The notes under the pieces were generated by a model that was not told where the DNA came from, did not search any database, and was given only the letters and a program-made list of their open reading frames with translations. Source: Escherichia phage vB_EcoM_Schickermooser. From it: a stretch of DNA of 64,000 nucleotides. The stretch is from sequence record NC_048196.1. One strand, written 5' to 3'. Positions 1-64,000 of the stretch are shown piece by piece; the first letter of the stretch is position 1, and every line of letters starts with the position of its first letter. The translations under genes were made by a program, and so were the position numbers.

Positions 1-629
1 CCTGCAAAATGGTAAGTCTTTACAGATCTTGACCAACCTGTTTTTAATACTTCAAAAATAGCTTCTGCTAAATCTGGGGCATATGTTGGACAAGAGAACT
101 GATCTGCAACGATAGTAAAATCACGTTGTCCATCATTATAGCGAGACAACATAGTTTTTAGAAAGTTATTTCCAAATTCACTATATACAGACGCTGTTCG
201 AATAATATATGCGTTCGGGTTAACTCCTCGCACCATTTTTTCACCGAGTTCTTTCGTATACCCATAATTGTTTATCGGGTTAGGTGTAGTATCTTCAAAA
301 ATAGGATGAGAATAATTAAAAATATAGTCTGTAGAAATATGCACAAAATCAATTTTAAGTTTGCTGCACACTGCCGCAATATTTGCAGGGCCATAGGCAT
401 TAACAGCCAAAGCAGTAGCAAAATCATGTTCTGCTTTATCTACAGCCGTATAAGCAGCGCAATTAATAACACCATCTACATAATCTTCAATAATAGCGTT
501 TCGCACAGCTTCAAAATTTGTAATATCTACACGTTCTTTAGGATAAATTAAAGACACATTTGAAGGAGCCACTTTACGTAAAGCTTGTCCCAGTTGTCCA
601 TTACCACCCAATACCAGATATGTTAGCAT
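1..629 (-). CDS. rmlD: dTDP-4-dehydrorhamnose reductase, partial (3' end beyond window start)
   Basis: Minus-strand ORF with ATG at 629; hand translation [15 protein letters not shown]... shows Rossmann GxxGxxG, AAYTAVDKAE and STDY motifs typical of RmlD; last gene of rml operon. Confidence 0.7.
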   Translation of the reverse strand, partial: MLTYLVLGGNGQLGQALRKVAPSNVSLIYPKERVDITNFEAVRNAIIEDYVDGVINCAAYTAVDKAEHDFATALAVNAYGPANIAAVCSKLKIDFVHISTDYIFNYSHPIFEDTTPNPINNYGYTKELGEKMVRGVNPNAYIIRTASVYSEFGNNFLKTMLSRYNDGQRDFTIVADQFSCPTYAPDLAEAIFEVLKTGWSRSVKTYHFA

Positions 630-1189
630 ACACCCTCGCTACGTAGCTGTTGAAAAGACTTAGCCATTGCATCTTTTGTTGATAAGATAGGTTTAAAATC
701 TTCGTCAAAAATCATATCGAAGCCCCAATCAATCCCTATATCAGGATCATCCCAACGTAAACTTTGTTCGCTGGAAGGGTCGTATGGAGTTGTGCATTTG
801 TATTCGAAGATAGCATCCATACTCAACACTATAAAACCATGTGCCAAACCAGGTGGAAGCCAGAACTGTGTATGGTGTCGTGCACGAAGAACAACACCGT
901 CCCAAGCACCGTAAGTAGGACTATCTTTACGTAGGTCTACAGCGAAATCCAATACTTCCCCACTTACACAACGAACAAGCTTACCTTGCGGATTATTTGT
1001 TTGAAAGTGCATTCCTCGCAAAACACCGAAGTTTGATTTAGACATGTTATCTTGAACGAAAGTTTGTCTACCAATGATATCTTCATATTTTTGTTCATTA
1101 TATGTTTCTAAAAAGAAACCACGGTCATCTTTATAAACGTCTGGTTTGATAATTACCGCACCTTCAATTTTTGTTTTTTCTACTTTCAT
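623..1189 (-). CDS. rmlC: dTDP-4-dehydrorhamnose 3,5-epimerase
   Basis: Track ORF 623..1309; likely true start at internal [26 protein letters not shown] (RmlC N-terminus), RBS GGAGGG upstream, ATGA overlap with rmlA stop. Confidence 0.8.
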
Positions 1190-2064
1190 TTTCCCTCCGC
1201 TAATTTGAGTAGGTATTGCCCGTACTCTGTTTTCTTCAGTGAGTTTCCATGGTAGACCAAAGTCTCTAAAGAAATCCACCCTTTTTTGAAAGCAATTTCT
1301 TCCAGGCACGCAATCTTCAATCCTTGACAGTTCTCAATAGTCTGCACGAATTGACCAGCTTCCATCAGACTGGCGTGTGTTCCTGTGTCAAGCCAAGTAA
1401 ATCCTCGTCCGAGAACTTCTACTTGTAACTTCCTGTCTTCGAGGTAGCTGCGATTGATATCGGTGATCTCCAGTTCTCCACGCGCGGAAGGGGTTACTTC
1501 TAATGCACGTTGAATAACAGAGTTATCATAGAAATATAAACCTGTGACAGCATAATCTGATTTAGGATTTTCAGGTTTCTCTTCAATAGAAATAACTTGA
1601 CGATTACTCCCAAATTCAACCACACCGAATCGTTCAGGATCTTTCACCAAACACCCGAAGATACAAGCTCCGCCCCAAACATCTACCATCTCACTAGCGT
1701 TAATCAGTAGTTTACCAAAGCTTTGTCCGAAGAATAGGTTGTCACCTAAAATAAGAGCAACAGAGTCTTCTCCGATAAAATCTTTACCGATGATGAAAGC
1801 GTCCGCAAGACCTCGTGGCTCGGATTGGATTGCGTAAGTGAGTTTTATCCCAAACATAGACCCATCTCCAAGAAGATGCTCAAAGTCTTCCTGATCGCCT
1901 GGTGTGGTGATGATTAAGATATCCTTAATGTCAGCCAACATCAATACCGATAAGGGGTAGTAGATCATAGGTTTGTCATACACAGGGAGCAATTGCTTGC
2001 TCACACTGCGTGTTACCGGATGAAGGCGGGTTCCACTTCCTCCCGCCAAAATAATACCTTTCAT
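1186..2064 (-). CDS. rmlA: glucose-1-phosphate thymidylyltransferase
   Basis: 292 aa; [18 protein letters not shown]...[17 protein letters not shown] nucleotidyltransferase signature of RmlA. Confidence 0.9.
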
Positions 2065-2072
2065 AACCCTCC

Positions 2073-3065
2073 TTAAATCTTCTTACTCCACCATTGAGGG
2101 TTGTTTAAGTACCATTCAATCGTTGAGTAGAGATCTTGTTCAAATGTAGAGTTTGCACTCCAACCCAGTTCAGACTCTATTTTAGAAGGATTGATTTCAT
2201 AACGCAAGTCATGTCCTTTACGATCTTCAACAAAAGTTATCAAGTTGGAAGAAGGGTAGGTTCCTGCTTCTGGATGTACAGCATCCATGTAGTCACAAAC
2301 CATATAGATGATCTCCATATTGGTTTTGGGATTACGTGTTCCAACATTATACGTTTGACCTGGTTCTCCACCTGTTGCCACTTGAAGAATAGCTCGCGCA
2401 TGATCCTCAACAAAAAGCCAGTCTCGCACCTGATCGCCTTTACCATACACCGGAATCTCTTTATTCGTCAAGATACTTGTGATGATTTTTGGGATCAGCT
2501 TTTCTGGATGTTGATAAGGTCCAAAGTTATTGGAGCAGTTGGTTATCACAACAGGTAAACCGTAGGTACGGTACCAAGCTTTCACAAGATGGTCAGATGC
2601 TGCCTTAGACGCACTGTACGGGCTTGAAGGCGCATAAGCTGTCTCTTCGGTAAAGGGAACGCCAGAGTCTGCCATATCGCCGTACACTTCGTCTGTGGAG
2701 ACATGTACGAACATCTTAAGTTTATTTTTTGGGAGGAGCCTTGCAGCTTCCAATAAATTGTATGTACCAATAATATTGGAGTCGATGAAAACTCGTGGAT
2801 TCTTGATAGAATTATCCACATGACTCTCTGCCGCTAAGTGAATGATGAAATCGGGATTGCACTCTACTACTAAACTTTTGACCTGGGTTTCGTTTGCCAA
2901 ATCTGTTATGCTTAGTTTAACGTGAGTGATATCGCCTACATTCTCAATATCTGCTGCATAGCCCATCTTATCAACGACAAAAACTTCGTTATTGGGATCT
3001 TGACAAAGAGAGCGCACCACGGCACTCCCAATAAAACCAAGACCACCTGTTACCAGATAGCGCAT
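2073..3065 (-). CDS. rmlB: dTDP-glucose 4,6-dehydratase
   Basis: 330 aa; N-terminal TGGLGFIGS Rossmann motif, SDR catalytic YxxxK (YSASK), length typical of RmlB. Confidence 0.9.
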
Positions 3066-3074
3066 CAGTTCTCC

Positions 3075-3401
3075 TTACCAGACATGTTGAGAAATAATAG
3101 TTTCCGTTTTAATGTTATATTTTTCAAGTAGCTTTGCATAGGCTTCTTTTGCATTCTCATTCAATTGCTCAAGATCTACAGCTATGCTTCCTTCTCCGCC
3201 TTCTAAATCAAGGCCATATATGCAATAAGACTCATCCGCATCGTAGAAAGGAGAGATGCGGCTTAAGTCAAGACCTTCTTGTAAGAACCAGTTAAAATCT
3301 CCGTCAAATTCTTCTTCAATTCTAGGATCTTCTCCTACAGCCTCTTCCCACTTATTAAAAGGTGCACCCTGTAACATACGCCATTCGATATCAATACCCA
3401 T
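3075..3401 (-). CDS. hypothetical protein (acidic, 108 aa)
   Basis: Track ORF; start overlaps stop of upstream small ORF. Confidence 0.5.
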   Translation of the reverse strand: MGIDIEWRMLQGAPFNKWEEAVGEDPRIEEEFDGDFNWFLQEGLDLSRISPFYDADESYCIYGLDLEGGEGSIAVDLEQLNENAKEAYAKLLEKYNIKTETIISQHVW

Positions 3402-3555
3402 TTTTCATCTCCTCCTCTTCTTGAGCAGCTTTAATAATTGCTTCATAAATATCGTAAGCAATGCCTCCACAACATCTAGCTTCGAAAGCTATTGCTTCTG
3501 CAATGTGATCTGTTAATTCTCGTGGAATGCGAACATACTCTTTTTCACTCTCCAT
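3391..3555 (-). CDS. hypothetical small protein (54 aa, MESEKEYVRIPREL...)
   Basis: Hand-translated minus-strand ORF below track size cutoff; tightly packed between neighbours. Confidence 0.4.
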   Translation of the reverse strand: MESEKEYVRIPRELTDHIAEAIAFEARCCGGIAYDIYEAIIKAAQEEEEMKNGY

Positions 3556-3697
3556 CTTCTACCTCCAACCCTTCTTTTTCAAAGACTACTACTCGTCCCT
3601 CACCATGACAATTCAGGCAAGGAAATGTTACCATAATTTCCACTTCCATCTGTCCCGTCCCACCGCACACAGGACAAAAAATAAGTTTTTCAGCCAC
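3545..3697 (-). CDS. small zinc-ribbon protein (about 50 aa, CPVC...CLNC), GTG start
   Basis: Hand-translated; AAGGAGG RBS upstream of GTG; two CxxC pairs. Confidence 0.35.
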   Translation of the reverse strand: MAEKLIFCPVCGGTGQMEVEIMVTFPCLNCHGEGRVVVFEKEGLEVEDGE

Positions 3698-3906
3698 TAT
3701 TCCTCCTTAATTATTTCAAATTTGGCAACACCATTTACAATAATATGACCACAAGACATAACTCCTAGCCAAGGATCGCCGTTTTTCTTCAGGCGTTTAC
3801 CGAATACATCACAAAAACCATTCTTCATTTCAGAGGCTTCATAAGAAGCCCCTTTATCAAAAACGTCTTTGAATGTGTCGATTATACCAACACATTTCAA
3901 AATCAT
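3697..3906 (-). CDS. hypothetical protein (69 aa)
   Basis: Track ORF; 4-nt overlap with nrdB stop. Confidence 0.45.
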   Translation of the reverse strand: MILKCVGIIDTFKDVFDKGASYEASEMKNGFCDVFGKRLKKNGDPWLGVMSCGHIIVNGVAKFEIIKEE

Positions 3907-4991
3907 TCGAAGTCAAGCTCCTCATCATCAGAGAGATCTTTGTTAGCTGAATTCAATTTGTAGTTAGTTAACTGAATCTCTTGGGCTGCTGACTGAATCA
4001 AATCAGGATTCAACCATTTTTCCATCCAAGCTAAAGGGCTATGTTTAGGTGCTTTAAACTTGGCTTTCATTTTCAATCGACGATAAATAGGAGCAGCATT
4101 GAAATAAACCCACTGTTTAGACAATTCGGCGTTAAGACCTACAATAAAACGACCTTCACTAAACAGGTAGTCACACCACTGTTCCTCTTGTTCAACAACA
4201 GTGTCGAGGATCAAAGTCAACTCTTCAATATTGTCTTCGTAAATTTTACGCCAAATTGGGTCATGCATCAATGCATCAATTACAGCATAATCCATCTTAA
4301 CATGCAAGATTTCATCTAGCATAATTTTCTGGATCAGTTTACAAGCTCCAACAAACAGTTGTTGTTCTGCCATAGCAAAAGTAGCAGAGAAGGAAGATAT
4401 AAACTGAATACCTTCTAATCCAATCAGGGCTACCATCCCTTTAAGAATCAGCAATCGAAGTTCATCGTTAGCTTCAATCAATCCTAGAGCATACTTATGA
4501 CCAGCTTCTTCCAACTGACCCATGATATCAGCAATGATACCCATACGATTGAAAATTTTATCATTAATCATAATCTGATTGATGACTTCAATTGGATCTG
4601 GAGTACATTGACGGATTATTTCAGAATACGTTAACGCATGGAGAACTTCCATTTCACTCTGCTTCATCATCATAGCACAGGCTTCATTATTACTCAAGAA
4701 TGGAGAGAACAAAGTGATGATTGATTTTGCAAGAGAATCATTTTCCCATTGGAACGATAAGTTTTTAATCATAACATCATAATTGTTTTTAGAACAAGCT
4801 ACGAAATCTTTACGTGTCTGATCCAGATTGACTTCATTCTCATCCCAATCTTGTGCTTTTTGAAGTTTGTAGAGTTTGTGCATCTCTGGATAAGTTACGT
4901 TAACAGAATCAAAGATCCCTAATTGTTCCCCTAAAAATACTGGATATTTTCCTGTTTTGTAAACTTCATTGTGTAAATTAATTGCTGCCAT
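3903..4991 (-). CDS. nrdB: ribonucleoside-diphosphate reductase beta subunit
   Basis: 362 aa, size and position immediately downstream of nrdA; ferritin-like R2 features. Confidence 0.8.
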   Translation of the reverse strand: MAAINLHNEVYKTGKYPVFLGEQLGIFDSVNVTYPEMHKLYKLQKAQDWDENEVNLDQTRKDFVACSKNNYDVMIKNLSFQWENDSLAKSIITLFSPFLSNNEACAMMMKQSEMEVLHALTYSEIIRQCTPDPIEVINQIMINDKIFNRMGIIADIMGQLEEAGHKYALGLIEANDELRLLILKGMVALIGLEGIQFISSFSATFAMAEQQLFVGACKLIQKIMLDEILHVKMDYAVIDALMHDPIWRKIYEDNIEELTLILDTVVEQEEQWCDYLFSEGRFIVGLNAELSKQWVYFNAAPIYRRLKMKAKFKAPKHSPLAWMEKWLNPDLIQSAAQEIQLTNYKLNSANKDLSDDEELDFE

Positions 4992-5007
4992 TTAAAATTC
5001 TCCTCAA

Positions 5008-5030
5008 TAAAAAGGGGCCGAAGCCCCTAG
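5008..5030 (-). terminator. hairpin plus T-run between nrdA and nrdB (minus orientation)
   Basis: Minus strand reads AGGGGCTTCGGCCCCTTTTTATT. Confidence 0.45.
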
Positions 5031-5035
5031 TTTCA

Positions 5036-7276
5036 TCACATCTTGCAAGCTTCACAACCACCATCAGAATCTTCTTGTGCTAAAGAGTCTGCTGATTTTG
5101 TTCTACTATTAAGGTAATACAATGATTTGCCACCCAGTCTAGCAAAATTCAGAATAAACTGCATCTCAGCTTTCACGGATAAACGTCCACCTACCAATTT
5201 AGAATAATCTAGCCAAGAATCACAAGAAATTCCTTGGTCAGTAAACTTGGTAAAGATACCATACATTTCTGCAAGGTCTTTAGCCGGAGTATCCCAGGCA
5301 GATTGGTAGAACATTTTCAGTTTTTCGTAGTCTGGAACAATAAATAATACACTACCTTTCTGACTTTGTTTATACATAATGGTATCACGAACAGGATACA
5401 GAGAGTTAGTAGTATTGCTTACCAAACTGCTGGACTCATTAGGTGCAATAGCAGCCAATACACTGTTACGGATACCACCTTGTTCAATGATTTCAGCACG
5501 TAAACCTTCCCAGTCCATTTTAAGATCAAAATTACCGATACTATCTACTGTTTTAGCATAGGTGTCAATTGGTAGCCAACCTTGAGGCCATTTGGTCTTA
5601 TCGATCCATTCCGCATTACCTTTTTCCTTAGCCAGACGCAGAGAGGCTTTTGCCAACCAAAAGTAATGACGTTCTGCAAGTTCATGCATTAATTTTTTAG
5701 CATAAGCATCTGAATAATTTACAAAATTACTTGCCAAGTAATGCGCTAAGTTTGTAATACCTACACCAATAGATCTACGTGCTTTAGCAGTTATTTCGTT
5801 ATGTTTAAATGGATAATCCATTGTTTCAATAACGTTGTCAATTGTCAATACAGTGTAGTATGCAACATCCTCATATTCTTCAGGTAATACACGACCAGCA
5901 ACAATAGAAGATAAGAAGCATAAAGCCAATTCTTGATCTTCTGTATTCTCACCAGTAAAGAGATCCGGCATACTGTGGAAAGCTTTAGTTGGCAAGAAGA
6001 TCTCTTGACACAGGTTTGATTGATACACCGTATCCAGGAAAGGTGTATGGTTGTTAACGTTGTCAGCAAAGAACATGTAAATACGTCCTGTTTCTGCACG
6101 TTGAACAATAATCTCTGTCAGAAGATCACGAGCCTTAACAAATTTTTTCTTAATGCGACGACGACTTACTTTGTCATAAACTGCATCAAACTCTTCTTCA
6201 CTTTTATATAAAGCTTCATAAAGTTCAGGAGCATCATCACAACTAACTAACATCCAGTCTTCGTTTTTTGCTGCTCGACGCAAGAACGAACGGTTAACAA
6301 CAATAGAATAATCTAGTTTATCCACTCGTTTATCTATAGGTGTTGTTGGATTCTTCAGTCGAATCAGATCGTCGAAGTCTGGTTCAAGTATGGTAAAGGT
6401 AACTGTAGCACTACCTCCACGGCTTGCTTGCTTTGAAGCTCCAACACTATCTTCCATCCATTTCAGATACGGAAGAAGACCACCGTGAATAATACGATTA
6501 TTCTTAACACCTTGACCTGTGGCACGAGTTTGAAGATTAACACCAATACCTGCGTTATTCAACGTATACTCATGAGCTAAGTAATTAGCAATGGCTAAAG
6601 ACTCTGCCGTATCGTCTGCACGGAATAAACAACAAGACGCACTTCCTTTGATTGGAGTTCGTAGAGTTGTCAGATATGGCGATGGCAGATTAATCTTAAG
6701 ATCGCTGACATAAGTATAAAGTTTTTTAATATCTTCTATACGGCGTTCTTTTGGTTGGATCTCCATAACCTTCATTGCGATACCAATGAAAAGGAACTGT
6801 GGAGACTCATGCACCACATCGTTTACTGCATCTCGAATAAGATATTTATCCACCATTTGACGTAAAACAGAATAACCATAAGTTAGATTTTTATTATGCT
6901 TTACAATCTTACCGATTTCTTTGATCTCTTCATCAGTATAATCCATTTTAGCCCAATGACCACGTTCTACCATATCATGATAAAAGGTATTCAGTGAAGG
7001 GATACTGTGGTATCCCCCATGAGCCTGTTTGTAAATCATACCCAGAAGAAGTCTTCCTGCCATATCACTGTAAGCTTGTGTTTTCTTGTCAATACACGCT
7101 GCAATCATTGCTTTATGCAGATCACGTGTAGACACACCGTCATAACACCGCTTCACAGCTTCTAATTCAATTTCAGACCAGTTTAGTTTACCTGCTGCAA
7201 ATTCAGACCACTTGCGAAGTTTTTCTGGATTAAACTCCTCTGTCTTACCGTTAGATTTAGTTACAAAACGAATCAA
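5036..7276 (-). CDS. nrdA: ribonucleoside-diphosphate reductase alpha subunit
   Basis: 746 aa; class I RNR large-subunit length and conserved cysteine-containing regions. Confidence 0.85.
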   Translation of the reverse strand: MIRFVTKSNGKTEEFNPEKLRKWSEFAAGKLNWSEIELEAVKRCYDGVSTRDLHKAMIAACIDKKTQAYSDMAGRLLLGMIYKQAHGGYHSIPSLNTFYHDMVERGHWAKMDYTDEEIKEIGKIVKHNKNLTYGYSVLRQMVDKYLIRDAVNDVVHESPQFLFIGIAMKVMEIQPKERRIEDIKKLYTYVSDLKINLPSPYLTTLRTPIKGSASCCLFRADDTAESLAIANYLAHEYTLNNAGIGVNLQTRATGQGVKNNRIIHGGLLPYLKWMEDSVGASKQASRGGSATVTFTILEPDFDDLIRLKNPTTPIDKRVDKLDYSIVVNRSFLRRAAKNEDWMLVSCDDAPELYEALYKSEEEFDAVYDKVSRRRIKKKFVKARDLLTEIIVQRAETGRIYMFFADNVNNHTPFLDTVYQSNLCQEIFLPTKAFHSMPDLFTGENTEDQELALCFLSSIVAGRVLPEEYEDVAYYTVLTIDNVIETMDYPFKHNEITAKARRSIGVGITNLAHYLASNFVNYSDAYAKKLMHELAERHYFWLAKASLRLAKEKGNAEWIDKTKWPQGWLPIDTYAKTVDSIGNFDLKMDWEGLRAEIIEQGGIRNSVLAAIAPNESSSLVSNTTNSLYPVRDTIMYKQSQKGSVLFIVPDYEKLKMFYQSAWDTPAKDLAEMYGIFTKFTDQGISCDSWLDYSKLVGGRLSVKAEMQFILNFARLGGKSLYYLNSRTKSADSLAQEDSDGGCEACKM

Positions 7277-7292
7277 CTTCTCCTCCCTATTA

Positions 7293-7535
7293 TTAATGCA
7301 TATTCAAAACATCTACATCATAACCGAACTTCATTTCATTAAAAAGTCCATTAGCATATAGAAAACCTTCAAAATGAGTTATGTCATCAAACCCTTTTGC
7401 TTTTGCTCGACGGTCTGCTTCTTGTCTTTTAGGAGATAAACGTTTTGAAGTGTCTAGAATTACAGTTACATTACAACCAACAGTTTCATCAAAATAGACT
7501 TCGATTTCACAGCCTTCATATTTATTATCAGTCAT
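7293..7535 (-). CDS. hypothetical protein (about 80 aa)
   Basis: Track ORF 7293..7547; second ATG has better RBS (GAGAGGG). Confidence 0.4.
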   Translation of the reverse strand: MTDNKYEGCEIEVYFDETVGCNVTVILDTSKRLSPKRQEADRRAKAKGFDDITHFEGFLYANGLFNEMKFGYDVDVLNMH

Positions 7536-7543
7536 TGTCCCTC

Positions 7544-7954
7544 TCATTGATTAGTATCATCTGCTTTCGCAGGATCATAAGAGTTACCGAAATCATCCAT
7601 CTTAATATGTGACGCACCCCAACCTGTAAATTCTTCATCACCAAAATGAAAAATATCATTTTCTTGGTAGATTCGTTTAAAACCACAATTAGGTGAAACA
7701 GGGAAAGTGAAAAGCGTTGTATTTGCAAACACTACTCGCTTATCGTTATTGCTTCGGATATTCACATTACGCTCAACAGAATAGTGTGAATCTTCAGCCA
7801 TACCCAGCATTACAAGCGACGCTCTAATAACAGCATTTTGTTTCTCGTGTGGGATATTACCATTGTGTTTATTTGATTCTAGTTTCCAGATAGGGGTAGA
7901 CATTACAGTAGACATGCTTACGGTAGCCCAAGTTGTAGTATTTACTAATGACAT
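7544..7954 (-). CDS. hypothetical protein (about 137 aa)
   Basis: Track ORF 7544..7987; start moved to ATG preceded by GGAGGAGG RBS. Confidence 0.45.
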   Translation of the reverse strand: MSLVNTTTWATVSMSTVMSTPIWKLESNKHNGNIPHEKQNAVIRASLVMLGMAEDSHYSVERNVNIRSNNDKRVVFANTTLFTFPVSPNCGFKRIYQENDIFHFGDEEFTGWGASHIKMDDFGNSYDPAKADDTNQ

Positions 7955-8008
7955 ATTTTCTCCTTCATTTTGAATGGGAGGACTCACCTCCTCCCAGTAT
8001 TGTGCTAT

Positions 8009-8036
8009 ATTATACTAAAACTAATACTAAAGTCAA
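8009..8036 (-). promoter_or_regulatory. sigma70-like promoter (minus strand): TTGACT-16nt-TATAAT
   Basis: Reverse complement reads TTGACTttagtattagttttagTATAAT upstream of 7954 gene. Confidence 0.5.
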
Positions 8037-8052
8037 TAACTATTTAAACAGA

Positions 8053-9051
8053 TCACCATTTAGTATGATTTGTTAAAAGTTGACGATGTTGAATCCAGCC
8101 TTTGAAATTGCCAGACCAAAACTTACCATTACGATCTACATGGGTAATACCTGGTTCCCAAGAGTTAAAATCCCAAGGAGCATTGATAAACAAATCTTCA
8201 AAACAGTTCTCTCCGTATTGTTCGCATGTTTCTTGCATTGGGGTGGCTTGATGTTCAAACGGAGAAGCATGAACCTTGCGCCCAGTTAGCAAACGACCAT
8301 AGATATCTAAAGCTTTATCTTTAGTTGCATTCAAACGACGATAGCTAACCTGTGCACAACACGAAGCTGAAATAGCTTTGGCTTCTTCCAAAGTAAGCAC
8401 AACAACTTCTCCAGATTCATCTTGAACATAGTATCCACCAAAAACAAAATGATCGTCACCTTCTGTGCCAATACTATCATAGAAATGGTCTACATAAGGT
8501 GTGTGCCATTGCCCTGGTTTCAGCACTTCTGGTGTAGATTCTTCATACTCTTTGTGCATCTCTTTAGCCAAAGCCTCGATAGTAGGATCGGCTTCTTTGT
8601 CATCACGTAGCCACCAGAAATTTTCATATTCTGTTGCTGTCAGAACTGTTTTAATTCGTTGGAAAGGTTCCAGAAGACGGTTTGCAACTTGTTTGTGGTA
8701 CCCTGCCAAAGAGAATTCTTCTGCAAAACGTGCTGCACTAAGCGCGGCAAGATCCCACCACTCTTGAGCAGTATAACCTGCATCAATAAGAGCATCATGG
8801 TCAACACCTTTATCCTGCATACCAGGTTGGTTAGCCCCAAAACGATAAGGACGAGCAGGTTGACTTCGCACCATTTCAATCAGTGTTTTAACAGGTATAG
8901 CACGGCTAGAAGCAGCATTACGACTGAACAGGCGGTGAGTCATCAATTCTGAATGAATAATACGTGGATACTCTAGTTCAAAAGTTACAATCTCTTTTCC
9001 GTCTTCAGTGATGGAATGCGCAATAATACTAGCCGAAATCTGTTTTGTCAT
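8053..9051 (-). CDS. thyX: flavin-dependent thymidylate synthase-like
   Basis: 332 aa; MTHRLFSRNAASSRAIP resembles ThyX RHR/serine signature. Confidence 0.6.
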   Translation of the reverse strand: MTKQISASIIAHSITEDGKEIVTFELEYPRIIHSELMTHRLFSRNAASSRAIPVKTLIEMVRSQPARPYRFGANQPGMQDKGVDHDALIDAGYTAQEWWDLAALSAARFAEEFSLAGYHKQVANRLLEPFQRIKTVLTATEYENFWWLRDDKEADPTIEALAKEMHKEYEESTPEVLKPGQWHTPYVDHFYDSIGTEGDDHFVFGGYYVQDESGEVVVLTLEEAKAISASCCAQVSYRRLNATKDKALDIYGRLLTGRKVHASPFEHQATPMQETCEQYGENCFEDLFINAPWDFNSWEPGITHVDRNGKFWSGNFKGWIQHRQLLTNHTKW

Positions 9052-9060
9052 TTTTTCTCC

Positions 9061-9669
9061 TTAGTTTTTAAAATTGTTCAAAGTGTTAAAAACATCCAAA
9101 CATGTTAACCACTGATCTTCTAAACCTGTGATCACAACATTTGGTTTTTTCTTTAGTTCTTCTAGATGGTTATCTTTATAAGGCGTATTAAAATATATTT
9201 TAACCACTTCATCTGGAAAATATAGTAGGTTATCAGCCCTGTCATCTATTGCTATATCACAAGGCAATAAGTATTTTTCTTTCGTAGCAAAAAAGCCGTT
9301 ACCAGATCCTTTGCTAAAATCAATCGTATCTAACGTTCTTAAAACATGCTTATGTTTAGAACTTAAGTGACCACCTTTTGTCACACTTGCGATCAAAAGA
9401 TTGCTACCTTTCCTTGAAACATACTTTAAGAAATCTGGCATACCTGGAACAAAACCCATTGTATCATAGAGATGAGGATTATCCAGAAATCCGTAAGGAT
9501 CTATATTGAACTCCTCCCTGAAACCAGGAAAGTAGTTGGTAAGATCATAGTCTGCATTTTTTGTGAATGTGTCTATCTTAACACCAAGTCCACTAATCTT
9601 ATTCAACCATTCTAACCAAGCAACATCTAATGGAGCCACAACTAAATCCCAATCACATACTATCTGCAT
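9061..9669 (-). CDS. HAD-family 5'(3')-deoxyribonucleotidase-like
   Basis: N-terminal IVCDWDLVV matches HAD DxD motif; located in nucleotide-metabolism block. Confidence 0.45.
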   Translation of the reverse strand: MQIVCDWDLVVAPLDVAWLEWLNKISGLGVKIDTFTKNADYDLTNYFPGFREEFNIDPYGFLDNPHLYDTMGFVPGMPDFLKYVSRKGSNLLIASVTKGGHLSSKHKHVLRTLDTIDFSKGSGNGFFATKEKYLLPCDIAIDDRADNLLYFPDEVVKIYFNTPYKDNHLEELKKKPNVVITGLEDQWLTCLDVFNTLNNFKN

Positions 9670-9705
9670 AAAACCTCCTCTCTCTTTTAGTATAGTTATC
9701 TTATA

Positions 9706-10281
9706 CTAACTTTCAATTTCCTGCAATAGGATTTTGACTATTTGTTTGCGGCGTTTCGCTACTGTGCTTTCAGGTTCTATTTTACGCTTCTTCAACCAAG
9801 CTTTATCTTTCTTAGCTCTACACAAAGCTATTGCTTCTTTTTCAGCTTTCGCTTCTTCAAAAGATATGCCTTGCTTGTCTGCATAAGCAAGAATAGAGTT
9901 GCACAATTTACAAACCATTCGCAAATCTTCTTCTTTCACATAGATTAAACGGAAAACAAAAAGAGGAATATCATCAAAACATTGAAGTTGTTTTGCTGCG
10001 TGAATATGATCCACTTGGAAGTCTTTCATTCCTCCTCTATGTCCACATATTTCGCACTCACAATTCCAAACTTGTTTTGGTTTTCCAGTTTTCTTGTCTA
10101 TCATCACATTGCCGTCTTTATCTACGCGATCAACTTTAAAACGCCTTGCATTGATAACCTTAATTTTATTAGGGTGTCTCATCCATGCTTTTCTAAAACA
10201 TCCTCTAAGATAAGTATAAAATTCCGCTTGTGTTTTCCAGGGTGTTCCTTCACCCCACATTATTTTTGGTTCACCTGCCAA
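9706..10281 (-). CDS. HNH-like endonuclease / zinc-binding protein
   Basis: CECEICGH...VDHIH...CKLCN arrangement resembles HNH nuclease fold. Confidence 0.35.
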   Translation of the reverse strand: MAGEPKIMWGEGTPWKTQAEFYTYLRGCFRKAWMRHPNKIKVINARRFKVDRVDKDGNVMIDKKTGKPKQVWNCECEICGHRGGMKDFQVDHIHAAKQLQCFDDIPLFVFRLIYVKEEDLRMVCKLCNSILAYADKQGISFEEAKAEKEAIALCRAKKDKAWLKKRKIEPESTVAKRRKQIVKILLQEIES

Positions 10282-10330
10282 TATTGCTCACCTTTTTAGC
10301 TGTATATTCCCCTGGTGGGATATTGTGTTT

Positions 10331-10359
10331 AAAAAACAAAAGGCGGTCTAACCCCGCCT
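10331..10359 (-). terminator. rho-independent terminator (minus orientation)
   Basis: Minus strand reads AGGCGGGGTTAGACCGCCTTTTGTTTTTT. Confidence 0.5.
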
Positions 10360-10448
10360 TGCACATTGTTTCTGGAATAGTCAAAGTTAGTAAAAGTTTA
10401 TCACCTTTTCGGTTGAATATTTTATAAACTTCTCCTGCTCCATATTGT

Positions 10449-10850
10449 TTAGTATTGCTCGCCACTAATACGTTCCTTAAGTTGTTTAATAGCTTCAACT
10501 GCATCTACATAAGAAGAGTTATACATGTGTTTCAGTGCCACTCGGATTAAAGGATCTTTTGTGAAGAAATCAATAAGAAGCATAGCTTGATCATGTTTAG
10601 CTGCATTTGTCATAGATGGATAATTTTCACGAACCATATACGTGTTATTTTGCATAAGGGTTCTTTCTAGTTCGATACAATGAATAGCTTTATCTAGGTT
10701 AATCTGACGTTCACCTTTAATACGTGTTGCGTATTTTGCCAATTTGCAAAAACAAGGTGTGCCACCAACCAAATAAGTTAGTTCGATAGGTTGCATTGCC
10801 ATTTTTGTGTAGTGATCACCGTCAACCTGATTATCAAAAGCATTAGACAT
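10449..10850 (-). CDS. hypothetical protein, DUF3310-like (GDHYTK...QPIE motif)
   Basis: 133 aa track ORF; motif recalled from phage DUF3310 family. Confidence 0.4.
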   Translation of the reverse strand: MSNAFDNQVDGDHYTKMAMQPIELTYLVGGTPCFCKLAKYATRIKGERQINLDKAIHCIELERTLMQNNTYMVRENYPSMTNAAKHDQAMLLIDFFTKDPLIRVALKHMYNSSYVDAVEAIKQLKERISGEQY

Positions 10851-11070
10851 AATTTTCCTCCTGAATTCCTACTGCGCCTTCTTCTGGGTAATCTGTATAA
10901 TAAGCTACCCTACCTTGATAGATAACATCACCATCATCATTGTAGATTGCTGTATCTTCTTGAATTGTTATTTTAACGTCAAGTAAATCTGGGTCTTTCT
11001 CGATGGTGTAGTTTAAACCTAACATTTCAAACAGTTCGAAAATTTCGTTACCTGTTAATGTAATGCTCAT
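10843..11070 (-). CDS. hypothetical protein (about 75 aa)
   Basis: Track ORF 10843..11115; internal ATG with AGGAGG RBS preferred. Confidence 0.4.
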   Translation of the reverse strand: MSITLTGNEIFELFEMLGLNYTIEKDPDLLDVKITIQEDTAIYNDDGDVIYQGRVAYYTDYPEEGAVGIQEENYV

Positions 11071-11124
11071 ATTTCCTCCTTTTATTGTGGTTAGCAGAGT
11101 ATACACTAATATCAAATTTTTGTC

Positions 11125-11150
11125 AATAAAAAAGGGAGCAATAAGCTCCC
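11125..11150 (-). terminator. rho-independent terminator (minus orientation)
   Basis: Minus strand reads GGGAGCTTATTGCTCCCTTTTTTATT. Confidence 0.5.
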
Positions 11151-11156
11151 TGATTA

Positions 11157-12116
11157 TTAGATTCCAATAATAGTTGCTGCTCGTTTATCTTTGGATCTGG
11201 TGTTTGCTCTACTACGTGACAAACCTCCACAAGATTCACAACGAATGATATCGAAAGAACTTACCGCAGTGTGGTATTGTTTACCAGTAACAACGTGAAC
11301 GTGATCACTGCCACAACGAGAACAACGGACCTTCTCATCTGGGTAATAAGCGGATAAGTTAGGATGCTGTGGAATCCACGGAAGGATTTTCATATACAAA
11401 TCACGGAGCGAAACAACATCACCATCATTGTAAATCTGCATACGTTCAAAAGCATCACGATCACCTTCACAACATGCTTTCCATAAAGGGAACCCCTCGT
11501 TATCCAGTTTTTCACTTTCTGTTTCGAAATATGCTCCCATTTCTTTAAGGGAGTTGGAAGGAAGTGCAAATTGTTTCTTAGCTGCCTTCAATGTATCAAC
11601 AACTACATAATTAGAAGGAGGAGCCATATCGTGATATGCAAATCGTTGGTTAATGTATGCACGGTCAAACTTATATCCGTTGTGTGCCACAACTACATCT
11701 GCCTCATTCAGAAGGTTCCAAAGATCTTGGCAAAGCTCCCAATCATCTGTATGATCAATATCAAAAAGAGGATAAGAAGACAAGTTCTTACCTTCCACTT
11801 CACCAGTATACAGGTCGGCAGAAGAGTAAGATAACAAATAACCCCTACGAATTACTTGATCTGGAGAAATGAAGGCTTTGAATCGACGGAAAGTATATGC
11901 AATCTCTGGTGCAGTTTCAACATCAATAATTTTAATAACTGGTTGTTTCTTTTTAACTGGCTCTTGTTTACTTGCTCCGAATCGTGCAAGGAAATCGTTC
12001 ACTGTGCTTTTTCTTGTTGGACTACCTAAAACAATTGCTGCAATATTGCGAGAAGACATACCCTCTGCACTCATACTAAGGATATCTGCTTTCTGCTCTT
12101 CTGTTAATCTGCTCAC
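11157..12116 (-). CDS. DEDD-type 3'-5' exonuclease with C-terminal zinc ribbon
   Basis: DVET (Exo I) and HNGYKFD (Exo II) motifs; CSRCGS...CESCGG. Confidence 0.5.
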   Translation of the reverse strand: MSRLTEEQKADILSMSAEGMSSRNIAAIVLGSPTRKSTVNDFLARFGASKQEPVKKKQPVIKIIDVETAPEIAYTFRRFKAFISPDQVIRRGYLLSYSSADLYTGEVEGKNLSSYPLFDIDHTDDWELCQDLWNLLNEADVVVAHNGYKFDRAYINQRFAYHDMAPPSNYVVVDTLKAAKKQFALPSNSLKEMGAYFETESEKLDNEGFPLWKACCEGDRDAFERMQIYNDGDVVSLRDLYMKILPWIPQHPNLSAYYPDEKVRCSRCGSDHVHVVTGKQYHTAVSSFDIIRCESCGGLSRSRANTRSKDKRAATIIGI

Positions 12117-13231
12117 TCTGCCTCCTGTTGCGAGATGTATGACTGAAGCATACTCTCAAATGTTGTATCGTCATTATCCCAGCGTTTCATGTATACCAAC
12201 TGGAAAATTGTTTCTATCCATTCATCTGTTGTCATATGGACTTCTTCTCCATCCCAAGAAGTAAAATTAACACCATCTGGGAACCATGAGTAGTAAGTAT
12301 CTTTAACTGTTTGGAAAAGTTCTGCTTGAGTTTTACAAGCTGAAAGAAGATTAAAACAAGTAATATCTCCGAACTTAATATCAAAATCTTGATAAGGTCG
12401 GATACTATCTGTTTTATCTCCCATTAGCATCTGATATGCTAACCAGTAACTGCCCCAACCTTTAACTTCTTTCTTTTTACCTTTATCTACGATCCATATG
12501 TCGCCAATAGACTCGTCAATAAGAATTATATCTGGATTTTTAAATACTCCATCCTCTTTGTAGAAATTAAAAAGGATACTAGGAGTATGTAAACTATCTT
12601 TATCTATAGATACAACGATATAAGAAAATTTACCCGTCCTTTTATAATCTTTATAACCTTGGAAACCATACTTCTCTAACTCATCATCAGCTTCTATTAC
12701 AGTAACAACATCACCATTGTGGAACTCCACAAGATAATCTTTGGTTTCTGAAAGCTGGAGTGGTTTGATATCTAATCGTTCAGATTTATATTCTACAGGC
12801 ATTTTGAAGGCGTGTCTGAAAGTTTTTCCTACGCCAATAACTCCGCAATATTTTTCTAAACGTAGATGTTTTAGAATACCTAAGACTTTTGTTTTAGCTG
12901 CTTGGAAGGTGTGTCCGATATCTTCTGGCGGATATTGCTTATCAATGATTTCGAACTCTTCCTTTGTGAAGGGACGTTTGTTTTTGGAGGCTCTTTCTGC
13001 ATTTGTATCTCCTAGCCAACCTCCAATTTTAGTCTTGCTTTTACCCCAAAACTCTGTCTTATTTTTAAATTCCTTTTGAGCACCTGAAGGGATGTGCTTC
13101 GCAATGATTGTTCTTTTCTCTAATGCAGACGCTGCTTGGAAAGCGATCTGATCATAATCAATTGCAGCTATTGTTTCTTCGTTGACATATAAATGAAGAT
13201 CTTCAGGTTTAATTAAAATATAACCGCTAAT
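12113..13231 (-). CDS. T4 RNase H-like 5'-3' exonuclease / flap endonuclease; start codon uncertain
   Basis: Track ORF 12113..12802 starts at an internal Met; frame is open 143 further codons upstream with no ATG/GTG/TTG; N-terminal IDYDQIAFQAASAL resembles T4 RNase H. Confidence 0.45.
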   Translation of the reverse strand: MSGYILIKPEDLHLYVNEETIAAIDYDQIAFQAASALEKRTIIAKHIPSGAQKEFKNKTEFWGKSKTKIGGWLGDTNAERASKNKRPFTKEEFEIIDKQYPPEDIGHTFQAAKTKVLGILKHLRLEKYCGVIGVGKTFRHAFKMPVEYKSERLDIKPLQLSETKDYLVEFHNGDVVTVIEADDELEKYGFQGYKDYKRTGKFSYIVVSIDKDSLHTPSILFNFYKEDGVFKNPDIILIDESIGDIWIVDKGKKKEVKGWGSYWLAYQMLMGDKTDSIRPYQDFDIKFGDITCFNLLSACKTQAELFQTVKDTYYSWFPDGVNFTSWDGEEVHMTTDEWIETIFQLVYMKRWDNDDTTFESMLQSYISQQEAE

Positions 13232-13243
13232 ATTTCCCCCTAA

Positions 13244-13453
13244 TTATTCATCGTCATCCTCTGTTGAGAATGTTTTAGTATACGGACATTGACGACTTTT
13301 CGGGATTGCTATAACTTCATCTTGGTTAGCGTTAGAATAGTAGCAATATTTTGTGTTGCCATTAACTTCAGAATCAGACAAGATTAAAGTAATTTGACCT
13401 GCTGCTACTGTGAAACTAAAAGCTAAAAGAACGACTGTCAGAATCTTTTTCAT
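13244..13453 (-). CDS. small secreted protein (signal peptide, 69 aa)
   Basis: MKKILTVVLLAFSFTVAAG hydrophobic N-terminus; AGGAGG RBS. Confidence 0.45.
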   Translation of the reverse strand: MKKILTVVLLAFSFTVAAGQITLILSDSEVNGNTKYCYYSNANQDEVIAIPKSRQCPYTKTFSTEDDDE

Positions 13454-13463
13454 AACGCCTCCT

Positions 13464-13492
13464 AAAAAGCCTACCTCATTAAGTAGGTAGGC
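13464..13492 (-). terminator. hairpin plus T-run (minus orientation)
   Basis: 8-bp stem GCCTACCT/AGGTAGGC followed by TTTTT on minus strand. Confidence 0.4.
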
Positions 13493-13525
13493 ATAATATC
13501 ATAACTAATCCCGCAAGTCAAGAAC

Positions 13526-14404
13526 TTATTTAAGGATTGTTGCTTTGGTTAAATCTTCCATCAGACCTCGAATCTCATTGAAGCACAGAAGGACTGAAGC
13601 TTCAATACTACCTTCTTCGTCTGCAAAATATTTCGGAAAACGTAGTTTAGAAAGTTTAAACTCTTTATCCACTACAAAATCTACAACACCGTCATATTCA
13701 AGACCGATTGCAACAACATCTTTACCATCTTCTTTTAGTTCGACAGCTTTAGACTCGTATAGAGATTCTTTACTCCAAACAACAACGCCCTCGCTATCCT
13801 CCATTTTGATATAATTTCCGAGAGTAATACGATCTGCTTCGTGATTCTCCAGCAATTCACCAAAACCTTTTACAATAGCTTCTTCGTGCACACTAAAACC
13901 TACCGAAGGGAAAGTCCCCAGGACGGAACGGAGGAAAGAAGTAATCTCTTCTGCAACCTTTTTACTTCCATTAAGAACATAAAGAAGATTCGTAGTTTTA
14001 TCCAAGACAACATAGTTAAAGAAATCTTCAGGTTCTGTTTCAGGCAATAGTGCAAATTCAATATCTTCTTTCATTGCTTTGACTACTTCTTTATCGACAT
14101 AAAACTCTTTACCTTCGCTCTCCATGTCCTGACGCATTTCTTCTAGACGTTCATTCAGAATACGTTTAACTTTCTTTTTATCTACCTTCTTCACAGATTG
14201 ACCTACATTAAGCAGTTCAAGATCTGAAAACTCTTTTACAAATTTAGAGTCATCTTCGAAACGAACAAGACCGATAGTGTGTGACTGGGAGCCTTCTGCT
14301 GTTACAAATTCCAGAGGAATATCTGTAATGCTGTTAAGGGATGCTACAGAAGCATTGTCACCAACAACCATAGGCAGAGCGGATTTAAAAGATTTTACAA
14401 ACAT
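13526..14404 (-). CDS. hypothetical acidic protein (292 aa)
   Basis: Track ORF. Confidence 0.5.
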   Translation of the reverse strand: MFVKSFKSALPMVVGDNASVASLNSITDIPLEFVTAEGSQSHTIGLVRFEDDSKFVKEFSDLELLNVGQSVKKVDKKKVKRILNERLEEMRQDMESEGKEFYVDKEVVKAMKEDIEFALLPETEPEDFFNYVVLDKTTNLLYVLNGSKKVAEEITSFLRSVLGTFPSVGFSVHEEAIVKGFGELLENHEADRITLGNYIKMEDSEGVVVWSKESLYESKAVELKEDGKDVVAIGLEYDGVVDFVVDKEFKLSKLRFPKYFADEEGSIEASVLLCFNEIRGLMEDLTKATILK

Positions 14405-14460
14405 GTTTCCTCCTATTTAATACATCTCACATTACCGCCCATAAAGGGCGGCTTACAACA

Positions 14461-15186
14461 TTACTTATTAATAATACCTGCAATATTAGGTTTGACAAAG
14501 GTCGATGGTTTCATGATCTTACCTTTATCATCAAAGAACACATACACTTTCTGTTTTTCATTATAAACAGCATGAACACCAGTGTATGCCCCTTCTGGAC
14601 GATTGGCATTTCGTTCTTCAATTGCAGCGCATTCTTGTGCAATGGCTGAATCGATATCCGAAGTTTTCCAAGTTTTCAGCAACTGTTGTTTAGTTGGATA
14701 CTTGGAATCATTACTTTTCAATACCTCTTTAATAACTTTCTTTTCTGGATATTTTGAACGGATTAGAGTGTCACGAGACATACGCATAATACCAGCAGCC
14801 ATTAGTGCCATTTGAACTGGCTCTGTAAATGTTTGTTCCAAAGCATCAAAATCAGTATACACAGTTGGAGTAAAAACATCGCCTACAGCATAGTCCAAGA
14901 AATTCATCGTATGTTCTTCACCAAAGAACATGTAGGTCAGATAACTGGATACTACAAAAATATCCGCTGCTGCATCCAAGAGTTCTACATGATCGTTTAC
15001 TTTCGCGGCTGTTTCATACTCTTTAAGCTCTTCACGAACGAATCCGATTTGGGACATAAATAGCTCTTGAGTGAATTCAGGTTGTTCACCACCTCGTGCT
15101 TTAGCATTCCAATCAATCACGTGCTTCGCTGCATTTTTGAAAAATTCAGTATCGAACTTAATATCTTTAAAAAAATTCTCGATCAT
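14461..15186 (-). CDS. MazG-like nucleotide pyrophosphohydrolase (tentative)
   Basis: FVREELKEYETA...ELLDAAADIF resembles MazG EExxE...D motif. Confidence 0.35.
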   Translation of the reverse strand: MIENFFKDIKFDTEFFKNAAKHVIDWNAKARGGEQPEFTQELFMSQIGFVREELKEYETAAKVNDHVELLDAAADIFVVSSYLTYMFFGEEHTMNFLDYAVGDVFTPTVYTDFDALEQTFTEPVQMALMAAGIMRMSRDTLIRSKYPEKKVIKEVLKSNDSKYPTKQQLLKTWKTSDIDSAIAQECAAIEERNANRPEGAYTGVHAVYNEKQKVYVFFDDKGKIMKPSTFVKPNIAGIINK

Positions 15187-15195
15187 TATAACTCC

Positions 15196-15378
15196 TTATT
15201 TAAAATAGCTTTCTAGAAAGTTGCTAATATTTACTACAGTCTCACCCATGTAAATTCCTGCGAAACCGAAAACAAGCATACGTGGAATATTGAAATACCA
15301 TTTATCCGCTGGAAAAGATGCCAGAATTACAATAGCAATTGCTATCAGCATCATAAGAATTGTTGCTAAAATTATCAT
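15196..15378 (-). CDS. small membrane protein (about 60 aa)
   Basis: Track ORF 15196..15456; internal ATG with GGAGG RBS; hydrophobic. Confidence 0.35.
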   Translation of the reverse strand: MIILATILMMLIAIAIVILASFPADKWYFNIPRMLVFGFAGIYMGETVVNISNFLESYFK

Positions 15379-15578
15379 AAAAATGCCTCCAGGTATTTTG
15401 AACAATGATAAGCTAAGAAACAAGAAACTACCGCATACCCAACTCCAGACATACATGAATCAATCACAACACATACGGTTCTTTTCTTTGAATTCTTAGG
15501 AAAGTTTTCCGAAGCATTCATACAATAAAAAGAAAGTACACTGAAAACGATTAAAATGGCTAAGAACATTTTTCCTCC

Positions 15579-16694
15579 TTACTCTGCTGGTTCCCAAGTG
15601 CCTGGGATCATTTCTCGAATACGAACACCAACAGGTTTTGTTGGAATACCTTCATCTGAAAATTCTTCATACTCTATTTCAACGAACTGATTAATCAAGG
15701 TAGAAGCATTCTCTGCTTTACGATAATTGATAGTCTCATGAGCATCTTTACGCATTAAGAATTCGACTACTTTACCATTTTCCATCTCACCTGTCAACAC
15801 TCCATCGCCATTTTTATCGCTTTTTGAATTTGTTACTTTAACTTCAAGGGTGTGGCGAGGCTTACGTTTAATAACGTCATAAGAACGTTTATCAAATTCG
15901 TAAACTCCGTGAGCATTACGATATACTACACCTTCAGCTTTCTCAAGTAAAGCTTTTTCATAGAAAGCGTCAAACTGCTCTTGGTTTTCAATATACTCTG
16001 TATGAACTACACAAATAAGCTCGTCAAGACCATAATCTTCAACTACTGCCTTAAGAGCAGCAAGAGCATCAACACGTTTTTCAAACGGTAGACCTGGAAC
16101 TGGAATATCGTATACGTAATAATTCAGCAAAGGTGTATTTGCATTATGCTTCTTCCAAGCACTGTTAATTTGTTGCAGACTAAGGACACCTAACCCAGCA
16201 AACACTTCACCATCAAGAGGATGACCAACAACTTCACTAATAAAGTTTGGAATACCTTTCCAATGAGGTGGCAGGTTATACACTTCCCCAGCTTTTGATA
16301 AACACTCCCCTTTCATGTTAATCATAGAACGTAACCCGTTCAGTTTGTATTGTGCATAACCAGGGAACACAACCCTTTCAGGATAATCTTTATAATCCTG
16401 GCATTTCATTGGTGTGGAAGGAACATGGTTTTCAGCTTCTTCTTTTGTTTTATAATAGCCATTCTTTAACTGTTTTGTCCATTTGGCAAAAGCTTCAAGT
16501 TCAGCTTGTTCTTCCGGTGTTGTTTCATTGGAACGACCAATGTTTTTTGCTTCTGCTGTATAAGATTTTTCTGTGATCTTTCCACCTACTCTTCCATGAG
16601 CTACAGTAACAACTGCACCATCTGTATATACTGTCCACTGTTTAAGTTTTCCTTTTGAATCTTTACCATACAGCGTTTGATTTGTTTGTTGCAT
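15579..16694 (-). CDS. ATP-dependent DNA ligase
   Basis: 371 aa; motif I K-L-N-G-L-R at 16329..16346; N-terminal region typical of phage ligases; TAATG coupling with upstream ORF. Confidence 0.65.
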   Translation of the reverse strand: MQQTNQTLYGKDSKGKLKQWTVYTDGAVVTVAHGRVGGKITEKSYTAEAKNIGRSNETTPEEQAELEAFAKWTKQLKNGYYKTKEEAENHVPSTPMKCQDYKDYPERVVFPGYAQYKLNGLRSMINMKGECLSKAGEVYNLPPHWKGIPNFISEVVGHPLDGEVFAGLGVLSLQQINSAWKKHNANTPLLNYYVYDIPVPGLPFEKRVDALAALKAVVEDYGLDELICVVHTEYIENQEQFDAFYEKALLEKAEGVVYRNAHGVYEFDKRSYDVIKRKPRHTLEVKVTNSKSDKNGDGVLTGEMENGKVVEFLMRKDAHETINYRKAENASTLINQFVEIEYEEFSDEGIPTKPVGVRIREMIPGTWEPAE

Positions 16695-16915
16695 TAGTCC
16701 TCCCATTTAAAAACTGAAATTTTCAATCTGTTACACACTTCATCCAAATCTGCGTCGAGTAACGTTGTAGATGTTGCCAACATATAATCAATGCTTGTGA
16801 AACCTTGCCCTTTGGCATAGTCAAGCATATCTTCATACATATCTTCAAGATCACCGTCATCAAAAGTAGCTAGAAAATCCTCTTCTCCGCTACGAACATA
16901 AAATGCAGTACTCAT
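16694..16915 (-). CDS. hypothetical acidic protein (73 aa)
   Basis: Track ORF. Confidence 0.4.
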   Translation of the reverse strand: MSTAFYVRSGEEDFLATFDDGDLEDMYEDMLDYAKGQGFTSIDYMLATSTTLLDADLDEVCNRLKISVFKWED

Positions 16916-17103
16916 TCTTCTTCATCCCAAGATTCAAAAGCACAACAATCATCGGTTTCTATAATACCAACACGTCCGCAGGTATTGCAAGTGATTTTAT
17001 CCCCGTAGAATAAATAATTTTTATCACCCTCTGTGTTTACAGTTATGTCATTACTACCACAAGGGCAAGTCAGCCAACCAACAACAACGATATCTTTTTT
17101 CAT
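16912..17103 (-). CDS. small zinc-ribbon protein (63 aa)
   Basis: CPCGS...CNTCGR. Confidence 0.4.
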   Translation of the reverse strand: MKKDIVVVGWLTCPCGSNDITVNTEGDKNYLFYGDKITCNTCGRVGIIETDDCCAFESWDEEE

Positions 17104-17112
17104 AATCCCTCC

Positions 17113-17439
17113 TTAAGCGTTCAGTTCGTTGTTGAGTTCGTAAATCTCTTCTTGAAGAGCATCAATCTCTTCCTCCAAACGGGAGATCTCTTCTTTTAGA
17201 TATACCATTTCGGATTCTTTCTCTTCTAATTCATTTTCAAATTTTACTTTATTAGCCTCATTTTCATAATGCAGTTCAGCGTAATCATCACGCATTTGTT
17301 CAATAAGATGAATCAGAGACAAGATATAATTGTCTCCCGTTTCATCACGCCACTCTTCACCGTGACGGAGAACGGTAATTCGTCCAGTATCTTCATCTAA
17401 AATTGTCTCATATTTACGATCATCTGTATAAATCTGCAT
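17113..17439 (-). CDS. coiled-coil protein (108 aa)
   Basis: Heptad-rich EEISRLEEEIDALQEEIYELNNEL. Confidence 0.45.
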   Translation of the reverse strand: MQIYTDDRKYETILDEDTGRITVLRHGEEWRDETGDNYILSLIHLIEQMRDDYAELHYENEANKVKFENELEEKESEMVYLKEEISRLEEEIDALQEEIYELNNELNA

Positions 17440-17448
17440 TATTTCTCC

Positions 17449-17853
17449 TTATTGAAGTTTAAGTGAACCACGAAGACGTTTCTCTTGCTGATCACGGATA
17501 TATTGTGGAACCTCGTGAATTGAATCATTACCGTGCCTATTTTCAACAATTAAAGAGATAACTTGATAACCAAACTCTTCAGCAAGAGCTAGATAAGGTT
17601 TAAGTTCTTTCTCTGTGGTTGAAGTATTAGAAACAATAATCTTGTTAAGATTAGATGCCATAGCATCACGAACAATACCCTGACACCATGCGTGTGCTTT
17701 ACCTACATTTTCTGGCTTCCAATCGTAAACACCACTCTCTGTGTAATGATATTGATCTGCCTCACAGATAGGCCAATAACCTTCAGAAATAATTTCTGCT
17801 ACTGTAGATTTACCAGCACCTGAAACGCCACGTAAAATGATAAGTTGTTTCAT
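17449..17853 (-). CDS. pnk: polynucleotide 5'-kinase (T4 Pnk kinase-domain-like)
   Basis: Walker A GVSGAGKST; resembles T4 Pnk N-terminal domain; adjacent to RNA ligase. Confidence 0.6.
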   Translation of the reverse strand: MKQLIILRGVSGAGKSTVAEIISEGYWPICEADQYHYTESGVYDWKPENVGKAHAWCQGIVRDAMASNLNKIIVSNTSTTEKELKPYLALAEEFGYQVISLIVENRHGNDSIHEVPQYIRDQQEKRLRGSLKLQ

Positions 17854-18786
17854 TTATCCTCCAAAAAAGTTTTCGATTTTTTCACGTCGCTCTTGCTGAT
17901 TTAAAGCAGCCCATTGAGTCTTCGTAAAATTATTTCGAATCCATTCTAACAAAGCGTAATATTCTTCGTCAACCATTTGTTTGGCATTTTTTGGATTATC
18001 CCAAATCAGATCCCACTTTTTATCTCCACCGCGCATAAGAAACTTCTTAGTAAGATAGTGTGGTGATTTAATTTTTAAAAGTAAGTTGAACGGATAGTTT
18101 GTTTCACGAACTACAAACCCTTCGTGTTTACAATGTTTAGACATTTCAACAACATCTGAAAACTTAACCATTGGATGAACTTCAGGACGCTTAAATTTGG
18201 TGACAGAAGCAATTCCATCAAGAGCACCTTCAGGTAACATAAAACTTGTCCCATCAGGATTTTGAATTCTGGCACCAATTAAGTATGCACCTGGTTCTTC
18301 TTCGACAATATGCGGATCAGAAGGATCACAGATTTCAAAAAGGAAAGTTGCTTTTGCACTCTCTGTCCATTTGATGAAATGTTCTATGTCATCACACTCT
18401 GAAACAATACGATTCTTTGCAATACTTGCAAAATCTGATTCAAGGCTTCCTGTTGTCGATACAATAAGTTGACCTTTATATACACCTACAGAGGCCATAA
18501 AACCATTTACTTTACGAACCACATCTACAAGTTCATCCAATGGTAGATCTGTGCCATTCTCAAAACGATTAAAAATCTTAGTGAAAGGCCAAATAACAAC
18601 ATTGTCATCAGCATCAACAACGATTCCGCGACATTCTAGAAGACGAGAATCAATGCTCCATAAGTTATCCCAGAAAACTTTGTTCTTATACTTAAGAACA
18701 GATAGACCAGAATACTCTCCTTCTTTATATGTTTTCTTATGAACTAAACCTTTTTCAACCAAATCGTCGCAATTAAATTTAGTCAC
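17854..18786 (-). CDS. RNA ligase, Rnl1 (T4 RnlA)-like
   Basis: LLECRGIVVDADDNVVIWPFTKIFN and motif I KVNGFM resemble T4 RnlA ALECRGIMFE...KEDGSL. Confidence 0.6.
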   Translation of the reverse strand: MTKFNCDDLVEKGLVHKKTYKEGEYSGLSVLKYKNKVFWDNLWSIDSRLLECRGIVVDADDNVVIWPFTKIFNRFENGTDLPLDELVDVVRKVNGFMASVGVYKGQLIVSTTGSLESDFASIAKNRIVSECDDIEHFIKWTESAKATFLFEICDPSDPHIVEEEPGAYLIGARIQNPDGTSFMLPEGALDGIASVTKFKRPEVHPMVKFSDVVEMSKHCKHEGFVVRETNYPFNLLLKIKSPHYLTKKFLMRGGDKKWDLIWDNPKNAKQMVDEEYYALLEWIRNNFTKTQWAALNQQERREKIENFFGG

Positions 18787-18787
18787 A

Positions 18788-19339
18788 TTACTCTCCTTTG
18801 ATTATTTTGTGATGGTCTACAGTCACGATATCTCGTTTACTCATCATAGAAATTATCTCATCAAAATGCAAGATTTTTCCGTGTGCATCCCAACCCACAT
18901 CTAACATTTTACCATAAGCTTCATCAGGGAAAGATCCGTGGGAATGCCCGTGTAGCATGATTGATCCACGACCTTGTTTATTCCAGGAGGCCATAGGGTA
19001 ATGACTTAAGACGAAGAACAGCTTCTGATATTTCACTTCGTCATAATACACCACTTCCCCATACTCTGCAAGCACTTCTCGGTGTTTGCTGTAGTCATGG
19101 TTCCCAACACAGTAGGTGATATCTCCTTGGAGACGAGAAGCAATTTTACGGGTATCTTCTTCAGTTCCGAAACAGAAGTCGCCCAAATGCCACATCTTAA
19201 CACCAGGAGTAGTAGCACATTTGTTCCATGCTTCGATCAAGGCTTCTGTCATGTGGTCCATATCTTCCCACGGACGATATTCAGGAGCAAACTCTCGAAT
19301 ACGTTTATGCATAAAATGCAAATCGCTTGTAATAAACAT
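18788..19339 (-). CDS. calcineurin-like metallophosphoesterase
   Basis: GDF...GNHDY...GHSHG metallophosphatase motifs. Confidence 0.6.
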   Translation of the reverse strand: MFITSDLHFMHKRIREFAPEYRPWEDMDHMTEALIEAWNKCATTPGVKMWHLGDFCFGTEEDTRKIASRLQGDITYCVGNHDYSKHREVLAEYGEVVYYDEVKYQKLFFVLSHYPMASWNKQGRGSIMLHGHSHGSFPDEAYGKMLDVGWDAHGKILHFDEIISMMSKRDIVTVDHHKIIKGE

Positions 19340-19695
19340 TAGTATAATCCCTCGCTAAATAATTCATGGTCGTGACCATTACGCTCATGGTCGATCTGGT
19401 CAGCATTTTCCGCGATGATGTAAGCATCCGCACGACTCCACCAATTGTAATACTGATCGATAAAGCCTTGATTATCTGGTGTGCACAAAGTTTTGTTGAT
19501 TACACCTGCTTCTTTCAACACGTTTAACTGTGCATATAGTACAGGATTTGCATGTCGAACACAAGGAATAATTAACTCTTCACCATTATTCAAAATATAC
19601 TTATTTGCAGCACAGACGATAACACGTTGCGCATAATGACCCTCACCCATCCAGGTAAGAGGTTGGTAACAAATATTGTTTTCAATACCACTCAT
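19339..19695 (-). CDS. hypothetical protein (118 aa)
   Basis: Track ORF. Confidence 0.45.
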   Translation of the reverse strand: MSGIENNICYQPLTWMGEGHYAQRVIVCAANKYILNNGEELIIPCVRHANPVLYAQLNVLKEAGVINKTLCTPDNQGFIDQYYNWWSRADAYIIAENADQIDHERNGHDHELFSEGLY

Positions 19696-19854
19696 TGTTT
19701 CCTAATCCTCCTCTCTTAAGTTATCCTCGAAAAAACTAGTGTCTGGAAGTAAAAGATCATTACTTGTGTCGGGCCAATCCTCTTCTTCTCGGTAGATAAA
19801 GTAACCTTCGTCCTCTTCTTGTTCCGACCAAACCGAATGATGCATGTTCTCTCC

Positions 19855-20199
19855 TTAGTAGTGCACACGAATCATTTTAATACCATAACGCAGCATAGAT
19901 TCTTTTGCAAGCATGAATTTATCCCCAGCGGCGGGATTAGAAGTATGCACGAAAATGGTGGGTGAACCAAAGCAAGGTTTACCAAACGCCAGAAGTTCTT
20001 CCAGGTACAGGAAAACATCATACCCATCTTGGTCTGACTCCATACCTAAATCATTGTCAAAAGACCACTCGGTTACTCTTCGATACAGTTTAGCAGGATC
20101 GTTGAGAAAGGCCATAGCTTCTTGTGACGTTTTAAACCAAATTGCATCCTCCTGTCCATAGTCGGCTGGGTTCCGCATATCATCTATCCAAACTTTCAT
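19855..20199 (-). CDS. hypothetical protein (114 aa)
   Basis: Track ORF. Confidence 0.45.
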   Translation of the reverse strand: MKVWIDDMRNPADYGQEDAIWFKTSQEAMAFLNDPAKLYRRVTEWSFDNDLGMESDQDGYDVFLYLEELLAFGKPCFGSPTIFVHTSNPAAGDKFMLAKESMLRYGIKMIRVHY

Positions 20200-20209
20200 A
20201 TAACCTCCT

Positions 20210-20680
20210 TTAAGCTGGCATGATTAAAAAAGAACTTTCCACTTCAAAATGCCAATCATCAACAAGCCCTGATTCCCAATCCTTCTCTTCATGGAAAGAG
20301 CAAATCCAACGGTACATACCTGGCGGTGTATTCTCAACATCTTCTGGCAACCCATAATCCAAAGCTGTCTTACCGTTCTCTGTAAAACTAGGATGGAGAT
20401 TAGGAGCCTTCAGTACAGAAACCATACCTCCAACATCCACAGCTACGATCCACTCTGTCATGTATGGGCTGTCATATTGAGGCTCATCAGAACCTACCTC
20501 AACAGCCTCTGTGCGTAAGATGATAATAGCCTGCTCTGTGATTGGGGCTTTGACAATATAACCGTGGTCCTCAAAAAGATCGATAACCTCGAACTCATCG
20601 CCGTTTTCGACACCATAACTCTTATTCAAAGAGATAAACTTCGGGTTATCATCGTAAGCTTTAGTTACTTTAATTCTCAT
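20210..20680 (-). CDS. hypothetical protein (156 aa)
   Basis: Track ORF. Confidence 0.45.
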   Translation of the reverse strand: MRIKVTKAYDDNPKFISLNKSYGVENGDEFEVIDLFEDHGYIVKAPITEQAIIILRTEAVEVGSDEPQYDSPYMTEWIVAVDVGGMVSVLKAPNLHPSFTENGKTALDYGLPEDVENTPPGMYRWICSFHEEKDWESGLVDDWHFEVESSFLIMPA

Positions 20681-20880
20681 TTTTCCTCCTTCACTTTAAC
20701 CTCAAATTCTACAGGATTACCCTCAATGTAAAAACACTGATACTCTGCCTTATCATCATCACGAGGCCAAGTTACCAAGGAGTTATAGCAATCTTCTGGT
20801 GCTTTGAAGATGGTTTTAGTCTCCACAGTAACATTCCCATTAAGTGTTGCCAATACCACCCACCCAGCTACAGGGATCAT
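20677..20880 (-). CDS. hypothetical protein
   Basis: Track ORF 20677..20898; start at ATG with GGAGG RBS. Confidence 0.4.
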   Translation of the reverse strand: MIPVAGWVVLATLNGNVTVETKTIFKAPEDCYNSLVTWPRDDDKAEYQCFYIEGNPVEFEVKVKEEK

Positions 20881-21059
20881 AGTGCCTCCACTTTCCACGT
20901 TTTACCCTTATCAACCAAGGTCTTTGCTACAGCATACTCCTTCCCATTAACAATGAAATAATAAACTATAAAAGATTTTCCGATTGTTACTGTCTTAGTA
21001 ACCTCTACGCGTTTAACACCTTGCATGTATTTTGCCTTACCGGAATAGAGTAAAATCAT
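20877..21059 (-). CDS. hypothetical protein (60 aa)
   Basis: Track ORF; ATGA overlaps with neighbours. Confidence 0.4.
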   Translation of the reverse strand: MILLYSGKAKYMQGVKRVEVTKTVTIGKSFIVYYFIVNGKEYAVAKTLVDKGKTWKVEAL

Positions 21060-21337
21060 TTTGCATTCCTCTTGTTGTTGATAACATCCATAGTAGTATA
21101 TGGTTTATTAGTGCCATGATACTCCAGAATCATTGGAGATCCTTCTTGCACTACTTCAAAGATACCATAAACAGAACTTTCAGCAAATACCATTTGCTTC
21201 GTACCTTCATCGTTTACAACGAGAGAAAACTTCTTGCCTGTCCCGTTGAGGATCTCGTATTTCTTGCCAGCAGTGAATAATCCAGAGTACCACTCATTAT
21301 CTGTTGCTTTTACACACTTCAGGAAAGTCTTGATCAT
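21056..21337 (-). CDS. hypothetical protein (93 aa)
   Basis: Track ORF. Confidence 0.45.
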   Translation of the reverse strand: MIKTFLKCVKATDNEWYSGLFTAGKKYEILNGTGKKFSLVVNDEGTKQMVFAESSVYGIFEVVQEGSPMILEYHGTNKPYTTMDVINNKRNAK

Positions 21338-21687
21338 TTCTTTTTGCTCCTCTTTTTAGATTTCTCATACAAACCTAACACAGCCGCTTCTTTTGCACAA
21401 GTAGGAACTGAAGTCATTCCTCTTCGTTTTGCTTCTGGTAGTTGCAAAGTCCATATTCCCCACCAATAAATTTGGTCTGCCGTGAGTGGTTCAGCCATTG
21501 GATCTGCCTCCTGCTCCTCAAGACGTTGCAACGCTTCTTCAATCTTCTCGATTGGTGTGTCAAAGACGAATGCCTCCGTATCAAATTTATCTTTCTTAGG
21601 AACTGATTTGGCTACTTTGAGAACCTCGTTTTTCTGTTTCTTAGTAACGTTCTTTGGCTTTGATAACTTCTTCGGTGTTTTCGCCAC
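21334..21687 (-). CDS. lysine-rich hypothetical protein (117 aa)
   Basis: Track ORF. Confidence 0.4.
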   Translation of the reverse strand: MAKTPKKLSKPKNVTKKQKNEVLKVAKSVPKKDKFDTEAFVFDTPIEKIEEALQRLEEQEADPMAEPLTADQIYWWGIWTLQLPEAKRRGMTSVPTCAKEAAVLGLYEKSKKRSKKK

Positions 21688-21880
21688 TTACTACCTCCAT
21701 ACGATCTAAAAAGTCATTCACAAATCTCCAGTAACGTTGACCTGTTCTAAGATCTTCATAGATAACCACAGGATCAAACACTTTAGATATTCCGGCAGGT
21801 TTTGGAAATTCCACTACCGTATATAAACCACCTTTTGCTACACAAGAATAGGTTACGCCTGTAATTGGATAGTTGCTCAT
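21641..21880 (-). CDS. hypothetical protein (79 aa)
   Basis: Track ORF. Confidence 0.4.
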   Translation of the reverse strand: MSNYPITGVTYSCVAKGGLYTVVEFPKPAGISKVFDPVVIYEDLRTGQRYWRFVNDFLDRMEVVSGENTEEVIKAKERY

Positions 21881-22071
21881 TTCTTTACGTACTCCATGAT
21901 TGGAGTATGGTCGCCAGTAAGCGTAACACGGCTGTAGGACACATCTTGTGTCTTCAATGTATCAATCCACTCTAAGAAGTGTTCTTTCGCTTCTGTGTAG
22001 TTCTGTGTGCCTTTAACAACGTGTATACCATCTAGCGTTACACGGAATACCATTTGAATAACGTCTTTCAT
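21877..22071 (-). CDS. hypothetical protein (64 aa)
   Basis: Track ORF. Confidence 0.4.
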   Translation of the reverse strand: MKDVIQMVFRVTLDGIHVVKGTQNYTEAKEHFLEWIDTLKTQDVSYSRVTLTGDHTPIMEYVKK

Positions 22072-22183
22072 TTCTTACCTCCTTTGTTGTCAAAGTAGCT
22101 TACCAGAACATCGTGAACCACACACATGGCAAAAATCAGAACAATTGTTGCCAGGATTGGGTTCTCACTAATTAGTGCTATCA
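22068..22183 (-). CDS. small hydrophobic protein (about 38 aa)
   Basis: Internal start of track ORF 22068..22265 with GGAGGTGG RBS. Confidence 0.3.
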
Positions 22184-22491
22184 TCTTTAACCACCTCCAA
22201 TTGCCTTTCGAGTTTGACTTTGTTTGAGAACTGATAATGACACAACTTACATTGCATGTCAACAATCTGATCGTGATTTAACCCTACAATTTTAACTTCC
22301 TTTGCACCATCCCACTCCAAATACTCAAAGCCATCCAAATGATTACTCTTGTCCAACAGGAATGCTATCTGCTGCCATTCAATCTGAATATCATTTAAAT
22401 GATATGCTGCACAGAAGATATCCTCGTAGTAAAAGACGATCATTGTCATTGCTTCGTCCAGCACAACTACCTCTTGTCTTGTAAATCTCAT
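22168..22491 (-). CDS. hypothetical protein (107 aa), first gene of leftward block
   Basis: Track ORF adjacent to divergent control region. Confidence 0.45.
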   Translation of the reverse strand: MRFTRQEVVVLDEAMTMIVFYYEDIFCAAYHLNDIQIEWQQIAFLLDKSNHLDGFEYLEWDGAKEVKIVGLNHDQIVDMQCKLCHYQFSNKVKLERQLEVVKDDSTN

Positions 22492-22968
22492 TCTAGCCTC
22501 CTAAACGCGTCTCTGACGCACTTTTTATATATAAGATGATAAATCACCTTACCTAGTAAGTGAACTTTCTCTACGAGCCTCTTATGAAGCTTATGTTATA
22601 GGCTATACTATTGCTACCTATTTAAGCAAGGTTTTTTGCACAAAGAAAATAATTTTTAATAAAACTCTTGACTTTTGTGTTCGAAGTGTGCTACCCTAGA
22701 AATCTATTAACGAGCGCAGCGAGTTAAGGTTTTAGGTTGTTGATGTAGTACTCTGTACTCAAGTACTGTACTCCGTACTAGATTAATAATTATTAAATAT
22801 TAATAATAAATAATTATTAGATCTAACAAACAGGTACAGTGTATCAGAACTGGTACGTACAGATCAACTTCTATCAATTAAAAATAATAAATTATTATAA
22901 ATAATACTTGATCTATAGATTAGTATGAAGTACAGTACGGAACATCTTAACAAGAATGGAGGTGTGCA
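22492..22968. promoter_or_regulatory. divergent intergenic control region (candidate early promoters and/or replication origin)
   Basis: 477 bp non-coding between leftward and rightward gene blocks; GTACT repeats and AT-rich palindromes. Confidence 0.5.
22746..22782. repeat. cluster of five GTACT repeats
   Basis: GTACTCTGTACTCAAGTACTGTACTCCGTACTAG read directly. Confidence 0.7.
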
Positions 22969-23154
22969 ATGATTAGTGAGAATCCGTGCAAATGGCATCA
23001 TGTGCCTATTAAAGATTGTATGTCTTGTAATCCACGTTCTATTTATAACATTGCATCTTATGACGATGACAATGTGTTAGACGATGATGAAGGCTGGGAG
23101 GATTTAGATTGGACTGGTTATGAAACCAAAAAGGATAAAATTATTCCTAGTTGA
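22969..23154 (+). CDS. hypothetical protein (61 aa)
   Basis: GGAGGTG RBS before ATG. Confidence 0.45.
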   Translation: MISENPCKWHHVPIKDCMSCNPRSIYNIASYDDDNVLDDDEGWEDLDWTGYETKKDKIIPS

Positions 23155-23191
23155 CTTAAGATATCCTTCGTGCTAAACTAGAAGTGAGGAG

Positions 23192-23443
23192 ATGCCGATC
23201 ACTCCCCATTTGGGGTTCGAAGGATATATGCAAAATAGTTTTTATTTTAGGTGCCGTGCTTGTAATAGGCATTTGACAAACCACTCCAGACGTGATAAAA
23301 ATGGAGTCATCAAGGAATCAGACCTCTGTTCTATTTGCACAGGTTTGGCTTTTGATGATAGTCCCGAAAGGGTTTATCAGCATCAATGTATAACAGACGT
23401 TCTCGTGTCAAACTTGGTAGAGGACGAACAACTAACAGATTAG
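23192..23443 (+). CDS. hypothetical Cys-rich protein (83 aa)
   Basis: GAGGAG RBS. Confidence 0.4.
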   Translation: MPITPHLGFEGYMQNSFYFRCRACNRHLTNHSRRDKNGVIKESDLCSICTGLAFDDSPERVYQHQCITDVLVSNLVEDEQLTD

Positions 23444-23451
23444 GAGGAACA

Positions 23452-23700
23452 ATGTCTCTATTAGAAAAACACGTGTTTGAAGATGGTAACGGCAATGCAG
23501 TTTTTCTTTTCCATCCAGAAAAATACACATCTGAAAACAATGGTACAACTTCTATTGTAATCACTAAAGATGTTAAAGTTATTGATTTCTTGGCTCTGAT
23601 GCGAGAGATGGATCTTGAAATTAATACTTTTAACGCAGAAGCTTTGGTTGTTGCTCTTCTGGAAAAGAAAGATAGTGAAGAAGTAGCAGAATATGCTTAA
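23452..23700 (+). CDS. hypothetical protein (82 aa)
   Basis: AGGAGG RBS before ATG at 23452; track start 23386 likely too early. Confidence 0.45.
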   Translation: MSLLEKHVFEDGNGNAVFLFHPEKYTSENNGTTSIVITKDVKVIDFLALMREMDLEINTFNAEALVVALLEKKDSEEVAEYA

Positions 23701-23707
23701 ATAACTA

Positions 23708-23737
23708 TTGACAAACGTATCCTTCATATGTTAGGAT
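23708..23737 (+). promoter_or_regulatory. sigma70-like promoter, copy 1 of AACTATTGACAA family
   Basis: TTGACA-18nt-TAGGAT. Confidence 0.45.
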
Positions 23738-23946
23738 ACGTTCATCAAGTGTGGTAACAGGGTCGTTGACTTTTGTTAAGAGGGGCTTGCACTGCGGTAG
23801 TGTTAGAGACTACTTCTTCAGAGGTTAGCTACCAAAGAGGAAAAGGAATAGTCTCGGCTCAAGAACTTTTACGCTGAAAGTTGGGCTTGGTCTTAGAGAA
23901 TGTAGCGGTTCTCTACAATCGTCAGCGTCTCTGTTACCACATTTAT

Positions 23947-24021
23947 GGCCCTGTAGCTCAATGGGAGAGCTGTCGGCTCATAACCGATAGGTAGCTGGAT
24001 CGAAACCAGCCAGGGCCACCA
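23947..24021 (+). tRNA. tRNA-Met or Ile2 (anticodon CAT)
   Basis: Cloverleaf folded by hand; anticodon loop CTCATAA; encoded CCA. Confidence 0.8.
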
Positions 24022-24023
24022 AA

Positions 24024-24098
24024 GTCTTTATGGTGTAATGGATAGCACAGGAGTCTTCTAAACTCTTAGTCAAGGTTCGATTCCTTGTAAAGACACCA
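24024..24098 (+). tRNA. tRNA-Arg (TCT)
   Basis: 7-bp acceptor stem, loop CTTCTAA, T-loop TTCGATT, encoded CCA. Confidence 0.8.
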
Positions 24099-24294
24099 GA
24101 ACATTTTAACATGAATTAGCTCAAGTGATTTGAACCCACTACTGATCATGGTGGCAGAGAATGAGGCAAGTATGTCAGACATTATAAACAAAGGCCACGG
24201 TTATATTAGAAGACATAAATGCTCGAAGAGCACCGTTCGTGGAGAACGGGGGTTGGTGGAGTCACCATTCATGGTAAAATGTTTTAAAAAACTA

Positions 24295-24324
24295 TTGACA
24301 ACAAGTATTATTTTATGTTAGATT
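24295..24324 (+). promoter_or_regulatory. sigma70-like promoter, copy 2 of AACTATTGACAA family
   Basis: TTGACA-18nt-TAGATT. Confidence 0.45.
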
Positions 24325-24332
24325 ATAAGTAT

Positions 24333-24423
24333 GGAAGGGCAAATCGACGTGGCGACGAAAACGGTCTTGAAAACCGCCGAGCTTTAAAGAGCCTTGGGAG
24401 TTCGACTCTCCCTCCTTCCGCCA
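24333..24423 (+). tRNA. tRNA-Ser (TGA), long variable arm
   Basis: Loop CTTGAAA, long extra arm, discriminator G, CCA. Confidence 0.7.
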
Positions 24424-24428
24424 GGTTA

Positions 24429-24514
24429 GGTAGATTGGTGAAATGGTAGCCACGACAGTTTGCTAAACTGTAGTCGGAAACGGCGTGTAGGTTCGAGTCC
24501 TACATCTACCGCCA
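24429..24514 (+). tRNA. tRNA-Ser (GCT), long variable arm
   Basis: Stem ACAGT/ACTGT, loop TTGCTAA, long extra arm, G73, CCA. Confidence 0.75.
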
Positions 24515-24644
24515 AGTTCTTTTTAATGTAGCTTACTTTAATAGAGTAAACTTTCGGCAAATGGCCCCCACCATCTTACCGATAACTCATAGTTAGTGGT
24601 GCGAACACTGGCTATTTTAAAAAGAATTTAAATACTAGCATTTA

Positions 24645-24732
24645 GGTGAGTTAATTCCGTAGGGGTAGCGGGGCAGACTGTAAATCTGTTATCATTGCGA
24701 TTCGGGTGGTTCGACTCCATCACTCACCACCA
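24645..24732 (+). tRNA. tRNA-Tyr (GTA), long variable arm
   Basis: Anticodon arm GCAGA-CTGTAAA-TCTGT closely matches E. coli tRNA-Tyr; A73, CCA. Confidence 0.7.
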
Positions 24733-24738
24733 AATTAA

Positions 24739-24824
24739 GATGAGTTGGCTGAATGGTTTAAGCGGCGGACTGTTAATCCGTGTTCGAAAGAACGATATAG
24801 GTTCAAATCCTATACTCATCGCCA
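24739..24824 (+). tRNA. long-variable-arm tRNA with Asn-type anticodon arm (GTT)
   Basis: Acceptor GATGAGT/ACTCATC, 3-bp D-stem, anticodon arm GCGGA-CTGTTAA-TCCGT, 15-nt extra arm with GTTC-GAAA-GAAC hairpin, G73, CCA. Confidence 0.55.
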
Positions 24825-24831
24825 GAATTAT

Positions 24832-24910
24832 GGACTTGTAGAGTTAAGGTAAACCCCCCAGTCGCCAAGAGGCTTCTGGAATTGCAGGTATCGAATCCTG
24901 CCGAGTCCCA
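24832..24910 (+). ncRNA. tRNA-like element with degenerate D and anticodon arms
   Basis: Acceptor GGACTTG/CGAGTCC and T-arm-like hairpin present; no canonical anticodon arm. Confidence 0.25.
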
Positions 24911-24915
24911 GCTTT

Positions 24916-24990
24916 GCTCCTATAGTATAATGGCTATTACAACGGTTTTGTAATCCGTGGATCTCTGTTCGATTCAGAGTGGGAGCACCA
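24916..24990 (+). tRNA. tRNA-Thr (TGT)
   Basis: Loop TTTGTAA, T-loop TTCGATT, CCA; one mismatch closing anticodon stem. Confidence 0.7.
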
Positions 24991-25263
24991 ACACAACATT
25001 AAGGGCACTGTGATTGATCGTCGTATCCTGTGCACAAGGTCTGTTCGAAAGACAGTGTTCTTAGTATTGTGTTGATCACAAAAAGAGTTACCTGAAACTT
25101 GACCGGAGTAGGGTTGGATGGGGCAAAAGAAGAAGCGGCTCTCCCATCGACAGCAACGAAGAATAATATTTGACTTTGGTTTTGTATTATTTTAAGTTAG
25201 CTTACCGAACGTAGGGCTAGTCACCCAATGGGATACTCGTCACTGTCCCACTCAATAAAACTA

Positions 25264-25293
25264 TTGACAACCAATAGTAAAATGTAGTATAGT
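25264..25293 (+). promoter_or_regulatory. sigma70-like promoter, copy 3 of AACTATTGACAA family
   Basis: TTGACA-18nt-TATAGT. Confidence 0.55.
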
Positions 25294-25304
25294 AAAGATG
25301 TAGG

Positions 25305-25378
25305 GCGTTCTTGGTGTAGCGGTAGCATTCCGTCCTTCCAAGTCGGCGGCACGAGTTCGATCCTCGTAGAACGCTCCA
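25305..25378 (+). tRNA. tRNA-Gly (TCC)
   Basis: Loop CTTCCAA, T-arm ACGAGTTCGATCCTCGT, discriminator T, CCA; layout like E. coli tRNA-Gly. Confidence 0.75.
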
Positions 25379-25476
25379 AATTATTTAATAAAGGGTTGCC
25401 AGAAAACTTTCTCTTTTACTCATGGTTTTCTCCTTCTCTCACACCTCTTCTGGTTGCCCTTCATTAAATGATTTAT

Positions 25477-25552
25477 TGGTTTGTAGTGTAGTCAGGTAGC
25501 ACACGACACTTTGACTGTCGTAGGTTTGGTTCAAATCCAGACAGACCAGCCA
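25477..25552 (+). tRNA. tRNA-Gln (TTG)
   Basis: Stem CGACA/TGTCG, loop CTTTGAC, CCA. Confidence 0.7.
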
Positions 25553-25557
25553 TATAA

Positions 25558-25634
25558 CGGAATTTAGCTCAGTTTGGTAGAGCATACGCTTTGGGAGCGT
25601 AGGGTCGCAGGTTCGAATCCTGCAATTCCGACCA
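25558..25634 (+). tRNA. tRNA-Pro (TGG)
   Basis: D-arm GCTCAGTTTGGTAGAGC, loop TTTGGGA, CCA. Confidence 0.8.
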
Positions 25635-25640
25635 ATTTAA

Positions 25641-25714
25641 TGTTTCGTAGTTCAATGGTAGAACCCACGACTGATAATCGTGAGACACAAGTTCGATTCT
25701 TGTCGAAACAACCA
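25641..25714 (+). tRNA. tRNA-Ile (GAT)
   Basis: Stem CACGA/TCGTG, loop CTGATAA, CCA. Confidence 0.75.
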
Positions 25715-25716
25715 AT

Positions 25717-25790
25717 TTCCCGTTAGACTTACAGGATAAGAGTTCCACAGCTTATTGTGATGCTGGTTCGAATCCAGCACGGGATACATA
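25717..25790 (+). ncRNA. tRNA-like element with non-canonical anticodon arm
   Basis: Acceptor, D and T arms (GCTGG-TTCGAAT-CCAGC) present; anticodon region folds only as CACAG-CTTA-TTGTG hairpin; no encoded CCA. Confidence 0.3.
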
Positions 25791-25792
25791 AT

Positions 25793-25871
25793 AGCGGGAT
25801 AGAGGAGTCTGGTCGTCCTCGCCAGTTTCATATGCTGGAGATCATCGGTTCAAATCCGATTCCCGCCTCCA
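25793..25871 (+). tRNA. tRNA-Met or Ile2 (anticodon CAT), second CAT tRNA
   Basis: Loop TTCATAT, T-loop TTCAAAT, CCA; A1-C72 mismatch. Confidence 0.65.
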
Positions 25872-25984
25872 AATATCGCTTGCCAGCGGTATCTTTGAAG
25901 ACCTTGCCTGGTTCCTTCTAAGATGGAGGGGTGCGACTCCTTAACGCACAACATACTACTACTAAATACTTATCAGGAGATATC

Positions 25985-26254
25985 ATGTATACTTTAAAAG
26001 TAATTCGCAAGTTTCCTCAAGAAGAGGAAGTAAGAATTTATAACACTGTACCATTCGTAGTAAATGAAGAAGAATTCTTTTATTGCTTAGAAGATGAAGT
26101 AATTATTCAATATCATTGGGAAGGTTACGACAGACAAGATGGTGTTGTAGCTTCTGTGCTTGCTGGTGATAGAGTGTTATTCATTCACAAAACTGAATCA
26201 GCATATCTAATGAATGATAAAGGACAAACTGTTAAAGTAATTAACAGACCATAA
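25985..26254 (+). CDS. hypothetical protein (89 aa)
   Basis: ATG preceded by AGGAGA; track start 25931 lies in tRNA spacer. Confidence 0.5.
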   Translation: MYTLKVIRKFPQEEEVRIYNTVPFVVNEEEFFYCLEDEVIIQYHWEGYDRQDGVVASVLAGDRVLFIHKTESAYLMNDKGQTVKVINRP

Positions 26255-26266
26255 AGAATTTTATAA

Positions 26267-26290
26267 AAGCCTCCTTATTGGAGGCTTTTT
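26267..26290 (+). terminator. rho-independent terminator
   Basis: AAGCCTCC-TTATT-GGAGGCTTTTT. Confidence 0.55.
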
Positions 26291-26309
26291 GCTATCTATT
26301 GAATAAAAC

Positions 26310-26338
26310 TTGACTTATTATTTTTTATATGTTAAGAT
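26310..26338 (+). promoter_or_regulatory. sigma70-like promoter TTGACT-17nt-TAAGAT
   Basis: Read directly upstream of 26360 gene. Confidence 0.5.
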
Positions 26339-26359
26339 AAGGTTTAGGAGGATTTTATT

Positions 26360-26656
26360 ATGCCTAAACTAAAACGTGGTCGTGGAAGACCAACAGCCGA
26401 AATGCAACAGATTTACGCAATGGATGCGGCGCAAGCAAGTGTAAAAGAATTATTTGCAGAGCATTATTTAGAAGCTATGCGATATATTGTTGAACTTGTT
26501 AATGATAAGGATGCAGCAAAACCTCTCCGCTTCCAAGCAGCTAAAGCTATTAAAGAGCAAGTAGAAGAATGGTTAGAAGAACATTATGAAGCTATGGAAG
26601 AAGAAACCCCTGCCGTGCAGAATACAGATGACGTTCCTAAAAAGATCGTAATCTAA
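26360..26656 (+). CDS. small DNA-binding protein, possible terminase small subunit
   Basis: 98 aa; GRGRPT motif near N-terminus; positioned upstream of terminase. Confidence 0.35.
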   Translation: MPKLKRGRGRPTAEMQQIYAMDAAQASVKELFAEHYLEAMRYIVELVNDKDAAKPLRFQAAKAIKEQVEEWLEEHYEAMEEETPAVQNTDDVPKKIVI

Positions 26657-26705
26657 TCCCTCTCCTCTCTTGGGGCTTTGCCCCTCCTCCTTGTTATTTT
26701 TAACA

Positions 26706-26734
26706 CCCCTCTCCGAAAGGTTAGGGGCTTTTTT
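26706..26734 (+). terminator. rho-independent terminator
   Basis: CCCCTCTCCGAAAGGTTAGGGG followed by CTTTTTTATTTTT. Confidence 0.5.
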
Positions 26735-26745
26735 ATTTTTAATGC

Positions 26746-26775
26746 TTGCAATTGTATATCATTTTGTGATAAGAT
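26746..26775 (+). promoter_or_regulatory. sigma70-like promoter TTGCAA-18nt-TAAGAT
   Basis: Read directly. Confidence 0.4.
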
Positions 26776-26796
26776 CAGATATGAGGAGGATAAAAT

Positions 26797-26967
26797 ATGC
26801 GCAATTTTGTAGTTAAAAATGACTTTAACCGCTCTTCTTATCATAAAGATAAAAAGAATGATTACACACGTGTTTGGAATTTGGAGGAAGAACTCTATGA
26901 CGATAGAGAAGACGTGGGAAGAGATCCTAGCGGAATCTCAACCAATGGAAGTGAAGAAGATAGTTAA
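26797..26967 (+). CDS. hypothetical small protein (56 aa)
   Basis: Strong RBS GAGGAGG before ATG; below track cutoff; overlaps alternative frame 26897..27034. Confidence 0.35.
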   Translation: MRNFVVKNDFNRSSYHKDKKNDYTRVWNLEEELYDDREDVGRDPSGISTNGSEEDS

Positions 26968-27017
26968 TAATGCCCCTTCTCTTCCTAAAATAAAATTTTA
27001 TGAGGAAGCAGAAGATA

Positions 27018-27410
27018 ATGAATCTAAAGACTAAAACTGTATTAGGTTTTGTTTTAATTGTCGTTCTTATTCTTGCTGGAATGTTTGCTTATAACAAGAT
27101 ACATGAGTCTGGCTACAAAGATGGTGTTGTCTATCAAACGCAATTGTATCAAGCAGCCCAAGCAAAAGCAAAACAAGATTTTGATGTTCTTCAAAAAAGA
27201 GCAGATGAAGAAAGAGCATTATTAAATACTCAAATAAACAACTTGTCTAAAAACAATGCACAATTAAAAGCAGATTTAGAGAAGAAGAAACAAACGATCA
27301 ATGAGGATACAACGAATTATGCAAAAACTAATTCTGGCAGTATGTCTTGCTTTGCCCCTAATGATGACGGGTTGTTCATCATCAACAAAAGCTTCCCCAG
27401 TTCTTATTGA
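27018..27410 (+). CDS. i-spanin (Rz-like)
   Basis: N-terminal TM helix then coiled-coil; contains embedded out-of-frame lipoprotein gene. Confidence 0.5.
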   Translation: MNLKTKTVLGFVLIVVLILAGMFAYNKIHESGYKDGVVYQTQLYQAAQAKAKQDFDVLQKRADEERALLNTQINNLSKNNAQLKADLEKKKQTINEDTTNYAKTNSGSMSCFAPNDDGLFIINKSFPSSY

Positions 27411-27645
27411 TGAGTGTAAGGCCGTAGCAATAGAAAAGGTTAAAGGTCCAGATTCGGACTTGATGGATAAAGTATCGACACCTGTGCCATACACTAAAAA
27501 TCAAATTGCAAAAGGGGTTAGTAGATCTGAAGTTGTCAACAACCAAACTCAAAACAATGCTCTTTGGGAGCAAGATAGACGAAAGGTTTTAGGTTTACAA
27601 GCATATATTAAAACACTGCAAGAAAAAGGTATTATTGCTGAATAA
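27319..27645 (+). CDS. o-spanin (Rz1-like outer-membrane lipoprotein)
   Basis: Signal peptide with lipobox LMMTGC; starts inside i-spanin gene in another frame. Confidence 0.5.
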   Translation: MQKLILAVCLALPLMMTGCSSSTKASPVLIDECKAVAIEKVKGPDSDLMDKVSTPVPYTKNQIAKGVSRSEVVNNQTQNNALWEQDRRKVLGLQAYIKTLQEKGIIAE

Positions 27646-27654
27646 GGAGGGAAT

Positions 27655-29730
27655 GTGGCAAAGAAAAAGGCAGCAGGTAGTTTAGCTGGAGTAGATATTG
27701 AAGTAAAGGCTCAACCAGGTAAACAGACTCTTGCAATGGATTTAATGCCAGAAGTTATGATTTATGGTGGTGCCGCTGGATGTGTTTCTGCTGAAACGGA
27801 ATATCTTACAAAAGACGGTTGGAGACAGATTAGTAAATATTCGGGAGAAGATATTTACCAATACAACCCTAAGAATAAGCGTTTAGAATTGGTAACACCT
27901 TACTTTGTAGAATACGATTTAAATGGAGATAATCTATACAGAATAACAAATGGTGTAGGATTGTTCCAAGAACTTAGTATGGAACACCGTTTTGTATTCT
28001 ATAAGAAAAAGAAATCAAAGAAACATTTCGAGATTCTTGTAGGAGATCTTATTGCATTACAGCAAATAGGAAAACCCCTGCAAGGTTATGTAGAAAATCC
28101 ATTCGGTAAACGTGTTCCTTTTAACATACCTGGTAAAAAGAGCACTTACTTAAAAATACACGAGGTTATTTCAACAGATGATAAGAAATATTGTTTTGAG
28201 ACTCCAAGCAGCTATATTGTCTTTAGACGTGGCGATCACTGCTTCGTTACTGGGAATAGCGGCAAGTCTCGTCTGCTATTGCTGAAAGCTTTAAAATACG
28301 CCTACAAAGATCCTTTGTTTGGTGGAATACTTTTCCGTAAGAACACCACTGCTCACCGTAAACCAGGTGGTCTGTTTACAGAAGCAAAACGTTTGTATCT
28401 TCCTTTACAACCGCACGTAAAAGAAAGTACAATGGATATCATTTTTGAAGCCACTGGTGGTGGAACCCTCAAATTTGACCATTTGGAAAATGACAACGTA
28501 ACAGCAGAAACAAACCATCAGGGTACACAGTATTCAATGGTAGGTTTTGACGAGTTAACCCACTTCACGCAATATGAAATGCTCTATCTTCTGGGACGTA
28601 TGCGTTCAGAATCAGAAACAAGCTTCATGTTGTGCACATGTAACCCCGATGCAGATAGTTGGGTTTTGAATTGGGTATTACCTTATCTCGATGAGGGCGG
28701 TTATCCTAGAGAAGATATGTGTGGTAAACAAAAATATTTCATCATTGTTAACGATGAACCTGTTTTTGCTGACACACCTGAAGAACTGAAAGAAAAATAT
28801 CCAGAAAACTGTTTCATGGAAAACCCTAATACAGGGGAGACAGTTGTTATTGAACCACAAACTTTCGTATTTATCGGTGGGACAATATTTGATAACCCAG
28901 AATTGATTAGGCTTAACCCTAATTATTTAGCACAGCTTAAATCACAAACAGCAATCAAAAGAGCACAACTCTTGGACGGCTGTTGGTTTGCACGTATACA
29001 GAAAGAGTCTTTCTTCCAACGTGAATGGTTGCATAAGATATCTTATAAAGATGTTCCTAATAATCTTAAACTAATGCGAGCATGGGATAAAGCTGTTTCA
29101 GTTCCTACAGAAACTTATCGTTATCCAGACTATACAACATCTGTCAAAATGGGTAAAGACCAAGATGGTAATATCTACATCTTTGGTGACTATGATTATG
29201 ATGCTGTGGATGAGAAAAGTAAAATTTTCGGAAGGTTTCGAAGATTACCTGGGGAAAGGGATAACCTGATTCTAAATCAATGTAAGATTGATGGACCAGA
29301 AGTTACAGTAGTTCTTCCTAAAGACCCATCTGGTGCTGGGACAATAGAATATACAGAGTCTGCAAAGAAACTTATTCTAGAGGGTTTTGTTGTTAAACCA
29401 GATGCTATGCCAGGCAACAAGAAAAAGCTTCAGCGTTTTATGCCTTTTAGTAGTGCGTGTCAAAACGGTTTTGTTTATATTGTTGAAGATTCTTTCCCTA
29501 ATGTGGAAACTTTAACCCACTTTTATAAAGAATTGGAATCTTTCAATGGTGAAAGATCTACAGCCACTATTAAAGATGACATTCCCGATGCTGCTGCTTC
29601 TTGTTTCAATACTCTGTCAAAAGAGAATACTTTCAAAGCAGTAGCTATCCCTGCAACAACAAATGCTCCTACAGGATACAGTAGAATGAACAGCGGATTT
29701 CACCAACCGTATAGTGTCCGTAAAAGATAA
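27655..29730 (+). CDS. terL: terminase large subunit (with putative intein)
   Basis: 691 aa, GTG start after AGGAGGG; split Walker A; upstream of portal. Confidence 0.75.
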   Translation: MAKKKAAGSLAGVDIEVKAQPGKQTLAMDLMPEVMIYGGAAGCVSAETEYLTKDGWRQISKYSGEDIYQYNPKNKRLELVTPYFVEYDLNGDNLYRITNGVGLFQELSMEHRFVFYKKKKSKKHFEILVGDLIALQQIGKPLQGYVENPFGKRVPFNIPGKKSTYLKIHEVISTDDKKYCFETPSSYIVFRRGDHCFVTGNSGKSRLLLLKALKYAYKDPLFGGILFRKNTTAHRKPGGLFTEAKRLYLPLQPHVKESTMDIIFEATGGGTLKFDHLENDNVTAETNHQGTQYSMVGFDELTHFTQYEMLYLLGRMRSESETSFMLCTCNPDADSWVLNWVLPYLDEGGYPREDMCGKQKYFIIVNDEPVFADTPEELKEKYPENCFMENPNTGETVVIEPQTFVFIGGTIFDNPELIRLNPNYLAQLKSQTAIKRAQLLDGCWFARIQKESFFQREWLHKISYKDVPNNLKLMRAWDKAVSVPTETYRYPDYTTSVKMGKDQDGNIYIFGDYDYDAVDEKSKIFGRFRRLPGERDNLILNQCKIDGPEVTVVLPKDPSGAGTIEYTESAKKLILEGFVVKPDAMPGNKKKLQRFMPFSSACQNGFVYIVEDSFPNVETLTHFYKELESFNGERSTATIKDDIPDAAASCFNTLSKENTFKAVAIPATTNAPTGYSRMNSGFHQPYSVRKR
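27781..28257 (+). mobile_element. putative mini-intein (159 aa) in terminase P-loop
   Basis: Begins CVSAETEYLTKDGW, internal S-x-x-H block, ends ...HCFVTGN followed by Ser; removal gives GAAGSGKS. Confidence 0.5.
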
Positions 29731-29733
29731 TTG

Positions 29734-29762
29734 TTGACAAAAGTCACTTTAAAGTGTATTAT
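29734..29762 (+). promoter_or_regulatory. sigma70-like promoter TTGACA-17nt-TATTAT
   Basis: Read directly upstream of portal gene. Confidence 0.5.
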
Positions 29763-29831
29763 AACTAGATAGGTGAGGTTGTATATAATACAGCCTTGCC
29801 TTAACGATTTTATACCTGACTGGAGGAACAA

Positions 29832-31397
29832 GTGTCAACAGGAAAAAGAACGTACACTAAAAAGTCAGAATACTGGGACAAAGGTGCTGCAAATAAAGCT
29901 GCTCTCTCTCCAACAAAAGAGGCAGAGAAAGAGAAAACGTTACTCCTGTCACCTGAAATAGGAACGATCGGATTAAACTCAATCAAAGCATTTACGAATT
30001 TCATGCAACCTTATGAGACTCGTTTCCCAGAATGTATTCGCACTTTTAAAGAGATGGGTGAAGACCCTGATGTAGCTACTGCTCTTGACGCTACATATAT
30101 CTTTGTAGATAGAGCATTCTTTGATTTCAAGATAAAATACAATGTAAACTCGGCAAAGTCAAGAAAAGCTGCTAAGTTTATTGATTACATGTTACGCAAT
30201 ATGCAAGCCCCTCTACGTCAATATGTTAGATCACTTTTGACATATAAGCAATACGGGTTTGCATTCGCAGAAAAAGTTTATGAGTTGGATGAAGATCCTA
30301 AGAGTCCTTACTTTGGGTATTGGCGATTGACCAAACTGGCTTTTAGACCACAAGACACTCTTCACATGGCTCAACCTTTTACATATTCGGCAGACGGACG
30401 TTCTATTCTATCTGTTAACCAGAATATCACCAATACGATGTTAGCTCCAGGTAATACAACTTTAGAAACTGGTATTAAAGAAATTCCTTTCAGTAAAGTT
30501 TTATTTGTTGGTAGTAACATTACAGAGAATAACCCACTAGGAGTTAGTCCGCTTTTAGCTGTATATCGTAGCTGGCGTGAAAAATCTCTTATTCAGGAAT
30601 TTGAGGTTATTGGGGTATCTAAAGATTTAGGCGGTATGCCAGTTCTTAAGGTTCCAAGTGACATTCTAAACAGGGCATCTTTAGATCCTGCTGGGGATGA
30701 AGCACAATCTCTTCGAGTTCTCCAAGCCAATATCGCTAACCTGCACTCTGGTGAGCAAGCCTATATGGTATTGCCTTCAGACGTTTATGAAGGCACAGTG
30801 ATGCGTCAATACGATCTTGTATTCCAAGGTGTTGATGGCACGGGTAAACAGTTTGACACTCAAGCACTAATCAAACAACGCAAACTGGATATTTATAACC
30901 GCTTTGGTGCGGGTGTGTTGATTATGGGTGATGGTGATGCAGGAAGTTTTGCGCTTTCTGACAACAAACAAACACTATTGTCTCATTTTATTGAGCGAGA
31001 TGTAGATATTGTTGTAGAAGCTATAAACTCTCAACTGATCCCTCAAACACTACGACTAAACAATATCTTCCTTTCTGATGAAGATATGCCTAAGTTTGTC
31101 AGTGGTGAAATGGGTGATCCTGATATTGAAGTAAATGCTAAAGCTATTCAGCAGTTGGTAGCCTCTGGTGCAATACCTTTAACCCCAGAAGTTATTAACG
31201 AGTTCCTTGAAAAAATTGGTTTTGAATATCGTATCCCTGACGATATTGTTGCCAATAAAGAGAAATTCTTTGAATTCATGGATAACTATATGCCTGACAA
31301 AACTTCACGATCAGGAGATGGTTTAGCTACAGCGGGAACTGGAACGTCTGATACTGTTTCTGCTTTAGATCCTTCGGCACAAAACCTGTCGAATTAA
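29832..31397 (+). CDS. portal protein
   Basis: 521 aa, GTG start with GGAGGA RBS, immediately after terminase. Confidence 0.55.
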   Translation: MSTGKRTYTKKSEYWDKGAANKAALSPTKEAEKEKTLLLSPEIGTIGLNSIKAFTNFMQPYETRFPECIRTFKEMGEDPDVATALDATYIFVDRAFFDFKIKYNVNSAKSRKAAKFIDYMLRNMQAPLRQYVRSLLTYKQYGFAFAEKVYELDEDPKSPYFGYWRLTKLAFRPQDTLHMAQPFTYSADGRSILSVNQNITNTMLAPGNTTLETGIKEIPFSKVLFVGSNITENNPLGVSPLLAVYRSWREKSLIQEFEVIGVSKDLGGMPVLKVPSDILNRASLDPAGDEAQSLRVLQANIANLHSGEQAYMVLPSDVYEGTVMRQYDLVFQGVDGTGKQFDTQALIKQRKLDIYNRFGAGVLIMGDGDAGSFALSDNKQTLLSHFIERDVDIVVEAINSQLIPQTLRLNNIFLSDEDMPKFVSGEMGDPDIEVNAKAIQQLVASGAIPLTPEVINEFLEKIGFEYRIPDDIVANKEKFFEFMDNYMPDKTSRSGDGLATAGTGTSDTVSALDPSAQNLSN

Positions 31398-31425
31398 AAA
31401 TATTTAATATTTTTTAATTTTTCTA

Positions 31426-31454
31426 TTGACAAAACAACAAATATCCTGTAGACT
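31426..31454 (+). promoter_or_regulatory. sigma70-like promoter TTGACA-17nt-TAGACT
   Basis: Read directly; AT-rich tract upstream. Confidence 0.5.
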
Positions 31455-31490
31455 AAGATTTATGGGATATCTGTTTTTAAGAGGTTTCAA

Positions 31491-31970
31491 ATGGAACTCA
31501 ATAAAGATACACTGTGGGAACTCTTCAAAACCTTCGCTGGTTTTAAAGAGAATTCTGAATCCCAACAAGATTCTATACCATCTCAAAAACCTGAAACTCT
31601 AGTCAAACAAAATAAATTTGATGAAGAAAAGATGCAGGTTATTGAGGTCTTGTATTGTCCACCTGAAGAAGACGATCTCCACGGAGAGCGCATGTCTGAT
31701 TTGGAAATCAGGAAGATGGTTGACAACTTCAATGAGAATATTACCAACATTAGTGGTAATCTTGGTCACATGAAGAACACCGATAAGTTTTCTCCAATTA
31801 AAGCTTGGGTAAATGAAGTCGATTGTTACATTGGTGACGAACTCGTTGTGGAAGGAACTCCCCTCGTTAAAATCCAATTCAACGACCCTGAATTATATCA
31901 AGCTCGTAAAGACGGCGTTCTTAAAGGTTTGAGTATAGGCGCAATGGGCGTTAAAGTCAAGAAGGACTAA
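31491..31970 (+). CDS. head morphogenesis protein (possible prohead protease)
   Basis: 159 aa between portal and scaffold; function by position only. Confidence 0.3.
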   Translation: MELNKDTLWELFKTFAGFKENSESQQDSIPSQKPETLVKQNKFDEEKMQVIEVLYCPPEEDDLHGERMSDLEIRKMVDNFNENITNISGNLGHMKNTDKFSPIKAWVNEVDCYIGDELVVEGTPLVKIQFNDPELYQARKDGVLKGLSIGAMGVKVKKD

Positions 31971-31972
31971 TC

Positions 31973-33088
31973 GTGGCAAATACATATTTAACTAACGTAG
32001 ACTTTTCTGGAAAAGCTACGGAAGAGTCACTAGGTGCTCATATTGCTTACACTTTTGATTTTCAAGGTGGAGCGGCATCTGGTTATAATACCCCCCTTTT
32101 ATTTAAGTCAGACGGATCTCCAGACATAACTTTTGAAAAGTTAGAAGCTCTCACTAAAATGGGAGAAGATGTTACAGAGTTACGTAAAAGCTATATTCAA
32201 CAAGTGATGGATCGCATTTCTGAAAAAGTGCGTGAAAAATTTGAAGCTGGTTGGGATTGGGTTTACGTTATTGATGCTGACTTCGATGCGAACGTTGCAA
32301 TTTTCTGTTCAGATAACGGTATGTTCTCTGTTGGCTTTAAAGTTGACGGACTGAATGTTGAAGTTGAAGAGGTTGCTAAACCTGTTGTTCGTGTTACTGA
32401 TTATCAAGTTGTTGATGGTGATGTAATGATCTCCATTGATTTCTTTGAGGACGTTTTAGACGATGCTTTGAGTAATCTCGTTAAGAGTTCCTTGAAACAA
32501 AGTCAAGTTAAAGATTATTTAGTGAAAGCTCACGCTAAAGCTAATACAAACTCTGTGGATGCAGAGGCTAACCCCGCAGGTGATAAATCTGCAAACACAA
32601 CTGGAATCAATAAAGGAGAAACCCCTTTGGAAAATATCAACAAAGAAGAATTCCTGAAATCTGCTGAATTCCAAGAACTGATGAAAGCACAGATCGCTGA
32701 AGCTGTAGAAAAAGCAGCCGCAGATGCACGTGCAGCCGCAGAACTTGAAGCACAGGAAAAAATCGCTAAGGCAGAACAGGAAGCAGAAGAACTTCGTAAA
32801 GCTGAACAAGCTCGTATCGAAGAAGAATATACAACTGTTGTTAAATCCTATTCTTTCGTAGAAGAAGACAAAGTTGAAGCTCTCGTTAAATATCTGGTAG
32901 ACAATAAAGATATCGCTGAAACTATCGTCAAAGCATTCGAAAAAGCACGTGCAGAAGTGGACGCAGTTAAGAAAGAATTTGGAGCAGAACGTGGTGTTGA
33001 TGTGATCAATACTCAACCTGTAGCTAAATCTTCTTCTGAACTGATTAGTCAGAAAGCTGCTGAACTTAAAAAAGCCCAGAAACAATAA
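31973..33088 (+). CDS. putative head scaffolding protein
   Basis: 371 aa; Ala/Glu/Lys-rich coiled-coil C-terminal half; precedes capsid genes. Confidence 0.4.
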   Translation: MANTYLTNVDFSGKATEESLGAHIAYTFDFQGGAASGYNTPLLFKSDGSPDITFEKLEALTKMGEDVTELRKSYIQQVMDRISEKVREKFEAGWDWVYVIDADFDANVAIFCSDNGMFSVGFKVDGLNVEVEEVAKPVVRVTDYQVVDGDVMISIDFFEDVLDDALSNLVKSSLKQSQVKDYLVKAHAKANTNSVDAEANPAGDKSANTTGINKGETPLENINKEEFLKSAEFQELMKAQIAEAVEKAAADARAAAELEAQEKIAKAEQEAEELRKAEQARIEEEYTTVVKSYSFVEEDKVEALVKYLVDNKDIAETIVKAFEKARAEVDAVKKEFGAERGVDVINTQPVAKSSSELISQKAAELKKAQKQ

Positions 33089-33107
33089 TCTTAGGAGATT
33101 AAATTAA

Positions 33108-33506
33108 ATGGCTAAAGGAATTACTTTATCTAACTCTCGCCAGGAATTCGGACACCTGGTTCTGGGTGGAGTGTTTAGCTCTGACCTTGGACACTGTGTA
33201 CGTGAAGTTAACCTGGTTAAAACAGCAACCATGAAAATTGGTTCTATCCTGAAAGCTGACAACACTGAAGCTGCTAAAGCTGAAGCTGCCGATGCTGCTA
33301 AAGTTCTGATTTGGACTGATGCTCTGTTCGGTATTGATGATGTAGCAGTAGGTGACACTTTCACCGCAGTTGTTGGCGTACGTGATCTTACTCTGAACCG
33401 CTTTGCAGTATACTACAAAGATGGCTCCCTGGTAGATGACGCTGGCGTAGCAGCACTGGAAACACATGATCTGAAACTGACCGAAAAAGTCGTTTTCACT
33501 TCTTAA
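33108..33506 (+). CDS. putative head decoration protein
   Basis: 132 aa directly upstream of major capsid gene; host-optimal codons. Confidence 0.4.
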   Translation: MAKGITLSNSRQEFGHLVLGGVFSSDLGHCVREVNLVKTATMKIGSILKADNTEAAKAEAADAAKVLIWTDALFGIDDVAVGDTFTAVVGVRDLTLNRFAVYYKDGSLVDDAGVAALETHDLKLTEKVVFTS

Positions 33507-33527
33507 TTTTAATAGGAGATTAATATA

Positions 33528-34529
33528 ATGCCAGCAGTAATTTTAGATCAGGTTGTAGATTTCAGCCCTATGATCGAACTTCAGGATTCCCCTGATACAC
33601 TGATTGCCAGCCTGAATCTGTTCAGTGTTGACTATCATTCAACTACCGCTATTGAAATCGGTAAAGAAAAAGCTGAAGATGCTCTGATCTCCGCTCGTGA
33701 GCGTGGTGGTGAGCGTAACTTCCTGACCATGAAAAATCCAGAACTGAAAGCGTTCCGCATTCCGTTCTTCCCTCTGGATAAAAACATCAAAGCTCAAGAT
33801 ATTCAATCTTTCCGTAGCTTTGCAATGGCAGGAATCAATGACTCTCTGCGCACAGACGCTGAAGTTGTTAACCGTTATATGTCCCAGATTCTGCGTGACG
33901 TAGCAAAAACCAAAGAGAAAATCTTTGCAGAAGCAGTTATGGGTCGTGCCTATAACGGCGTAGGTGGTGCAGCTAACTCTGCATACAACTGGTATACCGA
34001 GTGGAATGCTACCCAGAAATCTGTTGCTGTAGACTTTGCTTCTACCACTGTTTCTCCAGCAGCCACTATCGAACAAGAAGCTCGTGCTTACATCATCGAT
34101 ACTAAACAAGATGGCTCTACCGCTACCCGTATCGTAGCTCTGTGTTCTCGTGAATTTTTCGCATCTCTGGTTAACTCTCCATTTGTTCGCCAGGCGTATC
34201 AGTATTTCCAGGGAACTCCTAACCTTCTGCGTGACCGCCTTAGCGGTAACATGGATGTTCAGGTGTTCGAATGGAACGGTGTAACTTACATTGAAGATAT
34301 CCACGGTAACATCCCTGCTGGTGAAGCATATGTTCTGCCTATGGGTATCGAAGGTATGTTCCAGGCGCACTACGCTCCTGCGGATACTCCAGAACTGGCT
34401 AACACCCAGGCTCGTGAACTGTATACCTTCATGATCAGCCAGCACCGCACTATTCAGCTTCAGTCTGAATTCTCGCTGCTCGCAGTTAACACCCGTCCAG
34501 AACTGGTAGTTAAACTGACTACGGCTTAA
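33528..34529 (+). CDS. major capsid protein
   Basis: 333 aa; strongest host-like codon bias in window; followed by strong terminator. Confidence 0.6.
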   Translation: MPAVILDQVVDFSPMIELQDSPDTLIASLNLFSVDYHSTTAIEIGKEKAEDALISARERGGERNFLTMKNPELKAFRIPFFPLDKNIKAQDIQSFRSFAMAGINDSLRTDAEVVNRYMSQILRDVAKTKEKIFAEAVMGRAYNGVGGAANSAYNWYTEWNATQKSVAVDFASTTVSPAATIEQEARAYIIDTKQDGSTATRIVALCSREFFASLVNSPFVRQAYQYFQGTPNLLRDRLSGNMDVQVFEWNGVTYIEDIHGNIPAGEAYVLPMGIEGMFQAHYAPADTPELANTQARELYTFMISQHRTIQLQSEFSLLAVNTRPELVVKLTTA

Positions 34530-34550
34530 CAGAACTCTGCTAATATTAGA

Positions 34551-34583
34551 GGCTCGTCCGTGATGGGCGAGCCTTTTCTGTTT
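34551..34583 (+). terminator. rho-independent terminator after capsid gene
   Basis: GGCTCGTCCGTGATGGGCGAGCC then TTTTCTGTTT. Confidence 0.6.
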
Positions 34584-34613
34584 ACAATAAGAGTTTACAA
34601 TGAGGAGATTGAT

Positions 34614-34958
34614 ATGTCAAACCCAGAATTGAAACGTTACTTTAGTTATCACGAAATGATTCGTGATTTCGAATCGCTTTCACCACTGATTGATGCTGAT
34701 AAAACATTAGTATCTGCGCCACCAATGTCTTTCTATCTGAAAGATGGTCGTATTGCATTAGGTGGAAACTTCATTCACTTCCTCACGCGTTTGAGAGAAG
34801 AAACAGGTATTCTTGTGCATCCTTTTGCAAGTGAAGAACACATGGGTTACTATCTTGTAAGTTACGAAGACTATGCACCTGTAAAAATCAAAGAAGAAGT
34901 TTTAAAAGTAGAAGCGGTAGACACTCCAGCTAAAAAACGTTCCCTTCGTAAAAAATAA
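34614..34958 (+). CDS. hypothetical head/neck protein (114 aa)
   Basis: ATG with AGGAGA RBS; track start 34560 overlaps terminator. Confidence 0.45.
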   Translation: MSNPELKRYFSYHEMIRDFESLSPLIDADKTLVSAPPMSFYLKDGRIALGGNFIHFLTRLREETGILVHPFASEEHMGYYLVSYEDYAPVKIKEEVLKVEAVDTPAKKRSLRKK

Positions 34959-34967
34959 GGTGGGCTT

Positions 34968-35516
34968 ATGCTGAATGCGGTAGAGTTGGCACCACTGATC
35001 CGAATTCTTGTTTATAACCCTTCTCAAGAAGTATTGCCAGATGCAATGCTGATTCAGATCGTCCAAACTTGGATTGATATTATAGGGAATGAAGATAAGG
35101 ATAAGTGTGCAGTATTGTGGAACAGCTTGATTTCTGTTTTAGAGTATTTATGGAACAACGATGTTCTTAATAACAATACTCAAACAGGAGGAGCTATGTC
35201 CCGCAGAGAAAAGATGGGTGAAGTCGAAGTTGAAGTTAAATTTAACAACGGTCAAGTAACTTATAAGTCTCCGTGGGAAGATATCTATCATAACTATTTA
35301 AATGGTCTTATGGTGATCCCTGGGTGCACGGCAGGACGAGGAGCAACCAGTAAAGTTCTTATTGGTGGTGTTGATGCTCGTGAGATTGATCGAGTAAACA
35401 GTGATCCTAACTCTGTAAATGGTCTTGGTAATGTTGCAAGTGTTGATCGTAATACACGCAACGTTAATTATTTGCGAAATTACGGACCTGTTTCTTTTTA
35501 TCGTAGGGACAAATAA
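34968..35516 (+). CDS. hypothetical head-tail connector protein (182 aa)
   Basis: Track ORF. Confidence 0.4.
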   Translation: MLNAVELAPLIRILVYNPSQEVLPDAMLIQIVQTWIDIIGNEDKDKCAVLWNSLISVLEYLWNNDVLNNNTQTGGAMSRREKMGEVEVEVKFNNGQVTYKSPWEDIYHNYLNGLMVIPGCTAGRGATSKVLIGGVDAREIDRVNSDPNSVNGLGNVASVDRNTRNVNYLRNYGPVSFYRRDK

Positions 35517-36004
35517 TGGAAAGTGAGATCTTACCAGGTGACGATACAGATTGGGAAACCATTATCAAAAAGATGATGGACCTTGAACAAGTTCAAATCG
35601 AAGCTGGTTTTTTAACAAACAAAAGGCATCCTGAATCAGATCTCACTATTCCTGCAATAGCAGCTATTCAACAATATGGTAATGAAACAAACAACATACC
35701 TGCTCGCCCTTTTATAACAGATGGTGCTGTTATCTCACAGAACAATATCGCTAAAAAGATGAAGCAGGTGTTTGCAAATTACCTAATGAATAATGTCGGG
35801 TTAGCTGTTTTTGAGCCTATAGCGAGAGCCTCTAGAGAAGGAATAGCTCAAGCGATTGCAATGCAACGTTATCGTCCTTTATCTCCTGTGACAATTAAGA
35901 TACGACAAGATAAAGGCAACTATTCTAATCATATCTTAATAGATACGGCACACATGATAAATGCAATCGAAACAAAAATCACAAAAAGCAAGTCTAAAAA
36001 ATAA
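35516..36004 (+). CDS. hypothetical virion morphogenesis protein (162 aa)
   Basis: Track ORF; ATGA coupling with upstream gene. Confidence 0.4.
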   Translation: MESEILPGDDTDWETIIKKMMDLEQVQIEAGFLTNKRHPESDLTIPAIAAIQQYGNETNNIPARPFITDGAVISQNNIAKKMKQVFANYLMNNVGLAVFEPIARASREGIAQAIAMQRYRPLSPVTIKIRQDKGNYSNHILIDTAHMINAIETKITKSKSKK

Positions 36005-36005
36005 C

Positions 36006-36034
36006 TTGCATAAACTTTGTTTTTGATGTATACT
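36006..36034 (+). promoter_or_regulatory. sigma70-like promoter TTGCAT-17nt-TATACT
   Basis: Read directly. Confidence 0.5.
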
Positions 36035-36049
36035 AAAAAGGAGATACAA

Positions 36050-36466
36050 GTGTTACTAGATCAATTTACTCTCCTTGATCTAACTGAATACCAAGGTCGT
36101 AGACGAGTCTACAAAGAGGCAGTTGGTTCAGTTATTGCTAACTTAGAAAGTAGTGTAGAGTATGAACCATTTACTATCGAAGCAGCAAGCTTACAACCGA
36201 TATCTGGTAAAACACTGAATGCACTACCTGAAGGTTACAGATCTAAGGCTCAATATAGTTTCTGGACTAAAACAGAAATGAAGGGGTTACAACAAGGAAC
36301 AGAACAGTTATCAGATCAGATATTGATAGATGGTAAATGGTATTCTGTTTATTCCCTTAAAGATTGGACCAGAACATCTTTCTTAGTCCATCATCACTGT
36401 GTTGCAATATTAGACGATCAAAACAACTCCTGGTCTTATGGAACAGAAGGAGGAAACTTTGGCTAA
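36050..36466 (+). CDS. hypothetical tail-associated protein (138 aa), GTG start
   Basis: AAGGAG RBS then GTG; track start 36017 lies inside promoter. Confidence 0.45.
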   Translation: MLLDQFTLLDLTEYQGRRRVYKEAVGSVIANLESSVEYEPFTIEAASLQPISGKTLNALPEGYRSKAQYSFWTKTEMKGLQQGTEQLSDQILIDGKWYSVYSLKDWTRTSFLVHHHCVAILDDQNNSWSYGTEGGNFG

Positions 36467-37097
36467 TATTTACCAACAAATAGAAGCATACGAAAATGCC
36501 ATCTACTTAAATATAGGTGGCTTCCTTCAAGAATTAGTGGGGTTGCCAGTCTATGTTATGGATAAGCCATTCATTAAACCGGATACTCCTTACCTAGCAC
36601 TACGTATTATCACTTCCAGCGATTCTGGAGGTTGGTCTTACCGAAGTTCTATTCAAAATGATATGTATTCCTACGAGATGGATAATACCTACGAGATTGA
36701 ACTTGTAGCCTATCGTGGAAGACCTACCACTTTGATGAGCTATGTTCTGGCTGCTCTCCGTGGTGCAGAGGAATTAAAATACAAACATCTCTATTCTAAA
36801 GGTCTTGGTTTTTTAGGAGCCTCTAATATAGCTCAAGCCAATACAATTGTAGACGGAGATAAGACTGAATTAAGAGCGCGTATGGTTATGACGTTCAACA
36901 CTCGCATGAGTATTGAAGATATTGCTACTACACCAATAGAAGCAATCAACATGCACATCCGTTCATTCAGAGATAGTTACAATGATCCTATCCCTTTAGA
37001 TTTAATTCTAAACAGGGTTTATGCAATTACTTTGGTTCCAGGCGAATACTCGTCAGTTAATCAAAATGGATCATTATTTAACAACCCTACCGAATAA
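36438..37097 (+). CDS. hypothetical tail-associated protein
   Basis: Track ORF; alternative TTG start at 36459 after AAGGAGG. Confidence 0.45.
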   Translation: MEQKEETLANIYQQIEAYENAIYLNIGGFLQELVGLPVYVMDKPFIKPDTPYLALRIITSSDSGGWSYRSSIQNDMYSYEMDNTYEIELVAYRGRPTTLMSYVLAALRGAEELKYKHLYSKGLGFLGASNIAQANTIVDGDKTELRARMVMTFNTRMSIEDIATTPIEAINMHIRSFRDSYNDPIPLDLILNRVYAITLVPGEYSSVNQNGSLFNNPTE

Positions 37098-37131
37098 ACT
37101 CATTGGAATTAAGTTTCTAACAGGAGCATAA

Positions 37132-38505
37132 ATGGCAACTTTTCGTGAAAAGGTAGCAACCGTAACTTTACTGTATGGTGCTACATCAATTCGTGAAACC
37201 CAGTTCGATATTCCCCTGATCCTTACAGGTCAGAACGTAACTGGCGAAGCGATTCAATATTACTCTTCTTCCGATGCACTTTTGGAAGCAGGTTATGGAT
37301 TAAATGATCCAGCGTATATTATGGCAGTCAAACTGTTTAACGGTTTGTTCCCACCAGATCAAGTTATGGTTGGTAAGCGTGAAGTTACAAACTTTACTCT
37401 AACTCCAATCGTAGAAGATAGTGCAACTTACACAATTACCATCAAAAATGGTACCAAGAAAAAAGAATTTAAATTCATTGCTGATGACACTGCAACTGCA
37501 CAAGAGATTGTAGTTGGTCTGACTGAAATGATCAATGCAGATCTTGTTTATGGCCCACTGTTTACAGTAGCTAACAACGGCGCTGCAATGACTTTCACTC
37601 CAGTAGAAGGTAAGTTTGGTTCTATTGACAGCACAGGTTTCACTCAAGAAACTGTCTATGCTAATGCTATTACGGAAGATATTGCTGCTCTGCATGATAT
37701 TGATAGTAGCTGGTTCTGGACCCTTTCAGATTCCCATGAAACAGAAGATATTCTAGCTTTGGCTGCATGGGTAGAAGAGAATGATAAAGTTTACTTCTTC
37801 TCTAGTTCTGAACCTGGAATTAAAACGAAAGCAGAAGATAACGTTCTGGAACGACTGAATGATCTCGGTTATAATAACACTTGCTTTGCATTGTGGATGA
37901 CCGATGCAGATTCTGTATTCCCAGAAGCAGCAGTTGTTGGTGCTATCTGTTCTCGTCAACCTGGTTTAACTACCCTTCACGGTAAAACACTGGTAGGTGT
38001 AGAGATCGAGAAACTGGATCAGACTTCGGAAAACAATATTGTTCAACAGAACGGTAACATCTATCGTAAAGAGCATGGAACTCTGTTCTATCGTGATGGA
38101 TTGATGGTTAGCGGTTTCTTTGTTGACTATGTTGTTCATGCTTTGTGGTTTAAAGCTCGCACAGAAGAATCACTGTTTACACTGTTTAAACAACAGTCTA
38201 TGCTGGGTGGTGGTGTTCGTGCTACTTCAAACGGTCTAGCTTTGATTCGACAAGCTGTTCTGGCTAACCCGATCCAAGTAGGTATCCTCAACGGTTCCAT
38301 CGCTAATGAAGTTGTTACTTCTGAAGAGACTGGTTTGCGTGTCGATCTGAAACCTATTGTTTATATTCCTTCTCGTGCCGATATGACCGATGCGCAAATC
38401 AATGCTCGTCTGGTTGATGGGATGAAGATTGAATATGTTTACGCTGGCTTCTTCCATTACGTTAAAGTTCAGGTCAACGTCCTGACTAACCGTACTGCAA
38501 ACTAA
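37132..38505 (+). CDS. tail sheath protein
   Basis: 457 aa, host-optimal codons, directly upstream of tube, chaperone and tape measure genes. Confidence 0.55.
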   Translation: MATFREKVATVTLLYGATSIRETQFDIPLILTGQNVTGEAIQYYSSSDALLEAGYGLNDPAYIMAVKLFNGLFPPDQVMVGKREVTNFTLTPIVEDSATYTITIKNGTKKKEFKFIADDTATAQEIVVGLTEMINADLVYGPLFTVANNGAAMTFTPVEGKFGSIDSTGFTQETVYANAITEDIAALHDIDSSWFWTLSDSHETEDILALAAWVEENDKVYFFSSSEPGIKTKAEDNVLERLNDLGYNNTCFALWMTDADSVFPEAAVVGAICSRQPGLTTLHGKTLVGVEIEKLDQTSENNIVQQNGNIYRKEHGTLFYRDGLMVSGFFVDYVVHALWFKARTEESLFTLFKQQSMLGGGVRATSNGLALIRQAVLANPIQVGILNGSIANEVVTSEETGLRVDLKPIVYIPSRADMTDAQINARLVDGMKIEYVYAGFFHYVKVQVNVLTNRTAN

Positions 38506-38507
38506 TA

Positions 38508-38535
38508 CGGCGGGGGTTAAGCCCCCGTTATCAAA
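38508..38535 (+). terminator. hairpin (possible attenuator) after sheath gene
   Basis: CGGCGGGGGTTAAGCCCCCGTT, weak T-run. Confidence 0.35.
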
Positions 38536-38551
38536 ATAAAGAGGATCTATA

Positions 38552-39031
38552 ATGGATAAAATGCTTACTGGCGTAATGGCCTACGACCCATCTCAAGTTA
38601 TCCTTTCATTAGGTGGTTGGGAACCGTGGGGTTTTGCGGCTGATACTAAAATCGTTATTGCTAAATCTAACGATATTATCAACCCTTATTCAGGGACTGA
38701 TGGGGACGTTTCATTAGCTTTGAGTCGTAACCGTTTGGGAACACTCACAATGTCTTTGCAACGCACATCTCCAGCTAACGAAGTACTTGCAACATATGCA
38801 CAAACAATGTATTCTACTCGTCAAGTAGCATTCAGTGTTTACTTGGAAGACCCACGTGGCTATTACATTAGCACGATTGGATGGATTCAAAGTCAGCCTG
38901 AAGATACTATTGGCGAAATGATTACAGAGAACCAATGGGTTATTGGTCTTAAAGATGCAAGCCTTCTGCGTAATGAAGTTGGTGTAGGTTTGAGCACCCT
39001 TAACTCAATCTCTGCTCTGACAATTCAATAA
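38552..39031 (+). CDS. tail tube protein
   Basis: 159 aa immediately after sheath gene. Confidence 0.5.
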   Translation: MDKMLTGVMAYDPSQVILSLGGWEPWGFAADTKIVIAKSNDIINPYSGTDGDVSLALSRNRLGTLTMSLQRTSPANEVLATYAQTMYSTRQVAFSVYLEDPRGYYISTIGWIQSQPEDTIGEMITENQWVIGLKDASLLRNEVGVGLSTLNSISALTIQ

Positions 39032-39039
39032 TAAATAAA

Positions 39040-39059
39040 GGGCAGAAATGCCCTTTTTT
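39040..39059 (+). terminator. rho-independent terminator after tube gene
   Basis: GGGCAGAAATGCCCTTTTTT. Confidence 0.6.
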
Positions 39060-39077
39060 ATCATTAGAGAGGAAAAT

Positions 39078-39560
39078 ATGTCACAAGAACAAGATAACAC
39101 AATTCAAAAATATGCTCGACCAGAAGAAGTAGTTGAGATTCCGTTAGATGGAAACAGATCTGTTACTTTCCGTATTATGAAGTGGAGTCCATCTAAAGTG
39201 TTTGACAGGATTCCAGAATTAGGTAGTGTTCTGGTTGTTCCTATGACTATGTATAGCACAGCAACAATGTCCGCAGACGAAGACCTTGAGTCACGTATTG
39301 CTATGGCACTGATCCAACTTTTTGCAGGTTTGGAAGAAAAGAATTTAACTGTCTTTTTGCGTAAAATTTTAGATGAGGTTTATACCCAAGACGGTTATAA
39401 CGTTGCAGAAAATTTTGATGAATTATTTATGGCTCACCCAGAACTAGTGTTAGATCTTACTGCTAAAGTTCTGGAGGTAAACTACGGCCCTTTTTTCAAA
39501 CGAGGTTTCGGAAAACTGTTCACACAGCTTCAGGCGATGACGAGTTTAGCAGCAAATTAA
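39078..39560 (+). CDS. tail assembly chaperone (zero-frame product)
   Basis: ATG with GAGAGGAAAA RBS; track start 39048 overlaps terminator; upstream of tape measure. Confidence 0.5.
   Translation: MSQEQDNTIQKYARPEEVVEIPLDGNRSVTFRIMKWSPSKVFDRIPELGSVLVVPMTMYSTATMSADEDLESRIAMALIQLFAGLEEKNLTVFLRKILDEVYTQDGYNVAENFDELFMAHPELVLDLTAKVLEVNYGPFFKRGFGKLFTQLQAMTSLAAN
39491..39497 (+). other. candidate -1 frameshift slippery heptamer T TTT TTC
   Basis: Zero-frame codons TTT TTC; -1 frame open from 39467 to 39826. Confidence 0.45.
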
Positions 39561-39607
39561 CACCTGCGATTGAACATGCTATCGACACAGCAACGAAAAC
39601 CCTTACT

Positions 39608-39826
39608 TTGAAGTGGTATGAGGTTATTCTTTGCAAAGTCGTTAAAGATACCTCGGAAACACTGAAAACATTGGATAACTACGGTGTAGATTATCTTTTA
39701 AAACTATATGAGTATTTAACATACGAAGAGTATGTTGAAGCCATGTATGTTAAAGACACTTCAATAAAGAGAAAACATCAAAACCAGACAAATAAAATGT
39801 CAGATTTGTTTAAGAAACTTGTTTAA
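39608..39826 (+). CDS. -1 frame extension of tail assembly chaperone
   Basis: -1 frame open from 39467, overlapping end of 39078..39560; track ORF begins at TTG. Confidence 0.4.
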   Translation: MKWYEVILCKVVKDTSETLKTLDNYGVDYLLKLYEYLTYEEYVEAMYVKDTSIKRKHQNQTNKMSDLFKKLV

Positions 39827-39846
39827 TCCAACACGAGGAACATACT

Positions 39847-41835
39847 TTGTTAGAAATTAACGCCTCCAGAATTAGTAACGTGGTTACGTTTAAGGTGGAC
39901 AAGAACAGTCTCAAGGAAGCAAAAGATGCCGTGTTGAGTGTTCAGAAGTTTGCAAATAAAATGCAACCCACTATGAACATGACCAAGTTTAGACAACAAA
40001 TGAAAGAGATTGAGCGTGAACTTAAGAAAGCTCAAACTCAAAGTCAAAAACCTATGCGAGCACCTACTCCCGCCGGAGCGGGTGCTCCTGTAGGAGGATC
40101 TGGTAGACCTAGAACTCCTAAAACCCCGCAAGGAAGAGAAGAAGAAAAAGCTCGTAAAGCTGCTGAACGCGAAGCTAAAGCAGCAGCACGTAGGGAAGAT
40201 TTAGGTAATCTTCGTTTGCAGAACTTTAACTACAGAGCAAGAGCATTTAGTAAAGCCAGTCCTGGCGCTATGCAAGAAGCTAGGGACGTTATGGGTAAAG
40301 CTGTAGAGCAATACAAAAAGGGTGAAATAACTCTTCAACGTATGAACCAAGCTCTTGCTCACCAGTTGGATGCTTTACGCAGATCTCATCGTGAAAAGAA
40401 TGCTGAAATAGAAGACGAGGTTCGCGGTCGTCGCCGTATTCGTAGAGAGCTAGAAGCAGAAGCTAAAATGCGTATACGTATGCGAAATCGTGAACTTAGA
40501 GATATAGAACGCAACCGTAAGCGTGAATTAGCTCAACAGAAACGTGATCGTGATCGTAGATACGGACAATTAAAAGAAGGTGCAGCAGGTCTTAATCCAC
40601 GCATGATTGCATCCTCTTTGATAGGTGCTGGGCTGTTTGCAGGTGGTTCTGTAGTTGGTAACACGTTGATGAATACTAACGAAAGAATTAAACTTGTAAG
40701 TCGTGGTGCTGAAAACGTTCAGACAAACGCCAACGCTATTTTGGCAATGACAGCTTGGGGTGAACAGAACGGTGTAGACTCTGCAAATATTATTAAATCA
40801 ATAGATAATATTAAAGACGTTCGTGAACGTCTTGGTAATACCGTTTTAGCTGCAAAGTGGAATGAGAAAGAAGGGAAGTGGAAAGGCGGTGATAATGGCA
40901 TAACTGACATTATGAACTTGTTTGGATGGAATCCAGAACAGCTTAAACCTTTACAGAACGATCCTTTAGCTTTTATTCAGGCTACTGTTAATGAAGGTGA
41001 GCGTCGAGGTATGAACTCTGCTCAAATCGGGCGACTTCTTGAAAACCTTGGTGATGACCTTATGCACTACCAACGTATGTTTAGTAAAAACGGCGAAGGG
41101 TATAATGAAGTATTGAAAATGCTTCAAAGAACAGGTGCAACATTAACTCAAGAACAAATAGATGCTTCTAAAGAGTTTACTCGTTTTGCTGCAACAGTTC
41201 AGCTTGTAGGTCAAGGTATGCAGAACCACTTCTTAGAGGGTTTTGTGAAAGCCTTACCTAAAGATGATTCTTGGTTGGATAACGTTAAAGTGCTAGATCA
41301 GTTTGCCAAAGATTTAGGTGAAGAACTCGGTAAGACAACAGTTCAATTAGGAGGTTTTGCTAAAGAATTAGGAGATGGCTTCGGATCTTTTACCAATTGG
41401 CTTAAAGAAACATTCCCAGATACATTCGGAGACAACACAGATCCTAATAAATCTATGGCACAAAAAGCATACGAGGCAACGCAAAGTGGAGACAGCAATC
41501 CTGTAGCAGATTGGTTGTACAATTTAACAGGTATTGATACACAAGACATTGGTCGTATGTGGAGAGGAGAACAAACAAGGACACGTGCTTTTGGATTTGG
41601 TAATCCTCTTGAAGATTTACGTGAATCAGCCTATACACCTAACGTAAGTTTGGCTCGTAATCAACCTGTTGTTGAGAATACGGTAGCAATACCAAGTGAT
41701 CTTATCAAAGTTACGATCAGCCCTTCTTCAGAGTTTGGAAATATTCTTGATGCAAGAATTCAAAATAGCGGAAATAGCATTTTCCAACGTTTGTCTCTTT
41801 CAACTCTAAGTGGACAATCTAACACTGGTGGTTAA
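39847..41835 (+). CDS. tail tape measure protein
   Basis: 662 aa, TTG start, coiled-coil Arg/Glu-rich N-terminal third, position after chaperones. Confidence 0.55.
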   Translation: MLEINASRISNVVTFKVDKNSLKEAKDAVLSVQKFANKMQPTMNMTKFRQQMKEIERELKKAQTQSQKPMRAPTPAGAGAPVGGSGRPRTPKTPQGREEEKARKAAEREAKAAARREDLGNLRLQNFNYRARAFSKASPGAMQEARDVMGKAVEQYKKGEITLQRMNQALAHQLDALRRSHREKNAEIEDEVRGRRRIRRELEAEAKMRIRMRNRELRDIERNRKRELAQQKRDRDRRYGQLKEGAAGLNPRMIASSLIGAGLFAGGSVVGNTLMNTNERIKLVSRGAENVQTNANAILAMTAWGEQNGVDSANIIKSIDNIKDVRERLGNTVLAAKWNEKEGKWKGGDNGITDIMNLFGWNPEQLKPLQNDPLAFIQATVNEGERRGMNSAQIGRLLENLGDDLMHYQRMFSKNGEGYNEVLKMLQRTGATLTQEQIDASKEFTRFAATVQLVGQGMQNHFLEGFVKALPKDDSWLDNVKVLDQFAKDLGEELGKTTVQLGGFAKELGDGFGSFTNWLKETFPDTFGDNTDPNKSMAQKAYEATQSGDSNPVADWLYNLTGIDTQDIGRMWRGEQTRTRAFGFGNPLEDLRESAYTPNVSLARNQPVVENTVAIPSDLIKVTISPSSEFGNILDARIQNSGNSIFQRLSLSTLSGQSNTGG

Positions 41836-41842
41836 TAAAATA

Positions 41843-41866
41843 CCTCGCTTCGGCGGGGTTTTTTCG
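41843..41866 (+). terminator. rho-independent terminator after tape measure gene
   Basis: CCTCGCTTCGGCGGGGTTTTTT. Confidence 0.55.
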
Positions 41867-41872
41867 TTTCCC

Positions 41873-41902
41873 TTGACACGAAGTTTCTATATGTGTTACA
41901 AT
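41873..41902 (+). promoter_or_regulatory. sigma70-like promoter TTGACA-18nt-TACAAT
   Basis: Read directly upstream of baseplate block. Confidence 0.5.
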
Positions 41903-41961
41903 AATCAATATGGGAAGATCTTGCATCTTCCTTTTGGCATTATCATTACTACGAGGTTATC

Positions 41962-42663
41962 ATGGCAGCAATGACTCCACAACAGTCGGTGAGAGCCGTC
42001 TATAAGGCAGAACAGGAAATCAACTCTACCGAGAATAAAAATACCTCGGCATCTACTGTAAAGGGTGATAATGGTTTCTGCATTTTAGCAAGTGTTTATA
42101 ATAGTTCAAGTGATCAATACATTCAAAACTTTAAAGCAATTACTTTCGATTCGGTCCCTGAAGTAGGTGTAACTCGTGAGGCAGATGTTACAAGTTTTCC
42201 AGTAGAATCAGGATCGGATGTAAGTGACCACGTTCAAATAAAAAACAACAGATTTAAACTTTCAGGTATAATTACCGAAACACCAATTCGGCTTATGCGA
42301 GATCAATTATACAGTGCAGGTGTAAATGGGGCAAGGATTTCTCAAGCAATAGAATATCTAGATCAAATATTTGAGTCAAGACAACCAATAGTTCTTTTGA
42401 CAGAACACAGGACTTTTGAAAATGTTATTCTGAAAGGGTACTCTTATGATTATAAATCTGAATTTGCTATGCAATTTGATTTAGAGTTCGAACAAATTCG
42501 TCTAGTCTCTAAGGCCACTACTAATGCTATTGCTGTAAAAACAGCACCAAATAAGTCAACTGGTGGTGATGTGAAAGGTCAAGTCGCTTCTAATGGTCCT
42601 AAGTCAGATATTACAGTAAGAACTGCTGAAGCTACTAATACCCCAACAAACAACGGAGGTTAA
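41962..42663 (+). CDS. hypothetical tail/baseplate protein (233 aa)
   Basis: Track ORF. Confidence 0.45.
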   Translation: MAAMTPQQSVRAVYKAEQEINSTENKNTSASTVKGDNGFCILASVYNSSSDQYIQNFKAITFDSVPEVGVTREADVTSFPVESGSDVSDHVQIKNNRFKLSGIITETPIRLMRDQLYSAGVNGARISQAIEYLDQIFESRQPIVLLTEHRTFENVILKGYSYDYKSEFAMQFDLEFEQIRLVSKATTNAIAVKTAPNKSTGGDVKGQVASNGPKSDITVRTAEATNTPTNNGG

Positions 42664-42665
42664 TA

Positions 42666-43079
42666 GTGACAACTTATTCTAAAACAACAAGGTCTACAAG
42701 TAATACTGGCTACAGTGCAGTTTATCTGGAGGACCATTCTACTTATTTTGCATGGTATCTGAAAACTGAAGAGTACCCTGATCAAACATATACAGTTACA
42801 TTGGATGGAGTTGATTATGACATTCGTTTAAGGTGGAACACTAGGGACGAGTCTTGGCAATGTCAGATAGGATTATCTGGAGATGATCCAAGTATAAGTT
42901 TCAAAGTTACAAATGGTTTAGATCTTCTTAAACCTTATAAATATCTTGAAAGTGTGCCAGATGGTCAATTGTATATAGTAGATACAGTTAAGATTAATGG
43001 TCGTCCTGGGTATACAACTACAGGTCGAGATAAACGTTTTGTATTGGTTTATATTGATAACAAACCTAATCAGGCGTAA
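42666..43079 (+). CDS. hypothetical tail/baseplate protein (137 aa)
   Basis: Track ORF. Confidence 0.45.
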   Translation: MTTYSKTTRSTSNTGYSAVYLEDHSTYFAWYLKTEEYPDQTYTVTLDGVDYDIRLRWNTRDESWQCQIGLSGDDPSISFKVTNGLDLLKPYKYLESVPDGQLYIVDTVKINGRPGYTTTGRDKRFVLVYIDNKPNQA

Positions 43080-43088
43080 GGAGATAAT

Positions 43089-44099
43089 ATGGCAGAAAGA
43101 GAGTATACAAAAGCTCCCGCCCCTAATTTAAACAGGGCATACAAATTATTAATTGGTTCTGCCACAAACACAATACAGAAGAGAACTAAGAACTCGGCAT
43201 TTAAATCTACAGTAGATTTGGATACCAAGTTAGGGACAACAGAAAAATCCTCTTCTAATTTGTATTTGTTGCAAGACCATCAAATAACCTTCAGTATTAA
43301 GAAAGATAATAACAAAGATCCTAACCAAGCAGAGATTGTAGTTTATAACCTTTCGGATGATACTGTTAACTATATAAACCGTGGTATCCGAAATAACTTG
43401 GCTGTTGCTTTAGCGGTAGGATACGAAGGTGAAGAGTTGGTTATGGTCTTCAAAGGAACTATCCAGTGGGTTAGTGATACTTTTGACTCGGTAGACAGGA
43501 AAACCACTTTACACTGTTTGGATGGCGGTATTAACATTGCAGAAGCAAGAACAAGCCGCAGTTATCCAAAAGGAACTAAAATCAAACGTGTTGTGACAGA
43601 TTTGGTAAAGGATTTAGGAACTACAGAAGGTAATATACACGTAGATAATGATCAAACCTTATCTTCAGCAACAGCTATGTGTGGAAACACTTCACATTAC
43701 CTAGAACATATTTGTAAAAGTATTGATCACAATGTGTCGATACAAGATGGATCTGTTTATGTCACTCCTCGTTCACAAATGTCTAGTGCACGTAGCGCCT
43801 ACATTAGCCCTGAAACTGGTCTGATAGGAAGTCCAGAACCATTCCACAACGATATAAAACCTACTAAAAAAGTTACCAAGTCCTCTAAGAAGGCAAAGAA
43901 ACCTACAGATGGTGTTAAATTCAAATGCCAAATGAATGGTGCAATACTACCAGAAAAAACAATCTGGTTAAAAAGCCGAGATTATGATGGTCCATTTAAA
44001 GTTGTTTCTGTTTCTCACAATGGTGATAAAGAGGGTAAAGAGTGGGTTACTGAAGTGGAGTGTGTATCCGTGTCTGAAATAATGACTAAGGAGAAATAA
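43089..44099 (+). CDS. hypothetical baseplate hub-like protein (336 aa)
   Basis: Track ORF. Confidence 0.4.
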   Translation: MAEREYTKAPAPNLNRAYKLLIGSATNTIQKRTKNSAFKSTVDLDTKLGTTEKSSSNLYLLQDHQITFSIKKDNNKDPNQAEIVVYNLSDDTVNYINRGIRNNLAVALAVGYEGEELVMVFKGTIQWVSDTFDSVDRKTTLHCLDGGINIAEARTSRSYPKGTKIKRVVTDLVKDLGTTEGNIHVDNDQTLSSATAMCGNTSHYLEHICKSIDHNVSIQDGSVYVTPRSQMSSARSAYISPETGLIGSPEPFHNDIKPTKKVTKSSKKAKKPTDGVKFKCQMNGAILPEKTIWLKSRDYDGPFKVVSVSHNGDKEGKEWVTEVECVSVSEIMTKEK

Positions 44100-44833
44100 T
44101 GGATGCATTGAATTTTGTCACAGCAATGCGCGGATTAATGACAGAACAATTAGCAGAAGTCCATACAGCCCTGCCAGTCCGTGTGACTGGCGTTAATTAT
44201 GGTGCTAAAACTGTCACTTTAGAATCTATTGTTAAAAACACACGATCTAGTGAAGATGAAATAGATTATCCTACTTTTGAAGATGTTCCTTTTATGGTTA
44301 ATGGGGGTGGGACAGGAAGAATCTCATTCCCTATTAAAGCTGGCGATTTAGGAACTGTTATATTTTCTGAAAGAGATCCTTCTAATGCACTGCAAACTAG
44401 TGGAGAAACCTCTTCATCATCCACTTTTATGCAGCCTTGTGGATTATACCCTATTTGTTTTATTCCCAAAATAGCTACAGGAACAGATTCAACAGAAGCC
44501 GTAGATTCTGAAAAGGTAGTTATTTCTAATAACAAAAACACGTACGCTTCTTTCGACCCTACAGGTAATATTTCAATATGGAATAGTCAAGGGATGAAAA
44601 TAGATATTACTACCTCCGGTATTACTATTACAGATGGCACAGGGACTTTGGATCTAAAAGGTGGTAATTTAACTTTCAAAGGCGGCGTGGCAGATATCAA
44701 TGGTCTTAAAATAGATCAGAACGGTTTGATGACAGATGGTAATGGCATCGGATTCCATACTCACACGCACACGGTTCGTAACATTCAGAGCGGTAACTCA
44801 AGTGCCGAGTCCTTAAAACCAACAGGAGCCTAA
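44099..44833 (+). CDS. putative central baseplate spike (gpV-like)
   Basis: 244 aa; C-terminal FHTHTHT motif resembles metal-binding spike apex. Confidence 0.4.
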   Translation: MDALNFVTAMRGLMTEQLAEVHTALPVRVTGVNYGAKTVTLESIVKNTRSSEDEIDYPTFEDVPFMVNGGGTGRISFPIKAGDLGTVIFSERDPSNALQTSGETSSSSTFMQPCGLYPICFIPKIATGTDSTEAVDSEKVVISNNKNTYASFDPTGNISIWNSQGMKIDITTSGITITDGTGTLDLKGGNLTFKGGVADINGLKIDQNGLMTDGNGIGFHTHTHTVRNIQSGNSSAESLKPTGA

Positions 44834-44834
44834 C

Positions 44835-45461
44835 ATGGGAATCCCTTTTGACTTAAAACTTGGGCCAAACAACGACCTCATCATGGATGATGGGGATTTG
44901 GTCCTCACTACAACCAGAACAGAAATTGCAGCACAAACTCTTGGGATAACTCTGAACACGTATCGTGGGGAGTGGTTTTTAAATACTAACTTCGGTGTTC
45001 CTTACTTACAAGAGATTATTGGTGTTGCTAGAAAGAAAGATATTGTAGACAGAATATTTTTAGCAGAGATTGCCAAAAACGTTTACATAGATACAATAAA
45101 CAGTTATAAATCTGCTTATGATATGGATCAACGTTATTACTCAATGACAGTTATGGTCACAGTTGGAGCAGATACAGTAACATCTATATTCAATACTCAA
45201 CCTTCTGAAGAGTTTATTTACCCTGAAGCTGGTGAAGACAATGCAGCGATCACTTGTGAAGCTTACAGTATTGTTGAGAATTCGAATAGACTTTATCGCT
45301 TTATCAACTTTGTTGGTTTGCCACGTGATACCTACTCTACTTGGTGGAATGAATGGTCTACAGAGTCAGCAGTGGAAAGAATCATGGTTAACGAAAAAGG
45401 TGATGCATTAGCTACAAACAATAATTTCGGTATAACAGCTATGACAGGAGTAGAAGAGTAA
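44835..45461 (+). CDS. hypothetical baseplate protein (208 aa)
   Basis: Track ORF. Confidence 0.4.
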   Translation: MGIPFDLKLGPNNDLIMDDGDLVLTTTRTEIAAQTLGITLNTYRGEWFLNTNFGVPYLQEIIGVARKKDIVDRIFLAEIAKNVYIDTINSYKSAYDMDQRYYSMTVMVTVGADTVTSIFNTQPSEEFIYPEAGEDNAAITCEAYSIVENSNRLYRFINFVGLPRDTYSTWWNEWSTESAVERIMVNEKGDALATNNNFGITAMTGVEE

Positions 45462-45934
45462 TGGCAGATTTAACTACGATCAAAGTTTCTGATCTTACAC
45501 AAACAACCTCTGTGTCTGATACAGATTTCTTTGTAACAGATCAGGCTGGAATAACAAAGAAAACTTCTTTGAAAGTGCTGTTGAGTGGTGCAGGGGTAAC
45601 TAGAAACCGTCTGAATGCACGGGGAACAGTAACTAGCACCCTGGCATTAGATATTAGTTTGGCAGAATATTTTTCAGCAACTTTATCTTCTGCAACGTGC
45701 ACAATTAGTTTTACTAATATTCCAGTAGCAACAAATGCAGTTTTAAACTTTACTTTAGCTTTGCGTCAAGGAAGTGGTGCAAATAAAGTCGTATGGCCTT
45801 CTTCTGTAAAATGGAGTTTTGGTCGTTCCCCAGTTTTGAGTTATCGTCAAGGTGCAACAGACACTTTTGAGTTTATCAGTTATGATAATGGAGCAACTTG
45901 GACAGGTAGCTTAGTTTTAGCAGGAGTTATTTAA
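45461..45934 (+). CDS. hypothetical baseplate protein (157 aa)
   Basis: Track ORF, ATGA coupling. Confidence 0.4.
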   Translation: MADLTTIKVSDLTQTTSVSDTDFFVTDQAGITKKTSLKVLLSGAGVTRNRLNARGTVTSTLALDISLAEYFSATLSSATCTISFTNIPVATNAVLNFTLALRQGSGANKVVWPSSVKWSFGRSPVLSYRQGATDTFEFISYDNGATWTGSLVLAGVI

Positions 45935-48810
45935 TGTCAAGAGTTAAGCACAATATTGACAACACGTTTCAGTTGATTGAAGGGTTGGTTCAGTTTTTGG
46001 AAAGAAATACTGGGCTTACCATAGATCCTACGGTTCAGCATTACATTATCAACCCACAAAACGTATTGGCGAACAACAGACACTTTATTAACTGGACAGC
46101 GCAGGAAGGGCAACCAAACGGTGACGCTACTACCGAAGGTCAATCTGTGCTTATCACTGGTTTTGCTTATGCATATTTGGCTACAGGGGATAAAAAATAT
46201 CTTGAATCTGCCGAGAAGTATTGGCAAGCCTATATAGATCACTTCTTCGGGGGCCAACCTATTCCTGATCCTCCGGCTAAGTATCGTCCCAACTGGATCA
46301 TCAATGGTAAAGAACCACGTTTAGCACATTACCCTCTCACAGATGATGGGTATCCTACGCACGGTGGGTTCAAAGGTAGCATGATGACTTGGATTAACGG
46401 AAGGACTGTTATTCCTAAAGGTGCACCGCATTGGGGAGAATACTTAGATAAAGCTTGGTTTGCTTTCAATGGTAATCTTGGTTGGAACTCCGTTAACGCA
46501 ACAGTTTATGCAACTAACCCAGATGGTTCAACTAACTGGAAAGAATATGGAGATCAGTGGGACGTTGAATGGATTATAGATCGTCTAGGACGTAAAGTTG
46601 ATTGGGATGGTAACATTTTATCTACAGGGCACAGCTTCGCAGAATATGGAACAGTGCAACTTAAAAATGCTTCTGTGAACGGTGATTATAAATTCAACTA
46701 CGCTACATGCAACCCTGTAGAACACGGTGGATATCTGCTTAAGCGTAATGAGATGTGGCATAACCGTCCTGTAAACGTTCCGGTAGAGTTAGGCTATCAA
46801 GATAATGCTTCCGATGCTGAAACGTGGTGGTGTGATGCAAACTACTTGATGTATCAGATCACAGGAGAGAGAAAATACTGGCTTTGCTGGCAATCTTCTT
46901 TATTGTTGTGTCAAGACTACTCAAACATCGATATGTTTGATAAATTCTTCCGTAGATCTACGACAGCAATAATTCCTTTTACAGATGGTATCTCGTATGA
47001 TTACTCATACCCATCTACAGCAATACCTAAATATTCTCGTGACGAATTAGGATATACAGTAATTCGCCAAGATGTTTCAGCACAAACAACTCTAGAACAA
47101 CAGGCAGTTTGGTTCAGAGTGGATCAGAATTCAAAACTGCGTATTGAGTTTCAAGGTGTAGATGATGCAGGGGAAGGTGTTCTTTTCCGTCCAGAGTTAG
47201 AATTAAGCAAGACTAAGAGTGAAACAGACACAGTGACATATCGTTGTGGCTTACCTCTTGGTGCAGCTAATATGACTAAGATGGATATACCTTTATCTAG
47301 TTTTATGCGCACCGAACCTCCTGGAGGTGGTGTATATATTATTGCTGAACCTAGAATCATTGTTGACTGGGGAAGCAATACTGTGATACAATATAAATAT
47401 GCAACTGGTATTGCTGGGACAAATAGTGATCAGATAGTTTCTGCTAATATGGATTCAGATGGTGGTTTTACTATTGGATTTTGGTTAACACCAACTAAAA
47501 CAGCCAATTTAAAATCTATTACCTATCGTTCATACGCAGATGATTTTAACATCACTATTACGGATTCCGCAGGTTGGAGATGGTGGGCCATGTTAGAAAA
47601 AACAAATTCTGCATGGGTTACTAAAGTTTTAAGTCCTGCTGATTTCAAATTAAGTACTTGGCAACCTAATCACAATGACACAGAGACAAAACCTTCGTCA
47701 ATAAACCTGACTGCTGTTGATCAGATCAACATTGCATTGGATTCTGAACCTGCAAATGGCTTGACAGGGGCAATCGACTTTTATTGCGTTAACGATATCC
47801 CATCTTTGTATTCTTCAGCCGCTGGTGATGATTACACAATGTATTTCAGGGTTACAGTTTCATCTGAAAATCCTTATACAGCAAAACTTGGAGATTGTAC
47901 AATACTGGACTACAAACTTGACAGTTTGAATTATACTCCAGGAATCATTCCATTTTCCAATATTAGTGATCCTAACACAGCATTATATGACGGTTGGCGT
48001 GGTATTCCTTACCCAGGTTATCAATACCCATCCTTATATTGTTTTAAAGGGAGAGATATTGACTGGGTTCGTATGAACAACAGTATAGACTTTTTATATG
48101 ATTCACAAATGTGGTTTTATAATAAGTTTGCCCCTGTGATGCCTGGGCCAATGGCACAAGCTTATGTTTGGGATCGTTGGGATGCTCATAAATACGGAAA
48201 CAAGAATGAGTTCACAATGTATCATTGGAACGATAAAGCTTGGGATGGTTATGAAGCACGAGCATTCTTCTGTGCATGTCATACAGTATACGAACTGAAA
48301 CAACGAGGAGCAGAAGTTCCTGCAAAACTTTTAACAGTTTGTAAAAACTGGATCAACTATCTGAAATGGTTCCAAGATAACAACGAAGGAAGAACACCAA
48401 CAATATTTTATCCCAATGGAGAAGTGGCTGCGCCTGTAGATGACTTTACAAGTCACATGTCTGCGCTCTTTATGGCGGGATGTGCTATAATGGGGATGGC
48501 TGGATATGATTCAGAAATTCCTAACATTAGAATAGTAGCAGACCGCTGTTTTGAACTTATTCAGGAAAACTATATTGTTCTTGGTCCTAATCACGTCATG
48601 AATGGTTGTTGGAGTGCCGCTCCTAGACCAGACAGTGATAACGGAGTCTTCTTTGGCTTCCACGCTGGAGAGTTGTTACGTGGTTTTGGGTTGTATGCTT
48701 TATACAAAAAACTTAATCCCCAAAATGCATTACCTGTTTTGGATTCGAGCAATATTCCTGCACTTACTGTTTTGACAATGGCAAACATTAGTGTGGACGT
48801 TACCGAGTAA
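45934..48810 (+). CDS. large baseplate/tail fibre protein (958 aa)
   Basis: Track ORF. Confidence 0.5.
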   Translation: MSRVKHNIDNTFQLIEGLVQFLERNTGLTIDPTVQHYIINPQNVLANNRHFINWTAQEGQPNGDATTEGQSVLITGFAYAYLATGDKKYLESAEKYWQAYIDHFFGGQPIPDPPAKYRPNWIINGKEPRLAHYPLTDDGYPTHGGFKGSMMTWINGRTVIPKGAPHWGEYLDKAWFAFNGNLGWNSVNATVYATNPDGSTNWKEYGDQWDVEWIIDRLGRKVDWDGNILSTGHSFAEYGTVQLKNASVNGDYKFNYATCNPVEHGGYLLKRNEMWHNRPVNVPVELGYQDNASDAETWWCDANYLMYQITGERKYWLCWQSSLLLCQDYSNIDMFDKFFRRSTTAIIPFTDGISYDYSYPSTAIPKYSRDELGYTVIRQDVSAQTTLEQQAVWFRVDQNSKLRIEFQGVDDAGEGVLFRPELELSKTKSETDTVTYRCGLPLGAANMTKMDIPLSSFMRTEPPGGGVYIIAEPRIIVDWGSNTVIQYKYATGIAGTNSDQIVSANMDSDGGFTIGFWLTPTKTANLKSITYRSYADDFNITITDSAGWRWWAMLEKTNSAWVTKVLSPADFKLSTWQPNHNDTETKPSSINLTAVDQINIALDSEPANGLTGAIDFYCVNDIPSLYSSAAGDDYTMYFRVTVSSENPYTAKLGDCTILDYKLDSLNYTPGIIPFSNISDPNTALYDGWRGIPYPGYQYPSLYCFKGRDIDWVRMNNSIDFLYDSQMWFYNKFAPVMPGPMAQAYVWDRWDAHKYGNKNEFTMYHWNDKAWDGYEARAFFCACHTVYELKQRGAEVPAKLLTVCKNWINYLKWFQDNNEGRTPTIFYPNGEVAAPVDDFTSHMSALFMAGCAIMGMAGYDSEIPNIRIVADRCFELIQENYIVLGPNHVMNGCWSAAPRPDSDNGVFFGFHAGELLRGFGLYALYKKLNPQNALPVLDSSNIPALTVLTMANISVDVTE

Positions 48811-48818
48811 GGGGTAAA

Positions 48819-50882
48819 ATGAAACAAGCTATATTTACTGTCACGCGAGACAAGAGAGTAAATGCGAGTTCATTTAACTACACGACTGTTGACGGAACAG
48901 CAGTCGCTGGTAGAGATTATATAGCAAAATCGGGAACACTTGTGTTCCCTGATGATGCTGATTCTGCTACCATTGTGGTTGAAGTATTTGAACGACCAAA
49001 GAACTCAATAGATCTTAACTTCTCCCTCCAAGTTTCAGGGATTAGTCAAAATAACATGATGGTTGAAACGACCATCAATTGTATTATAACTACTATCCAA
49101 GAAAACACTACTCCAATAACTTGGACTACAAAAGACGTTAAAATGTTCTCTCCTATGTATTGGACAATAGACTCTCAAGCAACGGAAAGTTGTTCTATTG
49201 TATCTCATGGAGACTCTTTTACTGCAAGATTTGTAAACAGAACAGCAGCAGGTTTGGCAGGGGTTATCTGGAGCACAGTTGACAAATATGATCACAAAGG
49301 AGTTGGGTATTTACCCCACACAGATTTAAGTTCAGAGAAACTTTGGTTTAAAATGGAAATTAGTCAAAACATGCCAGGTTTTAAAGAAGAACCTTTGGTG
49401 CCGACTTTGACTGTAACTCTCCTGGATAAAAGTGTTCATTATGTCAGTTTAGGATTCTACGCTTCAGATATTTCAGAAGATGGTAAAACAGCCACAATCA
49501 AGTTAGATTTTGGTAATATCTTTTCTGGCCCTAATAATGATATTCCTTTGGATATGAGTGCTGTAGATAATATTTTCTTCTCTTTGATTACAGCAAGGTA
49601 TGAAGAAATAGAAGAGATTGTACCTATTGCCAGTCAAGAGGCTTGGTTTACTTTCACTCTTCTTGAACCTACTTCTGGTTACAGTATGATGAAAGTCAGC
49701 AACCTTGTCCAGCCTGAACATGATATTCGCATGTGCACATCTTATGATGATATGTATAACCTGACTCCAGAGAGAGTTATTTATAATACGTATGCACTAG
49801 GTTATCGTGGAATGATTAACCATTACAACGGAATGTCTCACTATTATGAGTTCTCATGGAACGGAACATCTTGGGCTTTAAATAGATCTGTTTTCCTGAA
49901 TCCGGCTACAGAAGCTTGGCTTAACAGTTTCCATTCTATAGCTAATGAAAATGGCTACACAATAATGAACTCTTTGAGTTTTGAGTTGATGAGCACAGTT
50001 TGTCCTGTAGAATGGGTTCAACATGATTGGAACGATGCTCTTGCAGCAACAGGTTATGAGCCGCCTAGTTATGTGTTATCTCCAACAATTGATGAAGGTA
50101 TGGAATATTTGCAAAATGTTATTAACAAAATAGCATCTATTTCTCAAGCTAACAATATTCCAGTCGTCATTCAAATTGGTGAACCTTGGTGGTGGTATAA
50201 TACAGCAAGTAAAATGCCTTGTATATATGATTACACTACCAAACTAGCATTCAATACAGAAACAGGCTTATTTGCACAAGATGCAGGAACAATAGATAAT
50301 TATAAAACAGGAACACCGTTTGACGAATACTATGCATTTTTGTCTCGTAAACTAGGATTAAGAGTTACAAAGTTTGCAACAGACACTAGAGCAACTTATC
50401 CAGGAGCTAAAGTAACATTGCTTCCGTTCTTACCGTCAATTATTGGCAACGGTTTGATGGAGAAAGTTAACTTTCCGTCTGATTACTACATTCCTGAAGC
50501 TTTTGATTTTTACTGTTCAGAGTGTTACGACTGGCTTCTGGAAGGTAAAATGATGAAAGCATTTGATGCAATTACCATACCACATGAAAAATTAGGTTTT
50601 GAATATTCTGATATTCACTATCTTTCAGGTTTTGTTCCAGATGCTACTCTTGCACCTTTGTATGGCTTCGATCCTGAATCAAACTACCGCACGTATCTTT
50701 GGAAAATGATTATAGGTAATATAGTGTTGAACGCCAATAAGTTCAATGGACTTACACAATATATATGGGCCTATCCTCAAATAATGCACGATTCCATCAC
50801 GGTAGTTAATTCTCAATCCCAAGTTTTCTATATGGGTAACGTGCCTTTGAACGTTTATTTACAGGATACAGTATATGCCTAA
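48819..50882 (+). CDS. tail fibre or baseplate-associated protein (687 aa)
   Basis: Track ORF. Confidence 0.5.
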   Translation: MKQAIFTVTRDKRVNASSFNYTTVDGTAVAGRDYIAKSGTLVFPDDADSATIVVEVFERPKNSIDLNFSLQVSGISQNNMMVETTINCIITTIQENTTPITWTTKDVKMFSPMYWTIDSQATESCSIVSHGDSFTARFVNRTAAGLAGVIWSTVDKYDHKGVGYLPHTDLSSEKLWFKMEISQNMPGFKEEPLVPTLTVTLLDKSVHYVSLGFYASDISEDGKTATIKLDFGNIFSGPNNDIPLDMSAVDNIFFSLITARYEEIEEIVPIASQEAWFTFTLLEPTSGYSMMKVSNLVQPEHDIRMCTSYDDMYNLTPERVIYNTYALGYRGMINHYNGMSHYYEFSWNGTSWALNRSVFLNPATEAWLNSFHSIANENGYTIMNSLSFELMSTVCPVEWVQHDWNDALAATGYEPPSYVLSPTIDEGMEYLQNVINKIASISQANNIPVVIQIGEPWWWYNTASKMPCIYDYTTKLAFNTETGLFAQDAGTIDNYKTGTPFDEYYAFLSRKLGLRVTKFATDTRATYPGAKVTLLPFLPSIIGNGLMEKVNFPSDYYIPEAFDFYCSECYDWLLEGKMMKAFDAITIPHEKLGFEYSDIHYLSGFVPDATLAPLYGFDPESNYRTYLWKMIIGNIVLNANKFNGLTQYIWAYPQIMHDSITVVNSQSQVFYMGNVPLNVYLQDTVYA

Positions 50883-51135
50883 AGAAAGTGGTTTTAAAAA
50901 ATTTATTCGCGGAATGTTCTGCACTTACCCTGGCAACGGGGTAAGCTCTACAAAAGTCTGGAACGCTGTAGGCATGTCTGTTATGACAGGCATGTTTATC
51001 TTTTTAGGAATAGAAAAAGAAATTCCTGAATGGATGGGTTGGGCTTTTGTTTTCATGATAACTCCTTCTCGCCTCATGAAAAATCTTATTGATTTACGCT
51101 GGGGCAGATCACAATCTACCAAAGAGGATGACTAA
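50875..51135 (+). CDS. small membrane protein (86 aa)
   Basis: Two hydrophobic segments. Confidence 0.35.
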   Translation: MPKESGFKKFIRGMFCTYPGNGVSSTKVWNAVGMSVMTGMFIFLGIEKEIPEWMGWAFVFMITPSRLMKNLIDLRWGRSQSTKEDD

Positions 51136-52622
51136 TGGATGAATATGGTTTGACAGATGCGGGATTTGTAATCCCGACTTTTGACGATGTTCTAAACAAC
51201 TATATGACAGCAGTAAAAAACACATTTGGTGCAGATGCAGCCACTTCGGAAGATACTGTGATCGGACAACTGTTTAGAATAATTGCATACACAGATTACA
51301 CATTGTGGGAAGGTATGCAAGGTGTTTATAATACTCAAACACTGGATGGTGCAGAAGGTATTTATCTTGATGAAATCTTTTCTAAACGCGGTTTCTATCG
51401 AGCAGGGGCAGCAGCAAGTACAGGTTATGCCTATGTTAAGAGTAATAACAAAGCAGCTTGGACTTATGAGTTAGGCACGGATATTTACTTCAACTCTGAT
51501 AGTGATATGAACTACTATGTTAGCACACCAACTATGTTGAATGCTAAGATTGCAGCTTATCAAATCTCTCGTGCTAATGCAACTGCTACAGGTGTTCCAA
51601 ATATTACTTTTTATGCACAAAGTGCGGTGGATGGAGGACTAAACAGTAAAACACTTGCACCTGGTTCTTCTACATTTATAACCGATCTTGAAACTTTTAT
51701 CAAGGCGAATTTAACAGAAGCTGATCGTAGTCTTGTATTTTCTGATTCAGGTAACTTATCAATTGGTTTTACTTCTTTAACCAGTGATACTCCAGTGGGG
51801 CTGGTAACTCCTATTAAATTTTATGCTAGTGTTCCGGTTGGAACCAAGTGGAGTGAGATTCCGGTAGTTGCAGCAGAGAAAGGATACAATCCTGTTGGTG
51901 TGGAGTCTATTACAGGGATATCTTCTACCTTTACAGGTTATCTTGATAGTGGTAACTTCTATTCATTTTCCCCTGGTCGAGATGTTGAGACAGACGCAGA
52001 ATTCCGCTCTCGTTTCAATGACAACGTTGACGAAGCTAACGCAGGGACACGAGCAGCTATTGTGAAAGCTCTGCTACTTACAGATGGTGTTACTAAGGTG
52101 AAGATTTATGATAACCCTACATTACATGATCAAGAACATGCTCCAGCTATGACTTTCCAGACTATAGTTTATGGTGGCAGTGCAGAAGAAATTGCAAATG
52201 TTATCTATAAAACCAAACCAATCAACACTTTGACACACGGAACAACAAACATAACAGTTACAACAGAAGATGGAGGACAAGAAATTATTCGCTTCTCTCC
52301 TGGTGCTTCTGCTATGTATTCCGTAAAACTTGTTTATCAAACTGTCAACGGAACAACTTTAAGTGGAACAGAAAAACAAAACATCGTAGAAGCTTTACAA
52401 AACCTGCAAGCTTACTTTGAGTTAGGTTCTTCAGTAACGAACGATCAAATCAAAGGTGTTATTTATGCAGCACTTGCTTTTGGACGCTTGACTTCTCTTC
52501 GTGTTTATGTTAAACTTAATACTGAGGATGACAGTAAATATACAGAGAATAATATAGTTCCTGCTTATAATGTTGTCCCTTCTTTTGACCTTGATAACAT
52601 TTCTTACGAGTATGGAGTGTAA
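51135..52622 (+). CDS. baseplate J-like protein (495 aa)
   Basis: Size and position. Confidence 0.4.
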   Translation: MDEYGLTDAGFVIPTFDDVLNNYMTAVKNTFGADAATSEDTVIGQLFRIIAYTDYTLWEGMQGVYNTQTLDGAEGIYLDEIFSKRGFYRAGAAASTGYAYVKSNNKAAWTYELGTDIYFNSDSDMNYYVSTPTMLNAKIAAYQISRANATATGVPNITFYAQSAVDGGLNSKTLAPGSSTFITDLETFIKANLTEADRSLVFSDSGNLSIGFTSLTSDTPVGLVTPIKFYASVPVGTKWSEIPVVAAEKGYNPVGVESITGISSTFTGYLDSGNFYSFSPGRDVETDAEFRSRFNDNVDEANAGTRAAIVKALLLTDGVTKVKIYDNPTLHDQEHAPAMTFQTIVYGGSAEEIANVIYKTKPINTLTHGTTNITVTTEDGGQEIIRFSPGASAMYSVKLVYQTVNGTTLSGTEKQNIVEALQNLQAYFELGSSVTNDQIKGVIYAALAFGRLTSLRVYVKLNTEDDSKYTENNIVPAYNVVPSFDLDNISYEYGV

Positions 52623-52624
52623 AA

Positions 52625-53254
52625 ATGGCAGTGAGTGTTGACCATGTAACAACTTGGGCCAGTATCAATGAAGACGTTAAAAACCTTCTGATTGAAGATT
52701 TTAAATCTTCTCCTAACATTGTCAAGCTCCTCTACATCGTATCCAGTGAAAAGCAAAAGATAGATCAGGCAATGATCTATCTTGCTAAACACCGCTTGAT
52801 CTCCACAGCCACAGGCAAATACCTAGATATCTTAGGAGAAGAAATGGGGATCGAACGTAATGGCTCTGATGATGAAGAGTATAGAACAATATTAAAAATC
52901 AGGGCTTACCGCGTAGCCTCATCGGGGACTCGTGGTGACATAATTGATATCTTCGCCCGTTTCACAGGAACAGAGCGTGAAACGCTTAATACTTACGTAG
53001 GTTTGAATAAAACCTTTGATGTGTTTTTCTACAACCTGTGTCTTCAATCTGATCAAGCTTTAGAGCAGTTGCTAAGTGTTTTCCCTATTATTAGTAGCTA
53101 CCGTCTTGGAGCAAAAGCAGGATCAGCTTTTGGTTTTAGTTCTTATTATGCTACCAAACCGCCTCATGGTATTGGTGGTTTAGGTTCCCTGTACATGGAA
53201 TCTACTGGGGATGAAACAGGACGCATGTGTACGCTTCTCAAGCAAATAGATTAA
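52625..53254 (+). CDS. hypothetical baseplate protein (209 aa)
   Basis: Track ORF. Confidence 0.4.
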   Translation: MAVSVDHVTTWASINEDVKNLLIEDFKSSPNIVKLLYIVSSEKQKIDQAMIYLAKHRLISTATGKYLDILGEEMGIERNGSDDEEYRTILKIRAYRVASSGTRGDIIDIFARFTGTERETLNTYVGLNKTFDVFFYNLCLQSDQALEQLLSVFPIISSYRLGAKAGSAFGFSSYYATKPPHGIGGLGSLYMESTGDETGRMCTLLKQID

Positions 53255-53263
53255 GGAGTTTAA

Positions 53264-54325
53264 ATGGCGAAGCCAATATATTATCCTGACTGGGCTACAC
53301 AAACTGTAACGCTCCCAGGAACTTTAAACACAAACAAAATTAGACCTAAAGAAACCATCCGCACAGTTGGTATGGATTATGGTCAAATCATGACTTGCGA
53401 AGAAATGAACTGGATTCTTAATAATATCGGTTTATGGATTCGCTATTTGGTGGATGACTTTCTTCCAACTTTACCTAATACCTACTTGCCTTTAGTGGGA
53501 ACTAAGATTACAATGGCAGGTGATGCTACTGGTGAGGCTACTTGGAACGGTAACAAAGAAGTTACTTTATCTATCCAGGTTCAAGATAACAGTCATAATC
53601 ACTTGTCGGCAAACATTACGGATGCCACTAGTTCAACAGTAACACCAAACGTGTTGGTAAAACGTGATGCGGGTGGTGCTATTTATGGTGGTGATGTTTA
53701 TGTTAACGGTACTTCCACAACAGATCCTGCAACACTGTTCTTCAAAAACTTTGCAGGACAAACGAATGGTGAGATTTCTGCCGAGTATCAAAGCGGAGGT
53801 CAGCTTTACATCTACCGTAGAAATCCTAGCACAGGTAGTGTATCGGCAGGTGTTCGTTTATATGATGCAGGTTATGTTCTAATAGATAATCCAAGATCAA
53901 ACAGTGGACAAGACACTTCTAACGGAAATGCTTTAGTTCGTTTAGATTATCTGAACTCTCGTTTGACTTCCCTTCAGAACACATTGCAGACGAATATTAA
54001 CACTGTTCAAAACAACTTGAATAATGTTAACAACAACCTCTCTTCTCGTATAAACAATGTAGAAAGTAATCATCAAAGTCAGATTACAAATAACTACAAC
54101 TATGCTAACGGAACCTTTGTAAGAGATATTCGTTATACTAGCCAAGGTGTGTATTATCCACCAGGGAACGAGGTTTCTTGGACTTATATCTGTTCTTCTG
54201 GTTATGTTCTTTCTGGTATTATCGTACAGGAAACAGGACGTAGCTCTGCGGATAACATCGGTGGGGTTTACTTCAAACGCCTCCAGCGCAACGTTAACGG
54301 AAACTGGTACGATATTGGAGGCTAA
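53264..54325 (+). CDS. tail fibre protein (353 aa)
   Basis: Asn/Gln-rich coiled-coil segment NTLQTNINTVQNNLNNVNNNL. Confidence 0.45.
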   Translation: MAKPIYYPDWATQTVTLPGTLNTNKIRPKETIRTVGMDYGQIMTCEEMNWILNNIGLWIRYLVDDFLPTLPNTYLPLVGTKITMAGDATGEATWNGNKEVTLSIQVQDNSHNHLSANITDATSSTVTPNVLVKRDAGGAIYGGDVYVNGTSTTDPATLFFKNFAGQTNGEISAEYQSGGQLYIYRRNPSTGSVSAGVRLYDAGYVLIDNPRSNSGQDTSNGNALVRLDYLNSRLTSLQNTLQTNINTVQNNLNNVNNNLSSRINNVESNHQSQITNNYNYANGTFVRDIRYTSQGVYYPPGNEVSWTYICSSGYVLSGIIVQETGRSSADNIGGVYFKRLQRNVNGNWYDIGG

Positions 54326-54871
54326 ATGATATTTACAAACTTTAAAAAATATATTCCTGAAGACCCTGAACTAAAAGAATTGGTAGAAGCAGAGAACATT
54401 CTTTTTCTTCGTTGCGATCAAGGTTACGATTGGTATGATTTACGTAGCACAGAATTCAATAACGATAAAATGAAAGTCGTTTTTGATGATCAAAATCGTA
54501 TTGTGTTTTGGAATACTGATCCTACACTACTTTGCCCTGAAGATCTTTCTATAGCACAAGTAGACTTTAACATAGATACTTTTGAGGATATTAGGAACAA
54601 GGTTCTGGATTTAGAAACCTTAACTCTTAAGAATAAAGAGTATTCCCGTGAAGAGTTGATGACACAAGCTAGTGCAAAAATTCGCTCTTTACAAGAAACA
54701 GCGGTAGCACTTATAACACCTTTACAGTATGCTAAAGATTTAGAAATGGCTACTGAAGACGAATTAGCTTATCTTAAAAATCTTCAAGTTTATGTAGTTA
54801 AACTAAATCGTGTTCCGCTTCAAAAAGACTATCCTTACGCTATAGATTGGCCTACATTACCGACAGAATAA
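54326..54871 (+). CDS. possible tail fibre assembly protein (181 aa)
   Basis: Position after fibre gene. Confidence 0.35.
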   Translation: MIFTNFKKYIPEDPELKELVEAENILFLRCDQGYDWYDLRSTEFNNDKMKVVFDDQNRIVFWNTDPTLLCPEDLSIAQVDFNIDTFEDIRNKVLDLETLTLKNKEYSREELMTQASAKIRSLQETAVALITPLQYAKDLEMATEDELAYLKNLQVYVVKLNRVPLQKDYPYAIDWPTLPTE

Positions 54872-54880
54872 GGGATCACT

Positions 54881-55216
54881 ATGGAATTTCAAGAAGCATG
54901 GGGACTTGCAAAGGATGCAATAATCCCTTTAATCGGAGTCATCTGGTTCTTTTTCAAACAAAAAATGGATAAATTCGGCTCTGATCTTGAGGAAATGGAG
55001 GAGAAAAGTCGAGAGCTAGAGAAGAAGTTGGTCTTTGTTGAATCAACTTATGCAACTAAAGCCGAACTTACCCAGATGCTAAATCAAATTAACTCTACAT
55101 TAATGGCAAATAATAACACCCTTGAGCAAAAAATTGAAAAGATTATGGACCTCAAGAATGCGACTATCCAAATGATGCTAGATGACATAGTTAAACGTAC
55201 ACAGAATAAGGGGTAA
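54881..55216 (+). CDS. hypothetical coiled-coil protein (111 aa)
   Basis: Track ORF. Confidence 0.4.
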   Translation: MEFQEAWGLAKDAIIPLIGVIWFFFKQKMDKFGSDLEEMEEKSRELEKKLVFVESTYATKAELTQMLNQINSTLMANNNTLEQKIEKIMDLKNATIQMMLDDIVKRTQNKG

Positions 55217-55219
55217 TTA

Positions 55220-58200
55220 ATGGCAACATTCCCAACATATCCAGCAACGTCTCTCGAACAGGGCGTAGACCTGGTTATTTTCTCATCTAACCAACTCCAT
55301 GATGTTATTAATGGAAGTGCTACAGAGAGTATTGAAACAGAATCAGGGTTGATACCAACCCTGAGAAAAGCCCTTGTTGACAACTTTTTCTTTAAAAGCC
55401 CATTGGATTGGGCGCAAGGCACAAACGAAACAGTTTTTAACCAACTACGTTATTTTCAGAATGGGGTATTGAGCGGTTATTATTATGCTCCTAATGCTAC
55501 ATTGGTAAACCCAATCCCTATGCAAGGTACTCCAGTAGGAGATAACAACTGGGTATTGTGGGGATTGAAGACAGAACAATTGGCAACAGAAGTCACACCT
55601 TGGGTATATTCTGGTGCAACGGGTTATGAAACAGTAATTAGTCCTCCTTACATCTTTGATAGTGCTATTGTTACGATCAATGGTGTTATTCAGGTTCTGG
55701 GGGAAGCTTTCCGTATAGAAGATAGTAAGATCATCTTATCTGAACCTTTGGGACACGATCCTGCAACAGGACTGCCAAACAAACTTTTTGCTTATATTGG
55801 CAAAATCGTAGCTTCAGCAGATACAGATCCTAATCTAGAGAACCGTCTTGTTAGTTTAGAAACAAAAACGGAAGAACTAACAGAAAGTATGGATAAAGTC
55901 CCTCTGCAAACTATTGCTCGTAAGTATGGTTTGTTAGATGATGAGGTGGCTTACGCAACAGCAGGTCAATCGTTAACAGGGATTAAAGCTCTATATGATC
56001 CGGTAGCGCAGTCTTCCTACACATTACCTCCTAACATTACAGGCACTTTAACATCCCTGTCTGTTTCTGGAGTAATGACTTATTCTGGAGGATCTGTAGA
56101 CCTTTCTGCACTGGCTGTTGAGCGTGGACAGTTTGTTCATTTGCCTACAAGCTTTGGTAATAATGTAACTCTGACAGCTAAAAATCAGACGATTGGACGT
56201 GGCGCTGGTCGTTATCGTTGGGCTGGAAGTTTACCAAAAAGTATTTTGGCTTCTGATACATTGGAGACGAGCGGAGGATTAGGTCCAAATGCATGGGTTC
56301 TGACTAATACAGAAGGACTGTTAACCCCTCGTGGTGGAACATACAACGATTTATTCGATGTTGTCTACTTGTCCGAATTTGCTAACAATACAACTACCTA
56401 TACCACACCAGAAGCAGCTTTCCAGGCGGCACTGTTAGCAGCAAAAGCTTCGAAAAGCAAGATTCTCGATGCTTACGGTTGCGATATGACTTTCACGACA
56501 AGCTCTTTTGATATTCAAGGTATCACTTTGCGTGGGGGTGTGTTCCGTGGTCAACGCGACTATCGTGTGCAAAATGCTACGGTAGAAGGCACAACTTTCC
56601 GTAACTCTCGTGTTATGTATTGGGGTGGTGCTGTGCGCATGTTCGATTGTTTATGGGATGGTGCTCCTCGCGCAGGTCAAGTTGGTAGCTTGGTATTCCA
56701 AGGCAACCCAATATCAGGTACTTTTGAAATTGATAATTGTACTTTTAAAAACGGGTTATATGGCATTCTTCAACAAGGAACAGGGGAACCAGTAACACGT
56801 GGTGTCTTCCGTAACCTTACCTTCATGGACATGCAAGGTGATGCAATAGAACTGAACGTCATCAATAAACATTATGACGATGGTTGTGTGATTGAGAATA
56901 TTTACCTGTCTAATATCGATGGAACTAATGCTCCTATTCCTCTGTCGAACTGGGGTATCGGTATCGGTGTAGCTGGTAAAGGACCATATGGTTACGGAAT
57001 TCCTGATGATCAATATTGCAAGAATATTACAATTCGTAACGTTTTTGCAAAACGTTGCCGTCAGATTGTCCACGTAGAAGTTGGTCGTAATATTTCTATC
57101 GAAAACATTCATGGCGATCCAGATCAAACCGTATCTGTTGGGACAGGTTTGGCAACTGGCGCAGTTGTAATGTATGGAAGTAAAGATTTTACGATTGACG
57201 GTGTTTATGGAGAGCCTAAAACAGACGGTAGCACACTTGCAAGTAATATCCGTATGATTTATTTGGAGTGGGGAACTAACGCAGTTCTGGACGAAGAGGG
57301 TAATCCGGTAGTTCCGGCACAGGGTAGACCTTCAAACCCATGTTTTAACTATTCTGTTCGTAACATTCACACCAAAACTGGGCGTGTTTTTGCGGGAGTT
57401 TCCGCTGGGCCAGGTTATGAAAACAGAGTTAGCTTTGAAAATATTCGTTGCGCTGCATTGCAGTTGTTCGGTATAGCTTCTTGGCTTTCAATGTCTAACA
57501 TCACCTGTAATATCTTCGATTGTGTTGGTCAACCTGAATCTGGTCCAGGAACATTTTATGATGGATTCTTCCGTAGAGAAAAATCTGTTCTTGAAATGGT
57601 TAACGTAAACTGTTACCCAGATGGCAAGACGATGGTTACTGGTCGTCCACAGTGGAGCCGTTGCCGTTACTCGGATATTCATCGTGTCAACTGTAATGTT
57701 GAAGCTAATATGTATACCAATATCGCAGGTGGTATTGGAGCTATTGTAGGGACAACGGGCAAAGTTTATTACTTAGAGCCTAATCCTAGTCGAAACATTG
57801 ATGGAATGCATTTCCCAACAGGGAAAGAGTTTGACAAAGGTGATATGATAGTCAAAGCGGATAATACGTTCTTCCTTGTAACAACAAGTGGGGCATATAT
57901 TCCAGATATCCCAGCTTTCGGTATTCGAGCTACACAGGCAGGAGATACCTTCCTGACACAGAACTTGACTCCTAACGGGACAGCAACAAATGCTTCTTGG
58001 TTGTATCATTACCCTCTGTCAGCAGGGACACGTATCCGTATTCCTGGTGCTGGCGTAGGTGGAGCAGATTTGGACACAGTTATTACTCGTGCACCTTATC
58101 AAGATAATGATACGTGGACTAACCCAGTTAAAATAGACATTGCAGATCCAATTGTAACGCCTACAAGTGCTGGAGTTAGAATTAAAACCATACCTAATGA

Positions 58201-58273
58201 TTCCAGTAATGTTTCTGTAGGTAATACTGCGGTTATTCGCCCAACGCCAGTAGTAGATGTGCCAACAACCTAA
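55220..58273 (+). CDS. tailspike / receptor-binding protein (1017 aa)
   Basis: Long Gly/Asn/Thr-rich repetitive region suggestive of beta-helix. Confidence 0.5.
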   Translation: MATFPTYPATSLEQGVDLVIFSSNQLHDVINGSATESIETESGLIPTLRKALVDNFFFKSPLDWAQGTNETVFNQLRYFQNGVLSGYYYAPNATLVNPIPMQGTPVGDNNWVLWGLKTEQLATEVTPWVYSGATGYETVISPPYIFDSAIVTINGVIQVLGEAFRIEDSKIILSEPLGHDPATGLPNKLFAYIGKIVASADTDPNLENRLVSLETKTEELTESMDKVPLQTIARKYGLLDDEVAYATAGQSLTGIKALYDPVAQSSYTLPPNITGTLTSLSVSGVMTYSGGSVDLSALAVERGQFVHLPTSFGNNVTLTAKNQTIGRGAGRYRWAGSLPKSILASDTLETSGGLGPNAWVLTNTEGLLTPRGGTYNDLFDVVYLSEFANNTTTYTTPEAAFQAALLAAKASKSKILDAYGCDMTFTTSSFDIQGITLRGGVFRGQRDYRVQNATVEGTTFRNSRVMYWGGAVRMFDCLWDGAPRAGQVGSLVFQGNPISGTFEIDNCTFKNGLYGILQQGTGEPVTRGVFRNLTFMDMQGDAIELNVINKHYDDGCVIENIYLSNIDGTNAPIPLSNWGIGIGVAGKGPYGYGIPDDQYCKNITIRNVFAKRCRQIVHVEVGRNISIENIHGDPDQTVSVGTGLATGAVVMYGSKDFTIDGVYGEPKTDGSTLASNIRMIYLEWGTNAVLDEEGNPVVPAQGRPSNPCFNYSVRNIHTKTGRVFAGVSAGPGYENRVSFENIRCAALQLFGIASWLSMSNITCNIFDCVGQPESGPGTFYDGFFRREKSVLEMVNVNCYPDGKTMVTGRPQWSRCRYSDIHRVNCNVEANMYTNIAGGIGAIVGTTGKVYYLEPNPSRNIDGMHFPTGKEFDKGDMIVKADNTFFLVTTSGAYIPDIPAFGIRATQAGDTFLTQNLTPNGTATNASWLYHYPLSAGTRIRIPGAGVGGADLDTVITRAPYQDNDTWTNPVKIDIADPIVTPTSAGVRIKTIPNDSSNVSVGNTAVIRPTPVVDVPTT

Positions 58274-58279
58274 TGGAAT

Positions 58280-58302
58280 AGAGGGGGATTCCCCCTCTTC
58301 TT
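58280..58302 (+). terminator. hairpin terminator, weak T-run
   Basis: GAGGGGGATTCCCCCTC. Confidence 0.4.
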
Positions 58303-58334
58303 CCAATAGAATGGTCTAATGATAGGAGAGATAA

Positions 58335-60359
58335 ATGAATTTAACAAGACCTAATAGTGCGATAGCCGATCTGGTAGAAGCTACTTATCGAAAACGTCGC
58401 AGCTTTGAGGCAGGTTTTACATTACGTAATTCCCGTGAAGTTTTGCTGTTAGCAGCAGAAGGGAATTATTACCAATGGAAAGGAACTTTTCCTAAAGTGG
58501 TTCCAGCAAACTCTACGCCAGCCACCACAGGTGGTATTTCTTCCCTTGCATGGCAAAGTGTTGGGACCGCTGATGATATAGCAATTATCAATGCCAAGTT
58601 TACGGCAATGCAGCAACAAATTGATGATCTGTCGGAAACAATACCTGAAGCTGGTAAATCGGCTTATCAGATCGCACTTGATAATGGTTTTGTTGGAACA
58701 GAAGCACAGTGGCTTGCCTCTTTGAAAGGGGATACTGGTGCTCAACTTAATATTAAAGGATCATTAGCAAGTACTAGTGAACTACCATCCACAGGTAACG
58801 TTGCAGGGGATGGTTATATCGTAGGTGATGTAATCTACGCTTGGGATGGTTCTGTTTGGAAACTTATTTCTTCTCTTGGGCCAGAAGGTAAATCAGCTTA
58901 CGAGGTATGGTTGGCAGATGGTAATACAGGATCTGTTTATGATTTCCTTACCTCTATAAAAGGTGATAAAGGCGATGTTGGTCCTACAGGGCCACAGGGA
59001 GCACCTGGTGTTAACGCCAACGGTTTTGATTATCGTGGAGATTTGCCTTCTACAAGTAACTTACCACAACCTAACTCTGAAAACGTAAGCCAAGCTTATT
59101 CTATCAATGGAAATCTTTATGTCTCTAATGGGACAGCTTGGGTCAACATGGGTAATATTGTTGGTCCTCAAGGTCCACAAGGTGAGGCAGGTAAAGACGG
59201 TCTAGATGGAACAGATGGAGATGAAGGGAAATCTGCATATCAAAGTTGGCTGGATGCTGGTAATGAAGGGACAGAAGTAGATTTTATTGCCTCGCTTAAA
59301 GGTCCAAAAGGAGACAAGGGTGATCAAGGAGAGCAAGGTCCACAAGGTGAATTAGGTCCACAAGGACCAGTAGGTGCAACAGGATCAGGCTTAGAGATTA
59401 TCGGGGTTCTGAACAGCGAAGCTGAACTTCCTCCGACTGGAGAAGTAGGTGACGCATATAAAATTAATAATGATTTATATGTTTGGGTCCAAGATGCTAC
59501 GGAATGGATGAATGTTGGCAGTCTTGGAGGAACATCAATTACAGCTAAAGGTCATGTTCCGAACAGTGAAGCTCTCCCTGTTTACAATAACTATGGTGAT
59601 GCTTACTTAACTGAAGACACTAGTAATCTTTACATCTATACCTACGATCAAGACACCAATTCCGCATCTTTTGTTGACATGGGAAGTATTAAAGGCGACA
59701 AAGGTGAAAAAGGGGATAAAGGAGATAAGGGTGATCCTGGAACAAACGGAACCAACGGTACTGATGGGACCAACGGTAAGGATGGCGCACAGTGGTTTGT
59801 AGCAACAACTAATCCAGTCACAGGAGACGGTGTTATCAATGATTACGCCTTCAATACTACCACTGGAGCAGTATTTAAGAAAACAGATTCTTCTACGTGG
59901 ACACTTATAGGAACTCTTCCTAGTATACCAGAAGCCCCTCAAGACGGCTTGACGTATGGTCGTTCTGATGGAAACTGGATCGAACTATCAGGATCAGATC
60001 CTACGGAAGCTATAACACCAACTAGAGTTACAGCAGGTTTCATGGAACTTGAAACAACTACTGCCAACTCTGGAGCATCTTGGACTCCTTCTGGAACTTC
60101 CAATATGTATGTTGTTACAGTAACTGACGCTCTGACAGTTGGAGCATGGCCTGGTGTCACTGGCTCTACAAAACCTAAAGCGTTTTCAGCAATGATTTAT
60201 TTGATTCAAGATACAACGGGACACACGGTTACACTAGATGCGTCTTATGGAGCACTAAATGATACAGAAATAGCAACTACTGCTAACGCAGTAACAATTT
60301 TGCAATTAACGTATCCTGGTGTGGGTGATATCGTGGACATGGTTGTTGTAACACGATAA
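58335..60359 (+). CDS. tail fibre with collagen-like Gly-X-Y repeats (674 aa)
   Basis: GPQGPQGEAGKDGLDGTDGDEG, KGDKGEKGDKGDKGDPGTNGTNGTDG and three copies of GKSAY...KGDKGD module. Confidence 0.55.
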   Translation: MNLTRPNSAIADLVEATYRKRRSFEAGFTLRNSREVLLLAAEGNYYQWKGTFPKVVPANSTPATTGGISSLAWQSVGTADDIAIINAKFTAMQQQIDDLSETIPEAGKSAYQIALDNGFVGTEAQWLASLKGDTGAQLNIKGSLASTSELPSTGNVAGDGYIVGDVIYAWDGSVWKLISSLGPEGKSAYEVWLADGNTGSVYDFLTSIKGDKGDVGPTGPQGAPGVNANGFDYRGDLPSTSNLPQPNSENVSQAYSINGNLYVSNGTAWVNMGNIVGPQGPQGEAGKDGLDGTDGDEGKSAYQSWLDAGNEGTEVDFIASLKGPKGDKGDQGEQGPQGELGPQGPVGATGSGLEIIGVLNSEAELPPTGEVGDAYKINNDLYVWVQDATEWMNVGSLGGTSITAKGHVPNSEALPVYNNYGDAYLTEDTSNLYIYTYDQDTNSASFVDMGSIKGDKGEKGDKGDKGDPGTNGTNGTDGTNGKDGAQWFVATTNPVTGDGVINDYAFNTTTGAVFKKTDSSTWTLIGTLPSIPEAPQDGLTYGRSDGNWIELSGSDPTEAITPTRVTAGFMELETTTANSGASWTPSGTSNMYVVTVTDALTVGAWPGVTGSTKPKAFSAMIYLIQDTTGHTVTLDASYGALNDTEIATTANAVTILQLTYPGVGDIVDMVVVTR

Positions 60360-60362
60360 CAG

Positions 60363-60387
60363 AAGCCCCGAAAGGGGCTTTCTTTTT
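60363..60387 (+). terminator. rho-independent terminator
   Basis: AAGCCCCGAAAGGGGCTTTCTTTTT. Confidence 0.6.
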
Positions 60388-60400
60388 ATGGAGGGTTTAA

Positions 60401-63076
60401 ATGTTTCCAATTCCAATATTTACTATTATGACCAGCACTGGTGTCGTTCCTCTGCCAGCAGGTATTGTTAAAAAAGTAATCACTCTAGATTACCCAGATA
60501 ATGCTGGCAATTCTAATAGCAGTTTAGCAATTTTGCTTAATGATGGTAGATTGTTTACTCAAGGCGCAAACCTTTTTGGTGAGATTGCAGATGGAACTCG
60601 TAGTGCACGATTCAATAATTTCCACTTAGCTTCTACTGTAGTAGCGGATGTGTTTACCGCAGATCGTTGTTTTGTTATTAAAACTAACAGTGGGGGATGG
60701 CAATATTCAGGATTGACAGCAGGGTTGGTAGGATCTATAGCAGCAGGTGGTACGGATGCATGTGTAACCACTTGGACCAGCTTTCCATCTGTAATAACAG
60801 GGACTATCTCTTTAGCCAATCTTAAAGAGGTTAAGGGAGGATATAACAATACTCTCTGGTTAATGAATAGTGGTGTTCTTTATGGATCGGGTCAAAACAC
60901 AGTAGGCAGTTTAGGTGCAAGCACTACTAACGAAGTTTCTACTCCTCGTCAGATAACAAGCGCAGCAGTTGCTTTTGATGCAGGTTACAACCAATGTTCT
61001 TATGTCAACAATGTGGGAACCTTGCGTGTTTGTGGAGCCAGTAAAGGTTTAGCAGGTAATAATAACACAACAACAGCTTTTGTCAATGCCAAGATATCCG
61101 CTACTGAAACAGTGTATGTCAAAGATTACATCAATACAGTTTCCCAGACAATAGTTGTAGGAGATACCTCCGGTGGCACGGGTACAGTAAACTACTTATA
61201 TGTTAGATCTAATACAGAAACAACCTACACTAAACTGGATACCTTTGCAGCAGGTTTCTCAACATGGAAGTTTCCACCAAGCCGCCACTCTTTTTTCGTT
61301 GGGATTAATAATTCCTTGTGGGCTATTGGTAAGAACTACACTGCAAACTTAGGTTTGGGGTATGATTCTGCGAGCGGAGATCCACTCCAAGTGGGAAAAC
61401 CAGTTAAACCTGAAGGAGTGGGTTCTTGGGATATAAACAAGCTCACAAGCGTTCATACGCTGAATATGGATGTTACTAACCAATTAGGTTATCAAGGAAC
61501 CTTTTTCGTTTATAATGGAGATATGTATTATTCCGGTATTTGGAAAGATGGGAAAGCCTCGTATCTGTTCAATAGTGGTCTAAACTATAATAAATTCACA
61601 CCAATAGCAAGCTCCGTGATTACGGGCGATATTCTGGCAACTGGCTTAACTACAGATTCTTTAGGAATTTGTATTGTAGGTGGAACTAAACAGTTGACAC
61701 ATTCTGTTAGCCCAGAAGGAGGTAAACTTTTCAATATTAAATACACTTCTTCTGCCCCTGCAAACATGACAATATCATCTACTGGTTTAATGACTTTCCA
61801 TGCAGAAGGTGGTTTTGATGCAGGTATGACAGCCTTAAACGCTGAAGGAACAACTTTATCAGATACCTCTGGAGGATATGCTTCAACATTGAGCGTTTAC
61901 ACCCCTAGCTTATCTGCGATGGATGTAGGAACAACACAAACAATGGTAGCAGAAATAACGCCAACAGGAGCAGCAAGCTTACCTGGTATGGTTGTTGAGT
62001 ATTTCTCTAATGACCCTACGGTAGCAACAGTTGACCCCGTTACAGGCGTTATTACAGCGGTTGCTGATGGGGATTGTCGTATCGGTTGTAGAGCAACTTA
62101 TCAAGGTGTGGTAACTGCCGAAGATAGTTCTTATCTCGCAGTGAATGCTGTGGTGATTGTGATGGACTATGATTTGACGCAAGAAACTATTCCAACGGAT
62201 GTAAAGGTCAATAGGAGTAACCGTTATGCCAGGGCTTCTGGAGATATCCTTGTACCTACAGAGAGTTCTGCTCCCGTAGCACCTTTAGAATATGTTGGTA
62301 CAACTCCACAAGGTAGACGTGTTGTAGCAGCCAACCGTACACATATCTTTATCAACAATAACTTGACAACAGCTTCCCCGTGGTTGAAGACGAACTTGAC
62401 AGTCACAGCATCAACAATCAACTCTCCGGTTGGAACTACGGCTAACACTTACAAGTTAACACCTTCTACAACTTCAGGACAACATATTTTATCAGCAGTG
62501 AATACAGCCTCTGATATTACAGCAGGTAAGCACTGGGCGGCATCCGTATTCTTGAAGACAGACGGGATCACTAAAGTTAAACTCAAATTGACTTCAGGAG
62601 ATGAGATTAACGAAGGGACTTATGATCTTGTAGCTGGAACATTTACAGGTGCAGATGCAAACATAATCGATATGGGGAATGGTTGGTATCGTGTAATTCT
62701 ACACAAAGTGACAGTTGCCAAACAAGCATCTATAACCTATGAGATTATAGCTTTGAATGCAAGTGGATCAGACACTTTCGCAGGAGATGGTACGGCAGGT
62801 CTTATTGCTTGGGTTCCACAGCTTGAGATGGGTGATATGACAAATCCAGTTTGGGCGGGGACACCATTTGTTTGTTCTTATGCACGAGACACTACCAGTG
62901 CTGTTACCTTCACTATTCCTAAGAATGGACATACTGGCGTGGACATTTACCACACCGATGGTACTGTGCAACGAGAGGTCTTCACTGGTACAGCTACAAC
63001 TTGGATGTTGACGTTCACCGCCGCAAGTGCGGATTGGGGATCGAAGTTCATTACAGGTTTGAAATATTACGACTAA
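60401..63076 (+). CDS. tail fibre protein (891 aa)
   Basis: Gly/Thr/Ser-rich; last gene of rightward block. Confidence 0.5.
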   Translation: MFPIPIFTIMTSTGVVPLPAGIVKKVITLDYPDNAGNSNSSLAILLNDGRLFTQGANLFGEIADGTRSARFNNFHLASTVVADVFTADRCFVIKTNSGGWQYSGLTAGLVGSIAAGGTDACVTTWTSFPSVITGTISLANLKEVKGGYNNTLWLMNSGVLYGSGQNTVGSLGASTTNEVSTPRQITSAAVAFDAGYNQCSYVNNVGTLRVCGASKGLAGNNNTTTAFVNAKISATETVYVKDYINTVSQTIVVGDTSGGTGTVNYLYVRSNTETTYTKLDTFAAGFSTWKFPPSRHSFFVGINNSLWAIGKNYTANLGLGYDSASGDPLQVGKPVKPEGVGSWDINKLTSVHTLNMDVTNQLGYQGTFFVYNGDMYYSGIWKDGKASYLFNSGLNYNKFTPIASSVITGDILATGLTTDSLGICIVGGTKQLTHSVSPEGGKLFNIKYTSSAPANMTISSTGLMTFHAEGGFDAGMTALNAEGTTLSDTSGGYASTLSVYTPSLSAMDVGTTQTMVAEITPTGAASLPGMVVEYFSNDPTVATVDPVTGVITAVADGDCRIGCRATYQGVVTAEDSSYLAVNAVVIVMDYDLTQETIPTDVKVNRSNRYARASGDILVPTESSAPVAPLEYVGTTPQGRRVVAANRTHIFINNNLTTASPWLKTNLTVTASTINSPVGTTANTYKLTPSTTSGQHILSAVNTASDITAGKHWAASVFLKTDGITKVKLKLTSGDEINEGTYDLVAGTFTGADANIIDMGNGWYRVILHKVTVAKQASITYEIIALNASGSDTFAGDGTAGLIAWVPQLEMGDMTNPVWAGTPFVCSYARDTTSAVTFTIPKNGHTGVDIYHTDGTVQREVFTGTATTWMLTFTAASADWGSKFITGLKYYD

Positions 63077-63083
63077 TAAAAAA

Positions 63084-63112
63084 GGGAACCCGCAAAGGTT
63101 CCCTTTTCTTTT
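63084..63112. terminator. bidirectional terminator between convergent genes
   Basis: GGGAACCCGCAAAGGTTCCC flanked by A-run upstream and T-run downstream. Confidence 0.6.
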
Positions 63113-63139
63113 ATAAAAACTCTTTATAAATCAATAAGA

Positions 63140-64000
63140 TCAGAATGGAATATCATCGTCGAAGTCCATTGGAGGTTCTTCTTGATTACTTGGAGTTGGT
63201 TCTGGTTGTGGTTCAGGTTTCTTAACTTCTTTCTTCTCTTCTTTCTTAGGCTGTTCTGCGGAACCACGAATGGCAGCAGCAACTTTATCAGACAGAGCCA
63301 GAACTTTACGAGCAGAATCAATCAGATCTTCTACAGAGACAGTCTTGATGGTATGGTCTTTACAAGCATTGAGAATAGCGTGACCAACAGATGCCCCAAG
63401 ATCATAATCATTAATATCAACGCCACGAGATTCAGCAATTTCAGATTTCAGCGTGACAGTTGCAGATTGAACAACCCCAGCGATATCGAAAGCATCGCCT
63501 TTAACACCATTACGAATCAGTTCCAGTGCACCATTTACTGCGTGACCAGTTTCCAGACCTACAGTATCACGTTTTTTATAGGACTGCTTAGGAGCAGCAT
63601 CGTTGGAACCTTTATTGCCAGAAGATTTGTTAGACTTCTGAACACCATCGGTAGACAATACTGTAATACGAGATTTTTTAGTATTGTAGTAAGTTTTACC
63701 GCCTTTATTATCAACGCGATCAATATCAATACTTACTTCTACACCTTTTTCAATAGTGATCCAATTATCACCTTCTTTGACTTGCAGGTTTTCATAACCT
63801 TCTTTCAGTTCAATGTCACCAAGAGAAATCCAAACACCTTTCTCATCTGGTTTAGCACCTTTCTCTTTCAGAACAAGAGAAGCTCGGTGAGTTGAAACAA
63901 TCGTTTTTCCTTCCCAATGGAAGGTTTTAGGTTCAGCGAATTTATCCAGTTTAACGTAGTCTACGATACCAGTTGCATAAGTTACGGTTTTGCCTTTACG
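63140..64000 (-). CDS. ssb: single-stranded DNA-binding protein, partial (5' end beyond window)
   Basis: C-terminus ...EEPPMDFDDDIPF; frame stays open upstream of track start (TTG at 63658) to window edge. Confidence 0.5.
   Translation of the reverse strand, partial: RKGKTVTYATGIVDYVKLDKFAEPKTFHWEGKTIVSTHRASLVLKEKGAKPDEKGVWISLGDIELKEGYENLQVKEGDNWITIEKGVEVSIDIDRVDNKGGKTYYNTKKSRITVLSTDGVQKSNKSSGNKGSNDAAPKQSYKKRDTVGLETGHAVNGALELIRNGVKGDAFDIAGVVQSATVTLKSEIAESRGVDINDYDLGASVGHAILNACKDHTIKTVSVEDLIDSARKVLALSDKVAAAIRGSAEQPKKEEKKEVKKPEPQPEPTPSNQEEPPMDFDDDIPF

What the first reader, a model, noticed from the sequence alone, without database searches (positions are those of the whole stretch)
39078..39826. 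Programmed -1 frameshift candidate in tail assembly chaperone
The heptamer T-TTT-TTC (39491-39497) lies in zero-frame codons TTT TTC, and the -1 frame is open from 39467 to 39826. Slippage would fuse the 161-aa chaperone to about 110 extra residues, the conserved chaperone arrangement upstream of tape measure genes.
Basis: partly seen in the sequence, partly recalled or inferred. Interest (0 to 1): 0.45.

Follow-up and report, generated by a model that had tools for sequence, protein, structure and literature searches.

The report
Unannotated tail chaperone -1 frameshift, phAPEC8
This is the classic phage trick of making a short and a long tail-assembly chaperone from one gene by a programmed -1 ribosomal slip; it is almost certainly real in phage phAPEC8 and conserved in all its relatives, but public annotations of this lineage miss it, so it is an ordinary mechanism and an annotation gap.

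Summary
The window is Escherichia phage phAPEC8 (100% identical to LR597654.1). A 160-aa tail assembly chaperone gene (39078-39560, Pfam PF21822) lies between the tail tube gene and the tape measure gene. It carries T_TTT_TTC (39491-39497) in the zero frame, overlapped by a second in-frame heptamer, C_CCT_TTT (39488-39494). The -1 frame is open from 39467 to 39826.

A -1 slip at either heptamer gives the same 249-aa product: 140 residues of G plus 109 new residues.

Comparative evidence is strong. All 53 related loci examined (Stephanstirmvirinae, Vequintavirinae, IMG/VR contigs) keep TTTTTTC in the same frame, followed by a 108-149-codon -1 ORF that ends just before the tape measure gene. The -1 part is conserved as protein upstream of any start codon, and 20 of 42 alleles have no start codon there at all. 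Citrobacter phage Moogle has a homologous chaperone annotated as a joined CDS at the same site.

No downstream RNA structure was found. An upstream GGAGG is not universally conserved.

No Stephanstirmvirinae or Vequintavirinae record I inspected annotates the fusion.

Verdict: a genuine lambda G/GT-type -1 frameshift and a new member of a known kind. Interest is low to moderate.

The parts
38552..39031 (+). Tail tube (major tail) gene, immediately upstream of the chaperone
   Evidence: ORF list. It matches phrog_280 and Pfam KPP10_Orf10. It is annotated 'Major tail protein' or 'tail tube' in LR597654.1 and SKA64.
39037..39056 (+). Terminator-like hairpin plus T run between the tube gene and the chaperone. 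It probably attenuates transcription, lowering chaperone and tape measure expression relative to tube (inferred).
   Evidence: Scan. The FBKp34 record annotates a terminator at the same position.
39078..39560 (+). Gene G: the short tail assembly chaperone, 160 aa. Its ATG follows a GAGAGGA Shine-Dalgarno sequence.
39473..39478 (+). Internal Shine-Dalgarno-like GGAGGT, 10 nt 5' of C_CCT_TTT and 13 nt 5' of T_TTT_TTC. A possible lineage-specific stimulator (inferred, not conserved everywhere).
   Evidence: An SD-like core is present at this place in 24 of 33 unique alleles and absent in 9. The Glu codon here is GAG although GAA outnumbers GAG 171:59 in the neighbouring structural genes.
39488..39494 (+). 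First in-frame slippery heptamer, C_CCT_TTT. It is present only in the phAPEC8/phi92-like (Stephanstirmvirinae-type) alleles.
   Evidence: The motif is listed as frameshift-prone in E. coli without stimulators (PMC4066793).
39491..39497 (+). Second in-frame slippery heptamer, T_TTT_TTC. This is the universally conserved shift site.
   Evidence: It is invariant in 53 of 53 loci and 33 of 33 unique alleles. In L034 a -1-frame TAG abuts it on the 5' side, so the shift cannot occur upstream of it. It is at the same site as the joined CDS of phage Moogle.
39497..39826 (+). T segment: 109 codons plus stop in the -1 frame. These are translated only as the C-terminal extension of G. GT is join(39078..39497, 39497..39826), 249 aa.
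   Evidence: It is conserved as protein down to 27-33% identity. It matches phrog_16039 and phrog_10409. No start codon is conserved before the invariant Trp.
39847..41835 (+). Tape measure protein gene (TTG start with a GAGGA SD), 20 nt after the T stop
   Evidence: phrog_16051 tail length tape measure protein, 1246 bits. Annotation. Start context.

Best explanation
The region encodes the two forms of the phAPEC8 tail assembly chaperone.

Most ribosomes translate 39078-39560 and release the 160-aa short form (G). A minority slip back one nucleotide while the two tRNA-Phe (or tRNA-Pro and tRNA-Phe) occupy CC-CUU-UUU-UC. The slip site is U_UUU_UUC at 39491-39497, with the overlapping C_CCU_UUU at 39488-39494 as an equivalent second chance in this lineage. 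These ribosomes then read CAA ACG AGG... in the -1 frame to the TAA at 39824-39826. The product is a 249-aa long form (GT): residues 1-140 of G plus 109 new residues.

Shown here: the anatomy, the register, the nucleotide-level conservation of the site, protein-level conservation of both parts across the junction, the absence of an independent start, and homology to an annotated frameshifted chaperone.

Inferred from established knowledge of lambda G/GT (Levin 1993; Xu, Hendrix and Duda 2004, 2013, 2014, as summarised in PMC5009743):
- The G part of both forms coats the tape measure protein.
- The T part recruits tail tube subunits.
- The low, fixed slip frequency sets the G:GT ratio needed for tail assembly.
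- Neither protein ends up in the virion.

The slip appears to rely on the heptamer alone, because no conserved downstream RNA structure was found. It may be helped in phAPEC8 by the internal GGAGGU 10-13 nt upstream.
For: - Identity and context: the window is phAPEC8, with gene order sheath, tube, chaperone, tape measure.
- Register and open frame.
- Conservation of the arrangement: a 2-piece tblastn match of the fused product was found in Stephanstirmvirinae and Vequintavirinae among 357 matching phage records.
- Conservation of the site: T_TTT_TTC is in register, inside the overlap, in 13 of 13 GenBank representatives and 40 of 40 IMG/VR loci. Across 33 unique alleles the heptamer is the only fully invariant 7-nt block in 148 nt. 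The codon before it always ends in T (CCT, TGT or AGT). Phe codon usage is TTT 95: TTC 60, so the invariance is not explained by codon usage.
- The -1 frame is read soon after the heptamer: -1-frame Arg-Phe-Arg after the shift is invariant in the 11-sequence protein alignment. The base 5' of the conserved GGTTT is A or C in 33 of 33 alleles, which keeps the first Arg. The FV3 and L034 C-to-A change is synonymous in -1 but changes Phe to Leu in frame 0.
- The shift is bounded on the 5' side by a -1-frame TAG in L034.
- The T part alone is significantly similar among genera, at E 7e-20 to 7e-4 scaled to a 1e9-residue database.
- No start codon lies before the invariant Trp in 20 of 42 alleles, and there is no SD before the TTG at 39608.
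- A profile of these GT proteins aligns with Moogle's annotated frameshift product across the junction (hhalign probability 96.8%, E 3e-10). All belong to PF21822, whose model ends at the slip site.
- U_UUU_UUC and C_CCU_UUU are frameshift-prone in E. coli without stimulators (PMC4066793).
- The same '-1 PRF at GTTTTT' was proposed for the related Vandenendeviridae and Andersonviridae (PMC12846349).
Against: - There is no protein-level or reporter evidence for this phage or its subfamily in anything I could find.
- No fused protein exists among the 41 hits in the 5.8-billion-protein collection. That reflects how genes are called, but it also means nobody has recorded the product.
- No downstream stimulatory structure was found: z = +0.23 against shuffles, alifold gave only one weak 5-pair stem about 80 nt downstream in one set and nothing in the other, and Rfam gave no relevant match (one weak sRNA hit outside the chaperone gene). 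Efficiency may therefore be low and cannot be estimated.
- Sequence alone cannot strictly separate a ribosomal -1 slip from RNA polymerase adding one U in the U6 run.
- One of the two peptide patterns used to fetch the IMG/VR loci contained the Phe-Phe motif, so that set is partly ascertained on the amino acids, though not on the codons.
Confidence: 0.87

Rival explanations
1. Transcriptional slippage. RNA polymerase occasionally inserts one extra U while copying the T6 run (39491-39496). A fraction of mRNAs then encode GT in a single frame, and the ribosome does not slip.
For: The site is a homopolymer run, and the protein outcome would be identical. [quoted passage not shown] 2022, known to me only by its title as cited in PMC12846349 and PMC10885494; I could not read the paper).
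Against: - The run is only 6 nt. From my own knowledge, efficient slippage by bacterial RNA polymerase needs about 8-9 or more.
- The run never lengthens in any of 33 unique alleles. It is always flanked by a non-T on the 5' side and by C on the 3' side.
- The run is always in exact X_XXY_YYZ register with Phe-Phe codons TTT TTC. Register matters for tandem tRNA slippage but not for a polymerase.
- Both heptamers are experimentally shift-prone on E. coli ribosomes.
Confidence: 0.07
2. Two separate genes. The downstream ORF is translated on its own from the TTG at 39608 (72 aa), the ATT at 39569 (as in RefSeq ESCO13), or by reinitiation after the G stop. There is no fusion protein.
For: This is how all sampled records of this lineage annotate it, as 'hypothetical protein (x2)' or 'tail assembly chaperone | hypothetical protein'. 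phrog_16039 models exactly the 72-aa ORF.
Against: - Conserved -1-frame residues (Arg-Phe-Arg after the heptamer, then A168, A172, L178) lie upstream of the TTG.
- There is no SD before the TTG or the ATT.
- 20 of 42 alleles have no ATG/GTG/TTG between the heptamer and the invariant Trp. Where one exists its position is not conserved.
- By my reading of the sequences, the Ile codon matching the ATT is ATC or ATA in relatives.
- Several annotators call no downstream gene at all.
- The -1 frame stays open back to the heptamer in every genome but no further in L034.
Confidence: 0.03
3. Chance open frame or assembly error. The -1 ORF is non-coding spacer, or the two ORFs are one gene split by a sequencing indel in the T run.
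For: Homopolymer runs are error-prone in some sequencing chemistries. Within one window, a heptamer followed by a long -1 ORF is not very improbable.
Against: The same T6 length and the same two-frame layout occur in more than 50 independently sequenced genomes and contigs. The 0-frame tail of G after the heptamer is itself conserved as protein, so G really does end at 39560. The T part is conserved as protein at significant E-values.
Confidence: 0.01

Closest known systems
Citrobacter phage Moogle 'tape measure chaperone' (KM236239, CPT_Moogle67/68) and the FelixO1-like/Andersonviridae and Vandenendeviridae chaperones discussed in PMC12846349
   Same: It belongs to the same Pfam family, PF21822. 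It has the same position between the tube and tape measure genes, and the same heptamer in the same motif (ANFGSFF / AGT TTT TTC versus VNYGPFF / CCT TTT TTC). The fused products align across the junction (hhalign 96.8%, E 3e-10). Moogle's GenBank record already joins the two pieces (flag j2, 212 aa, equal to my reconstruction). PMC12846349 reports an invariant GTTTTT and an always-open -1 frame in 56 unique alleles from 159 Vandenendeviridae genomes, and the same motif in an alignment of 231 Andersonviridae phages.
   Different: Sequence identity is only about 23%. phAPEC8 and its subfamily have CCC rather than G before the T run, which creates a second overlapping heptamer, C_CCU_UUU. The linker after the shift is shorter than in Vequintavirinae. 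The shift is not annotated in any Stephanstirmvirinae or Vequintavirinae record I sampled, and the 2025 paper does not report it for these two subfamilies.
Bacteriophage lambda G/GT (Levin, Hendrix and Casjens 1993; Xu, Hendrix and Duda 2004, 2013, 2014)
   Same: Two overlapping ORFs lie between the major tail and tape measure genes. [quoted passage not shown] The result is a short abundant form and a long rare form sharing the N-terminal domain. From my own knowledge, no stimulatory RNA structure is required in lambda. The functional model (G binds the tape measure, T binds the tube protein, ratio about 30:1, neither is in the virion) is summarised in PMC5009743.
   Different: The heptamer differs: G_GGA_AAG in lambda (my knowledge) versus U_UUU_UUC here, so different tRNAs slip (Gly/Lys versus Phe/Phe). 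There is no detectable sequence similarity; the Pfam scan gave only PF21822, a different family from lambda gpG's, and none for the T part. This is a contractile-tailed phage. The ratio and the protein interactions are untested here.
Phage P2 E / E+E' (contractile-tail phage chaperone frameshift)
   Same: It is a myophage example of the same conserved G/GT arrangement, with a -1 shift on a T-rich heptamer (my recollection is T_TTT_TTG; not checked here). PMC5009743 states that P2-type efficiency is 2-3 fold higher than lambda's.
   Different: I tested no homology to P2 E. P2 is a small temperate phage with a different tail gene order. The sequence of its site is recalled from memory, not verified.
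E. coli dnaX and IS911/IS3 -1 frameshift cassettes
   Same: They use a heptamer of the X_XXY_YYZ type read by E. coli ribosomes. phAPEC8 has an upstream SD-like GGAGGU at a spacing of 10-13 nt, as in dnaX (spacing rule from my own knowledge).
   Different: Those cassettes depend on a downstream hairpin or pseudoknot, and none is detectable here. The upstream SD-like element is absent from 9 of 33 alleles.

Membership tests
Lambda G/GT-type tail assembly chaperone with programmed -1 frameshift (Xu, Hendrix and Duda 2004) | Two ORFs located between the major tail (tube) gene and the tape measure gene | tested here: met
   Tube gene 38552-39031, G 39078-39560, -1 ORF to 39826, tape measure gene 39847-41835.
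Lambda G/GT-type tail assembly chaperone with programmed -1 frameshift (Xu, Hendrix and Duda 2004) | The second ORF overlaps the 3' end of the first in another frame and lacks its own ribosome-binding site and start | tested here: met
   There is a 94-nt overlap in the -1 frame. The first ATG/GTG/TTG start-like codon in that frame (TTG 39608) has no SD. 20 of 42 alleles have no start codon before the conserved Trp.
Lambda G/GT-type tail assembly chaperone with programmed -1 frameshift (Xu, Hendrix and Duda 2004) | A slippery sequence in the correct register inside the overlap | tested here: met
   C_CCT_TTT at 39488-94 and T_TTT_TTC at 39491-97, with zero-frame codons CCT TTT TTC. Both are shift-prone in E. 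coli (PMC4066793).
Lambda G/GT-type tail assembly chaperone with programmed -1 frameshift (Xu, Hendrix and Duda 2004) | The arrangement and the site are conserved among relatives despite sequence divergence | tested here: met
   53 of 53 loci and 33 unique alleles, with protein identity down to 23%.
Lambda G/GT-type tail assembly chaperone with programmed -1 frameshift (Xu, Hendrix and Duda 2004) | Both a short product and a frameshifted long product are made, at a fixed low ratio | not testable with these tools
   This needs a western blot, mass spectrometry or a reporter assay. No such data were found in the literature searches.
Lambda G/GT-type tail assembly chaperone with programmed -1 frameshift (Xu, Hendrix and Duda 2004) | Both products are required for tail assembly, bind the tape measure (G part) and the tube protein (T part), and are absent from virions | not testable with these tools
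   Inferred by analogy only (PMC5009743).
Pfam PF21822 Phage_TAC_15 | The sequence scores above the family's gathering threshold (22 bits) | tested here: met
   84.3 bits, E 1.3e-23, residues 29-143 matching model positions 3-125 of 127. FV3, CB7 and Moogle chaperones also match.
Tail assembly chaperone fold (HK97 gp-TAC 2OB9-like) | Structural similarity of the G domain to solved TAC structures | tested here: inconclusive
dnaX / IS-type stimulated -1 frameshift cassette | Downstream stimulatory hairpin or pseudoknot 5-9 nt after the heptamer | tested here: not met
   MFE is -17.4 kcal/mol, z = +0.23 against shuffles. Alifold predicted only one weak 5-pair stem about 80 nt downstream in the 11 Stephanstirmvirinae-type sequences and no pairs in the 14 Vequintavirinae-type sequences. 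Rfam's only match in 38900-40000 is a sub-threshold sRNA hit at 38989-39066, outside the chaperone gene.
dnaX / IS-type stimulated -1 frameshift cassette | Upstream internal Shine-Dalgarno sequence about 10-14 nt 5' of the heptamer | tested here: inconclusive
   GGAGGT at 39473-78 is at the right spacing in phAPEC8. An SD-like core is present in 24 of 33 alleles and absent in 9. It also encodes the conserved Leu-Glu-Val.
Programmed transcriptional slippage | A long homopolymer run (typically at least 8-9 nt) whose length, not register, is conserved | tested here: not met
   The run is exactly T6 in all 33 unique alleles, flanked by non-T bases, and always in X_XXY_YYZ register.

The most novel reading that the evidence does not exclude
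The T_TTT_TTC cassette of PF21822 chaperones may be an ancient frameshift module that works without RNA structure. It is frozen at the nucleotide level across at least four family-level myophage lineages: Stephanstirmvirinae, Vequintavirinae, Andersonviridae and Vandenendeviridae. Its efficiency might be set by unrecognised local elements rather than by the heptamer alone. Candidates are the invariant flanking coding context (…VNYGxFF / RFRK…, including the conserved GGUUUCG with its in-frame U_UUC tetramer 9 nt downstream), the upstream SD-like GGAGG, or the tandem overlapping heptamers unique to the phAPEC8/phi92 lineage. A less likely alternative is that the shift is made by RNA polymerase rather than the ribosome.
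Probability: 0.12. Interest if true: 0.45.

Novelty: new member of a known kind. Interest (0 to 1): 0.25.

Why it matters
The practical value is annotation. More than 130 Stephanstirmvirinae genomes, and by extension some 200 Vequintavirinae genomes, include many phage-therapy candidates. In every record I inspected, the region is listed as a 160-aa chaperone plus a spurious 'hypothetical protein' (or nothing), instead of a G/GT pair written as join(39078..39497, 39497..39826).

Correcting this removes a fake gene and adds an essential tail-assembly protein. It also gives a clean nucleotide-level character shared with FelixO1-like and PAK_P1-like phages, which supports their proposed common ancestry (PMC12846349).

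Mechanistically it adds nothing new to what lambda G/GT established. It is one more case of a U_UUU_UUC shift that seems to need no RNA structure.

Tried and rejected
- Downstream stimulator: folding 39491-39600 gave z = +0.23. RNAalifold on 11 and 14 relatives gave only one weak 5-pair stem about 80 nt downstream and no pairs respectively. Rfam gave no relevant match. No structure was found.
- A short hairpin CGAAA...TTTCG sits 2 nt after the heptamer in some Vequintavirinae. I rejected it as a stimulator because it is too close to the A site and is not kept in FV3 or CB7 (my reading).
- PDB sequence search with the GT profile: nothing below E 0.4. NCBIfam: nothing.
- The single-sequence AlphaFold model of the T part had pLDDT 48, so it was unusable and not searched. 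Alignments containing sequences from other loci cannot be submitted to that tool.
- Looking for a fused protein in the 5.8-billion-protein collection: 41 hits, none fused, all about 160 aa.
- Literature: no paper links phAPEC8, rV5, Stephanstirmvirinae or Vequintavirinae chaperones with a frameshift. Vladimirov et al. 2022 could not be read.
- The other long -1 extension in the window (G_GGA_AAA at 1188-1195, minus strand) is just the next gene overlapping the end of an RmlA-like gene.
- Independent start at the TTG or ATT: rejected.

Full report
**What the window is.** A megablast of 37000-42000 matches Escherichia phage phAPEC8_ev052 (LR597654.1) at 100% identity, and 62 other Phapecoctavirus genomes at 95-100%. 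The local gene order is neck and tail-completion genes, sheath (37132-38505), tube (38552-39031), the ORF of the finding (39078-39560), a small ORF, then the tape measure gene (39847-41835). PHROG and Pfam scans agree with this order: phrog_205 tail sheath, phrog_280 for the tube, and phrog_16051 tape measure.

**Checking the observation.** The sequence reads ...AAC TAC GGC CCT TTT TTC AAA CGA... in the frame of the ATG at 39078.
- T_TTT_TTC (39491-39497) is in exact X_XXY_YYZ register.
- The -1 frame is open from 39467 to the TAA at 39824-39826.
- The ORF encodes 160 aa, not 161.
- A second in-register heptamer, C_CCT_TTT (39488-39494), overlaps the first.
- A -1 slip at either heptamer gives the same 249-aa protein: 140 residues of G, then QTRFRKTV...KKLV, 109 residues.

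There are 63 in-frame heptamers in 61 long ORFs. Just three have a -1 continuation longer than 26 codons: the two here, and a trivial gene overlap near 1190 on the minus strand.

**Comparative evidence, which decides the case.**
- A tblastn search with the fused 249-aa product finds 357 phage records. In Phapecoctavirus, Justusliebigvirus, Klebsiella phage FBKp34 and many Vequintavirinae (rV5, FV3, KB57, Hena1, FENT2 and others) the match comes as two pieces.
- I fetched 12 GenBank representatives and 40 IMG/VR loci.
- In all 53 loci including the window, TTTTTTC sits in the chaperone frame inside the overlap. The -1 frame then runs 108-149 codons and stops just before the tape measure gene. 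The +1 frame is closed.
- Among 33 unique alleles of a 148-nt fragment, the heptamer is the only fully invariant 7-nt block.
- The preceding codon always ends in T (CCT, TGT or AGT), although the amino acid differs.
- Local Phe codon usage is TTT 95: TTC 60, so TTT TTC would not be fixed by chance over this many diverged lineages.
- One caveat: one of the two peptide patterns used to fetch the IMG/VR loci contained Phe-Phe. This biases towards the amino acids, not the codons. The GenBank set was not selected that way.

**Where the shift happens.** In locus L034 a -1-frame TAG directly abuts the heptamer, so the shift cannot be upstream of it. Just downstream, the -1 frame encodes Arg-Phe-Arg, which is invariant in the 11-sequence protein alignment (R143, F144, R145 of the fused product).
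- The base 5' of the conserved GGTTT is A or C in 33 of 33 alleles. This keeps the first Arg even though it is a synonymous third position in frame 0.
- The C-to-A change in FV3 and L034 is silent in -1 but changes Phe to Leu in frame 0.

The -1 frame is therefore already being read a few codons after the heptamer. That places the shift on T_TTT_TTC, or on the overlapping C_CCT_TTT in the phAPEC8/phi92 lineage. Further on, the overlap is dual-coding: the G tail is better conserved, and the -1 frame is a variable, often Gly/Ser-rich linker.

**Is the downstream ORF an independent gene?** The evidence says no.
- The T part is conserved as protein. The phAPEC8 T part matches the T parts of other genera at 27-65% identity, with E 2e-48 to 7e-4 on a 1e9-residue scale.
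- Conserved positions (A168, A172, L178) lie upstream of the TTG at 39608.
- That TTG, and the ATT that RefSeq uses for ESCO13, have no Shine-Dalgarno sequence. G and the tape measure gene do.
- In 20 of 42 unique alleles there is no ATG, GTG or TTG at all between the heptamer and the invariant Trp. Where one occurs, its position is not conserved.

**Stimulators.**
- The 110 nt from the heptamer fold no better than shuffled sequence (z = +0.23).
- RNAalifold predicts only one weak 5-pair stem about 80 nt downstream for the 11 Stephanstirmvirinae-type sequences, and no pairs for the 14 Vequintavirinae-type sequences.
- Rfam's only match in the region is a sub-threshold sRNA hit at 38989-39066, outside the chaperone gene.
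- Upstream, phAPEC8 has a perfect GGAGGU at 39473-39478, which is 10 and 13 nt 5' of the two heptamers. From my own knowledge this is the spacing at which the internal Shine-Dalgarno sequence of dnaX stimulates -1 shifting.
- An SD-like core is present in 24 of 33 alleles and absent in 9, and it also encodes the conserved Leu-Glu-Val. It may be a local enhancer, but it is not a defining part of the signal.
- Sharma et al. 2014 (PMC4066793) list both U_UU.U_UU.C and C_CC.U_UU.U among heptamers that give more than 0.1% shifting in E. coli without any stimulator, and that are avoided in E. coli genes.

**Comparison with what is known.** The mechanism is the conserved tail-assembly frameshift first shown for lambda G/GT and generalised by Xu, Hendrix and Duda (2004), as summarised in PMC5009743.
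- The closest annotated relative I found is Citrobacter phage Moogle. Its GenBank record has a joined 'tape measure chaperone' CDS.
- Moogle's sequence reads GCA AAC TTC GGA AGT TTT TTC, which is the same heptamer in the same motif.
- My reconstruction of the Moogle product gives 212 aa, matching the joined feature.
- A profile of the phAPEC8-type GT proteins aligns with the Moogle product across the junction (hhalign probability 96.8%, E 3e-10).
- The Moogle, FV3 and CB7 chaperones are all PF21822.
- A December 2025 paper (PMC12846349) argues for the same -1 shift at an invariant GTTTTT in Vandenendeviridae and Andersonviridae. It names Vequintavirinae and Stephanstirmvirinae as related clades but does not report the shift for them.
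- None of the Stephanstirmvirinae or Vequintavirinae records whose feature tables I read has a joined CDS here, and none of the 60 further records sampled lists two chaperone features.
- None of the 41 hits in the 5.8-billion-protein collection is a fused form.
- Literature searches linking phAPEC8 or rV5-like phages with a frameshift returned nothing relevant.

**Rival explanations.**
- Transcriptional slippage on the T6 run cannot be excluded by sequence alone. It is disfavoured by the short, never-extended run and by its strict register.
- Independent initiation is contradicted, as set out above.
- Sequencing error is excluded by the many independent genomes and by conservation of the G tail in frame 0.

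**Verdict.** I put about 0.87 on a programmed ribosomal -1 frameshift that produces a 249-aa GT protein. The frequency of the shift and the functions of the two forms are inferred by analogy and were not tested. This is a new, currently unannotated member of a well-known kind, and its value is mainly for genome annotation and phage taxonomy.

Noticed in passing
window 39037-39056 (+) and 41842-41902 (+): A terminator-like hairpin with a T run lies between the tube gene stop and the chaperone start. A second lies right after the tape measure gene and is followed by a strong sigma-70-like promoter match (TTGACA-18-TACAAT). This suggests that transcriptional attenuation lowers chaperone and tape measure expression relative to tube. 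The FBKp34 record annotates a terminator at the first position.
   Followed up: partly
window 623-3065 (-): Three consecutive ORFs whose translations read, by eye, like dTDP-rhamnose pathway enzymes (RmlB-like 2073-3065, RmlA-like 1186-2064, RmlC-like about 623-1190). They were not scanned against family libraries. An in-frame G_GGA_AAA two codons before the RmlA-like stop precedes the next gene in the -1 frame; this looks like an ordinary gene overlap.
   Followed up: partly
window 39504-39511 (+): The conserved GGTTTCGG, 7-10 nt after the heptamer in all relatives, contains an in-frame U_UUC tetramer (39506-39509). Sharma et al. rank U_UU.Y among the most shift-prone tetramers in E. coli. 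It could be a minor second slip site. Its conservation is otherwise explained by dual coding (Gly-Phe in frame 0, Arg-Phe-Arg in frame -1).
   Followed up: partly
L002 4069-4326 (NC_047770.1, equal to window 39569-39826): RefSeq ESCO13 annotates the downstream ORF from an ATT codon. Other records start it at the TTG (39608) or omit it altogether. These inconsistent starts are a symptom of the missing frameshift annotation.
   Followed up: yes
L057 (OY978784.1, Klebsiella phage vB_Kpn_K18PH07C1): This record annotates the whole chaperone region on the opposite strand, as a series of partial or pseudo 'unknown function' CDSs.
   Followed up: no
GenBank MG0656xx 'Campylobacter phage' records (hits H46, H59-H61, H126, H127): Several records labelled as Campylobacter jejuni phages carry rV5-like or phi92-like coliphage sequence at this locus. 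Identity to Escherichia phages is about as high as among the coliphages themselves, so the host labels look doubtful.
   Followed up: no
window 39847 (+): The tape measure gene starts with TTG behind a good GAGGA Shine-Dalgarno sequence, only 20 nt after the T stop codon.
   Followed up: no

Follow-up and report, generated by a model that had tools for sequence, protein, structure and literature searches.

A tail fibre gene behind the colanidase tailspike

The 64-kb window (the whole stretch of DNA analysed here) comes from a Phapecoctavirus, a phAPEC8-like E. coli myovirus. Directly downstream of its colanidase tailspike gene at 55220-58273 lies an ORF that starts with ATG, is preceded by an AGGAG ribosome-binding site and encodes a protein of 674 aa. 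The ORF is part of a baseplate/fibre block, in which it is flanked by the tailspike on one side and another tail protein on the other (order compared with SKA64, outra and phi92). The order in phi92, i.e., short fibre, assembly protein, lipoprotein, colanidase and gene 151, matches that of the window. The ORF and the putative transcriptional signals around it are as follows.

58280..58298, + strand: terminator-like inverted repeat AGAGGGGGA-T-TCCCCCTCT, then a T-rich tract (read from the sequence)
58335..60359, + strand: whole ORF, putative lateral tail fibre (phrog_15437 match and orthology; PMC12695924)
60362..60381, + strand: terminator-like GC-rich hairpin, then a T run, directly after the stop codon (found by scan; annotated at the same place in ASO2A)

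The upstream inverted repeat falls between the colanidase gene and the fibre gene; it did not pass a simple terminator scan, and the ASO2A record has a rho-independent terminator annotated at the equivalent place.

Several lines of evidence support the assignment as a tail fibre already made in the first-pass annotation of this DNA. First, phrog_15437 ("tail fiber protein"), the family of gp151-type lateral tail fibres of Stephanstirmvirinae, is matched from end to end: aa 1-674 of the protein align with profile positions 1-655 of 656 at 1339 bits. Second, it carries an N-terminal Tail_spike_N domain. Third, it is encoded in the baseplate/tail-fibre gene block after the colanidase. Dozens of GenBank phage genes are 97-99% identical to the ORF and are labelled tail fibre or collagen repeat protein; at ≥90% identity and full length, the gene is present in 68 phage records, the majority labelled tail fibre. 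Orthologs include gp151 of phi92, which has been named as a potential tail fibre (PMC5380687, PMC13450770, PMC10269720), the "putative phage tail fiber protein" of phAPEC8 and TfpM2 of Wecvirus (PMC12695924). By its sequence, the gene belongs to a known family, the collagen-containing tail fibres already catalogued in E. coli phages of the phAPEC8/phi92 type, and it is ordinary in that its rod is built from stock phage-fibre building blocks.

Architecture of the predicted fibre

The protein can be divided into an N-terminal anchor, a helical neck, a rod of repeated modules and collagen-like runs, a foldon-like motif and a C-terminal domain. All features are on the + strand.

58335..58565, +: conserved N-terminal peptide (aa 1-11) and Tail_spike_N domain (aa 12-77; PF18668)
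58575..58640, +: single long helix, aa 81-102 (AF2)
58653..58730, +: module A copy 1, GKSAYQIALDNGFVGTEAQWLASLKG, helix-loop-helix (motif, HMM; AF2 helices 110-116 and 123-130)
58740..58883, +: module B copy 1, ~45 aa, LPxxGxxGDxY…W…G (HMM match aa 139-182; four strands in AF2)
58887..58964, +: module A copy 2, GKSAYEVWLADGNTGSVYDFLTSIKG (motif, HMM, AF2)
58962..59015, +: Gly-X-Y run 1, 6 triplets, aa 210-227
59016..59162, +: module B copy 2 (HMM, AF2)
59163..59234, +: Gly-X-Y run 2, 8 triplets, aa 277-300
59226..59303, +: module A copy 3, GKSAYQSWLDAGNEGTEVDFIASLKG (motif, HMM, AF2)
59301..59390, +: Gly-X-Y run 3, 10 triplets, aa 323-352
59391..59693, +: module B copies 3 and 4, in tandem (HMM, AF2)
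59694..59792, +: Gly-X-Y run 4, 11 triplets, aa 454-486
59793..59918, +: module B copy 5, degenerate (missed by the HMM; in AF2 a four-strand unit like the other B modules)
59919..59996, +: foldon-like motif PSIPEAPQDGLTYGRSDGNWIELSGS, aa 529-554 (phmmer, profile, AF2)
60003..60356, +: C-terminal beta-sandwich domain, aa 557-674 (PDB and phrog matches, AF2)

The first-pass annotation had described collagen-like runs alternating with three copies of a 30-aa module beginning GKSAY. The three copies are present at nt 58653-58730, 58887-58964 and 59226-59303, close to where they had been placed, as modules of 26 aa each (GKSAY…S(L/I)KG) starting at aa 107, 185 and 298; a motif regex run on all six reading frames of the 64-kb window returned no site beyond these three. 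The copies share 46-65% amino-acid and 58-65% nucleotide identity pairwise. Ungapped BLOSUM62 scores between them are 59, 77 and 83, while in 1000 shuffles of the protein the best score per shuffle averaged 16-17 and never exceeded 45. The proposed consensus GKSAY(Q/E)xWLxxGNxGxxxDFxxSxKG(D/P)KGD describes copies 2 and 3 but not copy 1, GKSAYQIALDNGFVGTEAQWLASLKG, which follows the commoner family consensus GxSAYxxAxxxGFxGTxxxxLxSLKG. The trailing KGD is not part of the module; it is the start of the next collagen run, and only two triplets come after copy 1. Moreover, the alternation is real but incomplete as described, because a second repeated module, B, alternates as well. Module B, which had gone unnoticed, is of beta type, ~45 aa long, follows LPxxGxxGDAY…W…G and occurs in five copies. 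Self-BLASTP of the protein gave no off-diagonal matches, and seeded HMMs were therefore used for the module search.

In the AF2 model, each A module forms a helix-loop-helix and each of the five B modules a four-strand unit, with a pLDDT of ~77-87 for the block of B copy 1; the model is of a monomer and has a pTM of 0.23. Module A has no matching model in Pfam (2025) or NCBIfam, and its profile gave only chance-level matches against the PDB (E ≥0.5; HincII, LRR kinase). Pfam found nothing on the isolated A1-B1-A2 segment. The phage-fibre repeat models suggested as a check, Phage_fiber and Phage_fiber_2 (PF03335, PF03406), did not match at E ≤1 with the whole protein or at E ≤10 with A1-B1-A2. 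The module B profile matches gp184 (8y6v; E 3e-5). Among the best 120 of >2000 related phage fibre proteins, the number of A modules ranges from 0 to 21 per protein. A and B modules are also found in fibres of phages from many environments.

As described earlier, several Gly-X-Y stretches are uninterrupted. The four runs, of 6, 8, 10 and 11 triplets, sum to 35 triplets or 16% of the protein; at the Gly frequency of 13.5%, the chance expectation is 4e-3 for a run of 6 triplets and 2e-7 for one of 11. The suggested Pfam check agrees: Collagen (PF01391) matches over four stretches with 46.2 bits (cut-off 27.2; E 4e-12). Pro occupies X in 8 of the 35 triplets, and Lys in Y followed by Gly-Asp/Glu occurs in 7. 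In bacterial collagens, which are free of Hyp, Pro in X and Lys-Gly-Asp/Glu features stabilise triple helices. The triplet composition is compatible with a predicted collagen triple helix. The runs have a pLDDT <50 in the AF2 monomer model, as expected for a monomer.

Such a rod could act as a passive spacer or, alternatively, be a ligand itself, e.g., a mimic of animal collagen that sticks to gut mucus or extracellular matrix. We regard the latter as extremely improbable. There is general precedent in bacterial collagen-like adhesins, and these proteins (Scl1/2, Lcl) are the best NCBIfam matches, all far below cut-offs; many of these phages also came from gut or sewage samples. However, the NCBIfam matches reflect Gly-X-Y composition only (61.7 bits with a cut-off of 400), the X and Y positions rank among the least conserved (46-71% identity), the run length drifts, and the same modules occur in phage fibres from many environments.

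Further elements had also escaped the first-pass annotation: the Tail_spike_N anchor, the foldon-like motif and a conserved C-terminal beta-sandwich tip. Tail_spike_N (PF18668, aa 12-77) scores 70.3 bits with a cut-off of 25, and the N-terminal domain matches CBA120 TSP1/3/4 and G7C gp63.1 in PDB sequence searches (4oj5, 5w6f, 5w6h, 4qnl) and CBA120 TSPs and G7C gp63.1 again in Foldseek. Together with the N-terminal peptide, it is presumed from these similarities to provide attachment to the virion or a partner protein. Mean identity among orthologs is 79% in the N-terminal region, second only to module A1 at 86%. From the model, the helix at aa 81-102 may be inferred to form a short coiled-coil neck; the phi92 record remarks on a "coiled-coil fold".

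At the end of the rod, the motif at aa 529-554 has the foldon signature residues (PEAP, DG turn, Y, R, DG turn, W; IPEAPQDGLTYGRSDGNW compared with IPEAPRDGQAYVRKDGEW in T4). A single-sequence phmmer search matched T4 fibritin foldon chains at E 0.002-0.015, and a profile built from 29 family segments matches the foldon PDB entry 1rfo at E 3e-10. In AF2, the motif contains a beta-hairpin (541-544/547-550). The isolated segment stays below the cut-off of Pfam Fibritin_C (PF07921; 12.7 bits, E 0.14, cut-off 21), and precomputed PF07921 matches are present in several relatives. More distant relatives have 2-6 tandem copies of the foldon motif.

The C-terminal domain matches the C-terminus of the phiTE tail fibre (PDB 9cuy_g; E 3.8e-8) and that of phrog_4549 (E 9e-40), and the C-termini of rV5-like tail fibres are ~51% identical to it; Pfam found nothing on the isolated domain. 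By these homologies, it is presumed to be a distal tip that binds a receptor or a partner, and the binding part of the fibre is likely this domain rather than the repeats. The domain is rather conserved, with a mean identity of 66% among orthologs, which fits a conserved receptor or adaptor role better than that of a variable specificity determinant.

The same elements bear on where in the virion the protein resides. A neck whisker or capsid fibre, i.e., a fibritin- or capsid-spike-like decoration that uses its foldon in the manner of T4 Wac and functions in assembly, sensing or loose surface adherence, would account for the foldon-like motif at the end of the rod, for the Foldseek likeness to the Pa223 capsid spike, which has been reported for gp151 too (PMC13450770), and for the report that gp151 fitted no baseplate fibre density of phi92 (PMC13450770). 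Nevertheless, we consider this location improbable: the gene lies within the baseplate/tail-fibre block, between the tailspike and another tail protein, the N-terminus is of the tailspike type, and the C-terminal domain is homologous to tips of the phiTE baseplate fibre and of rV5-like tail fibres.

Length variation among relatives

The first-pass annotation had suggested that the repeats can expand or contract and thereby change fibre length or specificity, and that an identical repeat number in all relatives and reads would refute this. The relatives differ in triplet number and agree in module number. The protein has three A modules in all orthologous clusters (P0001-P0014; ~520 member sequences), across two genera and more. 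In 13 orthologs, all indels fall within the Gly-X-Y runs except for an insertion in the B3 loop, a few residues of the linker after the foldon-like motif and the loss of B5, which is missing from ortholog P0012. Run 1 has 6 triplets in 24 of 24 full-length relatives examined. Run 2 varies from 5 to 11 triplets in orthologs and reaches 16 in more distant relatives; run 3 varies from 8 to 10 in orthologs; and run 4, the most length-variable segment, from <4 to 13. Because triplet numbers differ among relatives, the idea of expansion survives in a weak form, as slow evolutionary change in the number of Gly-X-Y triplets with a fixed count of 26-aa modules. None of the tests performed here supports a change in specificity.

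Among Phapecoctavirus records with listed coordinates, the gene is 2025 nt long in all but three, and the others are 88-99% identical. In ASO2A, 9 nt have been lost from run 4, corresponding to one GTN triplet located between AACGG direct repeats. SKA64 has 76 extra nt, a tandem duplication of module A1 that causes a frameshift; if this sequence is right, the phage is viable with a frameshifted copy and may not need the fibre on some hosts. In EP57, 486 nt (162 aa) are deleted from the gene. We do not count this deletion as natural shortening, because the record falls ~20 kb short and both fibre genes next to this one are truncated too, which suggests an assembly problem.

These variants, and the varying triplet numbers among orthologs, could be taken as signs of a hypervariable contingency locus, in which frequent slippage or recombination between repeats would generate fibres of mixed length or specificity within a phage population. 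Such a locus appears very improbable to us. Near-perfect tandem DNA repeats were not found with TRF or as exact self-repeats, the longest of which in the gene is 17 nt. TRF reported imperfect arrays, mainly of 9/18 nt (period 9-18, one of 10; 1.9-5.1 copies), that are short, 66-91% matched and scored 31-60, and the A copies are no more than 58-65% identical in DNA. Frequent length polymorphism among near-identical genomes was not observed either, with three variants among the listed records and a 2025-nt gene in all others; of these variants, the SKA64 change destroys the reading frame and the EP57 deletion comes from the doubtful assembly. The constant number of A modules also argues against it. 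An IMG/VR scan gave one near-identical contig, which is truncated at its end, and otherwise only distant fibres. Because the DNA repeats are old and imperfect, we conclude that the locus is not hypervariable.

Proposed fibre and comparison with known systems

Altogether, these findings support a model in which the gene very probably encodes a homotrimeric lateral, i.e., baseplate-associated, tail fibre of a phAPEC8-like E. coli myovirus, orthologous to gp151 of phi92. We suggest that the N-terminal peptide and Tail_spike_N attach the fibre either to the virion or to a second fibre protein, for which the colanidase tailspike encoded next to it is the probable candidate, and that a short coiled coil follows this anchor. 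The rod would resemble beads on a string: four collagen-type triple helices, together a stiff and thin spacer of perhaps ~30 nm, would be separated by small nodes that are not collagenous, namely the three A modules (helix-loop-helix) and the five B modules (four beta strands). The foldon-like hairpin at the C-terminal end of the rod is most likely the nucleus for trimerisation and registration; the triple helices would zip up starting from it, and the A/B nodes between the spacers would re-register the three chains locally. The C-terminal beta-sandwich would form the distal tip, in contact with either a structure on the host surface or another adhesin. In evolution, spacer lengths drift by whole triplets, mostly in run 4, which would tune the reach of the fibre by ~0.9 nm per triplet; module order is conserved.

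In phi92, it has been called unclear which genes encode which fibre (PMC8594841), and in a 2026 cryo-EM study, predicted gp151 models misfit the unresolved "fiber II" density (PMC13450770). A bolder and rather doubtful extension of our model is that module A acts as a trimer "staple" and, together with the internal foldon, makes the protein a natural Hyp-free collagen-foldon scaffold, which may be a component of phi92 "fiber II" docked on the colanidase spike.

For genome biology, the gene adds little that is new, as its tail-fibre family in phAPEC8/phi92-type coliphages is well populated and annotated. Some of these phages are in use or under consideration in phage therapy. With its modules mapped (anchor, coiled coil, A/B nodes, four collagen spacers, foldon, tip), a fibre that could not be placed in recent cryo-EM work can be divided at clean boundaries, be it for engineering or for multimer modelling of one segment at a time. 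Length evolution occurs almost entirely in the Gly-X-Y runs, above all in run 4, indicating where reach can change without breaking assembly. Protein designers may also be interested in the way collagen and foldon are naturally combined and in the small helix-hairpin node, which is abundant and has no solved structure.

Collagen-like fibres of EHEC prophages are trimers; the length of their collagen varies among alleles by multiples of three, and refolding is nucleated by a C-terminal domain (PMC3368898). The 674-aa protein, a presumed trimer, resembles these EPclA-D proteins (Ghosh et al. 2012, PMC3368898) in that Gly-X-Y domains are flanked and interrupted by non-collagenous, here putative, trimerisation domains. 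However, the collagen part of EPcl proteins consists of one or two long domains instead of four short ones, and their flanking domains PfN/PCoil/Pf2/PfC (PF08400, PF03406, PF06820) are different; a Pfam scan of the 674-aa protein reported none of these three at E up to 1.

The branched tailspikes CBA120 TSP1-4 and G7C gp63.1/gp66 share Tail_spike_N with the protein but, unlike it, have a beta-helix enzyme domain. The longer two-domain N-terminal module of these spikes is carried by the neighbouring colanidase, which hints at a branched assembly like those of CBA120 and G7C; no gp10-like XD domains were identified. Foldseek also returned the Pa223 capsid spike gp52 (9ny6, a triple beta-helix; E 3.7e-4) and a DUF2793 baseplate protein (8rk3), with low TM-scores (0.13/0.26) obtained from the monomer model. 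In contrast to the 674-aa protein, Pa223 gp52 and DUF2793 proteins have neither collagen nor A modules, and they occupy a different place in the virion.

The foldon of T4 fibritin (Wac) is a ~26-aa motif that has the signature (I/V)PEAPxDGxxYxRxDGxW in common with the motif described here, and 14 of 27 residues are identical in a manual alignment. In T4 Wac and in engineered collagen-foldon chimeras (PDB 1RFO, 1NAY), the foldon likewise caps a trimeric rod on its C-terminal side, trimerisation being presumed for the fibre described here. Unlike in T4 fibritin, the motif is internal, with a 120-aa tip domain after it, and the rod consists of collagen and modules rather than a coiled coil.

The closest counterparts are phi92 gp151, the phAPEC8 protein, TfpM2 and the BASEL "lateral tail fiber protein with type I collagen domain" (phrog_15437), all of which represent the same gene as the one described here. 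The phAPEC8 gene is 98.4% identical to the window gene in nucleotides, and phi92 gp151 is ~60% identical to the protein in amino acids. In layout, only triplet numbers differ: runs 2, 3 and 4 contain 8, 10 and 11 triplets compared to 6, 9 and 6 in gp151. The colanidase upstream is also longer in the window. The fibres agree in the order of their modules, in the N-terminal anchor and C-terminal domain, and in the genes that surround them.

Architecture of the fibre protein

The fibre gene (58335-60359, + strand) starts with ATG downstream of an AGGAG ribosome-binding site and encodes a 674-aa protein. The first-pass annotation had described several uninterrupted Gly-X-Y stretches and three GKSAY-type modules in this ORF, and both observations hold. 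In addition, we identify an N-terminal Tail_spike_N domain, a second repeated module, a foldon-like motif and a C-terminal beta-sandwich domain, all absent from that annotation. The parts are arranged in the order anchor, coil, A1, B1, A2, Col1, B2, Col2, A3, Col3, B3, B4, Col4, B5, foldon, tip.

Parts of the fibre protein (amino acid positions; + strand)
12-77: anchor, Tail_spike_N domain (PF18668, 70 bits)
from 107 (nt 58653): A1, GKSAY module
139-182: B1, beta module (HMM)
from 185 (nt 58887): A2, GKSAY module
210-227: Col1, 6 uninterrupted Gly-X-Y triplets
232-277: B2, beta module (HMM)
277-300: Col2, 8 uninterrupted triplets
from 298 (nt 59226): A3, GKSAY module
323-352: Col3, 10 uninterrupted triplets
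354-399: B3, beta module (HMM)
403-454: B4, beta module (HMM)
454-486: Col4, 11 uninterrupted triplets
487-528: B5, degenerate copy with the four-strand pattern of B1-B4 in the predicted structure
529-554: fibritin-foldon-like motif, PSIPEAPQDGLTYGRSDGNWIELSGS
557-674: tip, beta-sandwich domain

Several lines of evidence support the collagen assignment. First, the four Gly-X-Y runs sum to 35 triplets, while at the Gly frequency of this protein 4e-3 runs of 6 triplets and 2e-7 runs of 11 would be expected by chance. Second, the Pfam Collagen model gives 46.2 bits, above its gathering score of 27.2. Third, Lys in Y is followed by Gly-Asp/Glu in seven triplets and Pro occupies X in eight; both features stabilise Hyp-free collagens such as the Scl2-type bacterial collagens.

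The A modules are 46-65% identical in amino acids, with ungapped BLOSUM62 scores of 59-83 between copies compared to a maximum of 45 in 1000 shuffles, and the six-frame translation of the window contains no GKSAY motif outside A1-A3. The consensus proposed earlier, GKSAY(Q/E)xWLxxGNxGxxxDFxxSxKG(D/P)KGD, describes copies 2 and 3 but not copy 1, which fits the commoner family consensus GxSAYxxAxxxGFxGTxxxxLxSLKG. Module A is unmatched in Pfam-A (2025 copy), NCBIfam and, by profile, the PDB. In the AF2 model, a monomer with a mean pLDDT of 66.6 and a pTM of 0.23, every A module is a helix-loop-helix, a 22-residue helix comes after Tail_spike_N, and the Gly-X-Y runs are unstructured (pLDDT <50), as expected for one chain.

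Module B (~45 aa) has the pattern LPxxGxxGDAYxI...W.N.G...G. Its profile matches PDB entries weakly, i.e., gp184 in 8y6v (E 3e-5) and the DUF2793 protein 8rk3 (E 0.014), and the four canonical copies are modelled as a four-strand unit with a block pLDDT of ~75-90. The foldon-like motif matches foldon-containing PDB chains as a single sequence (E 0.002-0.015), and a profile built from 29 corresponding segments of relatives matches the T4 foldon 1RFO (E 3e-10); its PDB matches number 566, and the best 60 are fibritin or proteins whose structures are usually determined as fusions to a foldon. AF2 places a hairpin at aa 541-550. Because Pfam Fibritin_C scores only 12.7 bits on the isolated segment, under the cut-off of 21, we refer to the motif as foldon-like and do not assign it to that family.

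A known fibre family built from widespread modules

The fibre gene belongs to an already known and annotated phage tail-fibre family. Over its full length, it is 97-99% identical to tail-fibre genes in dozens of Escherichia Phapecoctavirus phages (e.g., PNJ1809-36, 99.2%; phAPEC8, 98.4%), annotated as "tail fiber protein", "collagen triple helix repeat protein" or "tail spike protein", and phrog_15437 matches the protein end to end. Orthologs further away in sequence include phi92 gene 151, labelled "tail fiber protein", the gene labelled "lateral tail fiber protein with type I collagen domain" in the BASEL phages, and the 681-aa Wecvirus TfpM2 (PMC12695924). Of the best 120 relatives, most contain A and B modules according to HMMs built from the window copies, with 0-21 copies of A and 0-11 of B per relative; 66 of the 120 carry one to six foldon-like segments. 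The source phages infect many hosts and include phiKZ-like Pseudomonas, Erwinia, Serratia, Ralstonia and Lactobacillus phages. The modules are widespread stock parts. More distant fibres (relatives P0015-P0038) share the N-terminal two-thirds but finish with two to six tandem foldon-like repeats (EAPxDGxxYxRxxGxW) and another C-terminal domain.

The surrounding baseplate/fibre block comprises Baseplate_J, DUF2612, a 353-aa short fibre, Caudo_TAP, a small protein (a lipoprotein in the phi92 annotation), a colanidase-like tailspike, the fibre gene and an RCC1/Big_2 tail protein, an order common to SKA64, outra and phi92. GC-rich hairpins lie directly on each side of the fibre gene:

58280-58298: upstream hairpin
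60362-60381: downstream hairpin

Phage ASO2A has rho-independent terminators annotated at both sites, and transcription of the fibre gene may thus be insulated from, or attenuated relative to, that of its neighbours.

The product of the downstream gene (60401-63076, + strand) is a tail protein of 891 aa that combines an RCC1-like beta-propeller with Big_2 domains (phrog_11922). On length, it is presumably TfpM1, an 890/891-aa fibre reported missing in Justusliebigvirus (PMC12695924). Elsewhere in the baseplate region of this contractile-tailed phage, 48819-50882 (+ strand) encodes a 687-aa protein with Calx-beta and NCTSP_N domains and a "non-contractile tail sheath protein TIM barrel" domain (E 4e-79). 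GC skew is negative over 1-22 kb of the window and positive beyond, consistent with a coding-strand switch between the upstream block and the structural gene block.

Length variation of the repeats

Orthologous clusters P0001-P0014 (~520 members drawn from three or more genera, 58-99% identity) retain all three A and four HMM-detectable B modules, except P0006, the EP57 deletion variant, with two. In a 13-sequence ortholog alignment, all indels but three lie in Gly-X-Y runs; the exceptions are a B3 loop insertion, a few residues in the post-foldon linker and the loss of B5 in P0012, where a Gly-X-Y run abuts the foldon directly. Run 1 has 6 triplets in 24 of 24 full-length relatives examined. 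Run 2 varies from 5 to 11 triplets, reaching 16 in more remote relatives, run 3 from 8 to 10 and run 4 from <4 to 13. Conservation is lowest in run 4 (46% identity, 35% gaps) and highest in the N-terminus and A1.

All listed Phapecoctavirus records have 2025 nt save three. ASO2A is 9 nt shorter, having lost a single GTN triplet between two AACGG direct repeats. SKA64 (OM362897, 6001-8101) has 76 extra nt, a tandem copy of exactly A1 that shifts the frame, and only the truncated downstream CDS of 549 aa is annotated; either the duplication is genuine and inactivates the gene in a phage that is still viable, or it reflects an error of sequencing or assembly. vB_EcoM_EP57 (OR544956, 3501-5039) lacks 486 nt in frame, leaving 512 aa; the deletion starts within A3 and reaches the end of run 4, taking out the last part of A3, all of Col3, B3 and B4, and most of Col4. 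This record totals just 130.7 kb, and its colanidase and downstream tail protein are likewise far shorter than in relatives, so the deletion may be an assembly artefact.

Within the gene, DNA identity among the A copies is 58-65%, the longest exact repeat is 17 nt, and the arrays that TRF detects are all short and imperfect (mostly period 9 or 18; scores ≤60). The DNA repeats are old. The earlier proposal that the repeats expand or contract is therefore supported in part: triplet number is not the same in all relatives, as runs 2-4 vary, and spacers drift by whole triplets over evolutionary time, but nothing points to a fast-switching locus. Similar whole-triplet length drift has been described for collagen-like fibres of EHEC prophages (PMC3368898). 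We find no evidence for the suggested effect of the repeats on specificity.

Proposed assembly and comparison with known fibres

Collagen runs, coiled coils and foldons each form trimers, and the fibre protein, having all three, is almost certainly a homotrimer. We suggest that the foldon at the C-terminal end of the rod nucleates and registers the chains, and that the A and B nodes bring them back into register from one of the four triple helices to the next. Collagen rises by ~0.29 nm per residue; the 105 collagen residues would then span ~30 nm, at ~0.9 nm per triplet, and the whole fibre may measure roughly 60-70 nm. The strongly conserved N-terminal 80 residues may dock the fibre to the virion or to another fibre, for which the upstream colanidase is a candidate. 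This mosaic, colanidase-like tailspike (55220-58273, + strand; 1017 aa; phrog_6117) exceeds its phi92 counterpart gp150 by 213 aa. Remaining interest lies in module A, which lacks a solved structure, in the natural collagen-foldon arrangement, and in where this fibre sits on phi92/phAPEC8-type phages and which receptor it binds.

By Foldseek against the PDB, the N-terminus of the fibre matches CBA120 TSP1/3/4 and G7C gp63.1; further matches of the model are the Pa223 capsid spike 9ny6 (E 3.7e-4) and JBD30 8rk3. G7C gp63.1 and CBA120 TSP1/3/4 also match the colanidase, as a full two-domain N-terminal module at aa 226-398 (E ~1e-30 to 1e-27). The C-terminal domain of the fibre is homologous to the C-termini of rV5-like tail fibres and of the phiTE tail fibre (PDB 9cuy_g, PMC11972413; E 3.8e-8), and colanidase aa 11-124, a phiTE-fibre-like baseplate anchor, match the N-terminus of the phiTE fibre (9cuy_g 14-129; E 2e-18). 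Thus, what forms the two ends of one fibre in phiTE is distributed here between two neighbouring genes, in line with a branched assembly.

Follow-up and report, generated by a model that had tools for sequence, protein, structure and literature searches.

Does the SSB-like protein encoded at one edge of this phage DNA, which carries the C-terminal tip of E. coli SSB on a body unlike that of the host protein, use this tip to engage the host proteins that dock on host SSB? The window that we analyzed, i.e., the whole stretch of 64,000 nucleotides, belongs to a phAPEC8-like myovirus (Phapecoctavirus, Stephanstirmvirinae). We examined the tip and its origin, the body of the protein and the family to which it belongs, and a homolog that has been linked genetically to an anti-phage defence system.

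The gene and its host-like tip

Translation of the window gives one open frame for this protein on the (-) strand, ending ...AEQPKKEEKKEVKKPEPQPEPTPSNQEEPPMDFDDDIPF before a TGA stop codon (Table 1). The C-terminal end of the SSB-like ORF in this translation reads ...TPSNQEEPPMDFDDDIPF, followed by the stop, and the C-terminus of the protein is ...PSNQEEPPMDFDDDIPF. The ORF is truncated by the edge of the window, with residues 1-9 (MSVINTETD) lying outside. The full-length CDS is 295 aa in PNJ1809-36, a phage that is 99.9% identical, and on the strength of this CDS in near-identical phages only these nine residues are missing from the window.

The preliminary description had read the end of the protein as PPMDFDDDIPF, which the (-) strand translation confirms, and had given the same residues as the end of E. 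coli SSB. This statement proved correct when checked against full-length SSB in PDB 1EQQ/4MZ9 and against the MG1655 ssb gene (b4059). Our E. coli SSB reference matched PDB 1EQQ/4MZ9 at 178/178 residues, the MG1655 ssb gene was read directly, and both end ...APSNEPPMDFDDDIPF. The C-terminus of E. coli SSB, ...PSNEPPMDFDDDIPF, and that of the phage protein are identical over the last 12 residues (EPPMDFDDDIPF, 12/12), and PSN is also common to both, across a 2-residue insertion. The position given earlier for the tip, 63140-63172, is right in its location but carries a trivial 3-nt offset, in that it takes in the stop codon (63140-63142) and omits the codon for the first Pro (63173-63175). The eleven codons of PPMDFDDDIPF lie at 63143-63175, with that for Phe295 at 63143-63145. 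A second tip-like C-terminal motif was not found when the window was read in all six frames, and family-wide the linker that precedes the tip varies while the tip itself is conserved; the tip is not a product of chance.

An identity of this length raises the question of whether the tail was captured recently from host ssb by horizontal transfer, or is a chimera of assembly or annotation, in either case with no conserved role. Such an origin would fit the fact that the identity reaches past the minimal DDDIPF into EPPM, with PSN shared too. However, synonymous sites have largely diverged: the 13 shared codons agree at 32 of 39 nt, with all seven differences synonymous and in the third position (7/11 of the degenerate tip codons differ synonymously between phage and host ssb), and codon usage is phage-like, with a GC3 of 0.25 in the phage gene vs 0.58 in host ssb. 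This synonymous divergence and the gap in GC3 indicate that the identity is kept at the peptide level and not by recent transfer. The same gene and tail are also present in dozens of independently sequenced phages, and essentially every member of the family has the tip. The synonymous divergence rules out a recent capture from host ssb, which is effectively refuted, and we give next to no credence to a captured or chimeric tail of either kind.

The SSB-like gene is convergent with a tail-protein gene on the (+) strand, the two meeting over a hairpin that is a likely terminator, and is the first gene of a leftward replication arm. This arm encodes a nucleotidyltransferase, a Pol A-type polymerase with exonuclease, a methyltransferase and a primase/helicase and, farther along, contains a second helicase gene and ribonucleotide reductase genes. 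Our search for a second SSB covered the 50-kb replication arm of a near-identical genome, where this gene is the sole SSB annotated. In a metagenomic relative (L003), the SSB-like gene adjoins a different 846-aa protein, and this change of neighbor marks a mosaic junction.

Table 1. Coordinates of the SSB-like gene, its parts and its surroundings in the window, and of related sites in other phages
Feature	Location	Strand	Basis or remark
Tail-fibre protein, 674 aa, collagen-like G-x-x repeats	58335-60359	+	
Tail protein, 891 aa	60401-63076	+	
GC-rich hairpin, likely bidirectional terminator	63080-63107	.	11-bp stem then T-run; A-run ahead for the opposite strand
SSB-like gene, residues 10-295 and stop codon	63140-64000	-	Translation; PHROG 4477 match
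Tip EPPMDFDDDIPF, residues 284-295	63143-63178	-	Equals the last 12 residues of E. coli SSB; hhalign
Disordered Lys/Glu/Pro-rich linker, residues 254-283	63179-63268	-	pLDDT <55 from 255 on; family alignment
Four-helix domain, residues 154-253	63269-63568	-	AF2 helices with pLDDT >90; conserved columns
Inter-domain disordered linker, residues 126-153	63569-63652	-	pLDDT ~43 for 133-149
N-terminal OB-like beta-barrel, residues 10-125 in the window; presumed ssDNA-binding domain	63653-64000	-	
Cap sites in relatives	L003:4881-4933; L058 (phage nieznany, MN850598), 1778-1830 region; L008-L056 (IMG/VR)		
bas51_0090	L005:3736-4314		
bas58_0089	L006:2036-2614		

The protein body and its family

That the body of the protein looks unlike host SSB was also part of the preliminary description, and this holds, since alignment with E. 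coli SSB by phmmer, hhalign and Pfam gives nothing beyond the tail. In Pfam, the protein has no match at E values up to 1 except spurious low-complexity ones, and the PF00436 OB profile is not matched. The NCBIfam model of the E. coli-type SSB (PRK09010) gives 22.8 bits, its cut-off being 260, over residues 254-295 only. Searches of all PDB sequences by phmmer, and by hmmsearch with the family profile, returned tail matches only, including SSB-tip fusion constructs on myosin and DnaG, and hhalign of the family profile with E. coli SSB aligned only the tip stretch. Among the PHROGs, the protein belongs to phrog_4477 (“unknown function”; E 3.5e-94), the SSB phrogs being matched by the tail only. 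A BFVD search returned uncharacterized relatives only, and no sequence or fold match to T7 gp2.5 or T4 gp32 was found.

The predicted structure comes from an AlphaFold2 (AF2) run, with a 73-sequence alignment, on a relative that is 99% identical and carries a 15-aa extension (P0001). In this model an all-beta OB-like domain at residues 4-125 (1-125 for the barrel; pLDDT 82-90) is followed by disorder at residues 133-149 (pLDDT about 43), by helices at 156-172, 179-201, 208-223 and 232-253 (pLDDT >90), and by a disordered tail from residue 255 onwards (pLDDT <55). The architecture would run from an OB-like barrel through a short linker into a four-helix domain, and from there through a disordered Lys/Glu/Pro linker to an acidic tip. 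The structural neighbors of the barrel are ssDNA-binding OB folds only. No structural neighbor was found for the four-helix domain, which contains an internal Gly-His-Ala repeat (D-x-x-G-x-ETGHAVNGA and GASVGHAILNA) with nearly invariant Gly, His and Asp, and which is probably an oligomerization or partner-binding domain.

One trait of bacterial SSBs is present, namely a disordered linker and then an acidic tip ending D-D-D-I-P-F. The protein resembles E. coli SSB (b4059; PDB 1EQQ/4MZ9; PF00436) in its last 12 residues and in the general plan of an OB domain followed by a disordered linker and an acidic tip, but its body is dissimilar in sequence, it has the extra four-helix domain, and its linker is Lys/Glu/Pro-rich where that of E. 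coli SSB is Gly/Gln/Pro-rich. Host SSB tetramerizes through its OB domains, whereas the phage protein is known here as a single-chain prediction. It is also like T7 gp2.5 and T4 gp32, which are phage SSBs of non-bacterial type with acidic C-terminal tails. In both of these proteins the acidic tail contacts other proteins and is a competitor of ssDNA for the OB cleft. A third likeness is to the SSB of HK620 (ending NDYPPF) and to the PF00436 SSBs of temperate phages and plasmids, which are phage-borne with an SSB-Ct-like tail that partner recruitment requires (Sak4; PMC5928155, where the work on the T7 tail is also cited). However, these are true PF00436 homologs of host SSB, whereas the present protein shares the tip only. 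Many temperate-phage SSBs end MDFDDDIPF.

A word-indexed search identified 137 relatives, 120 of them listed, of 275-425 aa and down to ~30% identity. The family alignment shows conservation of G20, K41, K84, G95 and Y114 in the OB domain, so that the OB fold holds nearly invariant Lys and Tyr residues, and conservation of at least 90% for D154, G157, G161, H162, A163, T190, K194, G211, G215 and A217 in the helical domain. The invariant residues P294 and F295 lie in the tip, in which conservation of D290 and D292 also reaches at least 90%, and the C-terminal linker varies in sequence and length, with no conservation across the family. The window's protein has both the helical motifs (D-x-x-G-x-E-T-G-H-A ... 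G-A-S-V-G-H/N-A) and the terminal ...[ILV]PF that define membership of this family. All 120 of the 120 listed relatives have the tip and keep ...PF; among them 70 have DDDIPF and 27 the full PPMDFDDDIPF. A profile search over 1.84 billion representatives gave 323 clusters worldwide (E up to 1e-3), and a tip-like tail is present in 116 of 138 further representatives from this search, of which 98 end [ILVMFC]PF, 6 have the tip with an extension or cap, and 12 have an acidic tail with PW or DF. These tail counts place the tip as ancestral to the family and, as judged from sequence, it stays on the general bacterial consensus of the SSB C-terminal peptide (SSB-Ct). The tip is under purifying selection across the family. 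Some distant members (within the set P0141, P0142, P0167, P0170, P0190 and P0209) end ...IPFN or ...IPFS, one residue past the Phe, and others ...LPW or ...LDF.

By tblastn, the gene is present in 318 phage records, essentially all of Enterobacterales phages, including Stephanstirmvirinae, Vequintavirinae, Cronobacter CR8/CR9-like phages, Pectobacterium phages and others, where it is mostly annotated “hypothetical protein” and in a few cases “SSB”. The hosts of all cultured members are Enterobacterales, which share one SSB tip, and in the Enterobacterales-phage subgroup 11-12 residues of the tip agree with the host's. Records labeled ‘Campylobacter phage’ (MG0656xx) and ‘Acinetobacter phage vB_AbaM_ABPW7’ (OP562383.1) contain a gene that is 98.6-100% identical to that of E. 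coli phages, and these host labels look doubtful. The long forms of the protein (370-425 aa; rV5-like phages and others) contain an insert of ~60 aa between the OB and helical domains, at the place of the inter-domain linker (residues 126-153), which is predicted to be a second small beta-barrel (AF2, P0079 residues 180-240; alignment columns ~225-290). The phAPEC8-type protein has one OB-type barrel, lacks this insert, and is a short-form variant of the PHROG 4477 family.

Candidate roles for the tip

We think it moderately probable that this protein is a phage SSB with a host-type tip that engages host SSB-interacting proteins on phage ssDNA. The phage-specific PHROG 4477 protein, unrelated in sequence to bacterial SSB, would coat phage ssDNA, and its tip would be a functional copy of the host SSB-Ct. 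From the coated ssDNA, the tip could dock in host SSB-Ct pockets, e.g., those of ExoI/SbcB, Pol III chi, PriA, RecQ, RecO, RNase HI, Ung and DnaG, and this docking would bring host partners to phage DNA and consequently draw them off host SSB. SbcB/ExoI is an SSB-Ct-binding exonuclease, and a free SSB-Ct peptide of exactly this sequence is a standard ligand of ExoI, chi, PriA, RecQ, RecO, DnaG and others. Here we infer ssDNA binding, oligomerization via the helical domain, accessibility of the tip and the identity of the host partners. The proposal starts from a tip that is identical to the host's and is under selection, and from a body that is dissimilar in sequence. It also draws on the folds predicted for the protein, on its genomic context and on its homology to the Vequintavirus protein Bas52_0087. 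The tip identity is real, and through it the phage can probably engage host proteins of replication and repair.

Bas52 is phage RudolfGeigy (MZ501102.1, Vequintavirus), and bas52_0087 is QXV84166.1. The window's protein matches Bas52_0087 by BLASTP in the OB domain (E 8e-13, 35% identity) and in the helical domain and tail (E 9e-16, 33% identity), and Bas48_0087, the ortholog of Bas52_0087, matches PHROG 4477 at E 1.1e-173, so that the family relationship spans both domains. The two proteins also share a location next to replication genes and the acidic tip FDDDIPF. They differ in length (408 aa in Bas52_0087 vs 295 aa in the phAPEC8-type protein), in the second beta-barrel that Bas52_0087 has between its OB and helical domains, and in the tip, since ...YSFDDDIPF of Bas52_0087 shares 7 residues with the host and the phAPEC8-type tip shares 12. 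A preprint dated 30 April 2026 (bioRxiv 10.64898/2026.04.29.721553) identifies Bas52_0087 as the genetically required trigger of the DRT10/UG17 reverse-transcriptase defence, and describes it as SSB-like with the E. coli SSB C-tip motif, FDDDIPF. The SSB-like nature and host-like tip of this family are thus already noted there for a homolog, and no paper in our literature search mentions the phAPEC8 protein itself. The same preprint (bioRxiv 10.64898/2026.04.29.721553) reports that DRT10 toxicity is suppressed by SbcB/ExoI, hypothesizes that Bas52_0087 possibly competes with SbcB/ExoI, and finds that Bas52 escapers from DRT10 (UG17) carry D252V or Y351C in Bas52_0087, and that Bas52_0087 expressed alone is neither toxic nor enough to trigger DRT10. 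Stephanstirmvirinae are also restricted by DRT10, with the trigger there not mapped (bioRxiv 10.64898/2026.04.29.721553). The results on the trigger concern Bas52_0087, from a different phage subfamily, and not the phAPEC8-type protein.

In our alignment, D252 of Bas52_0087 corresponds to the nearly invariant D154 and Y351 to A250, in the last helix, i.e., the escape mutations fall in the helical domain and not in the tip. Since the homolog alone is non-toxic and insufficient and the escape mutations lie outside the tip, the tip does not evidently titrate host partners on a gross scale. The competition for host SSB partners that the preliminary description had proposed is partly supported.

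The gene is encoded right beside the phage's own polymerase, primase/helicase and second helicase, and these own replication proteins count against a host-partner role, in that the tip might really be read by the polymerase and primase-helicase, as happens in T7. The tip would then serve mainly the phage replisome, as in T7 gp2.5 and T4 gp32, tethering the Pol A-type polymerase and the primase-helicase to SSB-coated ssDNA; in a further part of the same explanation it would fold back on the OB cleft as an autoinhibitor, and its likeness to the host would reflect shared ancestry or chemistry. That the HK620 SSB tail is needed for a phage-encoded partner, Sak4 (PMC5928155), and that the homolog expressed alone is not toxic to E. 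coli, are both consistent with this. However, a tail that has phage partners as its only readers can drift (those of T7 and T4 are not host-like, and that of HK620 is NDYPPF), whereas 258 family representatives stay on the bacterial consensus, with the Enterobacterales-phage subgroup sharing 11-12 residues with the host. The long retention of a bacterial consensus in a diverse phage family suggests that conserved host pockets, and not fast-evolving phage proteins, impose the constraint. We consider a role mainly in the phage replisome rather unlikely, and such a role and the engagement of host partners are not mutually exclusive.

A body with no sequence similarity to any characterized SSB, an additional conserved helical domain, and the genetic link to an ExoI-controlled defence system could also be read to mean that the protein is a decoy or regulator, in which the host SSB-Ct sits on a scaffold that does not bind DNA and sequesters host nucleases and helicases as an anti-repair or anti-defence measure, with another protein coating the ssDNA. 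We consider this improbable, given the predicted OB fold with its nearly invariant Lys and Tyr, the position of the gene within a replication module where no other SSB is annotated, and the universal presence of the family in these large lytic phages (318 phage records). A further observation speaks against the preferred reading, a phage SSB that engages host partners, since in 17 of the 120 listed relatives (~14%), including the viable cultured phage nieznany, the tip Phe is buried under an extension of 14-17 aa.

If read in this preferred way, the large and essentially unannotated PHROG 4477 consists of SSB-type proteins that keep the bacterial docking peptide on a non-bacterial scaffold, which aids the annotation of ~300 therapeutic-type phages of E. 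coli, Klebsiella and Salmonella and ties the DRT10 trigger that was recently identified in rV5-like phages to the phAPEC8/phi92 group. With a peptide that is the host's and a body that is different, these proteins are a clean natural setting in which to ask if phage SSBs recruit host partners or titrate them. The concept is already in the literature, and the finding is useful rather than surprising.

Extensions beyond the tip and neighboring endonuclease genes

The extension found in the 17 of 120 listed relatives is a conserved peptide (e.g., APIGLQYGRNFLHCF), or cap, with the consensus AP[IV]GLQY-x3-[LI]-x-x-[MILF] (APIGLQY...; 14-16 aa) after ...DDDIPF; the window's own allele is uncapped. 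In phage nieznany and in a metagenomic contig (L003:4881-5399), comparison with window positions 63110-63145 shows one clean replacement with flanks that are otherwise identical. A cassette of ~510 nt, which contains the cap and an overlapping gene for a 164-aa HNH endonuclease (PHROG 2340), takes the place of the ~30 nt that separate the Phe codon from the terminator. This looks like homing-endonuclease mobility with the tip-coding end of the gene as the junction.

A search of IMG/VR with a degenerate DNA pattern for D-x-P-F-[AS]-[PS]-x-G-L-Q-Y identified 49 loci, mostly on contigs of 40-55 kb. The SSBs that bear the same cap behind DDDIPF in these loci include canonical PF00436 proteins and at least four unrelated Pfam-orphan bodies, and an HNH gene is usually missing downstream. 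Third-codon positions in the cap motif are saturated, which indicates that the cap peptide itself is under selection. We had considered the cap a mere by-product of HNH insertion (in P0001), and this is partly right only, because many capped phage SSBs have no downstream HNH gene. The cap motif was not found in the literature that we searched.

SSB-Ct pockets bind the free alpha-carboxylate, and burying the tip Phe should abolish canonical docking; the cap should remove this free alpha-carboxylate from the tip. A bolder proposal, which we advance as a speculation with the odds clearly against it, is that the tip is a portable, switchable module whose highly conserved coding sequence is the junction for a mobile cap cassette, sometimes with an HNH gene, which in sister phages such as nieznany takes the place of the stop codon of this very gene, and that the cap makes the SSB-Ct internal, gating the access of host partners or hiding the tip from DRT10-like defence. 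If true, the cap could gate host SSB-interacting proteins or conceal the tip from defences that monitor ExoI and ssDNA metabolism.

A different endonuclease gene is present at the corresponding site in two Vequintavirus genomes, Bas51 and Bas58, where a putative homing endonuclease (PHROG 1035, endonuclease VII-like) is encoded 8 nt downstream of the orthologous gene (bas51_0090 and bas58_0089), and this gene is absent at the site in Bas48 and Bas52. Endonuclease genes seem to have landed repeatedly at the 3′ end of the SSB-like gene.
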